A DNA stretch of 64,000 bases from Deferribacterales bacterium. GTDB taxonomy: Bacteria; Chrysiogenota; Deferribacteres; Deferribacterales; Geovibrionaceae. Every line of letters starts with the position of its first letter. Position 1 is the first letter of the stretch. Below the pieces are notes generated by a model that was given only the letters and a program-made list of their open reading frames with translations, was not told the DNA's origin and searched no databases. Shown one piece after another: positions 1 through 64,000 of the stretch. Location: NCBI GenBank assembly GCA_050251945.1, contig JBFWLW010000005.1:32001-96000 (forward strand), read 5' to 3'. Made by a program: the position numbers and the translations under genes.

Positions 1-1
1 T

Positions 2-298
2 GCCGGACACATAATGAACCTCTTTGAAAAAGGCGTGAATGAAGAAAAAAAGAACTCCGAACTGACGGACGCCCTTGAGCTGGGACGGAAAAAACTGCAG
101 GAAACAGAAGTCCAGAATAAAAAACTGACGGAATCTCTGAAAACGTCGGAAGAGGACAATAAAAAAATTTCTGAAGAAAATAAAGAACTAAACGAACGTA
201 TAAGAGCTCTTAACAAAGAAAACGAGAGTATCAGAAATCAGCTTGAGAAGATGAAAGAAGTTGATATGAAGATAGGCGGGAAAATAATTGGAAAATAG
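2..298 (+). CDS. 5'-truncated coiled-coil protein upstream of a GlrR-like regulator (possible QseG/YfhG-like accessory protein)
   Basis: Frame is open from the window edge; E/K-rich heptads; stop overlaps the start of the next gene. Confidence 0.55.
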   Translation, partial: AGHIMNLFEKGVNEEKKNSELTDALELGRKKLQETEVQNKKLTESLKTSEEDNKKISEENKELNERIRALNKENESIRNQLEKMKEVDMKIGGKIIGK

Positions 299-1646
299 CA
301 ATCCGAAAGTGCTTATAGTTGATGACGACAGAAGCCTGCTCGAAATATTGCGGATGAGGTTCGGCAGCAGCGGATACACTCCTTTTGCCGCGGGCAGCAG
401 TGCCGAAGCGATTGAGCTGGTCAGAAACGATATATTCGACGCAGCCGTCTTTGACATGCGCATCGACGGAAGAACAGGACTGGAACTTATGCGCGAAATA
501 AGAAATCTGGACTGGGGGCTGCCTGTTATTTTTCTCACCGCATACGGAACTATCGGCGACGCCGTGCAGGCTATGCAGGAGGGCGCATTCAGCTATCTGA
601 CCAAGCCTTTCAATCATAAGGAACTGATGGTCAAGGTAGATAACGCCGTAAGCCAGAACGCATCATCACGCAGGCTGCTCAGGGCGGGAGCGGGTGAAAA
701 TCATTCTGTAATGGCGGAGACCATAATAGGTGTTTCGGAAAAGACGAAAACCCTTCGGGAGCGTATTGCAATTGCCGCCGAGAGCGACGCGAGCGTCTTT
801 ATATACGGTGAAAGCGGCACAGGAAAGGAACTTGCCGCCAGAATGCTGCACGAATCGGGCAGCAGAAAAAATGCTCCTTTCGTGGCGGTCAATTCGTCAG
901 CAATTCCCGAAACACTCATAGAAAGTGAGCTTTTCGGGTATGAAAAGGGTGCTTTTACAGGTGCCGACAGGAAAAAGAAAGGTTTCTTTGAACAGGCGCA
1001 GAACGGAACGATCTTCCTCGACGAGATATCCGAGATGCCTTTTTCGATGCAGACAAAACTTCTGCGGGTTCTTGAAAACAGAGAGGTTTCCCCTTTGGGC
1101 AGTGAAAGAACAGTCAAACTTGATTTCAGGCTGGTTTCGGCATCGAATAAGGATCTTCTGGCGCTGATAGACAAAAAAGAGTTTCGCGCCGACCTTTTTT
1201 ACAGGATACATGTCGTTCAGATAGAACTTCCGCCACTGCGCGACCGCAAAGAGGATATTCCTCTGCTCAGCTGGCATTTCATAAATAAGTATGCCGGTCG
1301 GTATGGACGCGCCGCGCGTTCACTTTCACAGGATGCTCTTGAAAAGCTTATGAATTATGACTGGGCGGGGAACATACGCGAGCTTGAAAACGTTATCGAG
1401 TGTGCGGTGGTGCTTGCTCCGAAAGATATCATAAAGGCGGACATGATACGGTTTGCGCAGAATCCGGATAAACATGCACAGGTATACCGGGAAGCGAAAA
1501 AACAGTTCGAGGAAGTTTTTCTGCGTCAGCTCATGGGAAAAACAAAGGGGAATGTAAGCAAAGCGTCAAAGCTTTCGGATATATACAGAGCCGATCTGTA
1601 CGATCTTCTCAAAAAACATTCTATCAATCCTGCCGATTTCAGATAA
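288..1646 (+). CDS. Sigma-54-dependent response regulator (REC-AAA+-HTH; GlrR/NtrC family)
   Basis: VLIVDDD receiver, GESGTGKE Walker A, intact GAFTGA, FLDEI Walker B, Fis-type HTH. Confidence 0.95.
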   Translation: MENSNPKVLIVDDDRSLLEILRMRFGSSGYTPFAAGSSAEAIELVRNDIFDAAVFDMRIDGRTGLELMREIRNLDWGLPVIFLTAYGTIGDAVQAMQEGAFSYLTKPFNHKELMVKVDNAVSQNASSRRLLRAGAGENHSVMAETIIGVSEKTKTLRERIAIAAESDASVFIYGESGTGKELAARMLHESGSRKNAPFVAVNSSAIPETLIESELFGYEKGAFTGADRKKKGFFEQAQNGTIFLDEISEMPFSMQTKLLRVLENREVSPLGSERTVKLDFRLVSASNKDLLALIDKKEFRADLFYRIHVVQIELPPLRDRKEDIPLLSWHFINKYAGRYGRAARSLSQDALEKLMNYDWAGNIRELENVIECAVVLAPKDIIKADMIRFAQNPDKHAQVYREAKKQFEEVFLRQLMGKTKGNVSKASKLSDIYRADLYDLLKKHSINPADFR

Positions 1647-1671
1647 AAAAAGCGGAGCTTTCGCTCCGCTT

Positions 1672-1938
1672 CAGACTGATGACAAACTGGATTTTACGTT
1701 CCGATCTCCCCCTTTAGAAAAGGGGGATTAAGGGGGATTTTGATTAAACATCAATCAAATCCACCCCAACCCTCCTTTTGCTAAAGGATGGAGAAAAATG
1801 GAAATTATGACAAAGTTGAAAAAGACGAGATCGCTTTGTCGCTACTCTTCTCGCGAAGACGTAAGTTACTGTCATTGCGAGGAAGCCGCAGGCTGACGCG
1901 GCAATCTCATTGATTTTAACCGGTTTATTAATAACCTG
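1672..1938 (+). mobile_element. MITE-like element, copy a (IS1182-like ends, carries two REP types)
   Basis: Begins CAGACTGATGACAAA, ends TTTATTAATAACCTG; flanked by direct copies of hairpin AGCGGAGCTTTCGCTCCGC (1651-1669, 1939-1957). Confidence 0.75.
1706..1793. repeat. Inverted pair of CCCCCTTT..AAAGGGGG..GGGGGATTT palindromic repeats
   Basis: ctccccctttagaaaagggggattaagggggattt ... aaatccaccccaaccctccttttgctaaaggatggag. Confidence 0.65.
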
Positions 1939-1965
1939 AGCGGAGCTTTCGCTCCGCCTTGGTTG

Positions 1966-2562
1966 TTATTTCTGCCAGCCTTCCGGATTGTTTTTGTAGT
2001 AATCTTTCATTTTTTCAGGATCAGGAGTCATAACTTCTTTGCCGGGTGTCCAGCCTGCGGGACAAACTTCGCCGTGTTTTGCAACGAACTGAAGTGCGTC
2101 AACGTTTCTGAGAATTTCAGTTACGTTTCTGCCGATGCTGTTGCTGTGGATCAGTTCAAACTGAACGTTGCCTTCGGGGTCGATGATGAATGTGGCGCGC
2201 AGAGCCATGCCGCCTTCAAGAAGAACGCCGTAGTCTGTTGCGATGGCTTTTGTGAAATCAGCAACAAGGGGATATGCGATGTCGCCGAGACCGCCCTCTT
2301 TTCTGGGAGTGTTTATCCATGCAAGGTGGCTGAATTTGCTGTCGGTGGAAACGCCTATAATCTGGGTATTTCTTTTTGTAAATTCTGCGTTTGCATCAGA
2401 GAGCGATGTGATCTCTGTGGGGCATACGAATGTGAAGTCCATGGGATAGAAGAAAAGAACTACCCATTTGCCTTTGTAGTCTTCAAGGCTTACATTTTTG
2501 AATTCTTTGTTGAGAACTGCTGCTTCAGAAAAAGCGGGTGCTTGTTTTGTTACAAGGCTCAT
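1966..2562 (-). CDS. ahpC: 2-Cys peroxiredoxin (AhpC/Prx1)
   Basis: FYPMDFTFVCPTE and GEVCPAGW motifs; start moved to ATG 2562 behind GGAGG. Confidence 0.95.
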   Translation of the reverse strand: MSLVTKQAPAFSEAAVLNKEFKNVSLEDYKGKWVVLFFYPMDFTFVCPTEITSLSDANAEFTKRNTQIIGVSTDSKFSHLAWINTPRKEGGLGDIAYPLVADFTKAIATDYGVLLEGGMALRATFIIDPEGNVQFELIHSNSIGRNVTEILRNVDALQFVAKHGEVCPAGWTPGKEVMTPDPEKMKDYYKNNPEGWQK

Positions 2563-2676
2563 TGTAATTTCCTCCGTTAATTTTGAGTTAGTGATAATTT
2601 TTATTAACAATATTCTTTTTTTTCGGAGTTGTCAATATAAAAATGAGATTAAAACTGTCTCTTTAATGTCAGATAA

Positions 2677-3210
2677 TTATAGTTCCTTCTGATACGTCAC
2701 GATTTCCTCTTCGTCGAAGAAGAACATGAATCTGTTTAAAGATGAACGTTTTATAAGTTTGCCATCTGGCAGAAGCTGATAGACTGACTGCATATTTATG
2801 TTCATCGAATCACTGCGTCCCCGTTCAAACACCCAGTTTTTAAGAACGATGGAATCGCCAGCGCGGGTGAGCGAACAACTACTTATGTCGTTGATATCTA
2901 CACAGGAATAACTGCCGTCGGTTTTTTGCATGAATCTGTAGGTATTTTTTGTCTGCGCTCCGGCGTTGTCAACCGTGGTCTCCTGCATGAAGATTGCGCC
3001 GTTTTCGGAATATGCCTTAAGGGTGGATTTAAACGTATATTTGGCGTTGCCGAAGATGTCAACCCGCATGCCGTTTCCTTCATATACGCCGTCGAAAACG
3101 CTTTCAGGTGTTGCGTATGCGCCCGCCTGCATCGTCCCTTCCGCTGTCAGCGCAGTGACACAGCCTGTGAGCAGAGACATCATTGCCATCAATATAATAA
3201 TATGTTTCAT
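2677..3210 (-). CDS. Hypothetical lipoprotein
   Basis: Signal peptide with lipobox LTGC; promoter TTGACT-N16-TATAAT ends 6 nt before ATG. Confidence 0.75.
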   Translation of the reverse strand: MKHIIILMAMMSLLTGCVTALTAEGTMQAGAYATPESVFDGVYEGNGMRVDIFGNAKYTFKSTLKAYSENGAIFMQETTVDNAGAQTKNTYRFMQKTDGSYSCVDINDISSCSLTRAGDSIVLKNWVFERGRSDSMNINMQSVYQLLPDGKLIKRSSLNRFMFFFDEEEIVTYQKEL

Positions 3211-3251
3211 GAGCTGATTATATTACTGCCGCGGCGGAAGTCAAAAGGAAA

Positions 3252-3701
3252 TTAAAAGATGATGGGCTTCTGTCTTGAGTTCCTGACCTCTTCTAGATGG
3301 CTGTCCCAGACAAGTTTGCTGATCACATTCTCGTTGCGCAAGGAAAGTTTATGGAATTTAACGCCTGCAATGCTGTCCGTAACCCACATTACCACGCCTT
3401 CCAGAGGCTGCAGTTCATGTTTTGTACTCATGAAATATACGTCCTCGCAGGTGAGACATGCCTGTTTTGTGAGGCAGTTTTTGGTGCGCATCTCAACTAT
3501 ATCGCCTATTTTCAATATGTTTTTCTGACCGAAGCAGATACCGCCCGCACTGATATCCAGCGATTTTGTGCGGAAGCAGATGTTTGCCGTTTCGGATTCA
3601 GGCGCTCCGCGTCTTCTCACGCTTGTGACGCAAAGGTCAAGAGTGACTCTGACCCTCATGTGTTCGCGTCTGTTAACTACTTTTTCTGGTAGGAATGTCA
3701 T
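3252..3701 (-). CDS. PilZ-domain c-di-GMP receptor with Cys-rich insertion
   Basis: RREHMR and DISAGG motifs; AGGAGA RBS. Confidence 0.85.
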   Translation of the reverse strand: MTFLPEKVVNRREHMRVRVTLDLCVTSVRRRGAPESETANICFRTKSLDISAGGICFGQKNILKIGDIVEMRTKNCLTKQACLTCEDVYFMSTKHELQPLEGVVMWVTDSIAGVKFHKLSLRNENVISKLVWDSHLEEVRNSRQKPIIF

Positions 3702-3771
3702 GTTATCTCCTCTATCATTATCATCGTCATTTCGTTTGATAAATCAAGGGAAAAATAACTTGAGAATGTTA

Positions 3772-5085
3772 TTATATATGAAGCTTTTTCACATAATCCG
3801 AAATAATCTGTTTATGGTCAAATGCTATATTCACGGGAAGTTCCGTAAACTTAAAGAACACTGCATTTTTTGCGTCGTCACCCGCTTTGGGAGTCTGCGC
3901 GGAATCTGTGTAATACACAGCGGTCGCGGTATGTCCTCTTTTATCTCTTTTCGGATCGGAATAGATGCCGAGCAGTTCTATTTTGTCGGCTTTGATACCT
4001 GTTTCTTCAAAAAGTTCGCGGACGGCAGCGTCTTCAACTTTTTCGCCGTAGTCGACAAATCCTCCGGGGATCGCCCAGCCGAGAGGCTCGTTAATCCGTT
4101 CGATAAGCAGGATGGAGTCACCGTTTCGGACTATTACATCCGCAGTAAGTTTCGGAGTGTAAAGGTAGTGACCGCCGTATTTGAACTGAACGCTTCTGAA
4201 CACGGTTTCGCAGTAGGGTGCGGATAGTCCGTGTTTTTCAAGTGTTCTTATGACTGGACCAAGGATTCCGTCTATCTCCGGATTTTTAAGCCTTTCTATG
4301 TCCTGAAGCATGCTCGTTTTGTATTTTTCAAGCTGATCGCTGTACTTTATCTTCTGACGCCATTCCTGTTCGGTAATGGTGACGCCATCAAGCTTTGCCG
4401 CGGCGACCGTCTCTTTTACCATCTTTTCGATTAGCTCGAAAATGAGCGGATTTCTCATCATCGGACCGCATGTGCTTTCAAGAAGCGCTGAAAGCGGGTT
4501 ATAAGCCACGTTCCAGACCAGTTTGCTCCAAAGAGTGTGCCTTATGTCGGGAGAGATGTTTGAAAGTACTTCGCTCTTGTCGAATATCTCCTTTATGGGC
4601 TGTTCAAATCGTTTCGCACCTTCCGACCATGCGCCGAAGATGCATTCGCCCGTGCTTGTGTGGTTAACGGTTCCGGCAGGCTCAATCCACAGACCGACAA
4701 ACAGACTTGCGCCGACGGTTCTGTCCGCCCCGAAATGCTCCGCCAGAACGTTCGGGTTTTCCACGCCGTTCTGGAAAGACACGATGCATCCGTCATCCGC
4801 GAGATTGTCCTTTAACTGTCTGCACGTTTCCCCGGTATCCTGCGATTTGACGCAGAGGATTATCATGCCGTATCTGCCGCTTGCCTGAGCCACGGCTTTA
4901 ACAGGGATTACAGGTTCGCCGTGTTTCCAGCTTTTCATTTTCAGAACGCCTGTTTCCTGCATGGCTTTCAGGTGTCTGCCCCTTGCCATGAGTTCAACGT
5001 CGTAGCCTGCCTTTGACATCAGCCCGCCGTAAAAGCTGCCGATGGCTCCGGCTCCTGCAATGAGTATTCTTTTATTTGAGAACAA
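3772..5085 (-). CDS. panE: Ketopantoate reductase fused to a C-terminal Nudix hydrolase
   Basis: GAGAIG, CVKS, QNG, WSKLVWN and TSMLQD motifs, then Nudix box GGFVDYGEKVEDAAVRELFEETG in one frame. Confidence 0.9.
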   Translation of the reverse strand: MFSNKRILIAGAGAIGSFYGGLMSKAGYDVELMARGRHLKAMQETGVLKMKSWKHGEPVIPVKAVAQASGRYGMIILCVKSQDTGETCRQLKDNLADDGCIVSFQNGVENPNVLAEHFGADRTVGASLFVGLWIEPAGTVNHTSTGECIFGAWSEGAKRFEQPIKEIFDKSEVLSNISPDIRHTLWSKLVWNVAYNPLSALLESTCGPMMRNPLIFELIEKMVKETVAAAKLDGVTITEQEWRQKIKYSDQLEKYKTSMLQDIERLKNPEIDGILGPVIRTLEKHGLSAPYCETVFRSVQFKYGGHYLYTPKLTADVIVRNGDSILLIERINEPLGWAIPGGFVDYGEKVEDAAVRELFEETGIKADKIELLGIYSDPKRDKRGHTATAVYYTDSAQTPKAGDDAKNAVFFKFTELPVNIAFDHKQIISDYVKKLHI

Positions 5086-5163
5086 TTTGAAACTCCGTAG
5101 ATTAGAATGAGACCGCCGCGCCGCATCATTTTCCGTATGCGGCGCTGACAGCCGTTAAATTTC

Positions 5164-7569
5164 TTACTTAAATACTATTTCAGCCTCTGAAAGTTTTGCT
5201 TTCAGGTTTTTCCGTCTGCCGAATTTGCTGTTGAGCAGAAGCTCGCTCAGCGGGTCTTCTATGAGCGACTGGAGCATCCTTCTTATGGGTCGTGCGCCGT
5301 ATGTGAAGTCATAGTCAGAGTTTAAGATATGCTCTTTAACTTCGTCGTCTATCTCGATGGACTTGCCGATGTCTGCGAGACGTCTGTTAAGTTCGTTCAC
5401 CTGAAGGTCGATGATCTTGAACAGCTCCTGTTTGCCCAGCGGTTTGAACACGATGACGTTGTCCACCCTGTTGATGAATTCGGGCGGGAACTGGTCTTTC
5501 AGTTCGCGGTTTGCGTTTGAGCTGAAAGCGCCGTAGTCTATGGTGTTCAGTTTTCCGGCAGTTTCAAAGCCCATGGATTTCTTGTTAAGGCTGAGTTTCG
5601 TGCCGAGGTTGGACGTCATTATCACTATAGTGTTCTTGAAGTTGACCTTATGTCCGAGACTGTCGGATATGTGTCCGTCGTCAAGTATTTGCAGAAGCAC
5701 GTTGAGAACTTCAGGGTGCGCCTTCTCTATCTCGTCGAAAAGTACGACGCTGTAAGGTTTTCTGCGCACAAGCTCCGTAAGTTTTCCGCCCTCTTCATAT
5801 CCGACGTACCCGGGGGGGGCGCCGATAAGTTTGGAGGCGTTGAACCTCTCCATATATTCACTCATGTCGATGCGGACAAGGGCTGATTCGGAACCGAATA
5901 CTATTTCCGCGAGTTTTTTCGCGACTTCGGTTTTCCCGACCCCTGTGGGTCCCATAAATATGAATGAGCCAAGCGGTCTGTTTGGGTTTGACAGCCCTGC
6001 GAAGCTTCGTTTCACGGCTTTTGCCAGCGCGTTCACCGCCTCGTCCTGTCCTATGACGTGTTTCTTTATCTCTGTGTCAATTTTGGATATCCGCGTCAGA
6101 TCGTCCTGCTGGAGTTTCTGTACGGGGATTCCGGTCATATGAGCAACAACCTCGCTGACATTCTCCACATGAAGCGTCGGCCAGTTGTCGTCAAGTTCTT
6201 TTACCCAGCTTTTTTCCATTTCAGCGGCTTTTTTGGAGAAACGCTCAACATCCTTTGAAAATCTCTGGATATCGTCGTAATCCGAAGCCTTGAGCTTCTC
6301 GTCGCGTGTGGTTCTCGCCTCGTTCAGCTTCGCCTTGAGTTTAAGCAGAGCTTCCGGCACCTGACGCACAGCGAGTTTCAGTCTTGAGCAGGCTTCATCC
6401 AGAACGTCGATGCTCTTGTCGGGCTGGAACTTGTCGGTGATGTACCTGTCCGTGAGCCTTGCTATCTCTTCCAGAACCTCGTGGCTGATGAGAACCTTGT
6501 GGAAGTCCTCGTAATATCGCTTGATGCCCGCGAGTATCTCGACCGTAGCTATAACGGAGGGCTGTTCCACGGGGATGGTCTGGAATCTTCTGTTGAGCGC
6601 GCCGTCCTTTTCAAAGTTCTTGCGGAACTCGCTGAGGGTGGTTGCGCCTATACACTGGAAAACACCCCTTGCAAGGGCAGGTTTCAGCATGTTCGACGCG
6701 TCGATGGAACCTTCCGCGGCTCCCGCGCCGACCATGGTGTGTATCTCGTCGATGAAGATTATGATATTGCCGTCCGTCTCTATCTCTTTGATGAGGTTCT
6801 TCATCCGCTCTTCAAACTGACCGCGGTACTTCGTACCGGCGACCACGTTGCCAAGCTCAAGAGATATCAGTCTCTTATTGCGCAAAAAGTCCGGTATGTC
6901 GTCGGAGATCATGCGCAGTGCAAGCCCCTCGACTATTGCTGTTTTGCCGACCCCGGGTTCGCCGATGATAACGGCGTTGTTCTTGATGCGTCTTCCGAGT
7001 ATCTGGATAAGTCTTTCTATCTCTTTTCCGCGCCCGATAACAGGGTCAAGTTTGCCCTCTCTCGCCTGCGCGGTCATGTCTCTGCCGAACTCGTCTATGG
7101 TGGGAGTCGCCGCCTGTCCCTGCTTTTTGCTGTAGGTGCGGATAAGTCCCGCTATCTCGTCGCGCAGGGGGAGCAGTTCAAAGCCCAGCTTTGAAAGGAG
7201 CATGGATGCCTTTCCCTTCTTCTCTTTCAGAAGACCGAGAAGGATATGCTCGGTGTTGACATATTTTGTGTTAAGAATCTTCGCCTCGTCCACTGCATAG
7301 TCCAGAACATTCTTGCCGGCGGGGCTGAACGGGAGACTCCCTTTTATCATAAGGTTGTGTCCCTTTTCGCTGACGCTTTTAACATCGTTCATCAGCATTG
7401 TGACGTCTATGCCCCGTTTGGTGAATATTTCGGCTGCTATGCCGGAACGTTCGCGCAGAAGTCCCATAAGGATATGCTCTGTGTCGATGGACGACTGCAT
7501 AAGCCTTTCGGAAGCTTCTCTTGCAAACAGGATCACGCGTCTGGCTCTGTCGGTAAATAATTCAAACAT
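5164..7569 (-). CDS. clpC: ATP-dependent Clp protease ATP-binding subunit (ClpC-like)
   Basis: Two Clp-N repeats; GEPGVGKT and [11 protein letters not shown] ClpP-binding loop; start moved to MFELFT. Confidence 0.92.
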
Positions 7570-7745
7570 ATAAGTATCCCTTAATAAGATAAATCTATTA
7601 TATTGCCTGCGGGTATGGTTTATCAAGGACAATCTCAATAATCATGAATATATAACCCGACAGAAATACTCGCAATAAGAATTGAGTTGACACAAGTGTG
7701 CGTAATCATAATAATATTTTAAGTAGCTCATATAAGGAGTGTTTT

Positions 7746-8285
7746 ATGAATCAAAAAAACCTTTTCGCAGTTACGCTTATCGCGGCGGACAGACCCGGGA
7801 TAGTCGCGGCGGTGTCTAAAATATTCTACGAAAACAGCTTTAACATAGAGGATTCCAGCTCTACTCTTTTGCAGGGTTTTTTCTCCGCAATATTTATCGT
7901 CAGCAAAGACGGAGTTGATGCGGACGGCGTAAAAAAAATGTTCGCTTCACTTGAAAAGACCATGAATATAGACTTTCATGTGCAGGCTATGAGCGAAGCA
8001 GGGGTCAAACCCATCGGCGAACATTTCATAATCTCCGTTTACGGTTCCGACAAACCCGGCATCGTGAACAAAGTTGCCGAATACCTCGCAAACAGAGAGA
8101 TAAACATCCTCGACCTGCAGACAAAGGTCGCAGGTTCGGAAAAAAGCCCCATATACCTTATGGTGCTTGAGGTTATCATCGATCCCAAAATGATGGGTAC
8201 AGGCTGGGAAGACGACCTGAAAAAAATATCCAGAGATATGGGTACCGACGTAAACATCAGACAGATAGAAACATACGAGTTTTAA
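7746..8285 (+). CDS. Tandem ACT-domain protein (GcvR-like)
   Basis: ADRPGIVA and SDKPGIVN motifs; ATG 7746 behind AGGAG. Confidence 0.85.
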   Translation: MNQKNLFAVTLIAADRPGIVAAVSKIFYENSFNIEDSSSTLLQGFFSAIFIVSKDGVDADGVKKMFASLEKTMNIDFHVQAMSEAGVKPIGEHFIISVYGSDKPGIVNKVAEYLANREINILDLQTKVAGSEKSPIYLMVLEVIIDPKMMGTGWEDDLKKISRDMGTDVNIRQIETYEF

Positions 8286-8288
8286 CAT

Positions 8289-8792
8289 ATGGCAGTCAGA
8301 GAAGTATTGAAATATCCGGATCCCCGTCTGAAGGAGATCGCAGACGACGTCGTTGAGATAAACGATTATATAAAGCAGGTCATCACAGACCTTTCAGACA
8401 CAATGGAAGCCGCAGGACACTCCACAGGCATAGCCGCAACGCAGATAGGCGAGAACGTGCGCATAGTTGTTGCGGATGCTTCAAAGAATGCAAAGTGCGA
8501 GGTTAACCACGGCAGACTTGTTCTGATCAATCCGGAGGTTATCCAGTGGGAGGGCATGATACAGTTCCGCGAGGGCTGTATGAGCGTGCCGGACTACACT
8601 GGAAACGTTAACCGCGCCAAGAAGATACTTCTGCGGTATCAGGATGAGAATCTTGAGCAGAAGGTCATTGAGGCGGAGGATTTCGAGGCGGTGCTTTTAC
8701 AGCATGAGACAGACCACCTCGACGGTACGCTGTTCCTCGACAGGGTCATATCCAAACGTACCGACCTGTTCCGCAGAAAGAAATTCAAATAG
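8289..8792 (+). CDS. def: Peptide deformylase
   Basis: GIAATQIG, EGCMS and HETDHLDG motifs. Confidence 0.95.
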   Translation: MAVREVLKYPDPRLKEIADDVVEINDYIKQVITDLSDTMEAAGHSTGIAATQIGENVRIVVADASKNAKCEVNHGRLVLINPEVIQWEGMIQFREGCMSVPDYTGNVNRAKKILLRYQDENLEQKVIEAEDFEAVLLQHETDHLDGTLFLDRVISKRTDLFRRKKFK

Positions 8793-8793
8793 G

Positions 8794-8928
8794 TTATTCA
8801 GCGCTCAGCTCATAAGCGACCTGTTCCTTTGCCTGCGGCTGAACGTTTTTCTGTCCGCCGTTAACAGCGAACAGTATAAGAAATCCGAAGAATATCACAG
8901 CGGTTATGTGTATTGCATATCTGTCCAT
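8794..8928 (-). CDS. 44-aa single-pass membrane micro-protein (not in ORF track)
   Basis: AGGAGG 5 nt before ATG 8928; MDRYAIHITAVIFFGFLILFAVNGGQKNVQPQAKEQVAYELSAE; TAA at 8796-8794 next to the def stop. Confidence 0.8.
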   Translation of the reverse strand: MDRYAIHITAVIFFGFLILFAVNGGQKNVQPQAKEQVAYELSAE

Positions 8929-8947
8929 ATTTTCCTCCTACAGGTCT

Positions 8948-8984
8948 AATATAAAACAGGCAAGCGACAACTGCTGTCGTTTGC
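8948..8984 (-). promoter_or_regulatory. Putative WYL-activated promoter and operator 1
   Basis: Palindrome GCAAGCGACA-N5-TGTCGTTTGC (8960-8984); minus strand reads TGTCGC-N10-TATATT. Confidence 0.7.
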
Positions 8985-9000
8985 ATGCGAAAAATTATAC

Positions 9001-9702
9001 GTCTCTGCAAGGAATGAAATGACGAAGCAGTCTTAACGGTTCAGATCGCTTTGGGCTGAGCCTCGCGAAGACAAAAAGAGAGTGTCTCTGCGAGGAATGA
9101 AATGGCGGAGCAGTCTTAACGGTTTAGATCGCTTCAGGTTAAGCCCTCGCGAAGACAAAAAGAGAACGTCTCTGCGGGGAATGAAATGGCGAAGCAGTCT
9201 TAACGGTTCAGATCGCTTCGGGCAAAGCCTCGCGAAGACAAAAAGAGAACGTCTCTGCGGGGAATAAAATGACGAAGCAGTCTTAACGGTTCAGATCGCT
9301 TCGGGCTGAGCCTCGCGAAGACAAAATGAGAATGTCTCTGCGGGGAATGAAATGACGAAGCAGTCTTAACAGTTTAGATCGCTTCGGGCTGAGCCCTCGC
9401 GAAGACAAAAAGAGAGTGTCTCTGCGAGGAATGAAATGACGAAGCAGTCTTAACAGTTTAGATCGCTTCGGGCTGAGCCTCGCGAAGACAAAAAGAGAGT
9501 GTCTCTGCGGGGAATGAAATGGCGAAACAGTCTTAACGGTTCAGATCGCTTCGGGCTGAGCCCTCGCGAAGACAAAAAGAGAGTGTCTCTGCGAGGAATG
9601 AAATGACGAAGCAGTCTTAACATTTTAGATCGCTTCGGGCTGAGCCCTCGCGAAGACAAAAAGAGAACGTCTCTGCGAGGAATGAAATGACGAAGCAGTC
9701 TC
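9001..9702. repeat. Tandem array of 8 full plus 1 partial 83/84-bp units, each an inverted REP doublet (BIME-like)
   Basis: Units start at 9001, 9084, 9168, 9251, 9334, 9418, 9501, 9585, 9669; consensus GTCTCTGCGRGGAATGAAATGRCGAAGCAGTCT-TAACRGTTY-AGATCGCTTCGGGCTGAGC(C)CTCGCGAAGAC-AAAAAGAGARY. Confidence 0.95.
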
Positions 9703-9708
9703 AATTCA

Positions 9709-9739
9709 ATGGCGACAATATGTGTCGCCGTGGTATACT
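9709..9739 (+). promoter_or_regulatory. Putative WYL operator 2 next to the WYL gene -10 box
   Basis: GGCGACA-N5-TGTCGCC (9711-9729), TATACT (9734-9739), ATG at 9745. Confidence 0.7.
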
Positions 9740-9744
9740 TTCCC

Positions 9745-10662
9745 ATGAATAAACTTTATGTAGCTCTGAATCTGATAAGACTTCTCAACGAGAACAGAAC
9801 TGTGACATCCGTTCTGGTGGCGGAGGATATGGGTATCAGCCTGCGCACGGCACAGCGGTACCTGTTGGAAATGAGCCACCTGCCGGGGGTCTGCTATGAC
9901 GATTCCCGCCACTGCTGGTATATGACGGAGAAATACGGACTTTCCGAAAGCTATCTGAAACAGGATGAACTTGCCGTTCTGTCGGGGCTTTTCGATTATG
10001 CCGAGAACATTCTGAACAACGATTTTTCGCCGGTTCTGCGGAAGATAAAAAAGAAAGTAATCTCCGCATCAAACAGGGAGAGGGTCGTTCGTTTTCTGAA
10101 ACAGGATTCAATAGAATTCGAGAAGATAGCCGATATTTTCGCTGAAATTGAAGTTTTTATCATGAACCGTCAGGAGATATCTTTTCTGTACAGCAAAAAC
10201 GGCAAAAGCTACACGATACAGCCCTACAGGATAATTTACGGCGACGGGTTCTGGTATCTGGCGGGTGGAAAGGGCGGCGAACTGCGCAAATTCAGCCTCG
10301 ACCTGATAACTGAAATCAAACCAACCGGAAAACTTTACGACAAGGTGCCGGAAGGACTGGACACCGCCATTGACGAGGCTAAGAGCATCTTTTTCGATTC
10401 GGGTCAGAAAGTTACCGTTGAGTGCGTGATGAACCATCCTATGTCCGATTACCTGCGGCGTAAGCGTTTCTTCCCTCATCAGCAGATACTGGAGGAGAAT
10501 GACGATATGAGTTTGCGTTTCAGTTTTAAGGTTGCCTCTCCGCTGGAATGTACAAAACTGTGCCTCGACTGGCTCCCGCACATCAAGGTATTATCACCGG
10601 ATTCAATGCGCGATTATCTGATCGGAGTTTTGAAAGATTCTCTTGATTCTTATCATCTCTGA
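9745..10662 (+). CDS. WYL-domain transcriptional regulator (wHTH-WYL-WCX; YafY/PafBC/DriD-like)
   Basis: HTH VAEDMGISLRTAQRYL; PYRIIYGDGFWYLAG; RKFSLDLI; VLSP in WCX; start moved to 9745 because 9709 lies in the operator. Confidence 0.92.
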   Translation: MNKLYVALNLIRLLNENRTVTSVLVAEDMGISLRTAQRYLLEMSHLPGVCYDDSRHCWYMTEKYGLSESYLKQDELAVLSGLFDYAENILNNDFSPVLRKIKKKVISASNRERVVRFLKQDSIEFEKIADIFAEIEVFIMNRQEISFLYSKNGKSYTIQPYRIIYGDGFWYLAGGKGGELRKFSLDLITEIKPTGKLYDKVPEGLDTAIDEAKSIFFDSGQKVTVECVMNHPMSDYLRRKRFFPHQQILEENDDMSLRFSFKVASPLECTKLCLDWLPHIKVLSPDSMRDYLIGVLKDSLDSYHL

Positions 10663-11036
10663 CAGCGCAAAATTTTATATTTGATTTTTGTCTGTGTAGC
10701 CGAAACCCTCTCCCAGTCAGTAAAGTTTATCTTAAGCACTGTAATTTCTCAAGACAATCATAATAATAAATAAAAAAAATTAAGATTTTTTCTCTGTTTA
10801 TTCAGTAAGCCATTGTTCAATATTAAACTGTGGTTTTATACGATAAAATTTACCTTATTATCAGTTTATTAGTTTAACAATAAATTCAAAAACAATCGGT
10901 TCTCTCATTGTTAAAAAGCGTTATTATCAAACAGTAGTTATAGGATTTAAAGAGTCTTTTAATCTTGACGCGTGTATTTTGAGTGGTACTCTTGGGGCAT
11001 GTATTTCATGTTAATTTTGTTAACGGAGGTTTTTTA

Positions 11037-12350
11037 ATGGATGCAATAGCTCTGTCAAGACTTCAGTTTGCACTTACGGCAGGTTTCCACTGGATTTTCG
11101 TCCCTCTTACTCTGGGACTGATAATTCTTACTGCCTTTATGGAAACAATGTATGTGCGGACCGGAAACACACTTTATCTCAGAATGACTAAATTCTGGGG
11201 AAAATTGTTTCTCATCAACTTCGCAATAGGAGTTGTGACCGGTATAACCATGGAATTCCAGTTCGGAATGAACTGGGCGGAATACTCGAAATATGTGGGC
11301 GACATATTCGGGGCGCCACTGGCAATTGAGGCGACTGTGGCATTTTTTCTTGAGTCCACTTTTCTTGGAATCTGGATTTTCGGGTGGAAAAAGATAAGCA
11401 AAAAAGCTCACCTTTTTGCAGTCTGGATGGTGGCTCTCGGTTCAAACCTTTCTGCGCTGTGGATTCTCATAGCGAATGCATGGATGCAGCATCCTGTGGG
11501 GTATGTTCTTAATAACGGCAGGGCGGAGATGGTTGATTTCGGGGCGCTCATCTTCTCATCATCAGCGTGGGTGAAATTCTTCCATTCAATCTCTTCCGGC
11601 TGGGTTGTGGCGGCATTTTTCGTTATGGGAGTGTCCGCGTATCATATACTTAGAAAGAACGAAGTCGAATTCTTTAAAAAGAGTCTTAAATTCGGAGCTG
11701 TATTCGGGCTTGCGGCAACAATTTTCCTTGCTGTGCTGGGCGACAGTAGCGGTATCGACGTTGCGAAACACCAGCCTTCAAAATTTGCCGCAATGGAATC
11801 ACTCTGGGAAACACAGAACGGTGCACCCTCGTATCTGTTTGCTGTTCCGGACAGCGCAAACGAGAGAAACTCAGTGGAGTTCATCCCTGTTCCGAAAATG
11901 GCAAGCTTTCTTGCGTTTCATGATGTTAACGCAGAGGTTAAAGGTCTGAAAGAGTATTCTTCCGATCTCAGACCGCCGGTTGGGCTGACATTCTTCAGTT
12001 TCCGTTTTATGATCTATCTTGGCGTAATTTTCATAGTTTTGTCCTGCATGGCTCTTTACTACTCGAAAAAGGACACTATTGAGAACAAAACACTGCTTTT
12101 GAAAATACTGCTTTATTCCATTCCGCTGCCGTATATTGCCGGACAGCTTGGCTGGATTGTTGCAGAGGTCGGCAGGCAGCCATGGATAGTATACGGGCTT
12201 ATGAAAACGTCTGACGCGGTGTCCGTAAACCTTACACCCGCTCACGTTATCCTTTCCCTTGTGGGATTCGTTGGTTTTTACACACTGCTTGGCATAATAG
12301 ATATTTTCCTGCTGGTGAAATATTCTAAAAAAGGACCCGAAAGGGCATAG
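11037..12350 (+). CDS. cydA: Cytochrome bd oxidase subunit I
   Basis: LSRLQFALTAGFHW, EFQFGMNW, QPSKFAAME, EVGRQPW; ATG 11037 behind GGAGG. Confidence 0.97.
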   Translation: MDAIALSRLQFALTAGFHWIFVPLTLGLIILTAFMETMYVRTGNTLYLRMTKFWGKLFLINFAIGVVTGITMEFQFGMNWAEYSKYVGDIFGAPLAIEATVAFFLESTFLGIWIFGWKKISKKAHLFAVWMVALGSNLSALWILIANAWMQHPVGYVLNNGRAEMVDFGALIFSSSAWVKFFHSISSGWVVAAFFVMGVSAYHILRKNEVEFFKKSLKFGAVFGLAATIFLAVLGDSSGIDVAKHQPSKFAAMESLWETQNGAPSYLFAVPDSANERNSVEFIPVPKMASFLAFHDVNAEVKGLKEYSSDLRPPVGLTFFSFRFMIYLGVIFIVLSCMALYYSKKDTIENKTLLLKILLYSIPLPYIAGQLGWIVAEVGRQPWIVYGLMKTSDAVSVNLTPAHVILSLVGFVGFYTLLGIIDIFLLVKYSKKGPERA

Positions 12351-12360
12351 GGAGGCGAAA

Positions 12361-13401
12361 ATGGGACTTGAAACATTACAAATTATCTGGTTCGCCCTCT
12401 GGGGACTGCTCTGGGCTGTATATTTTATGCTGGACGGTTTTGATTTCGGTGCGGGCTATTTGATGCCGTTCCTTGCGAAATCCGATACGGATAAGCGCAT
12501 TATAATAAACACACTGGGACCTGTATGGGACGGTAACGAGGTCTGGCTTATCACTGCCGGCGGCGCGACTTTTGCGGCGTTTCCCACTACATATGCATAT
12601 ATGTTCAGCTGGCTTTATCTGCCGCTTCTGCTCATACTTTTCTGTCTGATTTTCAGAGGGGTCGCCTTTGAGTTCAGAGGTAAAAAGGATTCTTACGGCT
12701 GGCAGAACGGATGGGACAAAGTTATTGCAGTGAGCAGTTTCCTTGCCGCGTTTCTGTTCGGTGTTGCGTTTGGCAATATTTTCAGAGGCATACCCATCAA
12801 TATGGTTGACGGACAGTTTGTTTATGAAGGTAACTTTTTCCTTCTGCTGAATCCATACGCCATTCTTACTGGAATACTTTTCGTCCTTGTTTTTGCTTAT
12901 CACGGAGCTCTGTGGCTTAACTGCAAAACGGAAGGGGAGCTTTCTGTGCGTGCGGCTAAAATGGCGAAAAAACTGTTCATTCCCCTTGTTGTTGTGGCAG
13001 TTCTCTTCCTTGCAATGACATATTTTTCAACGCATCTGTATGATAACTTCTTTAAAATGCCTGCATTTTTTGCCGTTATCTTTCTTTGCGTCGTTTCTCT
13101 GCTGGTTTCCGGTCTATTTAAAGGCGTTAAGGCGTTCGCGCTTTCATGTCTTGTGATCGTGCTTACGGTTTTTACGGGTATTATAGGGCTTTTCCCAAGT
13201 CTGATACCTTCAAGCATATCACCGGAATTTTCCCTCACTGCCTTCAATACTTCGTCCAGCCTCTACACGCTTAAAATAATGACAATCGTTGTTGCCATGT
13301 TTGTGCCTGTGGTGCTGGTATATCAGATATGGTCGTATTATATCTTCAGACACCCCGTAAAACCTGAAGATATAGCCGATCCCGACGTTGAGACCTACTG
13401 A
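12361..13401 (+). CDS. cydB: Cytochrome bd oxidase subunit II
   Basis: LDGFDFG, GPVWDGNEVWL, RGVAFEFR. Confidence 0.97.
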   Translation: MGLETLQIIWFALWGLLWAVYFMLDGFDFGAGYLMPFLAKSDTDKRIIINTLGPVWDGNEVWLITAGGATFAAFPTTYAYMFSWLYLPLLLILFCLIFRGVAFEFRGKKDSYGWQNGWDKVIAVSSFLAAFLFGVAFGNIFRGIPINMVDGQFVYEGNFFLLLNPYAILTGILFVLVFAYHGALWLNCKTEGELSVRAAKMAKKLFIPLVVVAVLFLAMTYFSTHLYDNFFKMPAFFAVIFLCVVSLLVSGLFKGVKAFALSCLVIVLTVFTGIIGLFPSLIPSSISPEFSLTAFNTSSSLYTLKIMTIVVAMFVPVVLVYQIWSYYIFRHPVKPEDIADPDVETY

Positions 13402-13409
13402 TTTGGATT

Positions 13410-13430
13410 GGGGGAGGTTTTGCCTCCCCC
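13410..13430 (+). terminator. Hairpin after cydB
   Basis: GGGGGAGG-ttttg-CCTCCCCC; weak U tract. Confidence 0.6.
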
Positions 13431-13480
13431 TAAAATTTTATCGGTTGACTAATCTGACGTGACGGTACTACTATAGCCCC

Positions 13481-14299
13481 ATGACAGTCATTCTGCTGCT
13501 TATCGTGGGTTTTGTTACAGGTATAATAGGGGCGCTTCTGGGTATAGGCGGCGGTTCCATCATCGTTCCCGTTCTGGTTCTTTTTTTCAATGTCCCTATG
13601 CATTACGCTGTTGCGGCAGGGCTTATGACCATTGTCTCAACCAGCACTTCCGTTGTTCCTGTCAACATTATGAAGGGATTTGTAAACCTGCGTTTCAGCA
13701 TCTTTCTTGAGACTCTCACAGTGCTTGCGGCTTTTGTCGGCGGGCTTATCGGCAACCATACGCCGGAACATCTGCTTGAAATCAGCTTTGGCGTGATACT
13801 CTTTCTCATTGCGCTTCTTTATGTCCGCGAGAGTTTTAAAAAATCCAATTCCATAACATATGAAACATCATACACCAACCGCTTTTCCGACTCTTATTAC
13901 GATACTGAGAGGGGCGAAAATATAAAATATACCCCTGTGAAACTGCCTGTTGTTGCGCTTGTTTCCTCGTTTGCCGGTTTTGCATCCGGCTCGTTGGGAA
14001 TCGGCGGCGGAGTTATTAAGGTTCCCGTTATGAACCTCGTTTCCAGACTGCCTATAAAAGTGTCCATCGCCACCAGCAACTATATGATCGGGCTGACGGC
14101 GGCTGCCGGAAGCATCCCGTATCTGATATACGGCAAATCATCCCCCGTTACATCCATTACGATGGTTCTGGGGGTAATTTTCGGTTCAAGGCTTGGCGCG
14201 TCAAAGTTTCAGAAGGTAACTGACAAAAGGCTCAGAATAATGTTTGCTGCTGTGCTTGCGATAATCGCAGTGCAGATGTTCTATAAGGGGATACAATGA
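13481..14299 (+). CDS. TauE/SafE family sulfite exporter
   Basis: Duplicated LGIGGG motif; about 8 TM helices. Confidence 0.9.
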   Translation: MTVILLLIVGFVTGIIGALLGIGGGSIIVPVLVLFFNVPMHYAVAAGLMTIVSTSTSVVPVNIMKGFVNLRFSIFLETLTVLAAFVGGLIGNHTPEHLLEISFGVILFLIALLYVRESFKKSNSITYETSYTNRFSDSYYDTERGENIKYTPVKLPVVALVSSFAGFASGSLGIGGGVIKVPVMNLVSRLPIKVSIATSNYMIGLTAAAGSIPYLIYGKSSPVTSITMVLGVIFGSRLGASKFQKVTDKRLRIMFAAVLAIIAVQMFYKGIQ

Positions 14300-14598
14300 C
14301 GGACGAAGTCCTTAAACGGCGCATAGCAAAGATATATTCGTTCACCACAAAATCCAGCGTTATTCTTGCGTCCGCAGTTATCATCCTTTCGCTGGTCACT
14401 AAATATGTTTTTAAAACCGACGTTCCGCTTGACCACTACACAGCGCTGTTCACCGTATTTTTTCTCATAGCCACACCGTTCACGGGTATTCTCATCGCAT
14501 TCCTGTTCTATCTCAGTGAGAAAAACAGAGCCATGACACTCTATTCAATTGCCATCATCTTTGTTCTCATCATCAGCATAGTTCTCAAAATGTCCTGA
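14296..14598 (+). CDS. Small 3-TM membrane protein (DUF1634-like TauE partner)
   Basis: ATGA overlap with tauE; LIATP motif. Confidence 0.6.
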   Translation: MTDEVLKRRIAKIYSFTTKSSVILASAVIILSLVTKYVFKTDVPLDHYTALFTVFFLIATPFTGILIAFLFYLSEKNRAMTLYSIAIIFVLIISIVLKMS

Positions 14599-14639
14599 TA
14601 CCAACCATTACCGTGTTTATCGGAAAAAAATATTGCGAA

Positions 14640-14655
14640 ATTACTAATTAGTAAT
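14640..14655. promoter_or_regulatory. Probable MarR operator
   Basis: Perfect palindrome ATTACTAATTAGTAAT between TTGCGA and an AT-rich -10 upstream of the MarR gene. Confidence 0.7.
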
Positions 14656-14680
14656 ATATTCATTCTCATAGGAGAGAAAA

Positions 14681-15139
14681 ATGAGAATGAAACACACATA
14701 CGGAGCAAAAGCTGATAGAGCGATGCGCACATGGATAGACATTGCCAGAGCTTTCACCGTCGTGCGCGCGAAAGAGAACTCTTTCATAGAGGCGAACGGG
14801 CTGACCATTCAGCAGTTCGGTGTTTTAGAGGCGCTTTATCACATGGGCGGGCTAACCGTGGGCGAACTGACCAAACTGGTACTCAGCACACCGGGCAACA
14901 TGACCGTAGTGCTTAAAAATCTTAAACAAAAAGGACTTATTGATACAAGACATCCCGATACCGACAGGCGTGTGACCGTTGCGGCGATAACAGATGCGGG
15001 CAGCGCAGTCATGTCGAAAATATTTCCCGTTCATGCGAAGAACATGGAGGGATATTTCGAGTGCCTGCCGGACGAGGAACAGGAAACGCTTTCCGCCATC
15101 TTAAGGAAACTGAGGAAAGCAAACAGGAAAGGAGACTGA
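14681..15139 (+). CDS. MarR family regulator (MhqR-like)
   Basis: GLTIQQFGVLEALYH, GNMTVVLKNL, DRR wing. Confidence 0.9.
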   Translation: MRMKHTYGAKADRAMRTWIDIARAFTVVRAKENSFIEANGLTIQQFGVLEALYHMGGLTVGELTKLVLSTPGNMTVVLKNLKQKGLIDTRHPDTDRRVTVAAITDAGSAVMSKIFPVHAKNMEGYFECLPDEEQETLSAILRKLRKANRKGD

Positions 15140-15140
15140 T

Positions 15141-15851
15141 ATGTCAATGAAGATATTTAGAGCGAAGGACAGAGGGCATGCGGATCACGGATGGCTGAAA
15201 TCCGCTTTCAGCTACAGTTTTGCGGAATATTTCGACCCATCCAGAATGGGATTCGGTGTTCTGCGGGTTGTTAACGACGATATCATCGAACCGGCCATGG
15301 GTTTTCCCATGCACCCGCACAATAATATGGAGATAGTCACAATCGTGACGGAAGGAGCAGTTGCGCATAAAGACACGATGGGCAACGGAACAGTTATAAA
15401 AGCTGGCGAAGTGCAGAGGATGAGTGCCGGGAAAGGGCTTATGCATTCGGAATATAACCCTTCCGTAACTGAAACGCTGAAACTGTTCCAGATATGGATA
15501 CGCACGCGCGACAAGGATATCGAGCCGGAGTATGATCAGCGCAATTTCGACCTTGAAAGCGAACGCGGAAAGCTTGTGACGCTGGTTTCAGGCGATGCGG
15601 CGGACGGGGGGCTTGTGTTCCGTCAGGACGCATGGGTACACAGAGGTTTGTTCAGTAAAGGTCAGGAGTTTGAATACAGTCTGCGCGGGAAAGGCAACGG
15701 AGTGTTCCTGATGCCTGTGGAAGGTGTTGTCACCATCGCAGGCGAAACGCTTAACAGGCGGGACGAGGCAACATTTACAGCTTATGACACCGTTAAGTTC
15801 AAGGCGGAAACAGATGCGGATGTCATTTTGATGGAAATACCGGATAAATAA
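15141..15851 (+). CDS. Pirin family protein (YhhW-like)
   Basis: RGHADHGWL, HPHNNMEI, HSEYN. Confidence 0.95.
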   Translation: MSMKIFRAKDRGHADHGWLKSAFSYSFAEYFDPSRMGFGVLRVVNDDIIEPAMGFPMHPHNNMEIVTIVTEGAVAHKDTMGNGTVIKAGEVQRMSAGKGLMHSEYNPSVTETLKLFQIWIRTRDKDIEPEYDQRNFDLESERGKLVTLVSGDAADGGLVFRQDAWVHRGLFSKGQEFEYSLRGKGNGVFLMPVEGVVTIAGETLNRRDEATFTAYDTVKFKAETDADVILMEIPDK

Positions 15852-15877
15852 TCTGAGACGGCTCTTTCGAGCCGTCT

Positions 15878-16017
15878 CAGGTTGTTGACAAACTACAGAT
15901 TCATACAAAACCATTAGACTGCTTCGGGCTAAAGCCCTCGCAGAGACAGGTTTTTCTTTCCGTCTTTGCGAGCGAAGCGAAGCAATCTAGTCTTTTCTCC
16001 TCTTTGTCATCAGTCTG
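15878..16017 (-). mobile_element. MITE-like element, copy b
   Basis: CAGGTTGTTGACAAA ... TTTGTCATCAGTCTG; both flanks are hairpin AGACGGCTC-N4-GAGCCGTCT. Confidence 0.8.
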
Positions 16018-16041
16018 AGACGGCTCGGAAGAGCCGTCTCT

Positions 16042-17853
16042 CTATATATCCATGGCTGCCGGCGGTAGAAACTGTCTGGCATATTTTATATGGACGCCGG
16101 ATTCCAGCAGCAGGTGGTAAAGGTTTTCGTCGATATGACCGTCGCGCACCATAAATCCCATTATCTCAATAGCCCGGCTCAATGTTCCGGGACCTTTGTA
16201 TGGTCTGTCCTCCGCAGTGAGTGCCTCGAAAATATCCGCGATTGCGATTATCCTTGCTTTCATAGGGATTTCGTCTCCCTTCATGTGATACGGATATCCG
16301 GTTCCGTTGAGCTTTTCGTGGTGCAGTCCTGCTATGTTTATGACATCGGACATGTTTTCCGGAAATTTTATTTCACGCAGCATCATGACGGTTTTAACGA
16401 CGTGATCCTCGATAATCTGTCTTTCAGCGGCGGTAAGGGTGCCTCTGGCTATGGAGAGTTTTTCCATTTCATCGGCGTTCAGCAGGGGCATACTGCTTCT
16501 GTCTGCAAGTTTCACCTGAATACTGCTCAAATCCGACAGCCAGACTTTTACGCTTGCGTCAAGATACTCGCCGCCCTTGTTCAGGTTTTCCATTGTTTTC
16601 ATATGTTGTGCTGCTTTTTCAAGCTGCGCGGACAGTTCCCTTGTGTCTTTAAGCTCGCCCTTCTGCTGTCTGTACTCTTCCAGAATAAGGTTGAGTTTAT
16701 ACAGCTCCATTTTCAGCCGGATAATCTCGATGCCGTTTATAATACCTTCCAGTTTAAGAGATTTATCCATTACCCATTCCGGTGTGCTGATCTTTCCGCA
16801 GTCGTGCAGAAGCGCCGCGACCCTAAGTTCGTTTATCTCGTCTTCTGTTACATTGAAACCGGCAAAGACACCTTTCTGCGTTTGGTTGGCTGCGCGTAAA
16901 AGCTCACTGGCTATCCATGGGACGCGTTTACAGTGTCCTGCCGTGTATGGCGATTTTGCGTCAATGGCTGTTGCAATGGCATTCAGAAACGAGTCGAAAA
17001 GCATCTTTTGCTCGTCAAACATTATAGCGTTGTGCAGCGCGGTTGCCGCTGTTGGGCTGATGATTTCCATCCTCTTTTTATCTGACGACAAATAGAAATC
17101 ACCATCAGGCGCGGCTGTCAGCATATACCCCATATAGGATGTGCCGTCTGTGAGCGGAACTATCATAACAGATTTGTAATAATAGTTTTTTCCGCCTGAT
17201 GATATGAACAGTCCGAAATCGTTGACAATCTGCACCTTTTCCATGTTCGCGAAGATCATGCATGTGCCGGACTCTATGAAGGAACTGAAAATTCTGTCGG
17301 AATCCTCTCCTCTGCCGGCAAGAAGGCTGTATGTTCCGGTGTTCTTGTCAAATCCAAGGACGGCGCCTACTTTTCCGCCCTCGTATGAAAGCCCTGTTTC
17401 GTCAAGCAGGACGGAACCTATACCGGACGGTTTCAGTTCGCGGTTCAGCCTGTCTGCTGTGCGCTGGAGCATGGCAAGCTCTCTGTATGCGGAAAGGGTC
17501 TCTGTGGAGACTGCCCTTCGCGCGTGTTCGCTTTCAATCATTGAACTGAGTGAGCAGACGAGCGCGTCAGCCATATTTTCGCACAGAGCGTCACTTTCTC
17601 TTCCGGAATAAACAAAGAGAGTGCCCAGGCGGTCTCTGTTTATCTCTAAAGGGCGCGTGACCGAAAATTCCATTTCGGGGTTTTCCGGATACTGGCAGAG
17701 TATGCTGCCTGCGGAACTTATGCGAAACCCCAGAACGTTTCCCGTCGCCTTAGAAAAAGAGCAGAGCATTGATTTTGCCTGCTGAGAGCGCAGAAGTTTC
17801 TTCAGCAGGTTAAAGTCGTCAGGCGAGCCCAAGGAGTTTTCCCGCGAGTTCAA
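16042..17853 (-). CDS. GAF + HD-GYP cyclic-dinucleotide phosphodiesterase (start uncertain, possibly TTG 17832)
   Basis: DAKSPYTAGHC, LLHDCGK, HHEKLNGTGYP, ADIFEALT, RPYK. Confidence 0.9.
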   Translation of the reverse strand: MNSRENSLGSPDDFNLLKKLLRSQQAKSMLCSFSKATGNVLGFRISSAGSILCQYPENPEMEFSVTRPLEINRDRLGTLFVYSGRESDALCENMADALVCSLSSMIESEHARRAVSTETLSAYRELAMLQRTADRLNRELKPSGIGSVLLDETGLSYEGGKVGAVLGFDKNTGTYSLLAGRGEDSDRIFSSFIESGTCMIFANMEKVQIVNDFGLFISSGGKNYYYKSVMIVPLTDGTSYMGYMLTAAPDGDFYLSSDKKRMEIISPTAATALHNAIMFDEQKMLFDSFLNAIATAIDAKSPYTAGHCKRVPWIASELLRAANQTQKGVFAGFNVTEDEINELRVAALLHDCGKISTPEWVMDKSLKLEGIINGIEIIRLKMELYKLNLILEEYRQQKGELKDTRELSAQLEKAAQHMKTMENLNKGGEYLDASVKVWLSDLSSIQVKLADRSSMPLLNADEMEKLSIARGTLTAAERQIIEDHVVKTVMMLREIKFPENMSDVINIAGLHHEKLNGTGYPYHMKGDEIPMKARIIAIADIFEALTAEDRPYKGPGTLSRAIEIMGFMVRDGHIDENLYHLLLESGVHIKYARQFLPPAAMDI

Positions 17854-18205
17854 GAACCTCGTCAGGGTCGAACGGTTTGGTCATAAAGTAGTCCGCGCCG
17901 TTGCCGACACCCTTTTCCCTGTCTGTTTCCTGTCCCTTCGCAGTGAGCATTATTATCAGCGTTTGCTGAAGCTCGCTGTCGGATTTCACAGCTTTACAGA
18001 CTTCGTATCCGTTCATTTCGGGCATCATAACATCGAGAAATACAAGATCCGGGCGTACAGAGGCGATCATGTTCAGTCCGTTTCTCCCGTCGGACGCCTG
18101 ATGAATTTCAACCTCGATGTTGTGGAGAAATTCAATGTCTTCAAGCGTTTGCTCAAGGAGTGAGCGGATGTGAACCTCATCGTCCACAATCAGAATACGT
18201 TTCAT
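17819..18205 (-). CDS. Single-domain response regulator
   Basis: ILIVDDE, FLDVMMP, LTAKG, TKPF; no output domain. Confidence 0.92.
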   Translation of the reverse strand: MKRILIVDDEVHIRSLLEQTLEDIEFLHNIEVEIHQASDGRNGLNMIASVRPDLVFLDVMMPEMNGYEVCKAVKSDSELQQTLIIMLTAKGQETDREKGVGNGADYFMTKPFDPDEVLELAGKLLGLA

Positions 18206-18215
18206 TTTCTAAACC

Positions 18216-20234
18216 TCACTGTTTGTGCGGCAGGATGAGCAGTTGGATACTTTCGTATGAGCTTATCCTTTGCAGGTCAACGTAGTCCATCATGTCGGCG
18301 GGAATCACCACCAGACCCTTATAGCCGTTCTCCAGTTTTGCTGTGAGATCATGCGGTTGGCACATCTCGGCATTTTTCGGAGAGATGGACGGAATTTCGA
18401 CACTGCGTTCGCAGTCCTGCCTGCAAATTATCAGGCAGGCATGGCAATCTTTCAGTTTTTCTTTATTTATCAGCATAAAAACGCTGTCAATCAGTCTCTG
18501 TTCGTTTAACGGTTTATCAAAAACAACGTCTCCGTTGGCGGCTAAGCTGTCGTTGAATGCGGAAAGAACCACAATCGGGATGTCCTTGAGTCTTTCGTCC
18601 TGTTTTATATAGTCAATTGCGGTTTTGCCGTCCATAACAGGCATTGCGATGTCCATTGTTATAAGGTCGGGGCTGAACTTTTTCGCCATATCAATGGCGG
18701 TCTTACCATTGTCGGCGGTTGCCACACGGAAACCGTATGATGTGAAGAACTGTGTCAGCAGCGAGCGTATCGCCATTTCGTCGTCAACTACGAGTATCAG
18801 CTTGCCGTCTGCATTTTCTGTGGTTTCAGCCATTCCGGTTTCCTGAACCATTGCGGGCAGGGTAAAGCTGAACGTACTGCCCTGATTAAGGGCGGAACGC
18901 GCCCATATCTTCCCGCCGAAACGGCTTATTATCTCGTGTGAAATTGAAAGTCCGAGTCCTGTTCCGGTGGGTTTTTCCTCAAGGGTGTCGCCGTGGCAGA
19001 CCTGACGAAACTTGTCGAACACCGCTTCGGCTTCCTCCTGCGGGAAACCGCAGCCTGTATCCTTAACGTCCACCTGAACGAATCCGCTGCCTGTTTCAAA
19101 TGCGCGGACAGTTACCCTGCCTTTCTTGGTGAATTTTGATGCGTTGTTCAGCAGGTTGACCGTAACCTGAACGAAGCGGTCGTAATCACCGAAAACATAA
19201 GGCAGTGCTTCCGGAATGTCGGTAATAAGCTCTATCTCCGGTTTGTCGTCAAACTGTCCCTTGGCGGCGTTAACTGCGTGGCGGAGCATTTCGGACATGT
19301 TCACTGCTTCCTCGCGCCAGTGTGTTTTCTGCGATTCTATCTTTGAAAGGTCGAGCACGTCGTTTATCAGTCTTGTGAGCCTTTCGGTTTCGCTGAGAAT
19401 TATGGATAGATTTTCCATTATTTTTTCTGATTTTGCGGCGAGTGCCGGATTATCTCCGGTGAGAGGTACGAAGAACCGCTCGAAGTCCTTGCCGATGAGT
19501 TTGGAAAATCCGCGTATGGAAGTCAGCGGTGTTCTCAACTCGTGTGAGACTGATGAAAGGAAATCCGATTTCAGTTTATCCAGCTTCTGAAGTCTTTCGT
19601 TTGCTTCCGATATTTCTTTATAAGCTCTCTGCAGCTCATTTTCGGCGTGTTTCAGTGTGGATATGTCCATTGCAACCGACAGACAGCCCACAATATTGCC
19701 GTTTTCTTTTATAGGGGTTATGGCAAAGCTGACGGGGAAACGGCTGCCGTTTCTGCGGCAGAAAACCCCTTCGTTTATCTGGGAGGATATCTGTGAGATG
19801 ACCTCCGCATGTTTGTCCCTGTCTGACATGAGCGTATCGGTGTTGGCCATGAGGGTCACACAGTTGTTCAGCAGATCCTTGTTATCGAAAATATCAAAAA
19901 AACTAATCTGGCGGGCTTCTCTTTCGGTGTATCCAAGCATGAACTCCGCACCGCGGTTGAAAAGGATTATTTTACCGTCAAGATCCGTGGCAATGATGGA
20001 TATCTGCATGGCTGCATCCATCACAGCTTTCAGAAAACCGCTTGCAGACTCGAATTTCTGCATGAGCGATTCCGCTTTTTCAAACTGTTCTATTACCAGT
20101 CTGGTGGTAATCTCCGCCGCCTCGTGGGAAACGCGTATTTCTGAGCGCAGCAGGTTATTTTCAGAAATAAGTTTTTCGACTATTCTGCCGTCAATCATAC
20201 TGTTTCTGATACTCTCCATATCCTGATATTCCAT
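18216..20234 (-). CDS. Cytoplasmic hybrid histidine kinase (PAS-HisKA-HATPase-REC)
   Basis: SHELRTPL, NASKFT, DTGCG, GTGLGL, C-terminal MDIAMP; no TM segment. Confidence 0.93.
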   Translation of the reverse strand: MEYQDMESIRNSMIDGRIVEKLISENNLLRSEIRVSHEAAEITTRLVIEQFEKAESLMQKFESASGFLKAVMDAAMQISIIATDLDGKIILFNRGAEFMLGYTEREARQISFFDIFDNKDLLNNCVTLMANTDTLMSDRDKHAEVISQISSQINEGVFCRRNGSRFPVSFAITPIKENGNIVGCLSVAMDISTLKHAENELQRAYKEISEANERLQKLDKLKSDFLSSVSHELRTPLTSIRGFSKLIGKDFERFFVPLTGDNPALAAKSEKIMENLSIILSETERLTRLINDVLDLSKIESQKTHWREEAVNMSEMLRHAVNAAKGQFDDKPEIELITDIPEALPYVFGDYDRFVQVTVNLLNNASKFTKKGRVTVRAFETGSGFVQVDVKDTGCGFPQEEAEAVFDKFRQVCHGDTLEEKPTGTGLGLSISHEIISRFGGKIWARSALNQGSTFSFTLPAMVQETGMAETTENADGKLILVVDDEMAIRSLLTQFFTSYGFRVATADNGKTAIDMAKKFSPDLITMDIAMPVMDGKTAIDYIKQDERLKDIPIVVLSAFNDSLAANGDVVFDKPLNEQRLIDSVFMLINKEKLKDCHACLIICRQDCERSVEIPSISPKNAEMCQPHDLTAKLENGYKGLVVIPADMMDYVDLQRISSYESIQLLILPHKQ

Positions 20235-20271
20235 AAATGGCCGTCCCGGCTGATCTTTTCGTCAACCTGCT

Positions 20272-21804
20272 TTAGCATATGAATATCTTTTTCCCGCTTT
20301 CCAGCCTGTGCACGGCACAGACGAGGCAGGGGTCGAACGACCGTATAATGTGTCCTATTTCTATAGGATTATCGGTATCCGCAACTTTTATTCCCTCAAG
20401 CGCCTTTTCCCACGCTCCCGGCAGTCCCGCGTCGTCCCGCGGCGAACCGTTCCATGCTGTGGGAGTTATTATCTGATATTTCTTAATTGTTTTGTCTTCG
20501 ACGATTATCCAGTGACCCAAAGCGCCTCGTGCGGCATCGGTAAGACCCATTCCGCGTCCGTCTTTTATCTCTCCGTAGGGGGTGTAAAACTGTGAACTGC
20601 CCAGCAGTTTTGCCATTTCGTCTATCCATGCCAAAGCTTTCGGGAAGAGTTTCGCCGGACGTGCCAGCCTTGCCATCTGTCTTGTGAGAGCTGATGAGCC
20701 TTCGGTTCCGACCAGTTCTGTAAAGAGCGGAATGCCGTTTATTACCATCTGTGCCAGAGGTCCGGTTTCAACAGGTTTGGTGTTGTACCTGGGTGCCTTG
20801 ACCCATGAATATTTTTTACCTTCCTCGCCGCTCGCCTCCGGTTCCGTCATACCATCGAAAGGATGTCTTGCCCCTTCATATCCGTTGAACCATGAGTGGG
20901 ATATTGCTTCGGCAACGTAACTTTGATCGAAATCCATTACGTTCGTTCCCTCTGCATATCCGCTGCGTATCAGCTTTTCGCGTCCATGGCGGGGACTGAC
21001 ATCAGAATCGGCGGGTATGTCGAAAGCTCCGTATGAAAGGAAATTTCCATAGCTGTTGCCGATAGTATCAAGACCTATGCTTCTGCCGAAACGGATTAAA
21101 AATCCCATATCGCTTTCGCTGTGTTCATGCGATGAGGCGAGCCATTCGTCAAGCTCCTGTTTGGTGCTTATATTATTGAAGCGTTCGACGCTGCATCCGA
21201 GTATCTGTTCCTCGTATGACTTCATGCATCTGACTATCAGGTGTCTGCATTGTACTATGTCATGTATTGTCGGGACGTTTGTCACGCCGCCGGGCACCAT
21301 GAAAGATGTGTGTGGCCACTGACCGCCGAGTATGGCGATTATCTCGACGATTGTTGCCGAGTTTTTAACGGCGGAAACGCATCTGGCGCCGCGAAGCGGT
21401 GAGTATCGTTTCACAGCCTCAACATAAAGCGGGTTTGAGGCATACGCAGGATTGACAAAATCCGGCATGAACATCAGCACTGACTGGCGTATATCGCTCT
21501 GGATCATCTCCATCATGCCTGTGATGTTCTTGATGCGCAGTGCGTTGTCGGGGGGGGTGGTTCCGCAGAGGTTGTCCAGCGCAGCGGACGCCGCCGTAAG
21601 ATGTGACAGGCTGCATATTCCGCATATCCGCGGGGTGATGACAAGCCCGTCCAGCGCTCCGCGTCCTTTCATTATCTTTTCAAAGCCTCTGTAAAGTGTG
21701 CCTACACTGCGGGCTTCCGTAACGGTATCGTTTTCAAAATCTATCTGCAAAGTGAGGTCGCCCTCGACTCTGTTGACGGGGAAACTGCAAGATATCTTTG
21801 CCAT
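20272..21804 (-). CDS. [NiFe]-hydrogenase large subunit, sensory type (HupV/HoxC-like, group 2b/2c)
   Basis: RVEGD, L1 TPRICGICS, L2 SFDPCLVCAVH. Confidence 0.88.
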   Translation of the reverse strand: MAKISCSFPVNRVEGDLTLQIDFENDTVTEARSVGTLYRGFEKIMKGRGALDGLVITPRICGICSLSHLTAASAALDNLCGTTPPDNALRIKNITGMMEMIQSDIRQSVLMFMPDFVNPAYASNPLYVEAVKRYSPLRGARCVSAVKNSATIVEIIAILGGQWPHTSFMVPGGVTNVPTIHDIVQCRHLIVRCMKSYEEQILGCSVERFNNISTKQELDEWLASSHEHSESDMGFLIRFGRSIGLDTIGNSYGNFLSYGAFDIPADSDVSPRHGREKLIRSGYAEGTNVMDFDQSYVAEAISHSWFNGYEGARHPFDGMTEPEASGEEGKKYSWVKAPRYNTKPVETGPLAQMVINGIPLFTELVGTEGSSALTRQMARLARPAKLFPKALAWIDEMAKLLGSSQFYTPYGEIKDGRGMGLTDAARGALGHWIIVEDKTIKKYQIITPTAWNGSPRDDAGLPGAWEKALEGIKVADTDNPIEIGHIIRSFDPCLVCAVHRLESGKKIFIC

Positions 21805-21813
21805 GGCAGACTC

Positions 21814-22749
21814 CTATATTCTTGTCTGGCGTTTTTTGAGTCTTAAAGGTGCCGCCGCGGCTGCCATGCCTTTGTAAGCCATGTACTGTGCGCGGCTGAT
21901 GCCGTTTGGCAGTGCTATCGGGATACCTTCGATATTTTTTGTGTCAAAGAAGGGGTATTCCTGAGGAAAGTCCGGATTGTTGCATCCGAAGCAGGGTACT
22001 CCGACTCTGGGTTTTGAAGAGCGTTTGCTCCAGAGAAGTTTATTGCATGAACCGCCTGTCAGCGGACCGTGACAGCCGAGGTGGAAGAACAGACAGCCTT
22101 TCTCACCGAAATCGTTCTCCTCCACACGGTATTCGTGGTATTCGTTGCGGGTGCAGCCCTGATGCACCATCATGCCGTACCATGCCAGCGGACGGTTGTA
22201 TTCGTCCAGCTCTATCTCTATGCCGCTGTTGAGCATGGCGAGTATGCTTGTGAATATTTCAGGGTGGCAGGGGCAGCCTGGCAGGTTGATTACGGGCAGA
22301 CCGCCTCCGGAAACGTAGTCTGCACCGAGCAGCCCGCCTTTTTCCTTGCGGGTGAACTGTATGCCTGTTGCCTGTGTTTCCGATCCTACGCCTATTCCGC
22401 CAAAAGACGCGCAGGTGCCGAGGGCTATTATGTACTGTGCCCGTTTTGACAGGGCGATGAGTATATTCTTTTTCGGAACGCCGAATTTGAGATCGAACAT
22501 GCCCGTGCTGGCAGGTCCTTTCAGAATGTTGCCCTCAACCACCAGAATGTCCAGAGGGATTGAACCGTCCTGAAGGGATTCCAGTAGTTCATGTTGTTCC
22601 TTATGTGATTTAATAGATAGGGAAGGGTGGTAAAGAGGATTGATTTCCAGATCAACGAAAATATCAACCAGATTGGGCTTATCCAGATTAAGCAGAGAGA
22701 CACTGTCGCCATCACAGCCGCCGCAATGCAGCCAGTAGACGTTTTTCAT
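21814..22749 (-). CDS. [NiFe]-hydrogenase small subunit, sensory type (HupU/HoxB-like)
   Basis: No Tat signal; CGGCDGD, GTCA, PGCPCHP, HQGCTR, GVPCFGC; HupU-like tail GIPIALP; ATG 22749 behind GGAG. Confidence 0.88.
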   Translation of the reverse strand: MKNVYWLHCGGCDGDSVSLLNLDKPNLVDIFVDLEINPLYHPSLSIKSHKEQHELLESLQDGSIPLDILVVEGNILKGPASTGMFDLKFGVPKKNILIALSKRAQYIIALGTCASFGGIGVGSETQATGIQFTRKEKGGLLGADYVSGGGLPVINLPGCPCHPEIFTSILAMLNSGIEIELDEYNRPLAWYGMMVHQGCTRNEYHEYRVEENDFGEKGCLFFHLGCHGPLTGGSCNKLLWSKRSSKPRVGVPCFGCNNPDFPQEYPFFDTKNIEGIPIALPNGISRAQYMAYKGMAAAAAPLRLKKRQTRI

Positions 22750-22816
22750 CGGTTTCTCCAATAAGAAAATTAAATAATAATGAAAATATGCGTATTTGCC
22801 CGCACATCCTTTAAAA

Positions 22817-22846
22817 ATTTTATCAAATATCGACATCCGCTGTCAA
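22817..22846 (-). promoter_or_regulatory. Sigma70-type promoter of the sensory hydrogenase operon
   Basis: TTGACA-N18-TAAAAT with extended -10 TG. Confidence 0.55.
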
Positions 22847-22966
22847 TTATTCTTTCGTTTTTGCATAAAAACATAAATAGCTGGTAAATATGCTTATTTA
22901 ATGATTATTTGAAGCATGTGTGATATTTACCTACCTGATAGTGTAGTGTTACATGGGAACTTTAGT

Positions 22967-24532
22967 TCATTCAGGATCCTTATATCGTTCTTTAATAAGT
23001 GTTATTTTGTCATAGGCGCTTAAAAGCGCGTCGACAGCTTTCGGGTCGAACATTTTTTTACGGTTGTCGTTTATGAATTTCAGAACGTCTTCTTCTTCCC
23101 ATGCGTCCTTGTAAACCCGTTTACTGCCGAGAGCATCGTAAACGTCCGCAAGGCAGACTATCCTTGCCGCCGGATGTATCTTCTCCCCTTCGATACCTCT
23201 GGGATATCCGCTGCCGTCCCAGTATTCGTGGTGGTCGCGGGCTATTACCGCGCTTGTCTGCAAAAGAGGGCGTGAGGAGTTCTTCAGCATGTTGTATCCT
23301 ATCTCCGTATGGGTACGCATTATGCTCATTTCGTCATGAGTAAGCCTTTCTGGTTTAAGGAGAATAGAATCAGAGATACCTATCTTGCCGATATCGTGCA
23401 TGGGCGACGCCATTTTGAAAAGCTGTGCGTCCTCCTCTGAAAATCCCATCTCAAGTGCAATGGTAAAGGTGTACTCGGACACCCGCTTGACGTGGTATGC
23501 TGTCTCTTTGGAGCGGCTCTCAACCACTTCTCCGAGATGATGGATGATATCAATCTGGGTTTCCTGTATCTCTTTGTTGAGTATGACGTTATCAAACGCT
23601 ATACCTGCGTTGTGATTGAAAATGGTGAGCAGGTTCTCAATCTCCGGTCCAAGGTCTTTTGAGCAGTCTTCGATGAAGAGCAGGTGTATCTTATCCTTCA
23701 TTGTCGGGAAATAGCCGACGTAGTGGCTGTCTATAAATCCGCTTTTCTCTTTTGTGACAGCCTGTTTCAGGTAAGGCACTATTTCTGCAGGTATAGGGGT
23801 GCAGGTATCTATGGTTGCGCCGAGGCATTGGGTGAACCTTCCTGTTGCGGCGATAATGCGGAAATTGCTGTCTCCGGTGCGTGCGGCGGTGAAACCAGAT
23901 GTACTGACATAGTATGAGTTCTCAAGTCCGAGAATGGAAACAACCTGAGTAAGCACACCCTGTGCCAGCTGTTCAACATTCTGACGCTGGAAAAGGTTTG
24001 CCGTGGAGTTGATTATCTGTTTCAGACCTTCGCTGTTGCGGTTTATGATGCGCAGGTCGCGGTAAGACCTGAGAGCGGAGAACATTGTTGTGTAAAGCTG
24101 CTGGCTGGTGAGTTCCGCTTTGTTCTTGTAATCGTTTATGTCGTATTCGGCTATGACCTTTTTTTCAGGGGCTTCGCCGGGCTGTCCCGTGCGCAGGATT
24201 ATCCTGCTGAACCTGTTGCCCATTTCGCCCCGTATCATCTTTGCGAGGTTAAGCCCCGCTATATTGCTTTCCATCACCACGTCAAGGAGGATAACCGCGA
24301 AGTCCTTGACCTGATTCATTATGTCTATGGCTTCCTTTGCGGAATATGCACTGTAGAATTTAAGTTTTTTATCCTCGAAAACAAAATCGTCCAGAACCAT
24401 TTTGGTGGTGGTGTGAATGTCCGGTTCGTCGTCAACTATAAGCACTTTCCAAAAATCTTCCGGATGGCTTGTCATCGGGCTGTCAAAATCGTCTTCCGGA
24501 GCAAAAATAATGTTTTCAGCGCTGTCAGTCAT
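22967..24532 (-). CDS. Response regulator REC-DUF3369-HD-GYP phosphodiesterase
   Basis: LLDVVME, LRTGQPG, MHDIGK, HHEYWDGSGYP. Confidence 0.92.
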   Translation of the reverse strand: MTDSAENIIFAPEDDFDSPMTSHPEDFWKVLIVDDEPDIHTTTKMVLDDFVFEDKKLKFYSAYSAKEAIDIMNQVKDFAVILLDVVMESNIAGLNLAKMIRGEMGNRFSRIILRTGQPGEAPEKKVIAEYDINDYKNKAELTSQQLYTTMFSALRSYRDLRIINRNSEGLKQIINSTANLFQRQNVEQLAQGVLTQVVSILGLENSYYVSTSGFTAARTGDSNFRIIAATGRFTQCLGATIDTCTPIPAEIVPYLKQAVTKEKSGFIDSHYVGYFPTMKDKIHLLFIEDCSKDLGPEIENLLTIFNHNAGIAFDNVILNKEIQETQIDIIHHLGEVVESRSKETAYHVKRVSEYTFTIALEMGFSEEDAQLFKMASPMHDIGKIGISDSILLKPERLTHDEMSIMRTHTEIGYNMLKNSSRPLLQTSAVIARDHHEYWDGSGYPRGIEGEKIHPAARIVCLADVYDALGSKRVYKDAWEEEDVLKFINDNRKKMFDPKAVDALLSAYDKITLIKERYKDPE

Positions 24533-26066
24533 TGCGTTCTCCCTTCACAGGCACGGAGATTATGAATGTGGTTCCCTGCCCGGGTTTGCTTTGTGTCTTT
24601 ATGGTTCCGTTCAGCTTTCTGCTGATCAGGTTATAAACTATGTTCATACCCAAACCCGACCCGCCTGCGTTCCGTTTTGTTGTGTAAAAAGGTTCGTATA
24701 TGCGGGCAAGCTGTTCTTCATTCATGCCGACCCCGTTGTCAGAGTAGGTCAATATCAGGTTTGTACCCTCTATTTCCCCTTTGATCTCAATTATTCCGTT
24801 CTCGATCTCGTCAAATCCGTGTACAAGGCTGTTGATTATCAGATTCGAGAATATCTGCATCAGCGCGCCGGGGTATGACTCTATTATAAGTTCATCCGGC
24901 ACATTCAGGTAGACATTATGTCCTGTATTTTTCAGTTTCGGGGTTAAGCTTTGAAGAATATCGTTCAGATAGCTTTTCACGCTGAATTTTCTTGGGAGTT
25001 CGCTGGATTGATCCACCGCCACCTGTTTAAAACTGCTGACAAGGCTTCCCGCTCTGAGCAGATTTGCCGAAATGCTGTGAAGCGATTGCTCTGCCGTTTC
25101 AAAGAACTTGTCCAGTTCGCTTTTTTTCATCTGACCGGACTTATATGCCGTTGTGAGCGCTTTAAGCTTGTCCTCCAGATATGTCGCAGTCGTTACTCCT
25201 ATGCCCACCGGAGTGTTTATCTCGTGTGCAACGCCCGCCACCAGATTACCCAGGGATGCCATCTTTTCCGCCTCGATAAGCTGGTTCTGGGTACGTTTAA
25301 GGTCTTCCAGCGATTCCTGAAGGTCTTTCGTGCGGGCAGATACCCTGTTTTCCAGTTCACTGTTAAGAGCTTCAAGTTCCTTTTCGCGCAGAAGGAGCGC
25401 TTCGTTCGTGTGAACGCCGGACATTATGGTATAGCCGGAGAGGATGAGGATGAAGAAGAAAATTGATATTGTATAGAAAATGAGCTTTGCAACCTGAGAG
25501 GCTGCTTCCCGTTTTATGTCGTCGATATAAATTCCTGTGCCGACTATCCATTTCCATTCGGGGAATGCTTTTACGTATGATATTTTCGGTATTACGGTGC
25601 CGGAATCGTCCTTCCACTGCCACATGTAGTCAATGAAGCCCTCGCCGTTTGTTTTAACAGCCTGAACCATCTCGTTGAAAACATGCTTCCCCTGCGGGTC
25701 GGCAAAATCGTCCAGCATCTTTCCGTTCAGGTCTGCACGGTAAGGGTGCATGACCATCCGCGGTTCATAGTTGGTAATCCAGAAATAATCCTTTCTTTCC
25801 GGTCCGAATTTCATAGCGCCTATTATTGCCGCCGCCTGCGTTTTTGCCTCTTTTTCGGTTATCTTTCCCTGCTGTGCGAGTTTATACTGGTAGGATATTA
25901 CATCAATTGCTGTCTGTGCGAGATCGTGTATCTGGGATTTCTTTTGCTCAAGAAGACGTTTTTCGACGTCGGGGATATGTATTCCGAAGATTATGAAAAC
26001 AAACAGGGCTACTGAGATTACTATTGGGAGTACGACTTTTACCCAGACTGGAATAGTTGTTTTCAT
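24525..26066 (-). CDS. Membrane sensor histidine kinase with periplasmic single Cache domain
   Basis: Two TMs; YFWI..MHP, KISYV, WIVGTGIY; AHEINTPVG; start moved to MKTTIP. Confidence 0.92.
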   Translation of the reverse strand: MKTTIPVWVKVVLPIVISVALFVFIIFGIHIPDVEKRLLEQKKSQIHDLAQTAIDVISYQYKLAQQGKITEKEAKTQAAAIIGAMKFGPERKDYFWITNYEPRMVMHPYRADLNGKMLDDFADPQGKHVFNEMVQAVKTNGEGFIDYMWQWKDDSGTVIPKISYVKAFPEWKWIVGTGIYIDDIKREAASQVAKLIFYTISIFFFILILSGYTIMSGVHTNEALLLREKELEALNSELENRVSARTKDLQESLEDLKRTQNQLIEAEKMASLGNLVAGVAHEINTPVGIGVTTATYLEDKLKALTTAYKSGQMKKSELDKFFETAEQSLHSISANLLRAGSLVSSFKQVAVDQSSELPRKFSVKSYLNDILQSLTPKLKNTGHNVYLNVPDELIIESYPGALMQIFSNLIINSLVHGFDEIENGIIEIKGEIEGTNLILTYSDNGVGMNEEQLARIYEPFYTTKRNAGGSGLGMNIVYNLISRKLNGTIKTQSKPGQGTTFIISVPVKGERND

Positions 26067-26170
26067 AACTGTCACCGCAAAATAAAATAAATAAAAGCTC
26101 ATACGCATATATGAGACGATGTGTTATTTTAACACAGAAAAACAGAAATGAAAGTGAAATGTTAAAAATA

Positions 26171-26197
26171 AGCCCCCGGTAATTCCTTACGGGGGCT
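26171..26197 (-). terminator. Rho-independent terminator after argJ
   Basis: AGCCCCCG ... CGGGGGCT with T run on the minus strand. Confidence 0.7.
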
Positions 26198-26205
26198 GTT
26201 TAAGA

Positions 26206-27408
26206 TCAGCTTCTGTAATCGGCGTTGATGGCTATATATTCTCTGCTCAGGTCGCATGTGAACACTTGTGCAGTTCCAGAACCGCAGTTTAAATCCAGTG
26301 TTATGCTTATTTCCGGCTGTTTCATTATGGCGGCTGCTTTCGGTTCCATCTTTTCGTCAATGATCAGACCGCCCCTGGCGTAGAGCAGGTCTTCAAAGTA
26401 AAGGTCTGTTGTGCTTTCGTCCGCCTTAACCCCGCTTGCGCCAACGCACGCCATCAGCCTGCCCCAGTTGGGGTCTTCGCCGTGAAACATGGTTTTAACA
26501 AGGGGAGAGTTCGCTATAAGAAACGCACATTTCTTTGCATCCTCATCGCTGTCGGCGCCTTTTACGTTTACGGTGATGAATTTGGTGGCACCTTCGCCGT
26601 CTTTGACTATCATTTTGGCAAGCTCAAGACATACCTGAGTCACAGCCTCTTTGAACTCGTCCATATCGGGGATGATTCCGCTCATGCCGTTTGCCATGAG
26701 TATCACTGTGTCATTGGTGCTCATGTCGTTATCCACCGTTATGGAGTTGAAAGAACCCTTAACAGCGTCAGAAAGCGCCGTCTGGAGATTCTTTTCATTA
26801 ATCAGAGCGTCTGTGGTGATGTAGCAGAGCATGGTTGCCATGTTGGGCGCTATCATGCCGGCGCCCTTTGCCGCGCCTGCGACAACGTATGCGCCGTTTG
26901 CGGTTTCAACGAGAACGCCTGCCTGTTTTGAAAATGTATCCGTTGTCATTATGGCTTCCGCGAATATGTCGGAGTTTCCGTCGTCCAGTTCGTCAACCAG
27001 CGCGTCGATATGCTGTACCATTCTTTCAACGGGGAGCTGAACGCCTATGGTTCCTGTGGAACCTGTCAGAACTTTTGCCGCGTCGATGCCGAGACTTTCG
27101 GCAACTGCTTCCGCCAGTGCTTCGCAGTTCAGTATACCCTGCGCACCTGTGCATGCGTTGGCGTTTCCGCTGTTGACAAGTACCGCCTGAAAATCTTTTG
27201 ATTTTTCCATAGCTTTGATGGCGTGTCTGAGTGGTGCCGCTTTAAAGGTGTTCGCTGTGAACACAGCCGCAGTCTTGCACGGAACTTCCGAATAGAGGAG
27301 GCAGAGATCTTTTTTGTCTTTTCCTTTGCCCTTCACGTCAGCATTCATTGCGCTTGCGAGGAAACCGAGGGGTGCACACACTCCCGCTTTGTTTATCTTC
27401 TGTATCAT
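26206..27408 (-). CDS. argJ: Glutamate N-acetyltransferase / ornithine acetyltransferase
   Basis: NSGNANACTG, IMTTDT, KGAGMIAPNMATML, DGEGA. Confidence 0.97.
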   Translation of the reverse strand: MIQKINKAGVCAPLGFLASAMNADVKGKGKDKKDLCLLYSEVPCKTAAVFTANTFKAAPLRHAIKAMEKSKDFQAVLVNSGNANACTGAQGILNCEALAEAVAESLGIDAAKVLTGSTGTIGVQLPVERMVQHIDALVDELDDGNSDIFAEAIMTTDTFSKQAGVLVETANGAYVVAGAAKGAGMIAPNMATMLCYITTDALINEKNLQTALSDAVKGSFNSITVDNDMSTNDTVILMANGMSGIIPDMDEFKEAVTQVCLELAKMIVKDGEGATKFITVNVKGADSDEDAKKCAFLIANSPLVKTMFHGEDPNWGRLMACVGASGVKADESTTDLYFEDLLYARGGLIIDEKMEPKAAAIMKQPEISITLDLNCGSGTAQVFTCDLSREYIAINADYRS

Positions 27409-27434
27409 TTTAAATCTCCTGATTTTTTTTGAAT

Positions 27435-27509
27435 AGATTGCCGCACCCGCCGTGGGCAGGTTCGCAATGACGTTAACGTCTCTGCGAAGGCTTTAGCCTG
27501 AAGCAGTCT
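27435..27509. repeat. REP doublet between argC and argJ
   Basis: AGATTGC...CGCAATGAC followed by GTCTCTGCGAAGGCTTTAGCCTGAAGCAGTCT. Confidence 0.8.
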
Positions 27510-27517
27510 GTGTTATG

Positions 27518-28522
27518 TTAAAGTATGCCTGCTGTCTCGTCCAGACCGCACATGACATTCAGGTTCTGCACGGCGGCGCCGCTTGAACCCTTTATCAGGT
27601 TGTCTATACATGACACGATGATAAGTTTTCCGTCCTTAAGGAAAAGCGCAATGTCGATGAAGTTTGTGTCCACGACATCTTTGATGGACGGAACGTGTCC
27701 GTTGTCATAAATGCGTACGAAACGTCGGTCTTTGTAGAATGCCTTCATGCAGGAGGCAAGCTCCGCGAGGCTTTTGTCGGTTTTTGCGTAGATGGTGGTC
27801 TCTATCCCTTTGTTGACTGGCAGCAGGTGCGCCGTAAAGGTTACGTCCGCTTTGTTGCCTGTCCGCTCAAGGATATGGTTCATTTCGGGATTATGCCTGT
27901 GTCCGAAGATGTTATAGGGTCTGAAATCCTCGTTGACCTCGCTGAAAGAGAGCGACAGGTCTGCCTTTCTCCCGGCTCCGGTAACGCCGGATTTTGAGTC
28001 TGCAATTATGTATGAAGCGTCTATCAGTCCCTCTTTAACAAGAGGGAACAGAGGCATTATAACTGTTGTGGGGTAGCATCCGGGGTTTGCCGCCATATTT
28101 GTTTTAGCAAGCTCTTCGCCGAATATTTCAGGTATGCCGTAAACCGCCTTTTCAAGCAGTTCGGGGAACAGATGTTTTGTATTGTAAACTTTCTCGTATA
28201 ACTGAGCGTCCTTTATGCGGAAATCCGCGGACAGATCCACCACTTTCAAGCCTTTGCCGTGGAAGAAAGCCGCCGCCTGCTGTGCCGCCGCGTGGGGCAG
28301 GCAGAGAAAGACCGCTTCGGACTCTGCGGCAACCTTTTCATAGTCGCGCCCGATGATAACTGTGTCGCACAGGTTTTTAAAGTAGGGGTAGACCTCGCTG
28401 AAAGCTTTGCCTTCATAGGTCTCGCTCACAAGTTGTCCGATAACAAAGCGCGGGTGTCTTACCAGAATTTTAATAAGTTCATATCCGGTGTAGCCCGTTG
28501 CTCCGATGACGGAAACTATCAT
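27518..28522 (-). CDS. argC: N-acetyl-gamma-glutamyl-phosphate reductase
   Basis: GATGYTG, DLSADFR, ANPGCY, IDNLIKG; ATG 28522 behind GGAGG. Confidence 0.97.
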   Translation of the reverse strand: MIVSVIGATGYTGYELIKILVRHPRFVIGQLVSETYEGKAFSEVYPYFKNLCDTVIIGRDYEKVAAESEAVFLCLPHAAAQQAAAFFHGKGLKVVDLSADFRIKDAQLYEKVYNTKHLFPELLEKAVYGIPEIFGEELAKTNMAANPGCYPTTVIMPLFPLVKEGLIDASYIIADSKSGVTGAGRKADLSLSFSEVNEDFRPYNIFGHRHNPEMNHILERTGNKADVTFTAHLLPVNKGIETTIYAKTDKSLAELASCMKAFYKDRRFVRIYDNGHVPSIKDVVDTNFIDIALFLKDGKLIIVSCIDNLIKGSSGAAVQNLNVMCGLDETAGIL

Positions 28523-28603
28523 TGCGCCCTCCATGTAAGGTTCATGGGGTACAAGATAGTGCAAAACGCTCTGAAAATCAAAGCAAATCTATGTCAGCAA
28601 ATG

Positions 28604-29341
28604 TTAGTTTTTAAATATCTCAGCAAGATATTCCGTAAAACGTTTCCATGATTTTTCATCGGCGTCTTTGCGGTATGAAGGTGCGCCGAAAACAGTGAAC
28701 GCATGGGGTGCGCCGCTGTATGTGTGCATTTCGTGCTTAATGCCTGCTTTTTCCAGTGCTTTTGCAAGTTCGGCAAATGATTCCATACTGACAGACGCGT
28801 CGGCTGTTCCGTGAAATATCACAACTTCGCCTTTGGCTGTTGTCCAGCTCTGGTCGGGCGGTGTGTCCAGTCCGCCGTGAAAAGAGATGAACGATTTGAG
28901 CGGTACGCCTGTGCGCGCGTATTCAAGAGTTACGGTGCCGCCGAAGCAGTAGCCTGTCATAACTGCGTTGTCAACGTTCGCACCGAGCTTTTTAGCCGCG
29001 TCGTATCCTGCCGTGAGCAGTCTGCGCATTTTTGCTCTGTCAGCATAAAGCTCTCCGGTGAGACGCTTTTTATCTTCAACGGCTTCCGGACGCACACCCT
29101 TGCCGAACATATCCACCGCAAAGGCGGAATAGCCCAGCTTGTTCAGCATCGCCGCGCGCTGCATTTCATATCCGTCCAGACCGTTCCAGTCGTGGACGAT
29201 GAACACCAGCGGCGCTGTTTTTGATGCGGGCGCGTAGTAGCCTTCATATTCTTTTCCGTCTGATTTATAGGTAACAGATTCGCCGGCATAGACCGTCCCT
29301 GCAACGAACAGGGAACAAATAAAAGAGAGAAAAGTCTTCAT
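28604..29341 (-). CDS. Secreted dienelactone hydrolase family protein
   Basis: Signal peptide; GYCFGG, HGTAD, HAFT; start moved to MKTFLSF. Confidence 0.9.
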   Translation of the reverse strand: MKTFLSFICSLFVAGTVYAGESVTYKSDGKEYEGYYAPASKTAPLVFIVHDWNGLDGYEMQRAAMLNKLGYSAFAVDMFGKGVRPEAVEDKKRLTGELYADRAKMRRLLTAGYDAAKKLGANVDNAVMTGYCFGGTVTLEYARTGVPLKSFISFHGGLDTPPDQSWTTAKGEVVIFHGTADASVSMESFAELAKALEKAGIKHEMHTYSGAPHAFTVFGAPSYRKDADEKSWKRFTEYLAEIFKN

Positions 29342-29408
29342 ATCGGCTCCTTTTAGCGGTATTTCAACTAAAATCAGCGGATGTTGGCGATTTGGCAATA
29401 GATTTCTG

Positions 29409-29729
29409 TCAGCAGCATTCCGATTCGCATTTTTCAAGTGCGTGGATGGCGTCCCCGTCCTCAGCATTGTCAAAGAGTTCGCCTATCATGGATGCGCAGG
29501 AACAGACCAGATAAAGCAGTTCCTCTTTGGGGTCTTTCTGCGGGTCGCGCAGGTAGTATCCTTCGGGGATGCGACCAGTGAAGCGCTCCCAGTATACGTT
29601 TCCGTTCTGCGGGTCTTTCAGCAGACGCAGAAGATGGTCAACGACCTGACACGCATTCTCGAAACAGTTTATGTTTTTGAAGCTGACATAGCTTTCGTCA
29701 ACTTTTATCTCTTTTTTGCAGTTACACAT
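29409..29729 (-). CDS. cowN: N2-fixation sustaining protein CowN-like
   Basis: YVSF..I.C..NA, N.YWE.F, L.LV.S....I.ELF...ED..A...L...E.ECC pattern. Confidence 0.75.
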   Translation of the reverse strand: MCNCKKEIKVDESYVSFKNINCFENACQVVDHLLRLLKDPQNGNVYWERFTGRIPEGYYLRDPQKDPKEELLYLVCSCASMIGELFDNAEDGDAIHALEKCESECC

Positions 29730-29832
29730 TTTCCGACACCTTTTGATATTTTCTGCTGTTATACATAATAACACATATTATTTTAATGGTATTGCATGTA
29801 TAATTACTGACATTTTACGAAAAAGGTGAGTT

Positions 29833-30828
29833 ATGACCGAGGTGTCGGGCATTACATTTCAATATGTCGTGAAGGCTTTGGAGGCAAACACAGGCATATC
29901 CGCCGACGCGATGCTGGAGCATCTGGGGCTTGACGGATCTGTGTTTCAAAGCGGAAAGACCGACAGCGGCTTTCTTACGGCTGTGTTTCGCTATTGCATG
30001 GAAAAGACCGAAAATCCGCATCTGGCTCTTGATATCGGGCAGTCCATGCCTTATCAGTCACTTGGACTTCTGGGTTATCTGCTTCTGAACACGGCGAATC
30101 TCAAGCAGATGATCGAAAAGTTCAGCAGATACCAGCAGCTTGTCAGCAGGCTTCTGAAATTCCATATCTCTGACGACGGAAAATATTACAAATTTGCCGT
30201 ATATATTAATGAAAACAAAAATATCCCTGTTCCCGCCCACCACGCGGAGGTGCATCTGAGCGCCATACTGAACGTTCTTTCGCAGATACTGGGAAGGCAG
30301 GTTATCCCCGCCTATACTCATTTTTCGCAGAAACGGGTGAAGGACTGTAAAAAGCACCATGAGCTTTTCGGCGAGCATATCTTTTTTGAGAAGAACGAGA
30401 ACGCGCTGTTCTTTAAAAAAGATGAGCTGAATATTCCTGTCAGCAATGCGAACAGAACCATGCTGGAATATTTTGAGGCGCAGGCGAACGCCATCCTGCG
30501 GGAGATGGGGAACAGCTCGTGGTTCAGCCGTGTTGAAAAAGAGATACTTAAGAACATCGGCGACAGGAGTGTCACCATCGAGCTTGTGGCGGAAAGTCTG
30601 AACGTCGGGGTGCGAACTCTCCAGAACTACCTGAAAGGGGAGGGCAGGAGTTTTTCGCTGGCGCTGGCGAAAGTGCGCCGCAGTCTTGCCGAACATTATA
30701 TCCGAAACACAAAGCTGACGGACACCGACATCTCCGGAATGCTCGGATATTCAGAGGTAAGCGCCTTTTACAGGGCATATAAAAAGTGGAACCTAGCCAC
30801 CCCGAAACAACTCAGAAACGGTTCATAA
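29833..30828 (+). CDS. AraC family regulator (Arabinose_bd_2 N-domain)
   Basis: LGLLGYL; RTLQNYLK; LGYSEVSAFYRAYKKW. Confidence 0.92.
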   Translation: MTEVSGITFQYVVKALEANTGISADAMLEHLGLDGSVFQSGKTDSGFLTAVFRYCMEKTENPHLALDIGQSMPYQSLGLLGYLLLNTANLKQMIEKFSRYQQLVSRLLKFHISDDGKYYKFAVYINENKNIPVPAHHAEVHLSAILNVLSQILGRQVIPAYTHFSQKRVKDCKKHHELFGEHIFFEKNENALFFKKDELNIPVSNANRTMLEYFEAQANAILREMGNSSWFSRVEKEILKNIGDRSVTIELVAESLNVGVRTLQNYLKGEGRSFSLALAKVRRSLAEHYIRNTKLTDTDISGMLGYSEVSAFYRAYKKWNLATPKQLRNGS

Positions 30829-30912
30829 TATCTGTCGTTGCTCATAACGAATTACAATCTTCAGAATCTATGCTAATATAGAAATAATTATTCACTTATA
30901 CCGGAGTGTTTT

Positions 30913-33363
30913 ATGAGACAATTTCTTGTATTGATATGTATATTAACCTTTTCGGCAGTTTTGTTTGCCGGATGCGGTTCTTCAGGCGGTTCAGACGGCA
31001 AAAAGACTGAAACGGTCAAGGTCGGCGCTCTTCTGCCCCTTACAGGTTCTATGGCAGCCACAGGAAAAGGTATGGAAACTGCTGTCATGCTGGGTATTGA
31101 GGATGTGAACAGACACCTTGAGGTTGCGGATTCTTCCGTTCGGCTTAGTGCTGTGTATGCGGATTCCGCCACAGACCCGTCCACTGCGCTTGCAAAACTG
31201 AAAGAATTTAAAGCGCAGGGGATAAAATTTGTAATAGGTCCTGGAAGCAGTGCCGAAGCGGAGGCTGTTCTGGACTATGCAAACGCAAACGGCATCCTTC
31301 TGATAAGCAGCAGTACCGCGCCATCTCTCGCCATTGCCGATGATAACCTGCTGAGACTTGCACCCTCTGATGAAAATCAGGCGAAAGGGCTTGCCATGAT
31401 GATGAACAGGAACGGACATTCCAGACTTATTACGGTTAATCTTGACAACAACTACGGAAATGAGCTTTCTGCGGCTGTGCGCTCAGAGTTTACTGCTCTC
31501 GGCGGCGGAGTTGAGGCTTCTCTTTCATATCCGGCAGGTACGCAGGATTTTTCTGCTCTCGTTACGCAGATAAAGACAGCAGTTGACGCGGCTGTCACCG
31601 CTTACGGTGCATCTGCTGTGGCGGTTCAGCTTTCATCTCTTGAAGAGGCGGTTGCTCTTTTTGATGCCGCCGGAGGAACGACCCTTGAAAGCGTTAAGTG
31701 GTACGGAAGCGATGGAAACGCAGACCACAGTATATTCTTTGCAAATGCTGATGCGGCGGCTTTTGGTGCGGCTGTTTCGTTCATGAGCCCTGAATTTACC
31801 GTTGACGAGGAATCGCTCGCAATGCCTAAAAAAGTTATTCCTGACAGGTCTCTCAGAGAAAAAATATATTTGCAGAACGGCGGTGTAACAAGCGTTTCGT
31901 CACTCATAGGGTACGATGCGGCATGGCTCATCGGTCTTGGGCTGATGGAAAAGGGTGCATCCGCCTCCGCGCAGGATGTTATAAAGAAAATTTTTGATGT
32001 GACAACCGACACGGAACCCGGTATTGCGGGAGTCAGCGGGCGGCTTGAACTCACAGCCGCAGGTGACAAAGAGGACAGCGGCTACAGCTTTCACCAGATG
32101 GTGAGCGCCTCCTCGTCTCAGGTTACATACGCCTACACATTTTCAGGTGTCACCCCGCAGATAATCGCAGTTTCTTCAACAGCCATAAGCCTGCCGGATT
32201 TTCCCGGCGGAATTTTGAAAATAGGCGTACTTGTTCCCATGAGCGGCGGACTGTCGCAGGCAGGAGTATCCGCACTGAAAGGCATTGAAGAAGCGGCGGC
32301 TTCACTGAACAGCTACTACACCTTCTATGGTTCTTCCAACAGGGTTTCGCTTTCGGTTAAAGACACGGCGACAGACCCTGATACTGCTGTTGCGGCGCTC
32401 AAAAAACTGCATGACGCAGGTATTACACTTGTTACAGGTGTTATCAGCAGTTCCGTTGCGGAAGCTCTGCTGCCATATCTTAATTCATATGGTATGACGC
32501 TTATCTCTCCGGCGGCGACATCTGATTCGCTGGCTGTTGACGGCGACAGCCTTTTCAGGTTTATCCTTCCCGATGCAGAGATGGCAAACGCTCTGGCTAT
32601 GATGCTGAAAGAGGATGGAAAAACCGATGTTACTGTCATTTACAGAAATGATGTGTGGGGAAAAGGACTTTCCGACAGCATAAATAATTATCTGACAGCC
32701 AACGGAGAAAATTTGAAAGCTGCTGTAGGGTACACTCCCGGCTCGCTTTCGTCATACAAAAACGCAGTGAACAGTGCCGCGGATGCAGTAGCAGCTTCCG
32801 CCGACGGGAAAAGCGCCGTTCTTCTGCTTTCCTATGAAGAGGGTACGCAGATTCTTGAATACGCATCACAGGAATCAGCCCTGAAAAAAGCGGCATGGTA
32901 CGGCGGTGACGGATTTGCGAAAAACTCTTCACTGTTCGATTCGGCAACAGCGGCAAACTTTGCTGAGGAGACTGGTTTCACATGCGCAATATACTCTATC
33001 ATTGAGGTTGGCAGCAAAACGGTGCCTGAGCCTATATCGAGAATGGTAGTGCGTGACAGACTGCACAAAGAACTCGGCTATGATCCCATCACCTATGCAT
33101 ATACGGCATGGGATTCAATCTGGATTGGTGCACTTGCCTACGGCGCGTTTGTCGGCGATTCCACGTCAACACTTAGCGGTCAGATAAACACTATGGCGGG
33201 TAAATATATAGGACTCAGCAACTTCATGGCGCTGAATTCGGCAGGAGACAGACGTTTCGGAGAATACGGATTCTTTACTGTGGAGGACGGCGGGTGGGCG
33301 CTTACTGCGACATACCACCACACGCCGATAGATTTCCCGACACCTACAATAACCAGACCATAG
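30913..33363 (+). CDS. Lipoprotein with two tandem LivJ-like type I solute-binding domains
   Basis: Lipobox FAGC; KVGALLPLTG and KIGVLVPMSG; repeated D.ATDP.TA and WYG.DG.A. Confidence 0.85.
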   Translation: MRQFLVLICILTFSAVLFAGCGSSGGSDGKKTETVKVGALLPLTGSMAATGKGMETAVMLGIEDVNRHLEVADSSVRLSAVYADSATDPSTALAKLKEFKAQGIKFVIGPGSSAEAEAVLDYANANGILLISSSTAPSLAIADDNLLRLAPSDENQAKGLAMMMNRNGHSRLITVNLDNNYGNELSAAVRSEFTALGGGVEASLSYPAGTQDFSALVTQIKTAVDAAVTAYGASAVAVQLSSLEEAVALFDAAGGTTLESVKWYGSDGNADHSIFFANADAAAFGAAVSFMSPEFTVDEESLAMPKKVIPDRSLREKIYLQNGGVTSVSSLIGYDAAWLIGLGLMEKGASASAQDVIKKIFDVTTDTEPGIAGVSGRLELTAAGDKEDSGYSFHQMVSASSSQVTYAYTFSGVTPQIIAVSSTAISLPDFPGGILKIGVLVPMSGGLSQAGVSALKGIEEAAASLNSYYTFYGSSNRVSLSVKDTATDPDTAVAALKKLHDAGITLVTGVISSSVAEALLPYLNSYGMTLISPAATSDSLAVDGDSLFRFILPDAEMANALAMMLKEDGKTDVTVIYRNDVWGKGLSDSINNYLTANGENLKAAVGYTPGSLSSYKNAVNSAADAVAASADGKSAVLLLSYEEGTQILEYASQESALKKAAWYGGDGFAKNSSLFDSATAANFAEETGFTCAIYSIIEVGSKTVPEPISRMVVRDRLHKELGYDPITYAYTAWDSIWIGALAYGAFVGDSTSTLSGQINTMAGKYIGLSNFMALNSAGDRRFGEYGFFTVEDGGWALTATYHHTPIDFPTPTITRP

Positions 33364-33370
33364 AAAAAAC

Positions 33371-33394
33371 AGGGGGCGGAATATACCGCCCCCT
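33371..33394. terminator. Hairpin between convergent genes
   Basis: AGGGGGCGG-aatata-CCGCCCCCT. Confidence 0.75.
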
Positions 33395-33415
33395 GATAAA
33401 TAAGAGAAATCAGTA

Positions 33416-35302
33416 TCAGTTAGTTACTGACTTGAGGCAATAAGTGGAGGTATCAAGAGCCGGCAGAACCTTGCCGGGCAGATTTTCAAAATATTGCACA
33501 AGAGGAATGTAGTAAAGTATCGACGTATCTTCATAAACTGAAGGGTCTGCGTCGCGGACTCTTTTGAAGGAAAGGTAGTTATCTTTACCCTGAGCTGTGA
33601 ACGAGTTGGTTGCGACCGTATACACGGTGTTTGCTGCGATAGCCGACCATGTTCCTGCTGTTCTGTCCTGAACCTCAACATTGGTTATAACACTTCCTTC
33701 GGCACCGCTCAGATTTACATCGTACCTGAGTCCTGACGCGTATGGAAATGCTCCTGATGAGCCGGAGTGCAGCGAGTAGTATGCGGCTTCGTTGAGTACC
33801 TGAACAATATCAGATCCTTTCATATTTATCATTGCGACAGTGTTGGAGAACGGAAGAACTGCTATTATGTCTCCCATTGTTATTGTTCCCTGATTGATCG
33901 TTGTACGTACACCGCCTGCATTCTGGATAGCTATGTCTATAGCGGGGTTCGTTTGTTTGAACGCGTCGGTAACTATCTGGGCTGCATAGCTTCCTGTCGG
34001 TGTTGAGCCTGCTGTGAATGCAGAAGGGATTCTGTCGTATCCAAGTGTGGTTGTGACTGTTCCGACCACCTGCGACATAGCATCTGTTATCTGGTCTCTG
34101 TATGGTTTCAGTATATTCTCAATGGTCGTGTTGACTTCTTTGGTTCTTAAAAGACTGGTTTTGTTAATGGCAGCAACAAGGGCTGTTCTCACAGTTTCAG
34201 AAACATCGACAAAGGTACCTGTTCCGTCTTTCTGCTGGTAGGGACCGCCAACGGGGATGACCAGCTTTCCCTTTGCCATCTGCGCGATACCGTCGGCAGA
34301 GAAATCCACGTCAAGTATCCCCACCGCTCTGGCGTAGCACCATGCCGTAACAACGTGAACAGGGTTGCCGTCCGGAGCAGAGACTGTGGTCGGGTAAGAA
34401 CCGAGATCCTCTTCTTTTATGCCGTCATGAGTGTATCCTTCAAAAGGACCTGTCTGGTTGTCGTATGTTTGCGTCAGCCCTACCTCAGCAAGCTGTGAAG
34501 GGTTGCCTAACAGGTCATGGGTGTCGCCTCCGACTATAACGTCGATGCCTGAAACATTTTTTGCAAGCAGCAGGTCGTTGTAGTATCCAAGGTGACTGAC
34601 AAGGATTATCTTGTTAATTCCCTGAGCGGTGAGTTCGGCAACATATTTTTTCGCCGTGGCAATTTCGTCTGAAAATTCGACGTCATCTGATACCATTGAC
34701 GAATTTTTTGTCTTTTCAACTTTGAGAATACCGAGAAGGGCTATCTTCTGCCCGTCTATTTCTTTGATTACATAAGGTTTTATCTTGTCCTTAACCCTGT
34801 AGAGAGGACTTTCCGGTTTGGGAGTTATGTTTGAAGAGAGGATAGGGAAGTTCGCTATCTCAATAAGTTTTGCAAGTCCTTCGTCCCCTTCGTCAAACTC
34901 GTGGTTGCCCAGAGTATACCCGTCAAGAGCAAGCTCGTTAAAGACTTTGAAGTCAGGTTCGCCTTTGAACATTGAGAAATACAGCGTTCCGTTCAGCTCA
35001 CCGCTGTTCACAACGATGCTGTTTGATGTTCTTTCTTCCTGTATTACCTCTGCCAGCCGGGCAAAGCCGCCCATTTGTACACGTGTGACCACACCGTCGA
35101 TAGTTAAATCATATGCCGAACTGTCCAGATACGAGTGGTGATCGTTAGTGTGGATCAGCTTAACGCTGACAGCCGAGTTTTTCGGCGTATTGTCCTGCGG
35201 TTCGTCGTCATTGTCATCGTTTCCGCATGAGTACAGTAAAGCGCTGAGACTGATAACCAGTGCGAAATGCAAAAGCAGTTTTGTCCACTTTTTTGAATAC
35301 AT
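33416..35302 (-). CDS. 5'-nucleotidase lipoprotein (NadN/UshA family)
   Basis: Lipobox LYSC; HTNDHHS, GNHEFD, LVSHLG, NAGGVR, LPFSN. Confidence 0.92.
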   Translation of the reverse strand: MYSKKWTKLLLHFALVISLSALLYSCGNDDNDDEPQDNTPKNSAVSVKLIHTNDHHSYLDSSAYDLTIDGVVTRVQMGGFARLAEVIQEERTSNSIVVNSGELNGTLYFSMFKGEPDFKVFNELALDGYTLGNHEFDEGDEGLAKLIEIANFPILSSNITPKPESPLYRVKDKIKPYVIKEIDGQKIALLGILKVEKTKNSSMVSDDVEFSDEIATAKKYVAELTAQGINKIILVSHLGYYNDLLLAKNVSGIDVIVGGDTHDLLGNPSQLAEVGLTQTYDNQTGPFEGYTHDGIKEEDLGSYPTTVSAPDGNPVHVVTAWCYARAVGILDVDFSADGIAQMAKGKLVIPVGGPYQQKDGTGTFVDVSETVRTALVAAINKTSLLRTKEVNTTIENILKPYRDQITDAMSQVVGTVTTTLGYDRIPSAFTAGSTPTGSYAAQIVTDAFKQTNPAIDIAIQNAGGVRTTINQGTITMGDIIAVLPFSNTVAMINMKGSDIVQVLNEAAYYSLHSGSSGAFPYASGLRYDVNLSGAEGSVITNVEVQDRTAGTWSAIAANTVYTVATNSFTAQGKDNYLSFKRVRDADPSVYEDTSILYYIPLVQYFENLPGKVLPALDTSTYCLKSVTN

Positions 35303-35545
35303 TTTTGAGATACCCCCTTTAAAATTAGTAAGCGTACTTTATCGTGTATTTTTCATGGATGTATTATGCATAAGTCAGGGAAATGAGATTTAATTGAAGT
35401 TAATATCATTTATAATTGGATATATGCTCTGTGCAGGCGGGAATACCTGCTTATTTAATCGAATTTTTGAAATTGGATAAGTTAACGGTTGAGGTGCGTT
35501 CTTTTATTTAGTATCATCACCACAAATCTATTTCGGGAGATGACG

Positions 35546-36811
35546 ATGAATATCTTCGAGGAATCCAAAAAATTTATTCCCGGCGGCGTAAACAGCCCCG
35601 TGCGTGCATATGGCTCCGTAGGCGGCGATCCTGTTATTGTTAAGAGCGCGAAAGGCTCCAAAATTTACAGTGAAGACGGTAAAGAATACATAGATTACAT
35701 AGGTTCGTGGGGTCCCATGATAACAGGTCATGCCGATGACGATATCATAAATGCAGTCAAACACGCCGCAGAGCTGGGCACCAGCTTCGGCGCACCCACC
35801 AAGGCGGAACTGGACATCGCAAAACTCATATGCGAAATGGTTCCTTCTGTTGAGATGGTTCGTCTGGTGAGTTCAGGCACGGAAGCGCTTATGAGCGCCA
35901 TCCGTCTTGCACGCGCATACACCAGGCGCGACAAGATAATCAAATTTGAGGGCTGCTACCACGGTCACTCCGACAGCCTTCTCGTGAAATCAGGCAGCGG
36001 ACTTCTGACATTCAACGAACCATCAAGTCCCGGCGTTCCGGAAGATTTTGCAAAACACACGCTGATAGCTCAGTACAACGATATCGAATCCGTTAAAAAA
36101 CTTATATCCGAGAACAAAGGACAGATAGCATGTCTTCTTGTTGAACCCGTTGCCGGCAACATGGGGCTGGTGCTTCCAAAAGACGGTTTCCTTGCCGATC
36201 TGCGCAAAGCCTGCGACAGCGACGGAATTCTTCTGCTTCTGGATGAGGTTATCACCGGTTTCCGCATTGCGAAAGGCGGTGCACAGGAATATTACGGCGT
36301 GATGCCCGATATCACCACCATGGGCAAGATAATCGGCGGCGGACTTCCTGTGGGCGCATTCGGCGGCAGGCGCGATCTGATGCAGATGATGTCCCCCGTG
36401 GGTCCTGTTTATCAGGCGGGAACACTGTCCGGCAACCCTCTTGCCACTGCAGCGGGGATAACTATGCTCACCAAACTTTCTCAGCCCGATTTCTATAAAA
36501 ATCTGAAAGCGAAAGCGGATATTCTTTACGATGCTATGGCGGACAACAGCAAAAAACTGGGGCTGAACTACGCGTTCAACCGCGTGGAATCCCTCGCGTG
36601 TCTGTTCTTCACCGAAGGACGCGTGGAAAGCTTTCAGGACGCCATGAAATCCGACACTAAAAAATATGCGAAATTCTTCCACGAGATGCTGAACAGAGGA
36701 GTAAACCTTGCTCCCAGCCAGTTCGAGGCTATGTTCGTATCCTCCGCACACACGGAAGAAGATCTGGAAAAAACTGCAAAAGCACATTACGAAAGCCTTA
36801 AGGCTCTGTAA
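35546..36811 (+). CDS. hemL: Glutamate-1-semialdehyde aminomutase
   Basis: PGGVNSPVRA, GCYHGH, GKIIGGGLP, YQAGTLSGNP. Confidence 0.97.
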   Translation: MNIFEESKKFIPGGVNSPVRAYGSVGGDPVIVKSAKGSKIYSEDGKEYIDYIGSWGPMITGHADDDIINAVKHAAELGTSFGAPTKAELDIAKLICEMVPSVEMVRLVSSGTEALMSAIRLARAYTRRDKIIKFEGCYHGHSDSLLVKSGSGLLTFNEPSSPGVPEDFAKHTLIAQYNDIESVKKLISENKGQIACLLVEPVAGNMGLVLPKDGFLADLRKACDSDGILLLLDEVITGFRIAKGGAQEYYGVMPDITTMGKIIGGGLPVGAFGGRRDLMQMMSPVGPVYQAGTLSGNPLATAAGITMLTKLSQPDFYKNLKAKADILYDAMADNSKKLGLNYAFNRVESLACLFFTEGRVESFQDAMKSDTKKYAKFFHEMLNRGVNLAPSQFEAMFVSSAHTEEDLEKTAKAHYESLKAL

Positions 36812-36817
36812 TAAAAT

Positions 36818-37060
36818 ATGTCAAAAAAAAGAGAAGTTGATCAGTTTGTAAAAAGAATGGCAAACGCCAGCTCGGTGGGAACATCGCTGGCGTTCTCCGT
36901 TATCATTGGCGGCGCCATGGGCTGGTGGCTGGACAAAACGTTCGGAACAAAACCGTGGCTTTTCCTGCTTTTTCTCATATGCGGGATAATTGCCGGATTT
37001 AAAAACATGGTTTACTTTTTAAAGAAAACTGATCTGCTTGATGATGAAGATCGAAAATAA
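36818..37060 (+). CDS. atpZ: AtpZ/AtpI (gene 1) family protein
   Basis: GWWLDK.FGTKPW; position before atpI/atpB. Confidence 0.85.
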   Translation: MSKKREVDQFVKRMANASSVGTSLAFSVIIGGAMGWWLDKTFGTKPWLFLLFLICGIIAGFKNMVYFLKKTDLLDDEDRK

Positions 37061-37412
37061 AATATTAATTCTATCGTTGATTTTTTGTGGAATATTGTAT
37101 ACAGTATCCACGTTTATATTTGAACCTGCGTTTTGTAATGGCGTTCCGGCCGGTTTTGTGCTTGGCGCAGTGAACTTCCGCTACCTTGCAAAGGGTGTGC
37201 GGAGAGTTACGGAAGAGGGCAGGCCGGGTCTGATGGTTCTCTGGGGAATGCTCAGACTGCTGGTGTCCGGTGTTTTTGTATGGTACTGTATTGTACCGCT
37301 TAAATTAAACGTTACAGGTATGCTGGTCGGGCTTACTATCCTGCCCGTGTGTGTGCCGATTGTTGCGATATATAACAACTTAAAGGGGAAGAATGATGGA
37401 ACACCCGCTTAA
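37041..37412 (+). CDS. atpI: ATP synthase protein I
   Basis: 4 TM helices; NFRYL and LRL motifs; operon position. Confidence 0.75.
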   Translation: MMKIENKILILSLIFCGILYTVSTFIFEPAFCNGVPAGFVLGAVNFRYLAKGVRRVTEEGRPGLMVLWGMLRLLVSGVFVWYCIVPLKLNVTGMLVGLTILPVCVPIVAIYNNLKGKNDGTPA

Positions 37413-38067
37413 CGTATCCATGCTCTTCGGCATGGAATTTTCCCATACCTATTGGCACGTTGTAATGACGTTCATCGTTGTGCTGGTTTGCCTTGCTCTG
37501 GGCAGTTTTACACTGCGCGCCAAAGCAGAGGTTCCCGGCAGAGGTCAGAACGCAGTCGAGCTTCTGGTCAAATCGATCTACGGCATGTGTGACGATGTTA
37601 TGGGACATCACGGAAGACCTTACATTCCCGTTATCTTTGGAATAGGGCTTTATGTCGCTTTTTCAAACCTGATGGGTCTGATTCCCGGTTTTCTTGCTCC
37701 CACGTCGAACCTCAATTCGACAGTTGCTCCCGCACTGGTGATTTTCTTTCTGTACCAGTATATCGGTATAAAAACCCACGGCTCTCATTATATCAAGCAT
37801 TTCCTCGGACCGGTTTCATGGCTTGCCCCTCTGATGCTCATCATTGAGCTTATCGGACACCTTGCAAGACCTCTTTCCCTGTCCATGAGGCTCTTTGGTA
37901 ACATATTCGGTGAAGACCTCGTTATCATCATTCTGTTCATGCTTGTTCCGTTCCTTGTTCCGCTGCCCATGTTCTTTCTGGGCATATTCACAGGTCTGCT
38001 TCAGGCGTATGTGTTTATGATGCTTTCTATGATCTATATCAGTGGTGCACTTGAAGAAGCACACTAA
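37396..38067 (+). CDS. atpB: ATP synthase Fo subunit a
   Basis: [26 protein letters not shown]. Confidence 0.96.
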
Positions 38068-38093
38068 GAGATATAACTAATACGGAGGACAAA

Positions 38094-38411
38094 ATGTCTA
38101 AACTTGTAAGAATCGTTCTTTCTGTTGCTGCTCTTTTCGCAGTTGCAGGCGTAGCTTCCGCTGCTGAAGCAGGTGCTGTTGCAGATGCTTCATGGGCAAA
38201 ATACATCGGTGCAGGTCTTGCTATCGGTGTTGCGGCTCTTGGTACCGGTATCGGTCAGGGTAACGCTATCAAAGGTGCTGTTGAAGGTATCTCAAGAAAC
38301 CCCAGCGCTGCTGGTAAAATCTCTACAACAATGATCATCGGTCTTGCACTGATCGAATCACTCGCTATCTACGCGCTTGTTGTAGCTCTTATCCTTCTTT
38401 TCGTAGCATAA
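38094..38411 (+). CDS. atpE: ATP synthase Fo subunit c with N-terminal signal-like extension
   Basis: GTGIGQG, RNP loop, IESLAIY. Confidence 0.96.
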
Positions 38412-38427
38412 TATCAAAAATAATGAC

Positions 38428-38458
38428 GGGGCGGACATTTAACGGGTGTCCGCCCTTT
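38428..38458 (+). terminator. Hairpin after atpE
   Basis: GGGCGGACA ... TGTCCGCCC then T-rich tract. Confidence 0.65.
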
Positions 38459-38483
38459 CGGTTTTTTTATCTAGGGGGTTGCC

Positions 38484-39971
38484 ATGTGGCAAAAGCTGAA
38501 AGAGTTTAGCAGGAAAGATCCTCTCATCTTTACCTTGATATTGGCGGTTATTATCGTGGTCGGCGGCTACGGCTCATTGCAGATGATGCATGCTACAAGC
38601 AAGCCTGAGTTCTGTAAAACCTGCCACCCTAAAGAAGCCATTGAGGTTAGAGGCGAGTATTATTCCTACAAAATGGGTGTCCACAGCGAGGCCGGCGTTG
38701 GCTGTCTCGACTGTCACGGGGCTCCCGGCATTAAGGGCTATTTTGACGCTCACGTTGTTGCCGGTATGAGAAGCCTTTATCACGAAATCTTTACATCAGA
38801 GGAGCAGGTTGTTAAAGACCTGACAGAGATGGCTGCCGATCCCAAAGTTGCTGCGCACATTGCATCTTCGGAATCCTGTATTTTCTGCCACTCTGACGAT
38901 TTCAACAGGAAGCTGAGACGCGACAGAGTCATTAAGGTTCTTGGCGAATTCAGACCGCTCGACGATGTTGTGAATCCGGAATACCGCGAGAAATACGGAA
39001 GACCGGACATCATGAAAGAAGGTCCCATCGGTGTTAATCCCGATCACCTTAAACACTATAAGGCGGGTGTAAACTGCCTTGACTGCCACCTTGGCATTGG
39101 TCACGCAGGTGTTAAAAACCATAAACCTAAAATGGAAACCTGCTTCAAATGTCACGACGATAACAGAAATGTTGCAAAAGTTCCCGCAAACGACAACTGC
39201 GCTCAGTGTCACACTATGCAGAAGGGCGTTCAGCAGGGTACATATGCAAAAACCGTTAAAGGTGACAAATGGTATATGGCAGACCTTAACTGTTCAGACT
39301 GCCATACCGACGCATATACTCTGCCCACACCCGAAACCTGTGCAGGATGCCACGATGCCAGCTACAGCGACATCATGAAAGAGACTCAGGCTGCTTATAA
39401 GCAGAGACTGGCTCAGGCTAAGTCCACACGCGACAAATACGCAGCACAGACAAAAGGTATGCCCGCAGGTAAACTTGCAGTCTACAACGAAATGAAAAAC
39501 ATCCTCCGTATTCTGGAAAACGACGGATCCAAAGGCGTTCACAACCCTGAATACTTCGATATGATGTTTGACAAGGTTGCAGAGCTTGCAACTGCCATTG
39601 ACACATGGACCGCTCCTGTCGAAAAAGCAGAGGAACATGTTGAGCAGAAAAAACATGAGGAGCCTAAAGCGGAAGCAAAACCCGCAGGTCCCGTGAACAC
39701 TGCCGAAGATATGGCTATGCTTGAAGGCTCTGAAACTATAAATCTTGCTGAGCGCCATGTTCCGGCACCCACAAAACCCGCAGTTATCTTCGACCACAAA
39801 GGTCACGCTGAAAGGGTTGCCTGTGCGGATTGCCACAGCGAACCCGGTGTTCTTAAGTTTGAAGTGAAAGAGGTTAAAGGTACTAAAAACGTCTTCCACG
39901 ATGAACTTTGCATCAAGTGTCACAAAGAAAGGAAGGCTAAGACCTCCTGTAACACTTGCCACAAGAAATAA
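38484..39971 (+). CDS. Membrane-anchored 11-heme cytochrome c (NapC/NirT N-domain, C-terminal c7-like triheme domain)
   Basis: N-terminal TM; 11 CxxCH motifs; DGSKGVHNP; VIFDHKGH. Confidence 0.9.
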   Translation: MWQKLKEFSRKDPLIFTLILAVIIVVGGYGSLQMMHATSKPEFCKTCHPKEAIEVRGEYYSYKMGVHSEAGVGCLDCHGAPGIKGYFDAHVVAGMRSLYHEIFTSEEQVVKDLTEMAADPKVAAHIASSESCIFCHSDDFNRKLRRDRVIKVLGEFRPLDDVVNPEYREKYGRPDIMKEGPIGVNPDHLKHYKAGVNCLDCHLGIGHAGVKNHKPKMETCFKCHDDNRNVAKVPANDNCAQCHTMQKGVQQGTYAKTVKGDKWYMADLNCSDCHTDAYTLPTPETCAGCHDASYSDIMKETQAAYKQRLAQAKSTRDKYAAQTKGMPAGKLAVYNEMKNILRILENDGSKGVHNPEYFDMMFDKVAELATAIDTWTAPVEKAEEHVEQKKHEEPKAEAKPAGPVNTAEDMAMLEGSETINLAERHVPAPTKPAVIFDHKGHAERVACADCHSEPGVLKFEVKEVKGTKNVFHDELCIKCHKERKAKTSCNTCHKK

Positions 39972-39976
39972 CTCAC

Positions 39977-40004
39977 AAGGGGCGGCTAATCACCGCCCCT
40001 TTTT
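39977..40004 (+). terminator. Rho-independent terminator
   Basis: AAGGGGCGG ... CCGCCCCTTTTT. Confidence 0.8.
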
Positions 40005-40120
40005 GCTTTCTATAACCTTCGCATTTCCTTGTTGTCGTATAAAAAATAATGCTCATGTACTTAAATGTACACTGCGCTTATTTTTTATCTGCCGCCTTGA
40101 ACTGCTTGGTTCTAAAAAGC
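40005..40120. repeat. Long-hairpin dispersed element (family 2), copy 1
   Basis: 13-bp imperfect terminal IRs; central TGTAC-ttaaat-GTACA; homologous to 48682-48795. Confidence 0.7.
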
Positions 40121-40169
40121 AACATGTAATTTTCCTTGCGGCTTTCCTTGTTCTGTTCTCAGTCTGCTT

Positions 40170-40197
40170 GTCTCTGCGAGCTCAGCGAAGCAGTCTC
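40170..40197. repeat. Single REP
   Basis: GTCTCTGCGAGCTCAGCGAAGCAGTCTC. Confidence 0.75.
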
Positions 40198-40289
40198 ATT
40201 TTTCACGTCGCTCTGTCTTTTAATCTTTTGTGATACGTATCTGAATATCATTTTGATTTTTTTTCTTGAATTCTGATTTTTTATGGATT

Positions 40290-40307
40290 ATTATATAGAC
40301 CGATTGT
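40290..40307 (+). promoter_or_regulatory. LmrA/YxaF-like operator 1
   Basis: ATTATATAGACCG, repeated exactly at 40907. Confidence 0.7.
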
Positions 40308-40326
40308 TATAATTATTGGAGATGAA

Positions 40327-40890
40327 ATGGCGAAATCAGACACCCGCCTGAAAATACTTAATACTGCAGCAGAATTGTTCCGCACTAAAGGGTACTATGC
40401 TGTGGGTCTGAATGAAATAATTAAGGCAAGCGGAGCCCCCAAAGGCAGTTTGTATTATTATTTCCCCAACGGCAAAGAACAGCTTGCCTCAGAGGCTGTC
40501 CGGTTTGTCGGGCAAAGAGTGAGACATGAAGTTGAGGAACAGCTCTACAAGGTAGACGACGCTGCCGCTTCACTGCAAAACCTCTTAAAAAACATGGCCG
40601 CGGACTTCAATACCAGAAAAAACAACTACTTTTCGGTAGCTCTCCTTGCGCTTGAAACCGTGGATAATAACGGAGATTTGAAAACGGCATGCAGAGAAGT
40701 TTTTGATGAATGGGCTGATATGTACAGGCTTAAACTTATACGCAGCGGATTCAACGATGAAAATGCTCATCGAATCAGCATCATGCTGCAGACTTTGATA
40801 GAGGGTATGTTCACCTTTGCAATAGCCAAAAACGACCCTTCAGTTTTTTTATTATTTGCTGAAATTATTCCCAAATTACTGGAATCTTAA
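40327..40890 (+). CDS. TetR family regulator (LmrA/YxaF-like)
   Basis: GLNEII..SGAPKGSLYYYFPNGKEQL; LLALET. Confidence 0.92.
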   Translation: MAKSDTRLKILNTAAELFRTKGYYAVGLNEIIKASGAPKGSLYYYFPNGKEQLASEAVRFVGQRVRHEVEEQLYKVDDAAASLQNLLKNMAADFNTRKNNYFSVALLALETVDNNGDLKTACREVFDEWADMYRLKLIRSGFNDENAHRISIMLQTLIEGMFTFAIAKNDPSVFLLFAEIIPKLLES

Positions 40891-40906
40891 AATTTTTTAA
40901 TAATAA

Positions 40907-40924
40907 ATTATATAGACCGTTATA
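40907..40924 (+). promoter_or_regulatory. LmrA/YxaF-like operator 2
   Basis: ATTATATAGACCG upstream of the MFS gene. Confidence 0.7.
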
Positions 40925-40941
40925 TATAGTATGAGGTTTAA

Positions 40942-42339
40942 ATGAAACAGAATTTACAGAACACAGATATGTCCAAGGGCAATTTTGCAATGATGTCCGT
41001 TCTTCTGATTTCTGCGTTTTTTGCAGTATTAAATGAAACATATCTGAACGTAGCTCTTACTAAGTTTATGGAAATCTTTAATGTAACCATGTCGCAGGTG
41101 CAATGGCTTACAACCGGTTTTATGCTGGTTATGGCGATTGTCATACCGACTACGGCGTTTATAATTGAAAGATTTTCTATCAGGCAGATTTACATAACAA
41201 CTCTTTTACTGATCATTTCAGGAACACTTATCGGAGGTTTTTCAGTCTCTTTCGGGATGTTATTTGTCGGGAGGCTCATACAGGCTGCAGGCACCTGCGT
41301 TCTTATGACTTTAATGACCAATACAATACTCATCATTACTCCCCACAGCAGAAGGGGTGCGGCAATGGGGCTTGTCGGTCTTGTAGTTTTATTTGCTCCT
41401 GCGGTGGCACCGGCTTTTGCGGGAGTAGTGCTGAAAATGTTTGACTGGAGGTGGTTATTTTATATTCTGGCATTTCCTCTGACTGCAGCTCTGATTCTGG
41501 GGCTGAAGTATATAAAAAACATCACTGATACGTCTCCTGTAAAAATAGATTTCCTTTCAGTTATCCTTTCCTCTGTCGGTTTGGGAGGAATCTTTTATGT
41601 GATAAGCGAGTTGGAGAATTCGGGAGCAGGTATAAAGCTCGCTGCCGTATTATTAATCGGGATATCATCAATTATATTTTTCGTATTGAGGCAGTTCAGA
41701 CTGGAAAAACCGCTGCTCGATCTTCGTGTTTTTAAAAAGCCGATGTACTGCATAGGCGTTTCAATTCTGACAATGTGTATGATGATAATTTTTGCATTCA
41801 CTCTTCTGTCGCCAATTTTTATGCAGGGAGCGATGAATCTTTCATTTTACGCTATAGGGCTGGCGATGCTTCCCGGCGGGATAATGAACGGTTTTGCATC
41901 TCCTGTGGCAGGGAAAATATTTGACAGAACAGGACCCAAAATACCTGTTATTACAGGTTTGATTATTATGGCCGCCATTGCACTCTTTCTGACGTCTTTT
42001 GACGGAAACACGTCTGTAGGAACATTTATAACAGCACACTGCGTGCTGATGCTTGCAGTTGCACTGGTTGCCACATCTATTCAGACATTAACTCTCAATC
42101 AGCTGGATAAAAATGAATACGCTCACGGCACAGCTATTTTAATGACTTTCCAGCAGCTGGGAGGAGGCTTGGGAACAGCAGTTTTTGTGGGGATCATGTC
42201 AATGGGCAGAAATATGGCACTTGTTAAAAATGCAGACAACGTATCTGCAATTACGTCTGGATTCCACCTTGCATTTATTGCGGCATTTGTACTCGTTATT
42301 ATTGCTCTGGTTTTATCGCTATTTATAAGGAGACGGTAA
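40942..42339 (+). CDS. DHA2 MFS efflux permease (LmrB-like)
   Basis: LNET.LNVAL, QWLTTGFML, GRLIQAAG, PLLDLRVF. Confidence 0.92.
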   Translation: MKQNLQNTDMSKGNFAMMSVLLISAFFAVLNETYLNVALTKFMEIFNVTMSQVQWLTTGFMLVMAIVIPTTAFIIERFSIRQIYITTLLLIISGTLIGGFSVSFGMLFVGRLIQAAGTCVLMTLMTNTILIITPHSRRGAAMGLVGLVVLFAPAVAPAFAGVVLKMFDWRWLFYILAFPLTAALILGLKYIKNITDTSPVKIDFLSVILSSVGLGGIFYVISELENSGAGIKLAAVLLIGISSIIFFVLRQFRLEKPLLDLRVFKKPMYCIGVSILTMCMMIIFAFTLLSPIFMQGAMNLSFYAIGLAMLPGGIMNGFASPVAGKIFDRTGPKIPVITGLIIMAAIALFLTSFDGNTSVGTFITAHCVLMLAVALVATSIQTLTLNQLDKNEYAHGTAILMTFQQLGGGLGTAVFVGIMSMGRNMALVKNADNVSAITSGFHLAFIAAFVLVIIALVLSLFIRRR

Positions 42340-42432
42340 TACGATTTTGTATTTCGCTGTTCATTGTTTAAGTAGCTTTTCCATGCGCGATTTATTATAA
42401 CTATAGAAGATTAATTACACAGGGGAGAACCT

Positions 42433-42792
42433 ATGAGCGCTAAGGAAAAAAACGTAAAAAAGATACTCATCCGCAGTCTGGCATCAATAGTAATAGTTTT
42501 CGTAGCCGCATGGAGTTTCAGTCTTCTCTACGAAGGCAATAAATATCGTCTGCTTGAAAAATTCGATAAACAGGCTGAGGAGAACAGTTCTCTCAAACCG
42601 TATCACAAACTGCACTTTCAGGCAAAACTGGACTGCAGCGCCTGCCATGAGGGCGGAGTTAAAGAGAATCAACCTATTGCTAAGACAAAAGAGGGCGACT
42701 GTTTTATCTGTCACGAAAAGATGAAAGAAACAGCCAAGGTTCCCGAAAATACTCTCTGTGATGCCTGCCATACAAAACCTGTAACATGGTAA
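42433..42792 (+). CDS. Membrane-anchored triheme cytochrome c
   Basis: N-terminal TM; CSACH, CFICH, CDACH. Confidence 0.85.
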   Translation: MSAKEKNVKKILIRSLASIVIVFVAAWSFSLLYEGNKYRLLEKFDKQAEENSSLKPYHKLHFQAKLDCSACHEGGVKENQPIAKTKEGDCFICHEKMKETAKVPENTLCDACHTKPVTW

Positions 42793-42805
42793 ACGGAGGA
42801 GAACG

Positions 42806-43387
42806 ATGATAGACGCAAGAGGAATGGCATGTCCCCAGCCCGTTCTGCTTATTAAAGCGGAACTTGATAAGACAACGGAGGGCGTTGTTTCCATAACCGT
42901 GGATAACAAAGGCTCATGCATAAACGTAAAGAACTTCTGCGAAGCGAACGGATGCACAGTGTCCGTTAAAGAACTTGCGGACGGCTGTTTTCAGATAGAC
43001 GCGGCGAAAGGTTACGACTGCGCAATAGCTGAGAAACAGACGGAAAATTCCACGAACATAGTTGTGTTCGTCACAGGTGAATGTGTCGGAAACGAAGAAC
43101 CTGAACTCGGCAGGATGCTCATGAAAGGTTTCATCGGAAATCTGAAGCATGTAAATCCCTTACCCAAAACGGTTATATTCGTTAATAACAGTGTGCGCAT
43201 GGTAACGCTGAACCTCGAAGTGGCTGAAACTGTTAAAGAGCTTGAGGCTCTTGGTGTGGAAGTCCTTGCGTGCGGTGCCTGTCTTAACTATTTTAATCTG
43301 GTGGACGAGCTTAAAGCCGGCAAAGTATCAGACGCTCTGACAGTTGCAAACAAGCTTTTCGGTGCAGATAAAGTAATAAGACTGTAA
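42806..43387 (+). CDS. yedF: TusA-DsrE fusion, selenium metabolism protein YedF-like
   Basis: IDARGMACPQPV; ELGRMLMKGF; ACGACLNYF. Confidence 0.88.
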   Translation: MIDARGMACPQPVLLIKAELDKTTEGVVSITVDNKGSCINVKNFCEANGCTVSVKELADGCFQIDAAKGYDCAIAEKQTENSTNIVVFVTGECVGNEEPELGRMLMKGFIGNLKHVNPLPKTVIFVNNSVRMVTLNLEVAETVKELEALGVEVLACGACLNYFNLVDELKAGKVSDALTVANKLFGADKVIRL

Positions 43388-43531
43388 AAGGTGCAAGGCA
43401 CATGGATGTGCCTCACGGAATTATGATTTTGTGATTTATTACAAAATCATAATAGAGTGCAAGCATTGTGCAGGCTTTGCCTGTGCTGTGCGTTGCGAAA
43501 AAATAACAGGAAGTTATTTTTGAGGTGACAA

Positions 43532-44212
43532 TTGTTCCCACTTTCGGATTCGTTCAAGACGGGGATATATCCGGTTGTAACATGGGTAATCATACTGATA
43601 AACGTGGTTGTTTTCTGGATGATGTACATGGGTCAGAACCCGCACCCTGATCAGTACATTATTGAATACGGACTGATAGCCCGCAATCTGTTCATACCGG
43701 ACGAGGTTTTACCTCTGTCAGGCAAGATCACCCCCGTCATAGCCCATATGTTCATGCACGGCGGGTTTATGCATATTCTGGGAAACATGTATTTCCTGTT
43801 CATCTTTGGCGATAACGTTGAGGAACGGATGGGACACGTCGGGTTTTCAGTCATGTACTTTGTTTTCGGTCTTTGCGCGGCGTTTGTACAGGTGCTTTCC
43901 GATATCGGGTCTCAGGTGCCTATGGTTGGCGCCAGCGGCGCTCTGGCTGGTGTCATGGGCGCTTATATGATATATTTTCCGCAGTCGCAGGTGAGAACGC
44001 TGTTTCTTCTGCCTTTTTTCATCCGCATAGTGGAGATTCCGGCATTGATATACATGCTTTTCTGGCTTGGTATGCAGTTCATGGGAGTGCTGGGCAGCGG
44101 TTCCGGCGTTGCGTTTCTGGCGCATATAGGCGGATTTGCGGCTGGTGTTGTTTTCGCATTGATACACAGAGGCTTGAGCGGTACGCCGCATAAAAGATAT
44201 TACAGAATATGA
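43532..44212 (+). CDS. Rhomboid intramembrane serine protease
   Basis: MFMHGGFMHILGNM, GASGA, AHIGG; TTG start behind GAGGTG. Confidence 0.93.
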   Translation: MFPLSDSFKTGIYPVVTWVIILINVVVFWMMYMGQNPHPDQYIIEYGLIARNLFIPDEVLPLSGKITPVIAHMFMHGGFMHILGNMYFLFIFGDNVEERMGHVGFSVMYFVFGLCAAFVQVLSDIGSQVPMVGASGALAGVMGAYMIYFPQSQVRTLFLLPFFIRIVEIPALIYMLFWLGMQFMGVLGSGSGVAFLAHIGGFAAGVVFALIHRGLSGTPHKRYYRI

Positions 44213-44233
44213 TATGGGACTGCGCGGCAGTCT

Positions 44234-44374
44234 CAGGTTGTTGACAAACTAAATTTACACAGACTTATATTAGACTGCTTCGGGTTAAAACCCTCGCAGA
44301 GACTTTTTTTTGTCTTCGCGAGGAGTGCATGCGACGACGCGATCTCGCATTTTACTGACTTTGTCATCAGTCTG
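44234..44374 (-). mobile_element. MITE-like element, copy c
   Basis: CAGGTTGTTGACAAA ... TTTGTCATCAGTCTG; hairpin on the left flank only. Confidence 0.8.
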
Positions 44375-44391
44375 ATTATCAGGAGGGGACG

Positions 44392-44640
44392 ATGTGTCTT
44401 GGATTTCCCGGTAAAATAATTGAAATGGATGAATATTCCGCAGTTGTGGATATAGCAGGAACAAAGCGTGAGGTATCCACAATGATGCTGCCTGACGAAG
44501 TCACACTTGGCGACTGGGTTATGGTTCACGCCGGAATGGCGCTTGCAAAGATGGATGAGGAAGAGGCTATAAAGACCCTTGAAGCTCTTTCGGATCTTGC
44601 TGACGAAATGGACAGGATGGAAACGGATGAAGCTCGTTGA
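44392..44640 (+). CDS. hypC: Hydrogenase maturation chaperone
   Basis: MCLGFPG; GDWVMVHAG. Confidence 0.95.
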   Translation: MCLGFPGKIIEMDEYSAVVDIAGTKREVSTMMLPDEVTLGDWVMVHAGMALAKMDEEEAIKTLEALSDLADEMDRMETDEAR

Positions 44641-45703
44641 CGGATTCAGAGACAAGGAGCTTTGCGCGGCTCTTATAAAACAGATACAGAGAGAGGCTAC
44701 AGGCAGCTATAGATTTATGGAAGTTTGCGGAAGTCATACAATGGCTATCGCCCGCTTCGGGATACGCAGTGTTCTGCCTAAGAACATTGAACTGGTTTCA
44801 GGACCCGGATGCCCTGTCTGCGTTACGCCTCAGTGTGAGATAGACGGTATATTCAAGCTGGTTGAAAAGGGTGCGGTAATCACCACTTTCGGCGATATGA
44901 TGAAGGTTCCGGGCAGTAAAGGTCAGAATCTGCAGGAACTTAAAAGCGCAGGAGCGGACATCCGCATAGTATTTTCACCACTTGACGCTATAAAGGTTGC
45001 AAAAGAGACCGGCAAAGAGACTGTTTTCATAGGCATCGGTTTCGAGACAACAGCCCCTGCGGTTGCCTCGGTTGCACTGGTTGCGAAACAGCAGGGTGTT
45101 AAGAACGTGTCCGTGACCCCCTATAACAAGACGATGCCCGAAGTGCTGGACATTCTTCTCAACGACGAGAATCTGAATATTCAGGGGTTCGTATGCCCGG
45201 GACACGTTACTATAGTGACCGGAACAGCGCTTTACAATCCGATGGTTGCTCACAACATGGCGGCAGTTATAACAGGATTTGAGCCTGTGGACGTGCTTTC
45301 CTCAATCCTTGAGATGGTTCGTCAGGTGAATACTGGTAAGTATGAAGTAAAAAACATGTACGGTCGCGTTGTTTCCGATGAAGGAAACAAAAAGGCTCAG
45401 AACATCCTGAACACGGTATATCAGAAACAGGGATGCTGGTGGCGCGGCATTGGCTGGATAGATGACAGCGGTCTGGCTTTCAGACCGGAATACAAAGAAT
45501 ACGACGCATTTGAGAAGTTCGGCATCAGCCTTGAAGGAGAGAAGGAAACCCCCGGGTGCAGATGCGGAGAAGTTCTGAAAGGCTATATAAAGGCGAGCGA
45601 TTGCCCGCTTTTCGGCACAGCCTGCACACCCGACAGTCCCGTAGGACCCTGTATGGTCTCCTCCGAGGGCGCGTGTGCGGCGGTCTATAAATATGGAGAG
45701 TAA
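44627..45703 (+). CDS. hypD: Hydrogenase maturation protein
   Basis: MEVCGSH, GPGCPVC, GFETT, CMVSSEGAC; start moved to ATG 44627. Confidence 0.96.
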   Translation: MKLVDGFRDKELCAALIKQIQREATGSYRFMEVCGSHTMAIARFGIRSVLPKNIELVSGPGCPVCVTPQCEIDGIFKLVEKGAVITTFGDMMKVPGSKGQNLQELKSAGADIRIVFSPLDAIKVAKETGKETVFIGIGFETTAPAVASVALVAKQQGVKNVSVTPYNKTMPEVLDILLNDENLNIQGFVCPGHVTIVTGTALYNPMVAHNMAAVITGFEPVDVLSSILEMVRQVNTGKYEVKNMYGRVVSDEGNKKAQNILNTVYQKQGCWWRGIGWIDDSGLAFRPEYKEYDAFEKFGISLEGEKETPGCRCGEVLKGYIKASDCPLFGTACTPDSPVGPCMVSSEGACAAVYKYGE

Positions 45704-45708
45704 AAAAA

Positions 45709-47466
45709 ATACTACACGGAAATATCATAGGGCTTAAGCCCCAGCAAATAAAAAGACTTGAAAATCTGTACGGACGCAAAGCAGGCTCACACGAGGTCAT
45801 CCAGCCGGAGCTTGCCAAAGCGCTCTGTTCCATATCCATGGAGATAAACAGGCAGGTGGGCGTTCTTGCCGACAGAAAAGGCGTGGTGGAATTTGTCATT
45901 GTGGGCGACACCCGCGGGCTGTTCATCCCTTCGCTGTCCCGTTTCCGGCTTGTTCCGGGAAACCTGCGCGGGATAAGGCTTCTGCATACCCACCTTTACA
46001 GGGAGAACATCACGGAGGACGATATAACCGACCTTGCGCTTCTGCGTCTGGACAGTGTCACCGCGGTGTATTCTGACCCTCATGGCAACCCCAACGGGCT
46101 GAAAACTGCGCATCTCCTGCCGCCGGATGCAGAGAGCATGTATGCGTTTCTGTCTGATACGGATATTTACAGACAGAAGACCGACTATGAGCATTTCATA
46201 GCGGAACTGGACAGCGAAATAGCCTCCAAAACAAAAAAACTGCACAAGGTGCAGGACAAGCCATACGCGCTTCTTGTGGGCTGTTACAAGTCTAAAAGTT
46301 TCGGCGAGGACAACATGGCAGAGCTTAAAGAGCTTGCCAGAAGCGCCGAGATGGAGATAACCGATACTGTTGTTCAGGTGAAAGACCAGATACACCCCAA
46401 ATATGTCATAGGTTCCGGCAAACTGAAAGATATCGTCATAAAGGCTATGCAGACAGGTGCGGAGTTTCTTGTGTTCGACAACCCTCTGACCCCTGCGCAG
46501 TCCCGTTCAATCGCGGACTTTACCGACCTCAAGATCATCGACCGTCCCCAGCTTATTCTTGACATCTTCGCGAAACGCGCGAAGACGGGCGAGGGCAAGA
46601 TAAGGGTGGAGCTTGCGCAGATGAAATATCTTCTGCCGAGGCTTACGATGAAGGACGACGCACTTTCGAGGCTTACCGGGGGTATCGGCGGACGCGGACC
46701 CGGAAACACGAAACTGGAGATAGACAAAAGACGCGTCAACGAGAGGATAGCCTTCCTTTCGGGCAAGCTGAAACAGATAGAGAAGAACCGCGAGACAATG
46801 CGTTCGCGCAGAAACCGCAACGAACTTCCTGTGGTGTCCATAATCGGCTACACCAACGCGGGCAAATCGACGCTTTTGAACAGCCTTACCCAAAGCGAGG
46901 TGTATGCGGACAATCTTATGTTTGCGACACTTGACACCAGTTCCAAAAGGATACGCTTCCCTGAGGAGAAGGATGTCATTATAACGGATACGGTCGGGTT
47001 CATACGCGACCTGCCGGAAAACCTGAAAGGTGCGTTTAAATCCACCCTTGAGGAGCTTGCGGAGGCCGATCTTCTTGTGCATGTGCTGGATATTGCATCC
47101 GAAGGATTCAATGCCCGTGCAAGATCCGTTGAACTTATCCTTGCGGAGCTTGGTCTTTCAGACAGGGACAAGATTCTGGTGCTGAACAAGATTGACATGC
47201 TCGATGATTTCGAGCGGGAATATCTTGCAACAGGTATCGTACCCGACGGCGAACAGCCGGAAAAATATTCACGAATTTTCGATGTTGAAAATATGATTCA
47301 ACGTTATAATAAAGTATGTCTCGTGAGCGCGACGGACAGAAGAACCTTCCGTGAGCTGCTGGAGATCATACGGCTGTCCCTCTTTTCCGGCGGGAAAGAG
47401 GTGGATATTGACATCGAAGGCTATTTCGGGCTGAGGGCATATGACGGGGACATTGACACCATCTGA
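45709..47466 (+). CDS. hflX: Long-form GTPase HflX (start probably upstream of ATG 45838; see findings)
   Basis: GYTNAGKS, FATLDT, DTVG, NKID; coding-like frame ILHGNIIGLKPQQIKRLENLY upstream of the first ATG. Confidence 0.88.
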   Translation: MLHGNIIGLKPQQIKRLENLYGRKAGSHEVIQPELAKALCSISMEINRQVGVLADRKGVVEFVIVGDTRGLFIPSLSRFRLVPGNLRGIRLLHTHLYRENITEDDITDLALLRLDSVTAVYSDPHGNPNGLKTAHLLPPDAESMYAFLSDTDIYRQKTDYEHFIAELDSEIASKTKKLHKVQDKPYALLVGCYKSKSFGEDNMAELKELARSAEMEITDTVVQVKDQIHPKYVIGSGKLKDIVIKAMQTGAEFLVFDNPLTPAQSRSIADFTDLKIIDRPQLILDIFAKRAKTGEGKIRVELAQMKYLLPRLTMKDDALSRLTGGIGGRGPGNTKLEIDKRRVNERIAFLSGKLKQIEKNRETMRSRRNRNELPVVSIIGYTNAGKSTLLNSLTQSEVYADNLMFATLDTSSKRIRFPEEKDVIITDTVGFIRDLPENLKGAFKSTLEELAEADLLVHVLDIASEGFNARARSVELILAELGLSDRDKILVLNKIDMLDDFEREYLATGIVPDGEQPEKYSRIFDVENMIQRYNKVCLVSATDRRTFRELLEIIRLSLFSGGKEVDIDIEGYFGLRAYDGDIDTI

Positions 47467-47800
47467 GGTTATTCAGTTCAGGGCAGAATGTTACAGAAAC
47501 CTTGACGGAAGGGGCGTTTTCAGTCTCTATTCCGAGCGGAGCGACCTTTGCAGATTTTTCAGCGAGGACTCGTTTTCCGACCATTTTTCAAAACAGACCG
47601 CTGGATGCACCCATGCGGGAATAAAAATTGTGTCCGAGTATGAAAAAGGAGGGCTTGCCGAAGTGAAGTACATCGAGTACATTGATGAAGGCGCAAGCCT
47701 CGTTTCGTATTATTCCAAAACGGCTTTGGTTACGGAAGACGGTCAGTGGAAAATTCTGCGCGAATCCAGAGAAGTGCGAAAAAACGCCATAACCGCTTGA
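47441..47800 (+). CDS. Hypothetical protein, possibly YchJ/NTF2-like
   Basis: Overlaps hflX end; TPSEVIQFR and EDGQWK patterns. Confidence 0.55.
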   Translation: MTGTLTPSEVIQFRAECYRNLDGRGVFSLYSERSDLCRFFSEDSFSDHFSKQTAGCTHAGIKIVSEYEKGGLAEVKYIEYIDEGASLVSYYSKTALVTEDGQWKILRESREVRKNAITA

Positions 47801-47877
47801 TAAAAAAAATTTACTTTTATGTCAAATAGTGCTTGAAAAATTGACGGGAATATTTTATAAGTAATCCCTGCTTACAC

Positions 47878-47966
47878 GGAGGAGTGTCCGAGTCTGGTTT
47901 AAGGAGGCGGTCTTGAAAACCGTTGAGCGTGTGAGCGCTCCGTGGGTTCGAATCCTACCTCCTCCG
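47878..47966 (+). tRNA. tRNA-Ser(TGA)
   Basis: GGAGGAG/CTCCTCC-like acceptor stem, loop CTTGAAA, long variable arm, GTTCGAATC; CCA not encoded. Confidence 0.95.
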
Positions 47967-47983
47967 TTTTATATTTTCTTTTG

Positions 47984-48076
47984 GGAGTGGTGGCCGAGCT
48001 AGGCCGAAGGCGCTCGCCTGCTAAGCGAGTATACGGCTTTTAAACCGTATCGAGGGTTCGAATCCCTCCCACTCCG
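47984..48076 (+). tRNA. tRNA-Ser(GCT)
   Basis: GGAGTGG/CCACTCC; CTCGC-CTGCTAA-GCGAG; long variable arm; CCA not encoded. Confidence 0.95.
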
Positions 48077-48103
48077 TATCGACTTCTATAAAAAGAGGAT
48101 GTC

Positions 48104-48646
48104 ATGAAAAAAATAATCACAATGTTTATCGCTTCAGTGTTCGCTTTCTCCTGTTCTCAGGGAGTTGTTGACAAAGACAAAGCCAAAGAACAGCAGGCTC
48201 CCGCAGCAGAATCTGCTCAACCCGCCGATCCTCATGCAGGTAATGTCGACGCAGATCCCCACGCCGGAATGGACGCTCCGAAAGAGAGAAAGATCAATGT
48301 CCCCAAGGAAGTGGCTGACAAATACAAAAGCCTTATCCTTGAAGTGAAAAACACTGCGGACAACTCAACCGTTCAGGCAGACGTCCTTATCGGTCAGAAG
48401 GCCGAAGTTCAGGGAACTCCCTTTACTGTAGAAGTTGAATACTATATGCCCGATTTCGTTATCGAAGCTGACGGTACCATCACAACAAGAAGTGCGGATG
48501 AGAAAAACCCCGTTGCCAAGATTAAAGTTTACAAAATGGGCGAAGCTTTCTTTGACGGATGGCTTTTCAAAAACCACCCCACAGAGCATGGGAACTTTAA
48601 CGATCCCAGCTACAGCATAACAATCATAAAATCACAGACTAAGTAA
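48104..48646 (+). CDS. Lipoprotein, DUF2155-like
   Basis: Lipobox AFSC; DPHAG repeats; F.GWLF motif. Confidence 0.7.
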   Translation: MKKIITMFIASVFAFSCSQGVVDKDKAKEQQAPAAESAQPADPHAGNVDADPHAGMDAPKERKINVPKEVADKYKSLILEVKNTADNSTVQADVLIGQKAEVQGTPFTVEVEYYMPDFVIEADGTITTRSADEKNPVAKIKVYKMGEAFFDGWLFKNHPTEHGNFNDPSYSITIIKSQTK

Positions 48647-48650
48647 ATAG

Positions 48651-48678
48651 AAGCGGCTCATTTGAGCCGCTTTTTTTT
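48651..48678 (+). terminator. Rho-independent terminator
   Basis: AAGCGGCTC-attt-GAGCCGCTTTTTTTT. Confidence 0.85.
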
Positions 48679-48681
48679 ATC

Positions 48682-48795
48682 GCTTTTTATAATCATCGCA
48701 TTTCTTCGTTGTCATCCAAAAATGTTTATCACGTACTTTATGTACGCTCAAAACATTTTTTCTCTGACGCCTTGAACTGCTCGATTCTAAAAACC
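48682..48795. repeat. Long-hairpin dispersed element (family 2), copy 2
   Basis: Central CGTAC-tttat-GTACG; homologous to 40005-40120. Confidence 0.7.
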
Positions 48796-48815
48796 AATTT
48801 AAATTCATGACCTTC

Positions 48816-48978
48816 GTCTCTGCGAGCCGATGCAGTCGGCGCGGCAGTCTGAGTGGTTCAGATCGCGTCGGGCGCTGCCCTCGCGAAGACGAAACAAAAC
48901 CAAGTCTCTGCGAGCCGATGCAGTCGGCGCGGCAGTCTGAATGGTTTAGATCGCGTCGGGCGTTGCCCTCGCGAAGAC
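48816..48978. repeat. Two-unit (88 bp) REP-doublet array
   Basis: Units at 48816 and 48904; same architecture as the 9001 array with different loops. Confidence 0.9.
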
Positions 48979-49026
48979 GGATGAAGTTTCAGTATGAAAC
49001 CAGCAGAACAAAAAAACGCTGATTTA

Positions 49027-49737
49027 TCAGATTATTTCACACAGACAGGCGAGTGTTTCGCCATCGAAGATTGAAACTATGCGGCTTTTTGCCTCATCGG
49101 CAATTTTAACGTCAACAAACTTTGTTTCAGGCTTTATCTCGTGGTTATAGAATAGACCAACGGTCTTTCCGGTGAAGTCCATGTCGCCTGAGGCAAGGCT
49201 CAGTATTTCGCCGTAACGGATGTTGTTCATATGGGAATTTATGTCGAAATCCGCAGGGCGAAGCTGAACATGCACCGACTTGTCATAACTTTCAGCGCCT
49301 TTTCTATCCCAGCCGTCTATCATGCTGCACATGTTGCATACGTTCTCGCTCTGATAGTCCGCAAGCATCTGAGGCGTAACCCTGACAGGACGTTTCTTTT
49401 CTATATCGATATAGAGCCATATGCTGGAACCTCTTATGCAAAGTTCGCCGTCGGCTTTTATTTCGTAATTTCTAAATCCTTTGAATCTGTCCAGTCCGCG
49501 TGACCATGTCCGCACTTCAAGTTCTTTTGAAAAATCAGGGAATACGTCGGCATGTATCATGAGCCTGTTCAGCATCCATATGTTGCCCTTGCCCATGTAG
49601 CTGTCGGCGGAATAGCCGACGCTGGCGGAATGTGCCACTGCCGCTTCCTGAAATATCTTCAGAATTGCGTCGAAACGGAGTCTTCTGTCTGCTCCGTAGT
49701 CTGAAATGTCTTTTATTCTGGTGTAATCGTAAAACAT
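49027..49737 (-). CDS. Acyl-ACP thioesterase
   Basis: FQEAAVAH, VRTW, DFDINSHMNNIRY. Confidence 0.9.
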   Translation of the reverse strand: MFYDYTRIKDISDYGADRRLRFDAILKIFQEAAVAHSASVGYSADSYMGKGNIWMLNRLMIHADVFPDFSKELEVRTWSRGLDRFKGFRNYEIKADGELCIRGSSIWLYIDIEKKRPVRVTPQMLADYQSENVCNMCSMIDGWDRKGAESYDKSVHVQLRPADFDINSHMNNIRYGEILSLASGDMDFTGKTVGLFYNHEIKPETKFVDVKIADEAKSRIVSIFDGETLACLCEII

Positions 49738-49833
49738 TTGTAATGTTAACTCCGAAATGCGCCGGAGGTCAATCTTTTACTATGCAAATGAATATTTTGA
49801 CCGTTATAATATCTGAAAAAACCGGAGGTTTAT

Positions 49834-50292
49834 ATGGAAGTTACAATTCAGAAATTTGAGAGTATTAAAACAGCGAGTGTGCGCCATGTCGGTGCGTATG
49901 ATCAGTGTACTCCCGCATGGATGACGCTGATGATGAATCCTTCCGTGATGCCCCTTGTTACAGATAAATCCACGTTCATTGGTATCTGCCACGACGACCC
50001 TTCAAAAACAGAACAGTGCCGTTACGACGCCTGCATAACCTGCCCCGATGATTTTCAGGCGGCGGCTCCGGTTGAGGTTACAGTTATTGAGGGCGGCGAC
50101 TATGCCGTTTACAGACATACCGGAAGCTATTACGGTCTGAAAGATGTCTATACACAGCTTTTTGAGGAATGGCTCCCCGCAAGCGGGTTCGCTCGTAAAA
50201 AGGAATTGCCCGTTATACAGATATACAGAAATCTGCCTATAAATACGCCGGAAGAACAGCTTATCACCGACGTTTGCGTTCCACTTGCATAA
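49834..50292 (+). CDS. GyrI-like effector-binding protein
   Basis: RHVGAY, HDDP....CRYDAC, WLPASG. Confidence 0.9.
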   Translation: MEVTIQKFESIKTASVRHVGAYDQCTPAWMTLMMNPSVMPLVTDKSTFIGICHDDPSKTEQCRYDACITCPDDFQAAAPVEVTVIEGGDYAVYRHTGSYYGLKDVYTQLFEEWLPASGFARKKELPVIQIYRNLPINTPEEQLITDVCVPLA

Positions 50293-50318
50293 ATATCAGG
50301 GCGGCTCAGTGCCACACT

Positions 50319-50460
50319 CAGACTGATGACAAAGTCAGTAAAATGCGAGATCGCGTCGTCGCATGCACTCCTCGCGAAGACGTAAATTGCTGTCATTGCG
50401 AGGAAGCTGTAGGCTGACGCGGCAATCTCATTAACTTTTAACAAGTTTGTCAACAACCTA
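50319..50460 (+). mobile_element. MITE-like element, copy d
   Basis: CAGACTGATGACAAA ... TTTGTCAACAACCTA; 21-bp imperfect direct repeats at 50298-50318 and 50461-50481. Confidence 0.8.
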
Positions 50461-50479
50461 AGGGCGGCTGAGTGCCGCC

Positions 50480-51169
50480 CTATTTTATCATACCGAGAAT
50501 ATAAGGCACGGCATATTCAGTGGTGAGAATCCTTGCGCCTATTGAAAACTGCCGGAACCCCTGCTTTTCAAACGTATCCAGTTCTTTCTGTATGAACCCG
50601 CCCTCGCAGCCCACGGCGAGACATAGCGGTTTTTCAAATTCTTTTGTCACTGAACCCGATGGATTGGCTATGTATCTGTTCGGGGTATCTATTTCTGCAA
50701 GTCCTTCCTCTATGAATCCCATAAAATATCTGTGGAATGTCACCTTCGGAGGCATTGTATCCTTTGACTGCTGGAGAGCGTCGAAAATATATTCGTCAGT
50801 GCGCTCAAGGTAGGGGCTGTCCCAATAGCTTTTGTCAACCCGCCATGAGTTTATGATGTGAATGTCTTTTACTCCGGCGCAGACCAGACCGAAAAATATT
50901 CGTCTGAATACTTTCGGGCGTGGCAGGGCGAGAACAAGGCTCACAGGCATGGGCTTTGGCGGTTCCTGATTGCAGTCAAACCGCAGTGTGGCTCTGTCTG
51001 CCGTAATGTCTTCTATGACCGCTGTGCCGAGCATTCCGCCGAGTATGCCTGTTTTAAGGCTGTCGCCGACACCGAGCTTCAGAACCCGTCTGATATGCTC
51101 ATATCTGTCGCCTGTGATATATGCCGTGTCGTTGTTGGTTTCTTCCGGTTTTATGAGGATTATGTTCAT
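50480..51169 (-). CDS. rsmE: 16S rRNA m3U1498 methyltransferase
   Basis: HIRRVLK, LALPRPK, GCEGGF, ILTTEYA. Confidence 0.9.
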   Translation of the reverse strand: MNIILIKPEETNNDTAYITGDRYEHIRRVLKLGVGDSLKTGILGGMLGTAVIEDITADRATLRFDCNQEPPKPMPVSLVLALPRPKVFRRIFFGLVCAGVKDIHIINSWRVDKSYWDSPYLERTDEYIFDALQQSKDTMPPKVTFHRYFMGFIEEGLAEIDTPNRYIANPSGSVTKEFEKPLCLAVGCEGGFIQKELDTFEKQGFRQFSIGARILTTEYAVPYILGMIK

Positions 51170-51227
51170 GAAAAGACTATAGAAAAGAAGCGGAGGAAAG
51201 TAAAGGGGCGGTCATCAGACCGCCCCT

Positions 51228-51412
51228 CAGACTGATGACAAAAAAGAGAAAAGACTAGATTGCTTCGCTTTATTCGACAAATAGTTTAAAGTGGACTCAT
51301 TCAGCCTTCGGCTAGTGCTCGCAAAGACGGAAAGAAAAACCTGTCTCTGCGAGGGCTTTAGCCCGAAGCAGTCTAATTGTTTTGTATGAATCTGTAGTTT
51401 GTCAATAACCTG
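51228..51412 (+). mobile_element. MITE-like element, copy e (copy b plus insert)
   Basis: CAGACTGATGACAAA ... TTTGTCAATAACCTG; flanked by AGGGGCGGTC-N4-GACCGCC duplicates. Confidence 0.8.
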
Positions 51413-51442
51413 AGGGGCGGTCTTCCGACCGCCTGCAAAAAA

Positions 51443-52867
51443 CTATTCAGCTTCCGGTTCAGCCTGTACACAGCCGCACTTTCTGAATTTTATAAAGAAA
51501 GCGGCGGTGGAGGCGGCGGAACCGAGTACACCTATGTAAGTTGAAACCTGCATGTCAAGCCCGAAACCGATGGGCTGGTTCGCAAGGTAAGTTGTAACGA
51601 CCACTGTCATGAAAATTGCGGGGATAGTGGCTATCCAGTGTATTTTTCCGTTCTGTATGAGGTAAGCCGCAGCCGCCCACAGAACCACTGTGGCAAGTGT
51701 CTGGTTTGCCCAGCCGAAGTATCTCCATATGATGTCAAACTCTGTGAGAGAGATGAGGTAGCCGACTATGAACAGCGGAACTGCGATGGCAAGCCTTTTC
51801 AGATATGCTTTCTGTTCCATGTTCAGCATTTCCGCGATTATGAGGCGTGCGCTTCTGAACGCCGTGTCACCAGATGTGATGGGGAGCAGAACAACGCCGA
51901 GGATAGCGAGAATACCGCCGAATCCGCCGAGCAGGGTTGTTGAAACCTGATTGACGACGTATGCGGGTCCGCCCTGTGCAAGAGCCGCGTTAAGCTCTGT
52001 GGAACCGTGATAGAAGGTCATGCCGAGTGTCGCCCAGATAAGAGCTATCGCGCCTTCGCCTATCATTGCGCCGTAGAAAACAGCTTTGCCCCTCTTTTCG
52101 CTTTTAAGACATCTTGCCATCATGGGCGACTGAGTGGCATGAAAGCCGCTGAGCGCTCCGCAGGCAATGGTTATGAACATCAGAGGCCACATGGGCAGGT
52201 CTGTCGGGTGTACGTTCATTATTGTACGCTGGGGATAGAACTCGTGTCCCTGAGCGATGAGCGCGATCGTAAGACCAACAGCCATAAACAGCAGAACCGC
52301 GCCGAAAAGGGGGTATATTTTGCCGATTATCTGGTTGATGGGCAGGACTGTCGCGAGGAAATAATAAGCGAATATAAGACCTACGAGAACCGGAACGGAG
52401 ATGTGGGTCATGTTTGTGAGCAGTTTTGCTGGTCCTAGAACGAAAACTATACCCACGAGAAGAAGAAGGATAACAGAGAACAATCTCATGAACTGTTTAA
52501 AGAAGCTGCCGAGGTTCTGACCTACGACGTCGGGTACGCTGGCTCCGTTGTAACGGATTGAGAGCATACCGGAGAAATAGTCATGAACCGCGCCTGCGAA
52601 GATAGAACCGATAACTATCCAGAGCAGAGCCGCAGGACCGTAAAGAGCGCCTAGGATGGGTCCGAATATGGGTCCCAGACCTGCGATGTTGAGGAGCTGA
52701 ATGAGCCATATCTTCCATGTGGGCATCTCCACATAGTCAACGCCGTCATATTTTGTCGAAGCGGGCGTCGGTCTGTTCTCATCGGCTCCGAATATTTTGT
52801 CAACGACAGTGCCATAGGTGATGTAGCCTACGACAAGCAGAGCAAGACATGCAAAAAATATTAACAT
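51443..52867 (-). CDS. cstA: Carbon starvation CstA family transporter
   Basis: DGVDYV, IAGLGPIFGP, TIACGALSGFH, ITSGDTAFR; ATG 52867 behind GGAGG. Confidence 0.92.
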   Translation of the reverse strand: MLIFFACLALLVVGYITYGTVVDKIFGADENRPTPASTKYDGVDYVEMPTWKIWLIQLLNIAGLGPIFGPILGALYGPAALLWIVIGSIFAGAVHDYFSGMLSIRYNGASVPDVVGQNLGSFFKQFMRLFSVILLLLVGIVFVLGPAKLLTNMTHISVPVLVGLIFAYYFLATVLPINQIIGKIYPLFGAVLLFMAVGLTIALIAQGHEFYPQRTIMNVHPTDLPMWPLMFITIACGALSGFHATQSPMMARCLKSEKRGKAVFYGAMIGEGAIALIWATLGMTFYHGSTELNAALAQGGPAYVVNQVSTTLLGGFGGILAILGVVLLPITSGDTAFRSARLIIAEMLNMEQKAYLKRLAIAVPLFIVGYLISLTEFDIIWRYFGWANQTLATVVLWAAAAYLIQNGKIHWIATIPAIFMTVVVTTYLANQPIGFGLDMQVSTYIGVLGSAASTAAFFIKFRKCGCVQAEPEAE

Positions 52868-52989
52868 GGGAATAACCTCCGTTAAGATTTTCAATGGTAT
52901 TGCATATCTTTGACATAATGAACTGTTTGAAGGGCGAAAGGCTGTATAAATGTCTTAACGGCGAAATATCGGATTAAACGGTTATGCTG

Positions 52990-55900
52990 TTAAAGCACTA
53001 TGGAGAGTATTCTGGAAACACCCGGCTCCTGCATGGTAACGCCGTATATTGAATCCGCCTCCGCCATGGTTTTCTGGTTGTGGGTGATAATAACGAACTG
53101 GGTGTCTGCGGAGAGGGTCTGCACCATACGCAGGAAACGGTCGATGTTGTTGTCGTCCAGAGGAGCATCTATCTCGTCGAGGAAGCAGAAAGGGGTCGGG
53201 CGATAGAGGAAAAGTGCGAAAAGGAGCGTACACGCACCCATCGCTTTTTCGCCGCCGGACATGAGGTTCATGTTTTGCAGTCTTTTGCCGGGGGGTTGTA
53301 TGAAAATTTCAACTCCGCTGTTGAGAACGTCGTCGGGGGTGGTCAGCGTCAGCTCACAGGTTCCCTGTCCGAAAAGGATGGAGAATACCCGTTCAAAGTT
53401 TTTCTTAACGCCTTCAAAGGTCTCGCTGAATATCTGGGTTGTGTTTTCGTCCATTTCGCGGATGAGGTTATGAATGCTCGCCACTGCTGCTTCAAGGTCG
53501 TTCTTCTGGTTGGTCAGGAACTCGTTGCGCTCCTGAATTTCGTTGTATTCCGCTTCCGCAGTCATGTTAAGCGGACCGAGTTCGTCTATCTCGCGCTCAA
53601 TGCCTGAAAGCTCGGTTTTTGCCTTAGCCGGCTGGAAATCTTCCATGTTCATCTCAAAATCTTTGACGTCCATCTGGAATTTTTCCTCAAAAGCTTCGCG
53701 CAGGTTCGATATATCGGACTCGAAACGTTCCTTCTTCTTTTCCGCATCGAAAATGTCGTCCTCTATGCCGCGTATCTCAAGATTGTATTTGTCTATCTGT
53801 TTTCCCGTTTCTTCCTGCTGTTTTTCTGTTTCGGCAATTTCAGTGTCGAGACGGAATTTTTCCTCGTTTAGGAGGTGGCGTTTCTTGATTATCTCGTGAA
53901 ATTCGCCGCGCTTTGCTTCCAGCCGGTCTTTCAGGTTAACTATGTCCGATGTCAGAAGCTGTGACAGCCTGTTTTTTGCGGCTGTAAGTTTTATGCTGGA
54001 TTCGGAGATATCCTTGTCAATGAAGCCCAGTTCGCGTACGAAACCGTTGATGCTCTCCTGTACGCCGCGCAGTTCCACCTTATATGCCGAGTGTTCGTCC
54101 CGCACGTCTTCGTACATGGCGTCGATATCTTCCAGCTTGCTGTTGAGTTCCTCTTTGCGCTGTTCGGCTTCCGCCATTTGCGCGGAGAACTCTTTGTTCT
54201 GGTTGGTGTAAAGCTCTATCTTTTCTTCGCAGCGCTTTATTTCGTTGCCAATGTTGGCTATTTCGCTGTCTATGATGGACGCGCGCTTGGTCATGCGCTC
54301 GTGTTTCTGCTTTATGTCGGCGATACTGCGTTCCTTGTCCTTTATGTCAAGGGTGGCGGTCTGCTTCATCTGCTGAATCTCTTCCAGCTTGTCGGAAATG
54401 GTCTCAAGGCTGTCGGATACGTCGGGTATCTGCTCCGAAATGCCTTCAAGAGCGGTTTCGGCATCTTCAAGCTCAACGGCGCACTGCTTAATCTCCGCCT
54501 GAAGTCTCACTACCGCTTCCCTTTTGTCGTCCGCGCCGGGTTTCCTGTATATAAGCCCGTTGGCAATGACTGCGCCGTATTCTTTAACGGATTCTTCCGC
54601 TGAGCGCAGAAGCTCCTGAACGTCCGTGTCGAAGACGAAGCGGACAGTGTGTTTTACAGATGCCACGCCCTCCATCACCTCGTTCCTTTTGGAAGAGGGG
54701 AAAACGACCAGATCGCCGTATTCCCGCACCAGCGCGGGGCTGAGTTTTTCTAGCAGCAGATATCCGCCGAACTTTTCCATAAGGGCGGAGTTGTCCTGAC
54801 CGGATGTTTCGGATTTAAGCCTTGTGTTCAGCATGTTGAGCTTGGATTTAGCGGAATTTATCTCAAGTTTCTTCTCGTTTGCCTTGTTTTCAAGGATATT
54901 CAGTTCGTCTTTCAGTTCGGAATACTTGTCCCTGTAAGTGTCAAGAGTGTCGTCCAGCGCCTCTATCTCGGTTTTCAGACGATTTATCTCCTGCTCGGTG
55001 ACGATAATATTATTTTCGGTGAACTGGGTGTCTCGGATGCTCTCCTCTTTTTCCTGAATCAGCTTTTCTTTGTCCTTTTCATAACGGGTGAGCATGGTTT
55101 CGTTCTGGAAGACGGCGTTGCGGGCTTCGGAGGCTCTGTGTGCTGTTTTGAGGTATTCGTCGTCAGCGGCAAACAGTTCCTCTTTTATGTCTTCGCGCAT
55201 TGTCTCGTAATCGCTTATGCGCTCTTCAATTTCATCTATCTTCTCCTGAATGGAGGTTATCTTATCCGTCTGGCTGACTTTTGATTCAAGAATCCCCACT
55301 CTGCGGTCAGTGAGTTCCGCGAGTTTTTTCTGGAGGAATTCTATGTCGCCGTGAAGGGTATCCTTGCTCTTTTCAGCCGCTTCAATTTCGTTCTCAAGCA
55401 GTCTAATATCCGCTTCCGCCTTTCCGGATTCTGCTTCTGCGCGGATTATTGCCTCGTTTTTTTCGTTGAAGTTTCTGCGCAGTTCCGCCGTTTTCCGGCG
55501 CATCTCAGTTTCTGCCTCAGTGAGCTTTGTGAAACGCTCCGTGTGACCGGCGAGGTTTATTTTAAGGGTGTTTATTGTGTTGAGAACTTCGGAAAGTTCC
55601 TCGAAAGTTTTTTTATGTCTGTGGTAAATGATGGATTTTTGCAGTGACGACTGACGCTTAGCAAGGTCGCGGTACCTGCGTACTTTTTCCGCCTGCAGAG
55701 TCAGAGTTTCAAGCTGTCCGCGTATCTCCGCAAGGATATCGGTGATCCGGCTGAGGTTGTCCTTCGTCTGGTTCAGTCTGCGTTCGGCGTCCTTTTTTCC
55801 CTCTTTGAAGCGCATAACGCCTGCCGTTTCTTCAAAGAAAGCCCTCAGCTCCTCAGGGGTTGACTGGATTATCTTGTCGACTTTTCCCTGTTCGATGATT

Positions 55901-56325
55901 GATATGGATTTTGTTCCGAGACCCGAATCGTAAAAGATTTCGCGGATATCTTTCAGACGGCATTTTTTGCCGTTAATGAGGTAATCTCTCTCTCCGGTGC
56001 GGTAATGCTTTCTGGTGACGGTTATCTCGCTGAAAGAACCCCATTTCGACGTGAGGTTTTCCGGCAGTTCGGACAGCGTGAGCGACACCTCGGCAAAGCC
56101 GGATGATTTTCTGTGCTGCGAACCTGCGAAAATAACGTCGTCCATGTCTGCTCCGCGAAGTTCCTTCGCGCTCTGTTCGCCGAATATCCAGCGTATTGCG
56201 TCCAGAATGTTGCTTTTGCCCGATCCGTTGGGACCTATGACGCAGGTTATGCCGCCGGGGAATTCTATGACGGTCTTGTCAACGAAAGATTTAAAGCCCT
56301 GAACCGTAAGAGATTTGAATTTCAT
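52990..56325 (-). CDS. smc: Chromosome segregation protein SMC
   Basis: GPNGSGKSN, IIEQG, MSGGEK, LDEIDAPLD; long coiled coils. Confidence 0.93.
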   Translation of the reverse strand: MKFKSLTVQGFKSFVDKTVIEFPGGITCVIGPNGSGKSNILDAIRWIFGEQSAKELRGADMDDVIFAGSQHRKSSGFAEVSLTLSELPENLTSKWGSFSEITVTRKHYRTGERDYLINGKKCRLKDIREIFYDSGLGTKSISIIEQGKVDKIIQSTPEELRAFFEETAGVMRFKEGKKDAERRLNQTKDNLSRITDILAEIRGQLETLTLQAEKVRRYRDLAKRQSSLQKSIIYHRHKKTFEELSEVLNTINTLKINLAGHTERFTKLTEAETEMRRKTAELRRNFNEKNEAIIRAEAESGKAEADIRLLENEIEAAEKSKDTLHGDIEFLQKKLAELTDRRVGILESKVSQTDKITSIQEKIDEIEERISDYETMREDIKEELFAADDEYLKTAHRASEARNAVFQNETMLTRYEKDKEKLIQEKEESIRDTQFTENNIIVTEQEINRLKTEIEALDDTLDTYRDKYSELKDELNILENKANEKKLEINSAKSKLNMLNTRLKSETSGQDNSALMEKFGGYLLLEKLSPALVREYGDLVVFPSSKRNEVMEGVASVKHTVRFVFDTDVQELLRSAEESVKEYGAVIANGLIYRKPGADDKREAVVRLQAEIKQCAVELEDAETALEGISEQIPDVSDSLETISDKLEEIQQMKQTATLDIKDKERSIADIKQKHERMTKRASIIDSEIANIGNEIKRCEEKIELYTNQNKEFSAQMAEAEQRKEELNSKLEDIDAMYEDVRDEHSAYKVELRGVQESINGFVRELGFIDKDISESSIKLTAAKNRLSQLLTSDIVNLKDRLEAKRGEFHEIIKKRHLLNEEKFRLDTEIAETEKQQEETGKQIDKYNLEIRGIEDDIFDAEKKKERFESDISNLREAFEEKFQMDVKDFEMNMEDFQPAKAKTELSGIEREIDELGPLNMTAEAEYNEIQERNEFLTNQKNDLEAAVASIHNLIREMDENTTQIFSETFEGVKKNFERVFSILFGQGTCELTLTTPDDVLNSGVEIFIQPPGKRLQNMNLMSGGEKAMGACTLLFALFLYRPTPFCFLDEIDAPLDDNNIDRFLRMVQTLSADTQFVIITHNQKTMAEADSIYGVTMQEPGVSRILSIVL

Positions 56326-56438
56326 TTAATATTGTTATTTCAATTCAGGCAAAAAAACAAGTGAAATTGATTTTACAGATGCCGTATGTCTGTTAAAGTT
56401 ATATTATAACTCATAACAAACTGAAAAGGTAAAATACA

Positions 56439-57272
56439 ATGAATGATGTTAAAACAATGATTGAACGCCTGAAAACCGAACTCGACCTGCTTGGCGACAA
56501 CCCGCAGCAGGAAAATGTCAGCGCTGTAATAACTGATGTATTAGGTTGCAGAGGATGTGACATTTCATGCTTTATGACCGACAGCGACGTTTTTCAGACC
56601 ATGCTGGATACCATTCCTGTCCCTGTTTATTATAAAAATACCGTCGGCACATACCTTGCATGTAACAGGGCTCTTTGCGAGGCATACGGGTTCGTGCGAA
56701 CGGATATCGTCGGAAAGACGGCATATGATTTTTTCCCGAAAGATACTGCGGATGCGTTTGCGGTTGGCGACAATGCACTGATACAGGATGCTTCCGAAGA
56801 GCGTCTCGAACATCGCGGTCGTTTCCCCGGAATGGAGGACAGTTTTCATGTCATCCATAAAAGAGCGTTCAAACGAAACGGAAAAGTTGAAGGCATAATA
56901 GGCGTGATACTGGATATGACTGAAATTAAGAAGGTTGAGGACACAGCGTGGGCTTCCGAAGCGTTCTTCAAAACCCTTTTTGAAACCGCGCCTATGCCCA
57001 TTGTGGTCATAAACAGCTTTAACATGATAATGGATATGAATACTTCCGCGGCACAGTTTTTCAATCCGGAGGCGGCGGTTCCCGGGCAGGAAATTTCCGC
57101 ACTGTTCAGATATCACTCTGATTTTGAAAAGGTTATGTCTGCCGACGGCAGCGCCATCAGGGTTGAGGTTCTGGGCGGCAGCGGCGTTAATGAGATGATC
57201 GCAATGGTGAGTTCCGATATTCTCAACGGCGAGACCTGTTACGCCATTGCATTTGTACGGACGGATATCTAA
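56439..57272 (+). CDS. Tandem PAS-domain protein without output domain
   Basis: LDTIPVPVYYKN..CN..IVGKT; second PAS LFETAPMPI. Confidence 0.8.
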   Translation: MNDVKTMIERLKTELDLLGDNPQQENVSAVITDVLGCRGCDISCFMTDSDVFQTMLDTIPVPVYYKNTVGTYLACNRALCEAYGFVRTDIVGKTAYDFFPKDTADAFAVGDNALIQDASEERLEHRGRFPGMEDSFHVIHKRAFKRNGKVEGIIGVILDMTEIKKVEDTAWASEAFFKTLFETAPMPIVVINSFNMIMDMNTSAAQFFNPEAAVPGQEISALFRYHSDFEKVMSADGSAIRVEVLGGSGVNEMIAMVSSDILNGETCYAIAFVRTDI

Positions 57273-58703
57273 ATGGAACAGTCTGATAATTCAAGCAGGG
57301 GACATATATTTGAGGAATTTGTTTACAAGCAGAAACCTGAGATAGAAGTTTCTCCTGACAGAATGACCGCAACGGTCAAAATTCCCGAAAGCCCGCTTTA
57401 TGCAGACGTATTCGGACTGCTGGCGGATGCAGGCATATATACCGGTATAGACACCGCGGCCGTGCGCGAAGTGAACAGTCTTCTTTTGCGCGGCGGCAGG
57501 ATGGAGCGCTCGTATACTGTTGCCAGAGGCAGACAGCCTTCAAACGGACAGAACGGAGAGCTTATCCTCCGTTCCGCCAGACCTCAGGATATGATACTGT
57601 CTTCCGACGAACTTGTCAGTGTGGATTACAGAATATATAGGCAGAAGCAGCTTGCTCTTGCGGAGAAGGAACAGCCTATCGCTATGATAATCAACCCCAC
57701 AATAGGGCGCGAAGGCTCCGACGTTTTCGGCAGACCTATACCAGCCAGAGACGGCGAAGAGGTTAATCTTGAACTGGGCAAGAATGTTTATATCAGCGGT
57801 AAAAAGGTCATAAGTCTCATTGACGGTCTGGTTGAATACGGAAAAGTAAAAGGTCAGATAAATCTTGATGTCAGCGAAGTGTATGTCGTTAAAGAGGATG
57901 TGGATTTTTCAACGGGAAACATAGATTTCCCCGGTTCTGTTATCGTTAAAGGCAGTATAAAGGCGGGCTTTGAAGTGCGGGCAAAGCACGAAGTAGTCGC
58001 CACCACCATCAGAGGACGTGTTGTCGCAGGCGGAGGCGTTACCGCGCGGCAGGGAATCATCGGCGGACAGGACGCCGCCGATATCTATGCGGAAGGCTCC
58101 GTTTATGCAAAATTCGTTCATAAGGCAAAGATAATCACCAACGAAGGCGTTTATATCAAAAAATCCATCATGAGTTCGGAGATATATGCGGAAAAAGAGG
58201 TTATCGTGGATGGTGTTCCCGGAAGCATAATCGGCGGAAAAGTTTTTTCTGTTGAAGGAATTTCGGCGAGGGTATACGGTTCCGAAGCTTACATAAAGAC
58301 CGACGTTGCCATATTCACATCGGTTAAGGATGTGATGGATATGAAAAGAATGATGGCACACCGGTATGAAACGTCAAAAATGCTGACAAAGCTCGAAACC
58401 TATCTGGGCAATAACAAAGAAATACTTATGCGTCAGGGGGAAGACAAGCGGGTCATGATAGATAAACTGCTGATAAAACGGGAACAGCTCAGAAAAGAAG
58501 TAGCTTCTCTGGACGGCATGATAAAAGAGGTTCAGGCGAAACTGGTGCTCAAAAACGACAGCAGAATCTTTATCGGCAGATTTGCTTATCCTGAGGTTAA
58601 GTTTATGATAGGCGGACGTTTTTCCCTGACCAAGGACAAAACTACTAAAGGATACTATTACTTTGACACTGAGTCGGAAGACGTGGAGTTTAAATACGGC
58701 TAA
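57273..58703 (+). CDS. FapA/DUF342 family protein
   Basis: VSPDRMTA, VARG..P.NG.NG, DVDFSTGNIDFPGSV. Confidence 0.88.
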   Translation: MEQSDNSSRGHIFEEFVYKQKPEIEVSPDRMTATVKIPESPLYADVFGLLADAGIYTGIDTAAVREVNSLLLRGGRMERSYTVARGRQPSNGQNGELILRSARPQDMILSSDELVSVDYRIYRQKQLALAEKEQPIAMIINPTIGREGSDVFGRPIPARDGEEVNLELGKNVYISGKKVISLIDGLVEYGKVKGQINLDVSEVYVVKEDVDFSTGNIDFPGSVIVKGSIKAGFEVRAKHEVVATTIRGRVVAGGGVTARQGIIGGQDAADIYAEGSVYAKFVHKAKIITNEGVYIKKSIMSSEIYAEKEVIVDGVPGSIIGGKVFSVEGISARVYGSEAYIKTDVAIFTSVKDVMDMKRMMAHRYETSKMLTKLETYLGNNKEILMRQGEDKRVMIDKLLIKREQLRKEVASLDGMIKEVQAKLVLKNDSRIFIGRFAYPEVKFMIGGRFSLTKDKTTKGYYYFDTESEDVEFKYG

Positions 58704-59779
58704 ATGCTCAGAAATTTCGAGTTAAAAAGGTAACCGTCTGCAGATTCCCCTATCAGCCCCATATCGAGAAATTTTTTAATGTCCCTTGCGGCTGTTGTGC
58801 GGCTGACCTTCCCGTAATAGTTTATGAAGGGCTTTTTCAGAAGCATATCCTCATAGCGGAACGTGTTGCCTGTTCTGTAAAGCATCAGAAGGAAATCGTG
58901 CTGGCGTTTTATGAGTTCTTTTTCACCCAGAAGCACCGCGAGATATTTTTCCACGCTGTTGTGGCGTATTGTGGCAAGGTTTGTAAGGGTTCCGTCTTTC
59001 ATCATCATTATCAGCCTGCGCGCAGTAAAGTCCGCAAAGCCCGATATGTCGGACGTTCTGTAAAATTCCGAAGCATTTTTAAGATATTCTTCCCTGTTGT
59101 TGGCAAACACTTCCTGCATGAGATACGGCAGAGCGTTAAGTCCCAGTTTTCTCATTAAGAAAATACCCGCTATCGCCGCTGTTTTACCGTTGGCAGTGGA
59201 AAACGGCTGAATTTTTTTCAGATGCAGATGCAGCAGAAGTCCTTTCAGAAACGGGCTGACCTTAGCGGTCTCATCGCATGTGAGCCATTCTGCCAGATTT
59301 TTCATAAGAAAATTTATATCCAGTGCAGACGTTGGCGGCGTCCAGCCTGTTTCGCCGTCGTCACAATGAGCCGCCGTCTTTCTGTAGGTTCCTGAATCAG
59401 CCACGTTCATGTTTTTGGTAAGTTCTGCGTGGATCGACGCGGTAAGTTCCGGCGAAAGAGGCTCGCTGAGGCTGTTTTCCGCAAATTTCAGTGTATAGAA
59501 GGCATTGATTGTACTTATGGACTGCATGTCCTGTGTGAAATTGCTTCGGTCGTGGGTGATTATGCGGCAGACCTGATCGAAAGTGACGTTGCTGTCGTCC
59601 ATACTGATCAGACCGTAGACGGATCTTGCCGTAAGATTGTCTGTCAGGTATGAAAAGGCGCCCGGGCGCGATGGTATGCTGAGCAGCATTTCAAGTGAAG
59701 ATATCACGGGCATTACGTCTGCCGAAAGCCCAGAATTGAAGAAATAACTGCTTGAATGGAATGTTTTGACTGTTCGCAC
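58700..59779 (-). CDS. Fic-family protein with degenerate motif and C-terminal HTH
   Basis: IHAELT..SGTYR; IQPFSTANGKTA; VSRTTAARDIKKFLDMGLI. Confidence 0.75.
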   Translation of the reverse strand: MRTVKTFHSSSYFFNSGLSADVMPVISSLEMLLSIPSRPGAFSYLTDNLTARSVYGLISMDDSNVTFDQVCRIITHDRSNFTQDMQSISTINAFYTLKFAENSLSEPLSPELTASIHAELTKNMNVADSGTYRKTAAHCDDGETGWTPPTSALDINFLMKNLAEWLTCDETAKVSPFLKGLLLHLHLKKIQPFSTANGKTAAIAGIFLMRKLGLNALPYLMQEVFANNREEYLKNASEFYRTSDISGFADFTARRLIMMMKDGTLTNLATIRHNSVEKYLAVLLGEKELIKRQHDFLLMLYRTGNTFRYEDMLLKKPFINYYGKVSRTTAARDIKKFLDMGLIGESADGYLFNSKFLSI

Positions 59780-59788
59780 CGTTCACCA

Positions 59789-59811
59789 TATTGATTAAAA
59801 TTTAATCAATA
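59789..59811. promoter_or_regulatory. Perfect 11-1-11 palindrome upstream of the Fic-HTH gene
   Basis: TATTGATTAAA-A-TTTAATCAATA. Confidence 0.6.
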
Positions 59812-59829
59812 GTATTACGGCTCCGCAGA

Positions 59830-60606
59830 TTATTCAAGTCCTTTCGCCTGAACCCACAGATTTTCCATTTCATCAAGCGTTGCTTCCTTGCATGAACGTC
59901 CGTTCAATTTCAGTTGTTTTTCTATATGCTTAAAACGTTTGATAAACCTATCGTTCGCCTTTCTAAGCGCTTCATCGGGGTTTACTTTGCAGAAACGGGA
60001 CATATTTATGACCGAGAAGAGAACGTCGCCTATTTCGTGTTCCATTCTGTCTCTGTCGCCATCATCGAAAGCCTCTTTGAACTCTTCAACCTCTTCGTCC
60101 AGTTTTGCCATGCAGTCTTCTGGTTTTTCCCAGTCAAAGCCGACCTTGCGGACTTTCTCCTGAATTTTGAGTGCGCGCATAATGGACGGATACGCGGCAG
60201 GAATATCGCTCAGAATAGATTCTGCCTGTTTTGCTTTTTTCTCTTCTTTTTTGATCTCGTCCCAGTTGGCCAGGACTTCGTCCGAGTCCGAAACGGATAC
60301 TGTTCCGAAAACGTGGGGGTGTCTGCGCACGAGTTTTGCGGAGACTTCGGCAAGAACCTCGTCGATATTAAACCGTTTTTCATCCTCTGCCATCACGCTG
60401 TGAAAAACAGTGTGAAACAGTACGTCGCCCAGTTCTTCGCGTATATTGGGGATGTCTTCCCTGTCAAGGGCATCCAGAAGTTCAAAAGCTTCCTCGATAA
60501 AGAGATTTTTAATTGAGAAGAGATTCTGCTCTCTGTCCCACGGACAGCCGTTTTCGCTGCGTAACGTTTTGACAATGTTTACCAGTTTTTCAAATTCTTC
60601 ACTCAT
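59830..60606 (-). CDS. mazG: Nucleoside triphosphate pyrophosphohydrolase
   Basis: GCPWDREQ, EELGDVL, RRHPHVF, EIGDVLF. Confidence 0.96.
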   Translation of the reverse strand: MSEEFEKLVNIVKTLRSENGCPWDREQNLFSIKNLFIEEAFELLDALDREDIPNIREELGDVLFHTVFHSVMAEDEKRFNIDEVLAEVSAKLVRRHPHVFGTVSVSDSDEVLANWDEIKKEEKKAKQAESILSDIPAAYPSIMRALKIQEKVRKVGFDWEKPEDCMAKLDEEVEEFKEAFDDGDRDRMEHEIGDVLFSVINMSRFCKVNPDEALRKANDRFIKRFKHIEKQLKLNGRSCKEATLDEMENLWVQAKGLE

Positions 60607-60700
60607 TTAATTGATTTCCTATCCGATAAAATATACAATATTACGTTGATTCAAACATAAAAGTTACGGGGAGTTATTTAACTCAATTTTGAGGTGAAGT

Positions 60701-62992
60701 ATGCGCTTTATTAAATTAAGTATCAAGCAGTATGTTTCGATAGGGGTGTACATAGGGATACTGCTTATAACGGTGATACTTTCGGGATACGACTATCTTT
60801 CGCTCCGCGGAACTATGATAAAAGATGCCGCATCCGATATGTCGTCCATGTCTGATATTATTAACAACAGGCTCAGTGAAAAGCTGGACGATATTTCTCT
60901 TACTGTTAAATCCATTGCCGACGATCAGGAAACAGCCGGTATGCTTGCCACAGGAGACCGCGAAGGGCTTGTCGGAAAATATAAGAAATATTACGAATCG
61001 GTTAAAGATTCAGGCGTTGTCCAGTTTCAGTTCCACACGCCTCCTGCAACAAGCTTTCTTCGTCTGCACAAGGTTGATAAGTTCGGTGACGATCTTTCCG
61101 CGTTCAGAGGAACCGTTGTTCAGGCGAATAAAATGCTTAAGCCTGTTATCGGTCTTGAGGTGGGAAAGGGCGGACCCGGACTGCGTTCTGTTTTTCCCGT
61201 AATGTATCAGGGGCAGCATGTCGGCTCTGTTGAGTTCGGCGGTTCCATTGACCCCCTTGTGGATTATATGAGCAAATCGTTCAACGTATCATTCGCAGTC
61301 GGTATCAAAGACGATGTGATAGCGAAATCCGAAGGGATGGACAGACAGTCTTCCGATGTTGATAAAGACGGAATAAGGTATTACAGGAACAACCTTGAAC
61401 ATGCAGAAGAATTCGTAAACGCATATAAAGGCGACGGCATCTCTGAAATAGACGGACACAGTATTTATATCTACAACTTTGCACTTAAAGACTATAAAGG
61501 CGACGACATCGGAAATATCCTGTTCTTTAAGGATATGACCCCTCAACTTAAAAGCGCTCTGCTTGCAGCAATCAAAAAGTTCATAATCGGTTTTGTTATG
61601 GCATCCATATTTGCCGTAATACTGTACTACACTCTGCAATACTATCTGAAACTCATAGACAAGCTGGGACAGATCGCCGACGCTGTTACAACCGGCAACG
61701 GCGACCTTTCAAGACGTCTGCCCGTTAAGAAAGAGGGCAACGAGCTTGAGACAGTTTCATTTAAAATGAACAATTTCCTCGGCACTCTTGATAAAAACCT
61801 GACCAAGACCATACATACTCTGGGCGACCTGCTCTCAGGCGTTATGCCCATTTACTACGCTTTGGTGGACGTGCGCAAAGCGGCGAACCAGAACGTTGAC
61901 CTCTCCGCTACCGTTGCGGCGGCAGGAGAGGAGATGAGCGTTACAGTTGAGGAGATATCCCGCAACACCGCCGAAGTGGCGGAAAAGGGCGAAAGAACCC
62001 TTGTGATGGCACAGGAAGGCTCCGCCATAGTTCAGGAAGCGACTGAAAAGGCGGAACATGTTAAAGAAGTTGTCGCATCGCTGGCAAACGACATAAGTTC
62101 TCTTACGGAAAATGCAACTATCATTGGTTCAGTTGTTAACGTTATCAACGATATATCGGAACAGACAAACATGCTGGCTCTTAACGCCGCCATCGAAGCG
62201 GCGAGAGCGGGAGAGGCCGGCAGAGGCTTTGCCGTGGTTGCGGACGAGGTTCGCAAACTGGCGGAAAAGACACTGGCTTCCACAAACGAGATAGAGAAGA
62301 TTGTCAAAGTGATTCAGGAAAACGTCAAAAAGGCGAACGGAAACGCCAAACTTGTTGAAGAGAACATCATTGAGCAGGTTCAGGCAACTGAAAAAGCCAA
62401 CGAACGCTTTAATGAGATACTCCATTCCGTTATGGATCTGAACGCTCTGCTTCTTAACACCTCAACAGCATCCGAAGAGCAGGCGAGTGCCACTGCGGAC
62501 GTTGCGGGCAACATTGAAAAAGTTGCGGAATCTTCAAAAGAATCAAGAGACAGGGTCGAAAGCCTTATGGATGAGATCGACGCGCTCATGGACGCTTTGA
62601 GCAATATAGAAAAAGACCTTATCCAATATGAACTTTCCTGCAGTTCGCTCCTGTTCGTCAAAGCGAAAATGGCTCACGTCAAATATCTTAAAAATGTGTA
62701 TAATTCCTTTATGAAAGGCGTTGCGCCCACTAACCTGAAAGACCATGCAACCTGCGATTTCGGAAAAATGTATTACAGCAAACAGTCTCAGGCTATTTTC
62801 GGCAGCGACCCTGATTATAAGGCTATTGAGAAACCGCACATGGAAGTGCATAAGCTCTCTCACCAGATCGCCGATCTTCTGCAGAAGGGCGAACGTGAAA
62901 AAGCGCAGGACGTTCTTTATGTCATGCGCCAGAATGTGGAACACCTTATCGGGCTTCTGGATAAAATGTTTGAAAAGGCGAAATGCCTGTAA
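60701..62992 (+). CDS. Methyl-accepting chemotaxis protein (dCache-HAMP-MCP-CZB)
   Basis: [43 protein letters not shown]...H. Confidence 0.93.
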
Positions 62993-63000
62993 GATATACG

Positions 63001-63028
63001 AAGGCGCACTTAACGGTGCGCCTTTTTT
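63001..63028 (+). terminator. Rho-independent terminator
   Basis: AAGGCGCAC-ttaacg-GTGCGCCTTTTTT. Confidence 0.85.
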
Positions 63029-63063
63029 CTTGATTTATCTGTAAAACGTGCGATTCTACTAAT

Positions 63064-63966
63064 ATGAATATCGACGAAGCATCAGCAATTTATCTTGACT
63101 TCATGCAGAACGAGAAGGGCGCCTCACGCCACACCATAGTGAACTATTCAAAAGACCTTGCAGACCTATGCACATATCTGGAAGAATCCGGCATCAGCAC
63201 TGTTGAAGATGCTGACTTTTTCATGCTTCGAGGCTTCGTTGCCATGCTTTATGAAAAAGGATTCTCCAAATCCACCGTTGAACGCAAGATAGCCTGCCTG
63301 AAATCTTTCTTTAACTTTTTGCAGAAGAAGAATAAATCCGAAGATAATCCCGCGCGGATGCTCAAATTTCCGAAAAAAGAGAAAAAAGCGTTCGACGTGT
63401 TCAATATCGACAGCATCGTGACTTTGCTCGAATTGCCTGAAAAGGATAAACCTTTCGGACTGCGCGACGCGCTTCTGCTTGAGATGATGTACGGAACCGG
63501 CGTGCGTGTAAGCGAGCTTGTGGGGCTTGGTATCAACGATATCGACTTCGGCGGTCTGCGTATCCGTGTTAAAGGAAAGGGCAAAAAAGAACGCATCGTT
63601 CCGGTCGCCGATATGCATATAGAGATGATCAGAGACTATCTGGACAAGCGCGCAGACGATTGCGGCGGGCATGTCAAAGACGGTGAAGCGCTGTTTATCA
63701 ATAAACTCGGAACAAGGCTCACAGACAGGTCGGTCAGGCGCATAGTGGAGAAATACCTCCTGCTCGCGGGGCTTCCGCTTGATTACTCCCCACACTCGTT
63801 CAGGCACACCTACGCAACGCATCTTCTGGAAGGCGGCGCAGACCTGCGCACCATTCAGACCCTTCTGGGGCATGAATCACTGTCCACAACGCAGAAATAT
63901 ACCCATCTCAACCTTTCAGAACTTCTTAAAGTGTACGACAAGACCCACCCAAAAGCCAAAAAATAG
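63064..63966 (+). CDS. xerC: Tyrosine recombinase XerC-like
   Basis: RVSEL, GKGKKER, HSFRHTYATHLL, LLGHESLSTTQKYTH. Confidence 0.88.
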   Translation: MNIDEASAIYLDFMQNEKGASRHTIVNYSKDLADLCTYLEESGISTVEDADFFMLRGFVAMLYEKGFSKSTVERKIACLKSFFNFLQKKNKSEDNPARMLKFPKKEKKAFDVFNIDSIVTLLELPEKDKPFGLRDALLLEMMYGTGVRVSELVGLGINDIDFGGLRIRVKGKGKKERIVPVADMHIEMIRDYLDKRADDCGGHVKDGEALFINKLGTRLTDRSVRRIVEKYLLLAGLPLDYSPHSFRHTYATHLLEGGADLRTIQTLLGHESLSTTQKYTHLNLSELLKVYDKTHPKAKK

Positions 63967-64000
63967 GTGGTTGCTGTTGATATGCTTTGTAATCTAAAAT

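Follow-up and report, generated by a model that had tools for sequence, protein, structure and literature searches.

What does a WYL-domain regulator control in Deferribacterales when a very small membrane protein is encoded back to back with it? The question is raised by a locus in a 64,000-nucleotide window (the whole stretch of DNA that was analysed) of a Deferribacterales bacterium, which a first-pass annotation had read as an SOS-independent damage module with a homodimeric WYL activator and a new membrane effector. The explanation that we favour with reasonable confidence is a DriD/DdaA-type WYL activator that drives both the microprotein gene and recA, with single-stranded DNA (ssDNA) as its likely trigger and the microprotein as its putative membrane effector. 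Genome comparison establishes the gene, the boxes, their spacing, the classes of predicted target and the absence of LexA boxes; the individual features are collected in Table 1.

Table 1. Features of the microprotein-WYL locus, in coordinates of the window.
Feature	Position	Strand	Basis
Microprotein gene, 44 aa; one-helix membrane protein of a genus-restricted family of 40-47 aa	8794..8928	-	ORF, homology
Shine-Dalgarno AGGAGG, 5 nt before the ATG	8934..8939	-	Invariant in 7/7 genomes
-10 hexamer TATATT, 11 nt downstream of the TGTCG half-site	8948..8953	-	Pattern, alignment
Predicted WYL box 1, CGACA-N5-TGTCG, in activator position for the microprotein promoter	8965..8979	.	Pattern, conservation
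Tandem array, 8.4 copies of an 83-84-bp REP/MITE-like dispersed element	9001..9701	+	Repeat analysis
Predicted WYL box 2, CGACA-N5-TGTCG, over the -35/spacer of the WYL gene's own promoter	9713..9727	.	Pattern
Extended -10 TG-N-TATACT, 5 nt before the WYL ATG, without RBS	9731..9739	+	Sequence
Regulator, 305 aa, wHTH-helical linker-WYL-WCX, DriD-like	9745..10662	+	Domain and structure matches

The 44-aa ORF is, on comparative grounds, a real gene. The ORF itself, its ribosome-binding site, its one hydrophobic helix and its divergence from the wHTH-WYL-WCX gene were all reproduced, and its conservation, a check named beforehand, is borne out by homologues in all seven genomes of the genus, with none in 61 others of the phylum; the single longer homologue is a start call extended upstream. 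The ORF is not, as had been claimed, uncalled or hidden: the exact protein is already among the NCBI and ENA gene calls, and its relatives are RefSeq hypothetical proteins. Its helix is apolar (best 19-residue Kyte-Doolittle mean 2.37, from residue 4), residues 4-26 include no charged one, and the invariant I8, I12, F13, L19, F20 and N23 share a 140-degree arc. By codon comparison the microprotein is under purifying selection, with a dN/dS of 0.04-0.20 over codons 1-25 in nine of the ten pairs of five close genomes (the tenth is saturated); when the two subgroups of the genus are compared, it has changed about twice as fast as the WYL protein (pN 0.32-0.38 vs 0.14-0.17). Searches of Pfam, NCBIfam, PADLOC and PHROGs gave nothing significant (no PHROG match below E 0.06), no homologue was found outside the genus, and a metagenome scan with the microprotein alignment returned 597 pattern matches, none of them confirmed. 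In the ESM Atlas, the best score was 0.84, with Blr and YwtC at 0.82, all under the reliable range, and the resemblance to Blr (147 of 256 features) lies within the range attained by shuffled proteins. The gene is convergent with def and hence monocistronic; a reading as def antisense was discarded, since in two relatives (G001 and G003) the ORF converges on another gene. The microprotein represents a new, strictly genus-level family, which can be tested in a cultured relative.

The promoter of this gene is laid out with great regularity. Palindrome, N11, TA-N3-T and ribosome-binding site are fixed in all seven genomes while the surrounding sequence varies, both halves of the box and the TA and sixth-position T of the hexamer being kept throughout. 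With one mismatch allowed, box 1 reaches across 8960-8984; its start lies 51 nt ahead of the ATG in six of the six loci listed, and it stands in the same register in all seven genomes. As first described, the promoter reads TGTCGC-N10-TATATT without a clear -35, and no sigma-70 -35 was found under box 1; the predicted 5' UTR measures about 13 nt. A genome scan for CGACA-N5-TGTCG-N11-TA-N3-T, likewise named beforehand, finds the microprotein promoter as the sole exact match in 3.07 Mb. The fixed spacing supports the earlier proposal of a WYL activator encoded by one gene, with its palindrome standing in for the -35 at the promoter of a conserved micro-membrane protein. The novelty claimed for a PafBC-like geometry in a homodimer does not stand, as DriD already has such a site (CGAC-N7-GTCG), in promoters that have no -35 and keep the site at a constant spacing from the -10 (PMC13004042). 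Judging from these sequence features, the system is very probably a DriD/DdaA-type activator regulon and not a new PafBC-like mechanism.

The same palindrome recurs, as had been noted, upstream of the WYL gene, whose start conserved in relatives is the ATG at 9745 and not the 9709 given by the ORF finder. Box 2, a perfect palindrome across 9711-9729, overlaps the promoter match GCGACA-16-TATACT, a position of the autorepression type from which it most likely damps the regulator's own expression; the extended -10 directly before the start codon points to an mRNA that is probably leaderless. This overlap, together with the single box found between two -10 elements in G001 and G003, would also suit repression of the two divergent promoters by a BrxR/CapW-type protein that ssDNA releases. 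We hold such a repressor to be very unlikely, as repression does not need a fixed 11-nt distance to the -10, no sigma-70 promoter was found under box 1, and the fold search places BrxR and CapW lower than DriD and PafBC.

A distance of 816 nt separates the microprotein promoter from the WYL promoter, owing to 8.4 repeat copies that form an array of about 700 bp between box 1 and box 2; this array had been overlooked. The repeated element has 40 hits in 25 clusters genome-wide, this array being the largest; it is genome-specific and outside the conserved module, the intergenic length in six relatives being 67-267 nt. It is not a CRISPR, its units being near-identical end to end, without unique spacers, and a search of this genome for a Y1/RAYT transposase was negative (the control was positive in 6 of 14). 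Downstream of the WYL gene lies cydAB, for cytochrome bd (11037-13401); the other neighbours are def and an ACT-domain gene.

The regulator (WYL domain, E 2e-10; WCX, E 6e-7) has DriD as its only sequence match in the PDB (E 1e-7), and DriD is also at the top of the fold search, ahead of PafBC, BrxR and CapW. Its predicted structure (pLDDT 76, pTM 0.40) has helices at 73-89, 95-107 and 125-140, and R34 and R38, at i and i+4 of the recognition helix, are invariant in 21 of 21 sequences and align with the DriD helix. The only other WYL match in the genome, on contig C16, is 26% identical. Our search of the literature, with subscription papers mostly beyond its reach, found no description of a WYL regulator or of a LexA/SOS box in Deferribacter; one supplement of PMC12392091 contains none of five Deferribacterales names, while the figures and tree labels of that paper may include homologues.

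Within the sensor pocket, Y149 and Y171 correspond to DriD Y168 and Y192, and five of the ten DriD contacts with ssDNA (as given in PMC10853764) are kept or conservatively replaced (Y168, Y192, R204, W206 and Y240), S172 falling in a gap region. The contacts R178, R189, R207 and R288 align to Y156, G168, S184 and L267. In DriD, R207A and R176A-R178A impair or abolish activity, and the matching arginines of PafB are required for ssDNA binding (PMC11804915). The replacement of four arginines in the pocket makes ssDNA sensing less certain than the first-pass annotation assumed; we nevertheless lean towards ssDNA from DNA damage or phage as the trigger. A rather doubtful alternative leaves activator and regulon as they are and has the rewired pocket, with its invariant Y156, K182 and R239-K240, take another ligand (ssRNA or a nucleotide signal) or render the protein partly constitutive. 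The four replacements do extend across the clade, the 16 closest 50%-cluster representatives have Arg at the R207 position in 2 cases and Tyr at the R178 position in 15, and a c-di-GMP-sensing WYL regulator is reported (PMC11880434). However, the pocket retains both tyrosines shown to be important in DdaA, the R204 equivalent and aromatics at W206 and Y240, DdaA, itself short of one of the arginines, is still damage-responsive, and relatives in genus g13, which retain the R207 equivalent, control recA too.

That the DriD/DdaA-type activator is linked to DNA damage, as first proposed, is supported by recA, which a third perfect box, overlooked earlier, marks as a second target (upstream, on contig C6 at 98331-98345). 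The 15-mer CGACA-N5-TGTCG is not enriched in the genome (4 found vs 4.85 expected), and three of the four lie upstream of the microprotein gene, the WYL gene and recA; two within 800 bp are expected about 8e-7 times. With the relaxed CGWCA-N5-TGWCG, 12 sites are found, 5 of them intergenic, which makes for a small regulon. The recA box stands at exactly -99 in five of the seven genus genomes and is present in 10 of the 12 genomes of g13, which belongs to another family; its -10 side reads TATTAA or TATCAA, without the -7 T. It is absent from the other two genus genomes, from the examined recA regions of genera g4 and g2 and from the WYL-bearing G061, and a g13 genome without a WYL match has no recA box within two mismatches.

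A spacer scan of 41 genomes, whose counts include WYL-adjacent boxes and come from kin that are not independent, placed 39 of 118 palindrome-TA-N3-T matches at spacer 11, with 4-15 at each of the other eight spacers. Matches at spacer 11 occur in 17 of the 23 genomes with a WYL gene and in none of the 18 without; part of g13 uses spacer 10. Among 44 matches inspected, 7 precede the microprotein gene, 5 recA, 3 cas1 (type I-F for the one cas1 locus scanned), 1 a WYL gene and 1 a YopX gene, followed by 11 for defence-type or nucleic-acid enzymes and ATPases, 7 for lipoproteins, membrane or exported proteins, 4 for genes without a family and 5 without a near ORF. The reversed pattern gave 22 matches against these 44, so some of the sites may be due to chance. 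In relatives, the same box stands before cas1, SspB, HsdM, PDC-S37 and other defence genes.

LexA is present in 16 of 17 genomes, and a separate, Gram-positive-type box (CGAAC-N4-GTTCG) precedes lexA in all seven of the genus. No such box with at most one mismatch was found in the microprotein or WYL promoter, in agreement with the independence from LexA boxes first claimed, and the WYL box is found in none of 16 lexA promoters; one LexA-type core with one mismatch lies within the gene divergent from recA, some 160 nt upstream. With recA under a WYL box and lexA under a separate one, this is the first candidate damage-response wiring for Deferribacterota that our searches brought up. We rejected, as barely credible, three further readings: the palindrome as a local LexA box, suggested by its place before recA; the ORF as a CydX-like subunit of cytochrome bd, suggested by cydAB right after the WYL gene; and the ORF as a leftover lipoprotein signal peptide, suggested by the lipoprotein in the divergent slot of locus L076. 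Against the first stand the own box of lexA and the lexA promoters free of the WYL box; against the second, the other genes that follow the WYL gene in five of six relatives (the sixth, G002, was left out); and against the third, the lack of similarity to the L076 lipoprotein (E 12), the purifying selection and the upstream-extended start call of the only longer homologue.

What the microprotein does is less firmly indicated. The divergent slot is occupied in other genera by lipoproteins or defence ATPases, and it therefore does not imply a division inhibitor. By analogy with DidA, SidA and AciT, the microprotein may tentatively be taken as a division brake, at somewhat below an even chance. 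A little nearer to that mark comes an effector role in the envelope or against phage, or the modulation of a membrane enzyme or transporter: in relatives, targets other than recA are mostly defence genes, lipoproteins and small membrane proteins, and the divergent target of DriD itself is an uncharacterised gene with a TonB-dependent transporter, not didA. Yet the microprotein is fixed in seven of seven genomes, whereas defence targets come and go, and a membrane division inhibitor belongs to the regulon of each of the two homodimeric activators so far characterised. Membrane-depolarising type I toxins such as TisB and DinQ are small and hydrophobic, with a damage-linked promoter, a long structured leader or antisense RNA, and a charged helix face. 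The microprotein shares the size, hydrophobicity and damage-linked promoter, but its short predicted 5' UTR leaves no room for a structured leader, residues 4-26 offer no charge, and Rfam gave no match at E<=1 over 8700-11100, although an undescribed antisense RNA may be present. A toxin of this kind fits poorly and, with an abortive-infection effector, for which PADLOC and PHROGs likewise gave no match, is improbable.

In the mechanism that we propose, the 305-aa protein would act as a homodimer whose R34 and R38 read the two halves of CGWCA-N5-TGWCG. The box, 11 nt before TA-N3-T, would replace the -35 and recruit RNA polymerase, switching on the microprotein gene, an upstream recA promoter and, in relatives, recently acquired defence genes, while box 2 would damp the regulator's own expression. 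The microprotein would sit in the inner membrane and bind a membrane partner via its one conserved helix face. Very probably, then, recA and a genus-only membrane microprotein are switched on by a damage-sensing regulator of a known kind. This would extend the DriD/DdaA damage-and-defence switch, whose mechanism is already published, to Deferribacterota; the arginine-poor pocket offers a natural test of what WYL domains require for ssDNA sensing, and, if the microprotein blocks division, WYL activators would repeatedly have recruited unrelated membrane peptides as checkpoints. A bolder version, which we consider a long shot, has the WYL activator take over recA induction in two Deferribacterota lineages, with LexA retained but seemingly controlling little beyond itself, the pocket rewired off the arginine cage in this genus, and the 44-aa protein as the third WYL-induced division brake to evolve independently, after DidA and AciT, and aimed at a new target in the divisome.

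Among known systems, the damage-induced division inhibitors DidA (71 aa) and SidA (29 aa; PMC4211646) and the divisome peptides of the Blr type share with the microprotein the size class, the single helix and the damage-type promoter; the family searches gave it no match. BrxR and CapW have the same domain order, an operator over their own promoter (as box 2) and defence targets of the kind seen in relatives, but they rank lower by fold, the target spacing here is of the activator type and no BREX or CBASS genes lie beside the locus. PafBC of mycobacteria (PMC8635444, PMC11804915), with tGTCgg-N10-tA-N3-T, has the same spacing from half-site to -10, the lack of a -35, recA as a target and an Arg pair reading GTC. 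Unlike the single WYL gene and full palindromes of this locus, it is a two-gene heterodimer with a non-palindromic half-site at -26 and sigma adaptation, and the 305-aa regulator lacks the arginines on which ssDNA binding by PafB depends.

DdaA of Moraxellaceae, compared here through its published descriptions, recognises CGWCA-N5-TGWCG and switches on recA, CRISPR and restriction-modification genes and the membrane division inhibitor AciT (PMC12392091, PMC13010146, PMC8316044). Box 2 is identical to the aciT site in all 15 letters, the Arg i/i+4 pair of the recognition helix and the two sensor tyrosines are shared, and the regulon likewise mixes recA, CRISPR-Cas, restriction-modification genes and a membrane protein, though in the present genome it is small; Acinetobacter is without LexA, in contrast to these genomes, and AciT has three predicted helices against one here. 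DriD of Caulobacter crescentus (PMC9186387, PMC10853764, PMC13004042; PDB 8tp8, 9pfv) differs in its roughly 20% identity, in the four arginines, in the lack of a second box over its own promoter, in the LexA box that Caulobacter recA also carries (no convincing one was found here) and in DidA, whose counterpart here is the divergent neighbour. It is nonetheless the nearest by sequence and fold, with the same domain order, a common CGAC-N7-GTCG site in place of the -35, a gene whose own site separates it from a divergent target, a regulon that includes recA and a small membrane protein of one helix, and coexistence with LexA.

The microprotein divergent from the WYL gene is a real gene of narrow range and constitutes a new family at the genus level. 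Its ORF and AGGAGG motif lie where the first-pass annotation had placed them; its description there as uncalled was mistaken, as an identical protein sequence is present among the NCBI and ENA gene calls. The conservation and synteny that were to be checked are evident: a profile search recovered the microprotein in all seven genomes of the genus (E ≤ 4e-20), every time divergent from the WYL gene, and in none of the 61 genomes searched elsewhere in the phylum. The protein collection holds nine clusters of 35-47 aa, with one 93-aa record whose start was called too far upstream, and the named relatives within the same 90% clusters belong to Seleniivibrio (Deferribacterota, Geovibrionaceae). For codons 1-25, dN/dS is 0.04-0.20 in nine of the ten pairs of five close genomes (the tenth is saturated) and third codon positions account for 17 of the 28 variable columns; in the other two genomes the ratio is 0.10 (40 codons). 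Comparisons across the two subgroups give noisy values (0.25-1.8), with a divergence about twice that of the WYL protein. No family was matched in Pfam, NCBIfam, PADLOC or PHROG. Residues 4-22 form a single apolar helix, and I8, I12, F13, L19, F20, N23 and G25 are invariant across 12 sequences; as the invariant helix positions fall inside 140 degrees, they suggest a predicted binding face.

Coordinates of the features discussed (positions in the window, G000:C5:32001-96000, unless a contig or locus of the source genome, G000, or of a relative is named)
Feature	Location	Strand
ketopantoate reductase (ApbA) fused to a C-terminal NUDIX domain	3772-5085	-
microprotein, 44 aa	8928-8794	-
WYL box 1 (CGACA-N5-TGTCG)	8965-8979	
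repeat array	9001-9701	
WYL box 2 (CGACA-N5-TGTCG)	9713-9727	
WYL gene, 305 aa, ATG at 9745	9745-10662	+
cydAB, between WYL gene and membrane gene	11037-13401	
membrane gene, 272 aa	13481	
further site of the repeat element	48816-48979	
LexA box	G000:C1:288337-288350	
WYL box by a tRNA-like gene (L136)	G000:C2:305838-305865	
second WYL gene (L030)	G000:C16:24729-25322	
small lipoprotein-like gene, 51 aa	L196:2019-2171	-
small lipoprotein-like gene	L107:1566-1970	
small lipoprotein-like gene	L117:1098-1499	

Both palindromes noted earlier, and the TGTCGC-N10-TATATT promoter, are present. The 15-mer occurs four times in the whole genome against 4.85 expected, so that what is unlikely about the boxes is their placement, not their genome-wide number. 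Box, TA-N3-T hexamer and ribosome-binding site of the microprotein keep an identical register in 7/7 genomes, with varying spacer letters, and a promoter scan in this direction gave no sigma-70 match. On the WYL side, 5-6 nt separate the box from an extended -10, itself 5 nt before the ATG, and the scan read GCGACA-16-TATACT; box 2 is thus predicted to be in a repressor-type position, and the WYL promoter is probably leaderless. Across 41 genomes, a spacer of 11 nt between palindrome and TA-N3-T accounts for 39 of 118 matches (4-15 for each other spacer of 7-15) and occurs in 17/23 WYL-bearing versus 0/18 WYL-lacking genomes, figures that are descriptive because kin are non-independent, WYL-adjacent boxes are included and the matches listed cover only some of the spacers at each site.

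A dispersed repeat of 83-84 bp, overlooked in the first-pass annotation, stands between the boxes in 8.4 copies and has 40 matches in 25 clusters across the genome. The distance between the two ATGs is 67 nt in G001 and G003, where one single box serves both genes, 120-267 nt in four other relatives and 816 nt here, and we therefore infer, order of events included, that the array is a local insertion separating duplicated boxes. The element (83-88 bp) is REP/MITE-like, with terminal inverted arms and head-to-tail amplification; a search of the genome for a Y1/RAYT transposase as its mover found none. Further downstream, the membrane gene directly follows the WYL gene in G004 and G006, and cydAB would therefore have been gained here or lost there.

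In the regulator, the WYL and WCX domains exceed the Pfam cut-offs and the HTH falls below. The DriD chains are its sole WYL matches in a phmmer search against PDB sequences (E 3e-8 to 1e-7), a 21-sequence profile additionally matches PafBC (7.5e-5), and a fold ranking with the AlphaFold model (pLDDT 76, pTM 0.40) places DriD (1e-14) ahead of PafBC (2e-12), BrxR and CapW (both 7-8e-9). R34 and R38 are invariant, with the spacing of DdaA R47/R51 and PafB R46/R50. Reading the ten ssDNA contacts of DriD off the phmmer alignment, Y168, Y192, R204, W206 and Y240 correspond to Y149, Y171, R181, F183 and F216, whereas arginines R178, R189, R207 and R288 become Y156, G168, S184 and L267, and S172 lands in a gap. 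The arginine replacement is clade-wide, and conserved basic residues (K182, R239-K240) may possibly substitute. On balance we lean towards ssDNA as the signal; doubt comes mainly from the four replaced pocket arginines, and another or a weak ligand appears rather unlikely. A second, distant WYL gene (L030, also L029) immediately precedes the mraZ/division cluster; it is divergent from a gene of ~170 aa, lacks a CGACA box and probably belongs to a different WYL subfamily.

A perfect third box, also overlooked before, lies on contig C6, 99 nt upstream of recA. Among 30 recA upstream regions examined (from 40 matches), six carry it: five of the seven in the genus, always at -99, and G034; four further regions have none. 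In g13, the genus of G034 from another family, it precedes recA in 10/12 genomes, omitting G065, whose record has no upstream sequence. G028, with no WYL match, has no box within two mismatches in its recA promoter; G061 has WYL, yet no recA box, and G059 has the box with a merely weak WYL match. At spacer 11 the recA hexamer is often TATTAA in both lineages, the -7 T being absent. A decayed palindrome persists at the box place in G028; the g13 promoters (L200-L209, L037, L039) have spacers of 10 or 11, and g13 WYL proteins keep an arginine at the R207-equivalent position.

CGWCA-N5-TGWCGY-N10-TA gave 44 matches in 17 genomes (22 for the reversed-pattern control), all inspected, and occurs in 11/11 WYL-bearing versus 0/6 WYL-lacking genomes. 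Candidate targets are the microprotein (7), recA (5), cas1 (3), WYL (1), YopX (1), 11 defence-type or nucleic-acid enzymes and ATPases (SspB, PDC-S37/DUF4011, DUF499, IetA-like AAA, ADP-ribosylglycohydrolases, a Sir2 operon, DEDD exonucleases, a metallo-hydrolase) and 7 lipoprotein, membrane or exported genes; 4 have no family and 5 lack a near ORF. G034 adds HsdM and endonuclease I, and the source genome has 12 CGWCA-N5-TGWCG sites, five of them intergenic. The L136 box is directed into an AT-rich island; the first gene there, 460 nt away and beyond a repeat element, encodes a T5orf172/Sel1 protein. Spacer-11 boxes also stand over small lipoprotein-like genes (L196; the L107/L117 pair, 134-135 aa, no Pfam family), and envelope proteins may be recurring targets.

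LexA is present in 16 of the 17 genomes, and its box, CGAAC-N4-GTTCG, precedes lexA in 7/7 genomes of the genus. As neither the microprotein nor the WYL promoter contains one, the proposed SOS independence holds in that sense. Among six LexA-box matches listed near ORF starts in the source genome, only that at lexA is convincing, so that its SOS regulon may be minimal. The box resembles the Gram-positive one (L168-L182).

The mechanism we consider probable is dimer-box activation of recA, microprotein and defence genes: the WYL dimer would bind the box, substitute for the -35 and recruit RNA polymerase at spacer-11 promoters, raising RecA from the upstream promoter and turning on the microprotein gene, incoming defence genes would be captured into the regulon, and box 2 would limit the regulator's own synthesis. 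By analogy, a division brake is tentatively the most likely single function of the microprotein, at clearly less than even odds, because its gene is retained as constantly as recA and such a target occurs in the regulon of each of the two homodimeric activators characterised so far. A role as envelope or anti-phage effector or as enzyme modulator takes a slightly larger, still less-than-even share of the likelihood, spread across several targets; a depolarising toxin is improbable.

In Geobacteraceae, wHTH-only kin (L078, L079, L080, L081, L083) have N-terminal 67-71 aa 41-51% identical to the regulator, and four read at full length (142-207 aa) carry a short Cys-containing tail instead of a WYL domain. 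CGWCA-N5-TGWCG-like boxes occur at 4/5; L078, L083 and likewise L077 have a Cys-rich ORF of 61-69 aa as their divergent gene, L079 and L081 a PAS histidine kinase. They may represent a branch without WYL that uses the same box and senses metals or redox state.

The regulator is not a PafBC: PafBC is a heterodimer on tGTCgg(N10)tA(N3)T (PMC8635444, PMC11804915), and here we find DriD/DdaA features. DdaA recognises CGWCA-N5-TGWCG, and the genes it activates are recA, aciT and those of CRISPR-Cas and RM systems (PMC12392091, PMC13010146). By our own count from the promoter oligonucleotides in the methods of PMC13004042, two DriD promoters have 10 nt between half-site, TG(T/G)CGC, and hexamer (A at position 2, T at position 6), the spacing of the microprotein locus; the DriD comparison draws also on PMC9186387 and PMC10853764 (ssDNA contacts). 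Known small proteins are DidA (71 aa, single helix, FtsN binder) and SidA (29 aa), both from PMC4211646, and AciT, with three predicted helices (PMC8316044). New here are the genus-level microprotein family and the recA link, the kind of regulator being already published: it is predicted to work like DriD and DdaA, with every tested family feature present apart from the pocket, where 5/10 contacts are kept or conservatively replaced and four arginines are replaced.
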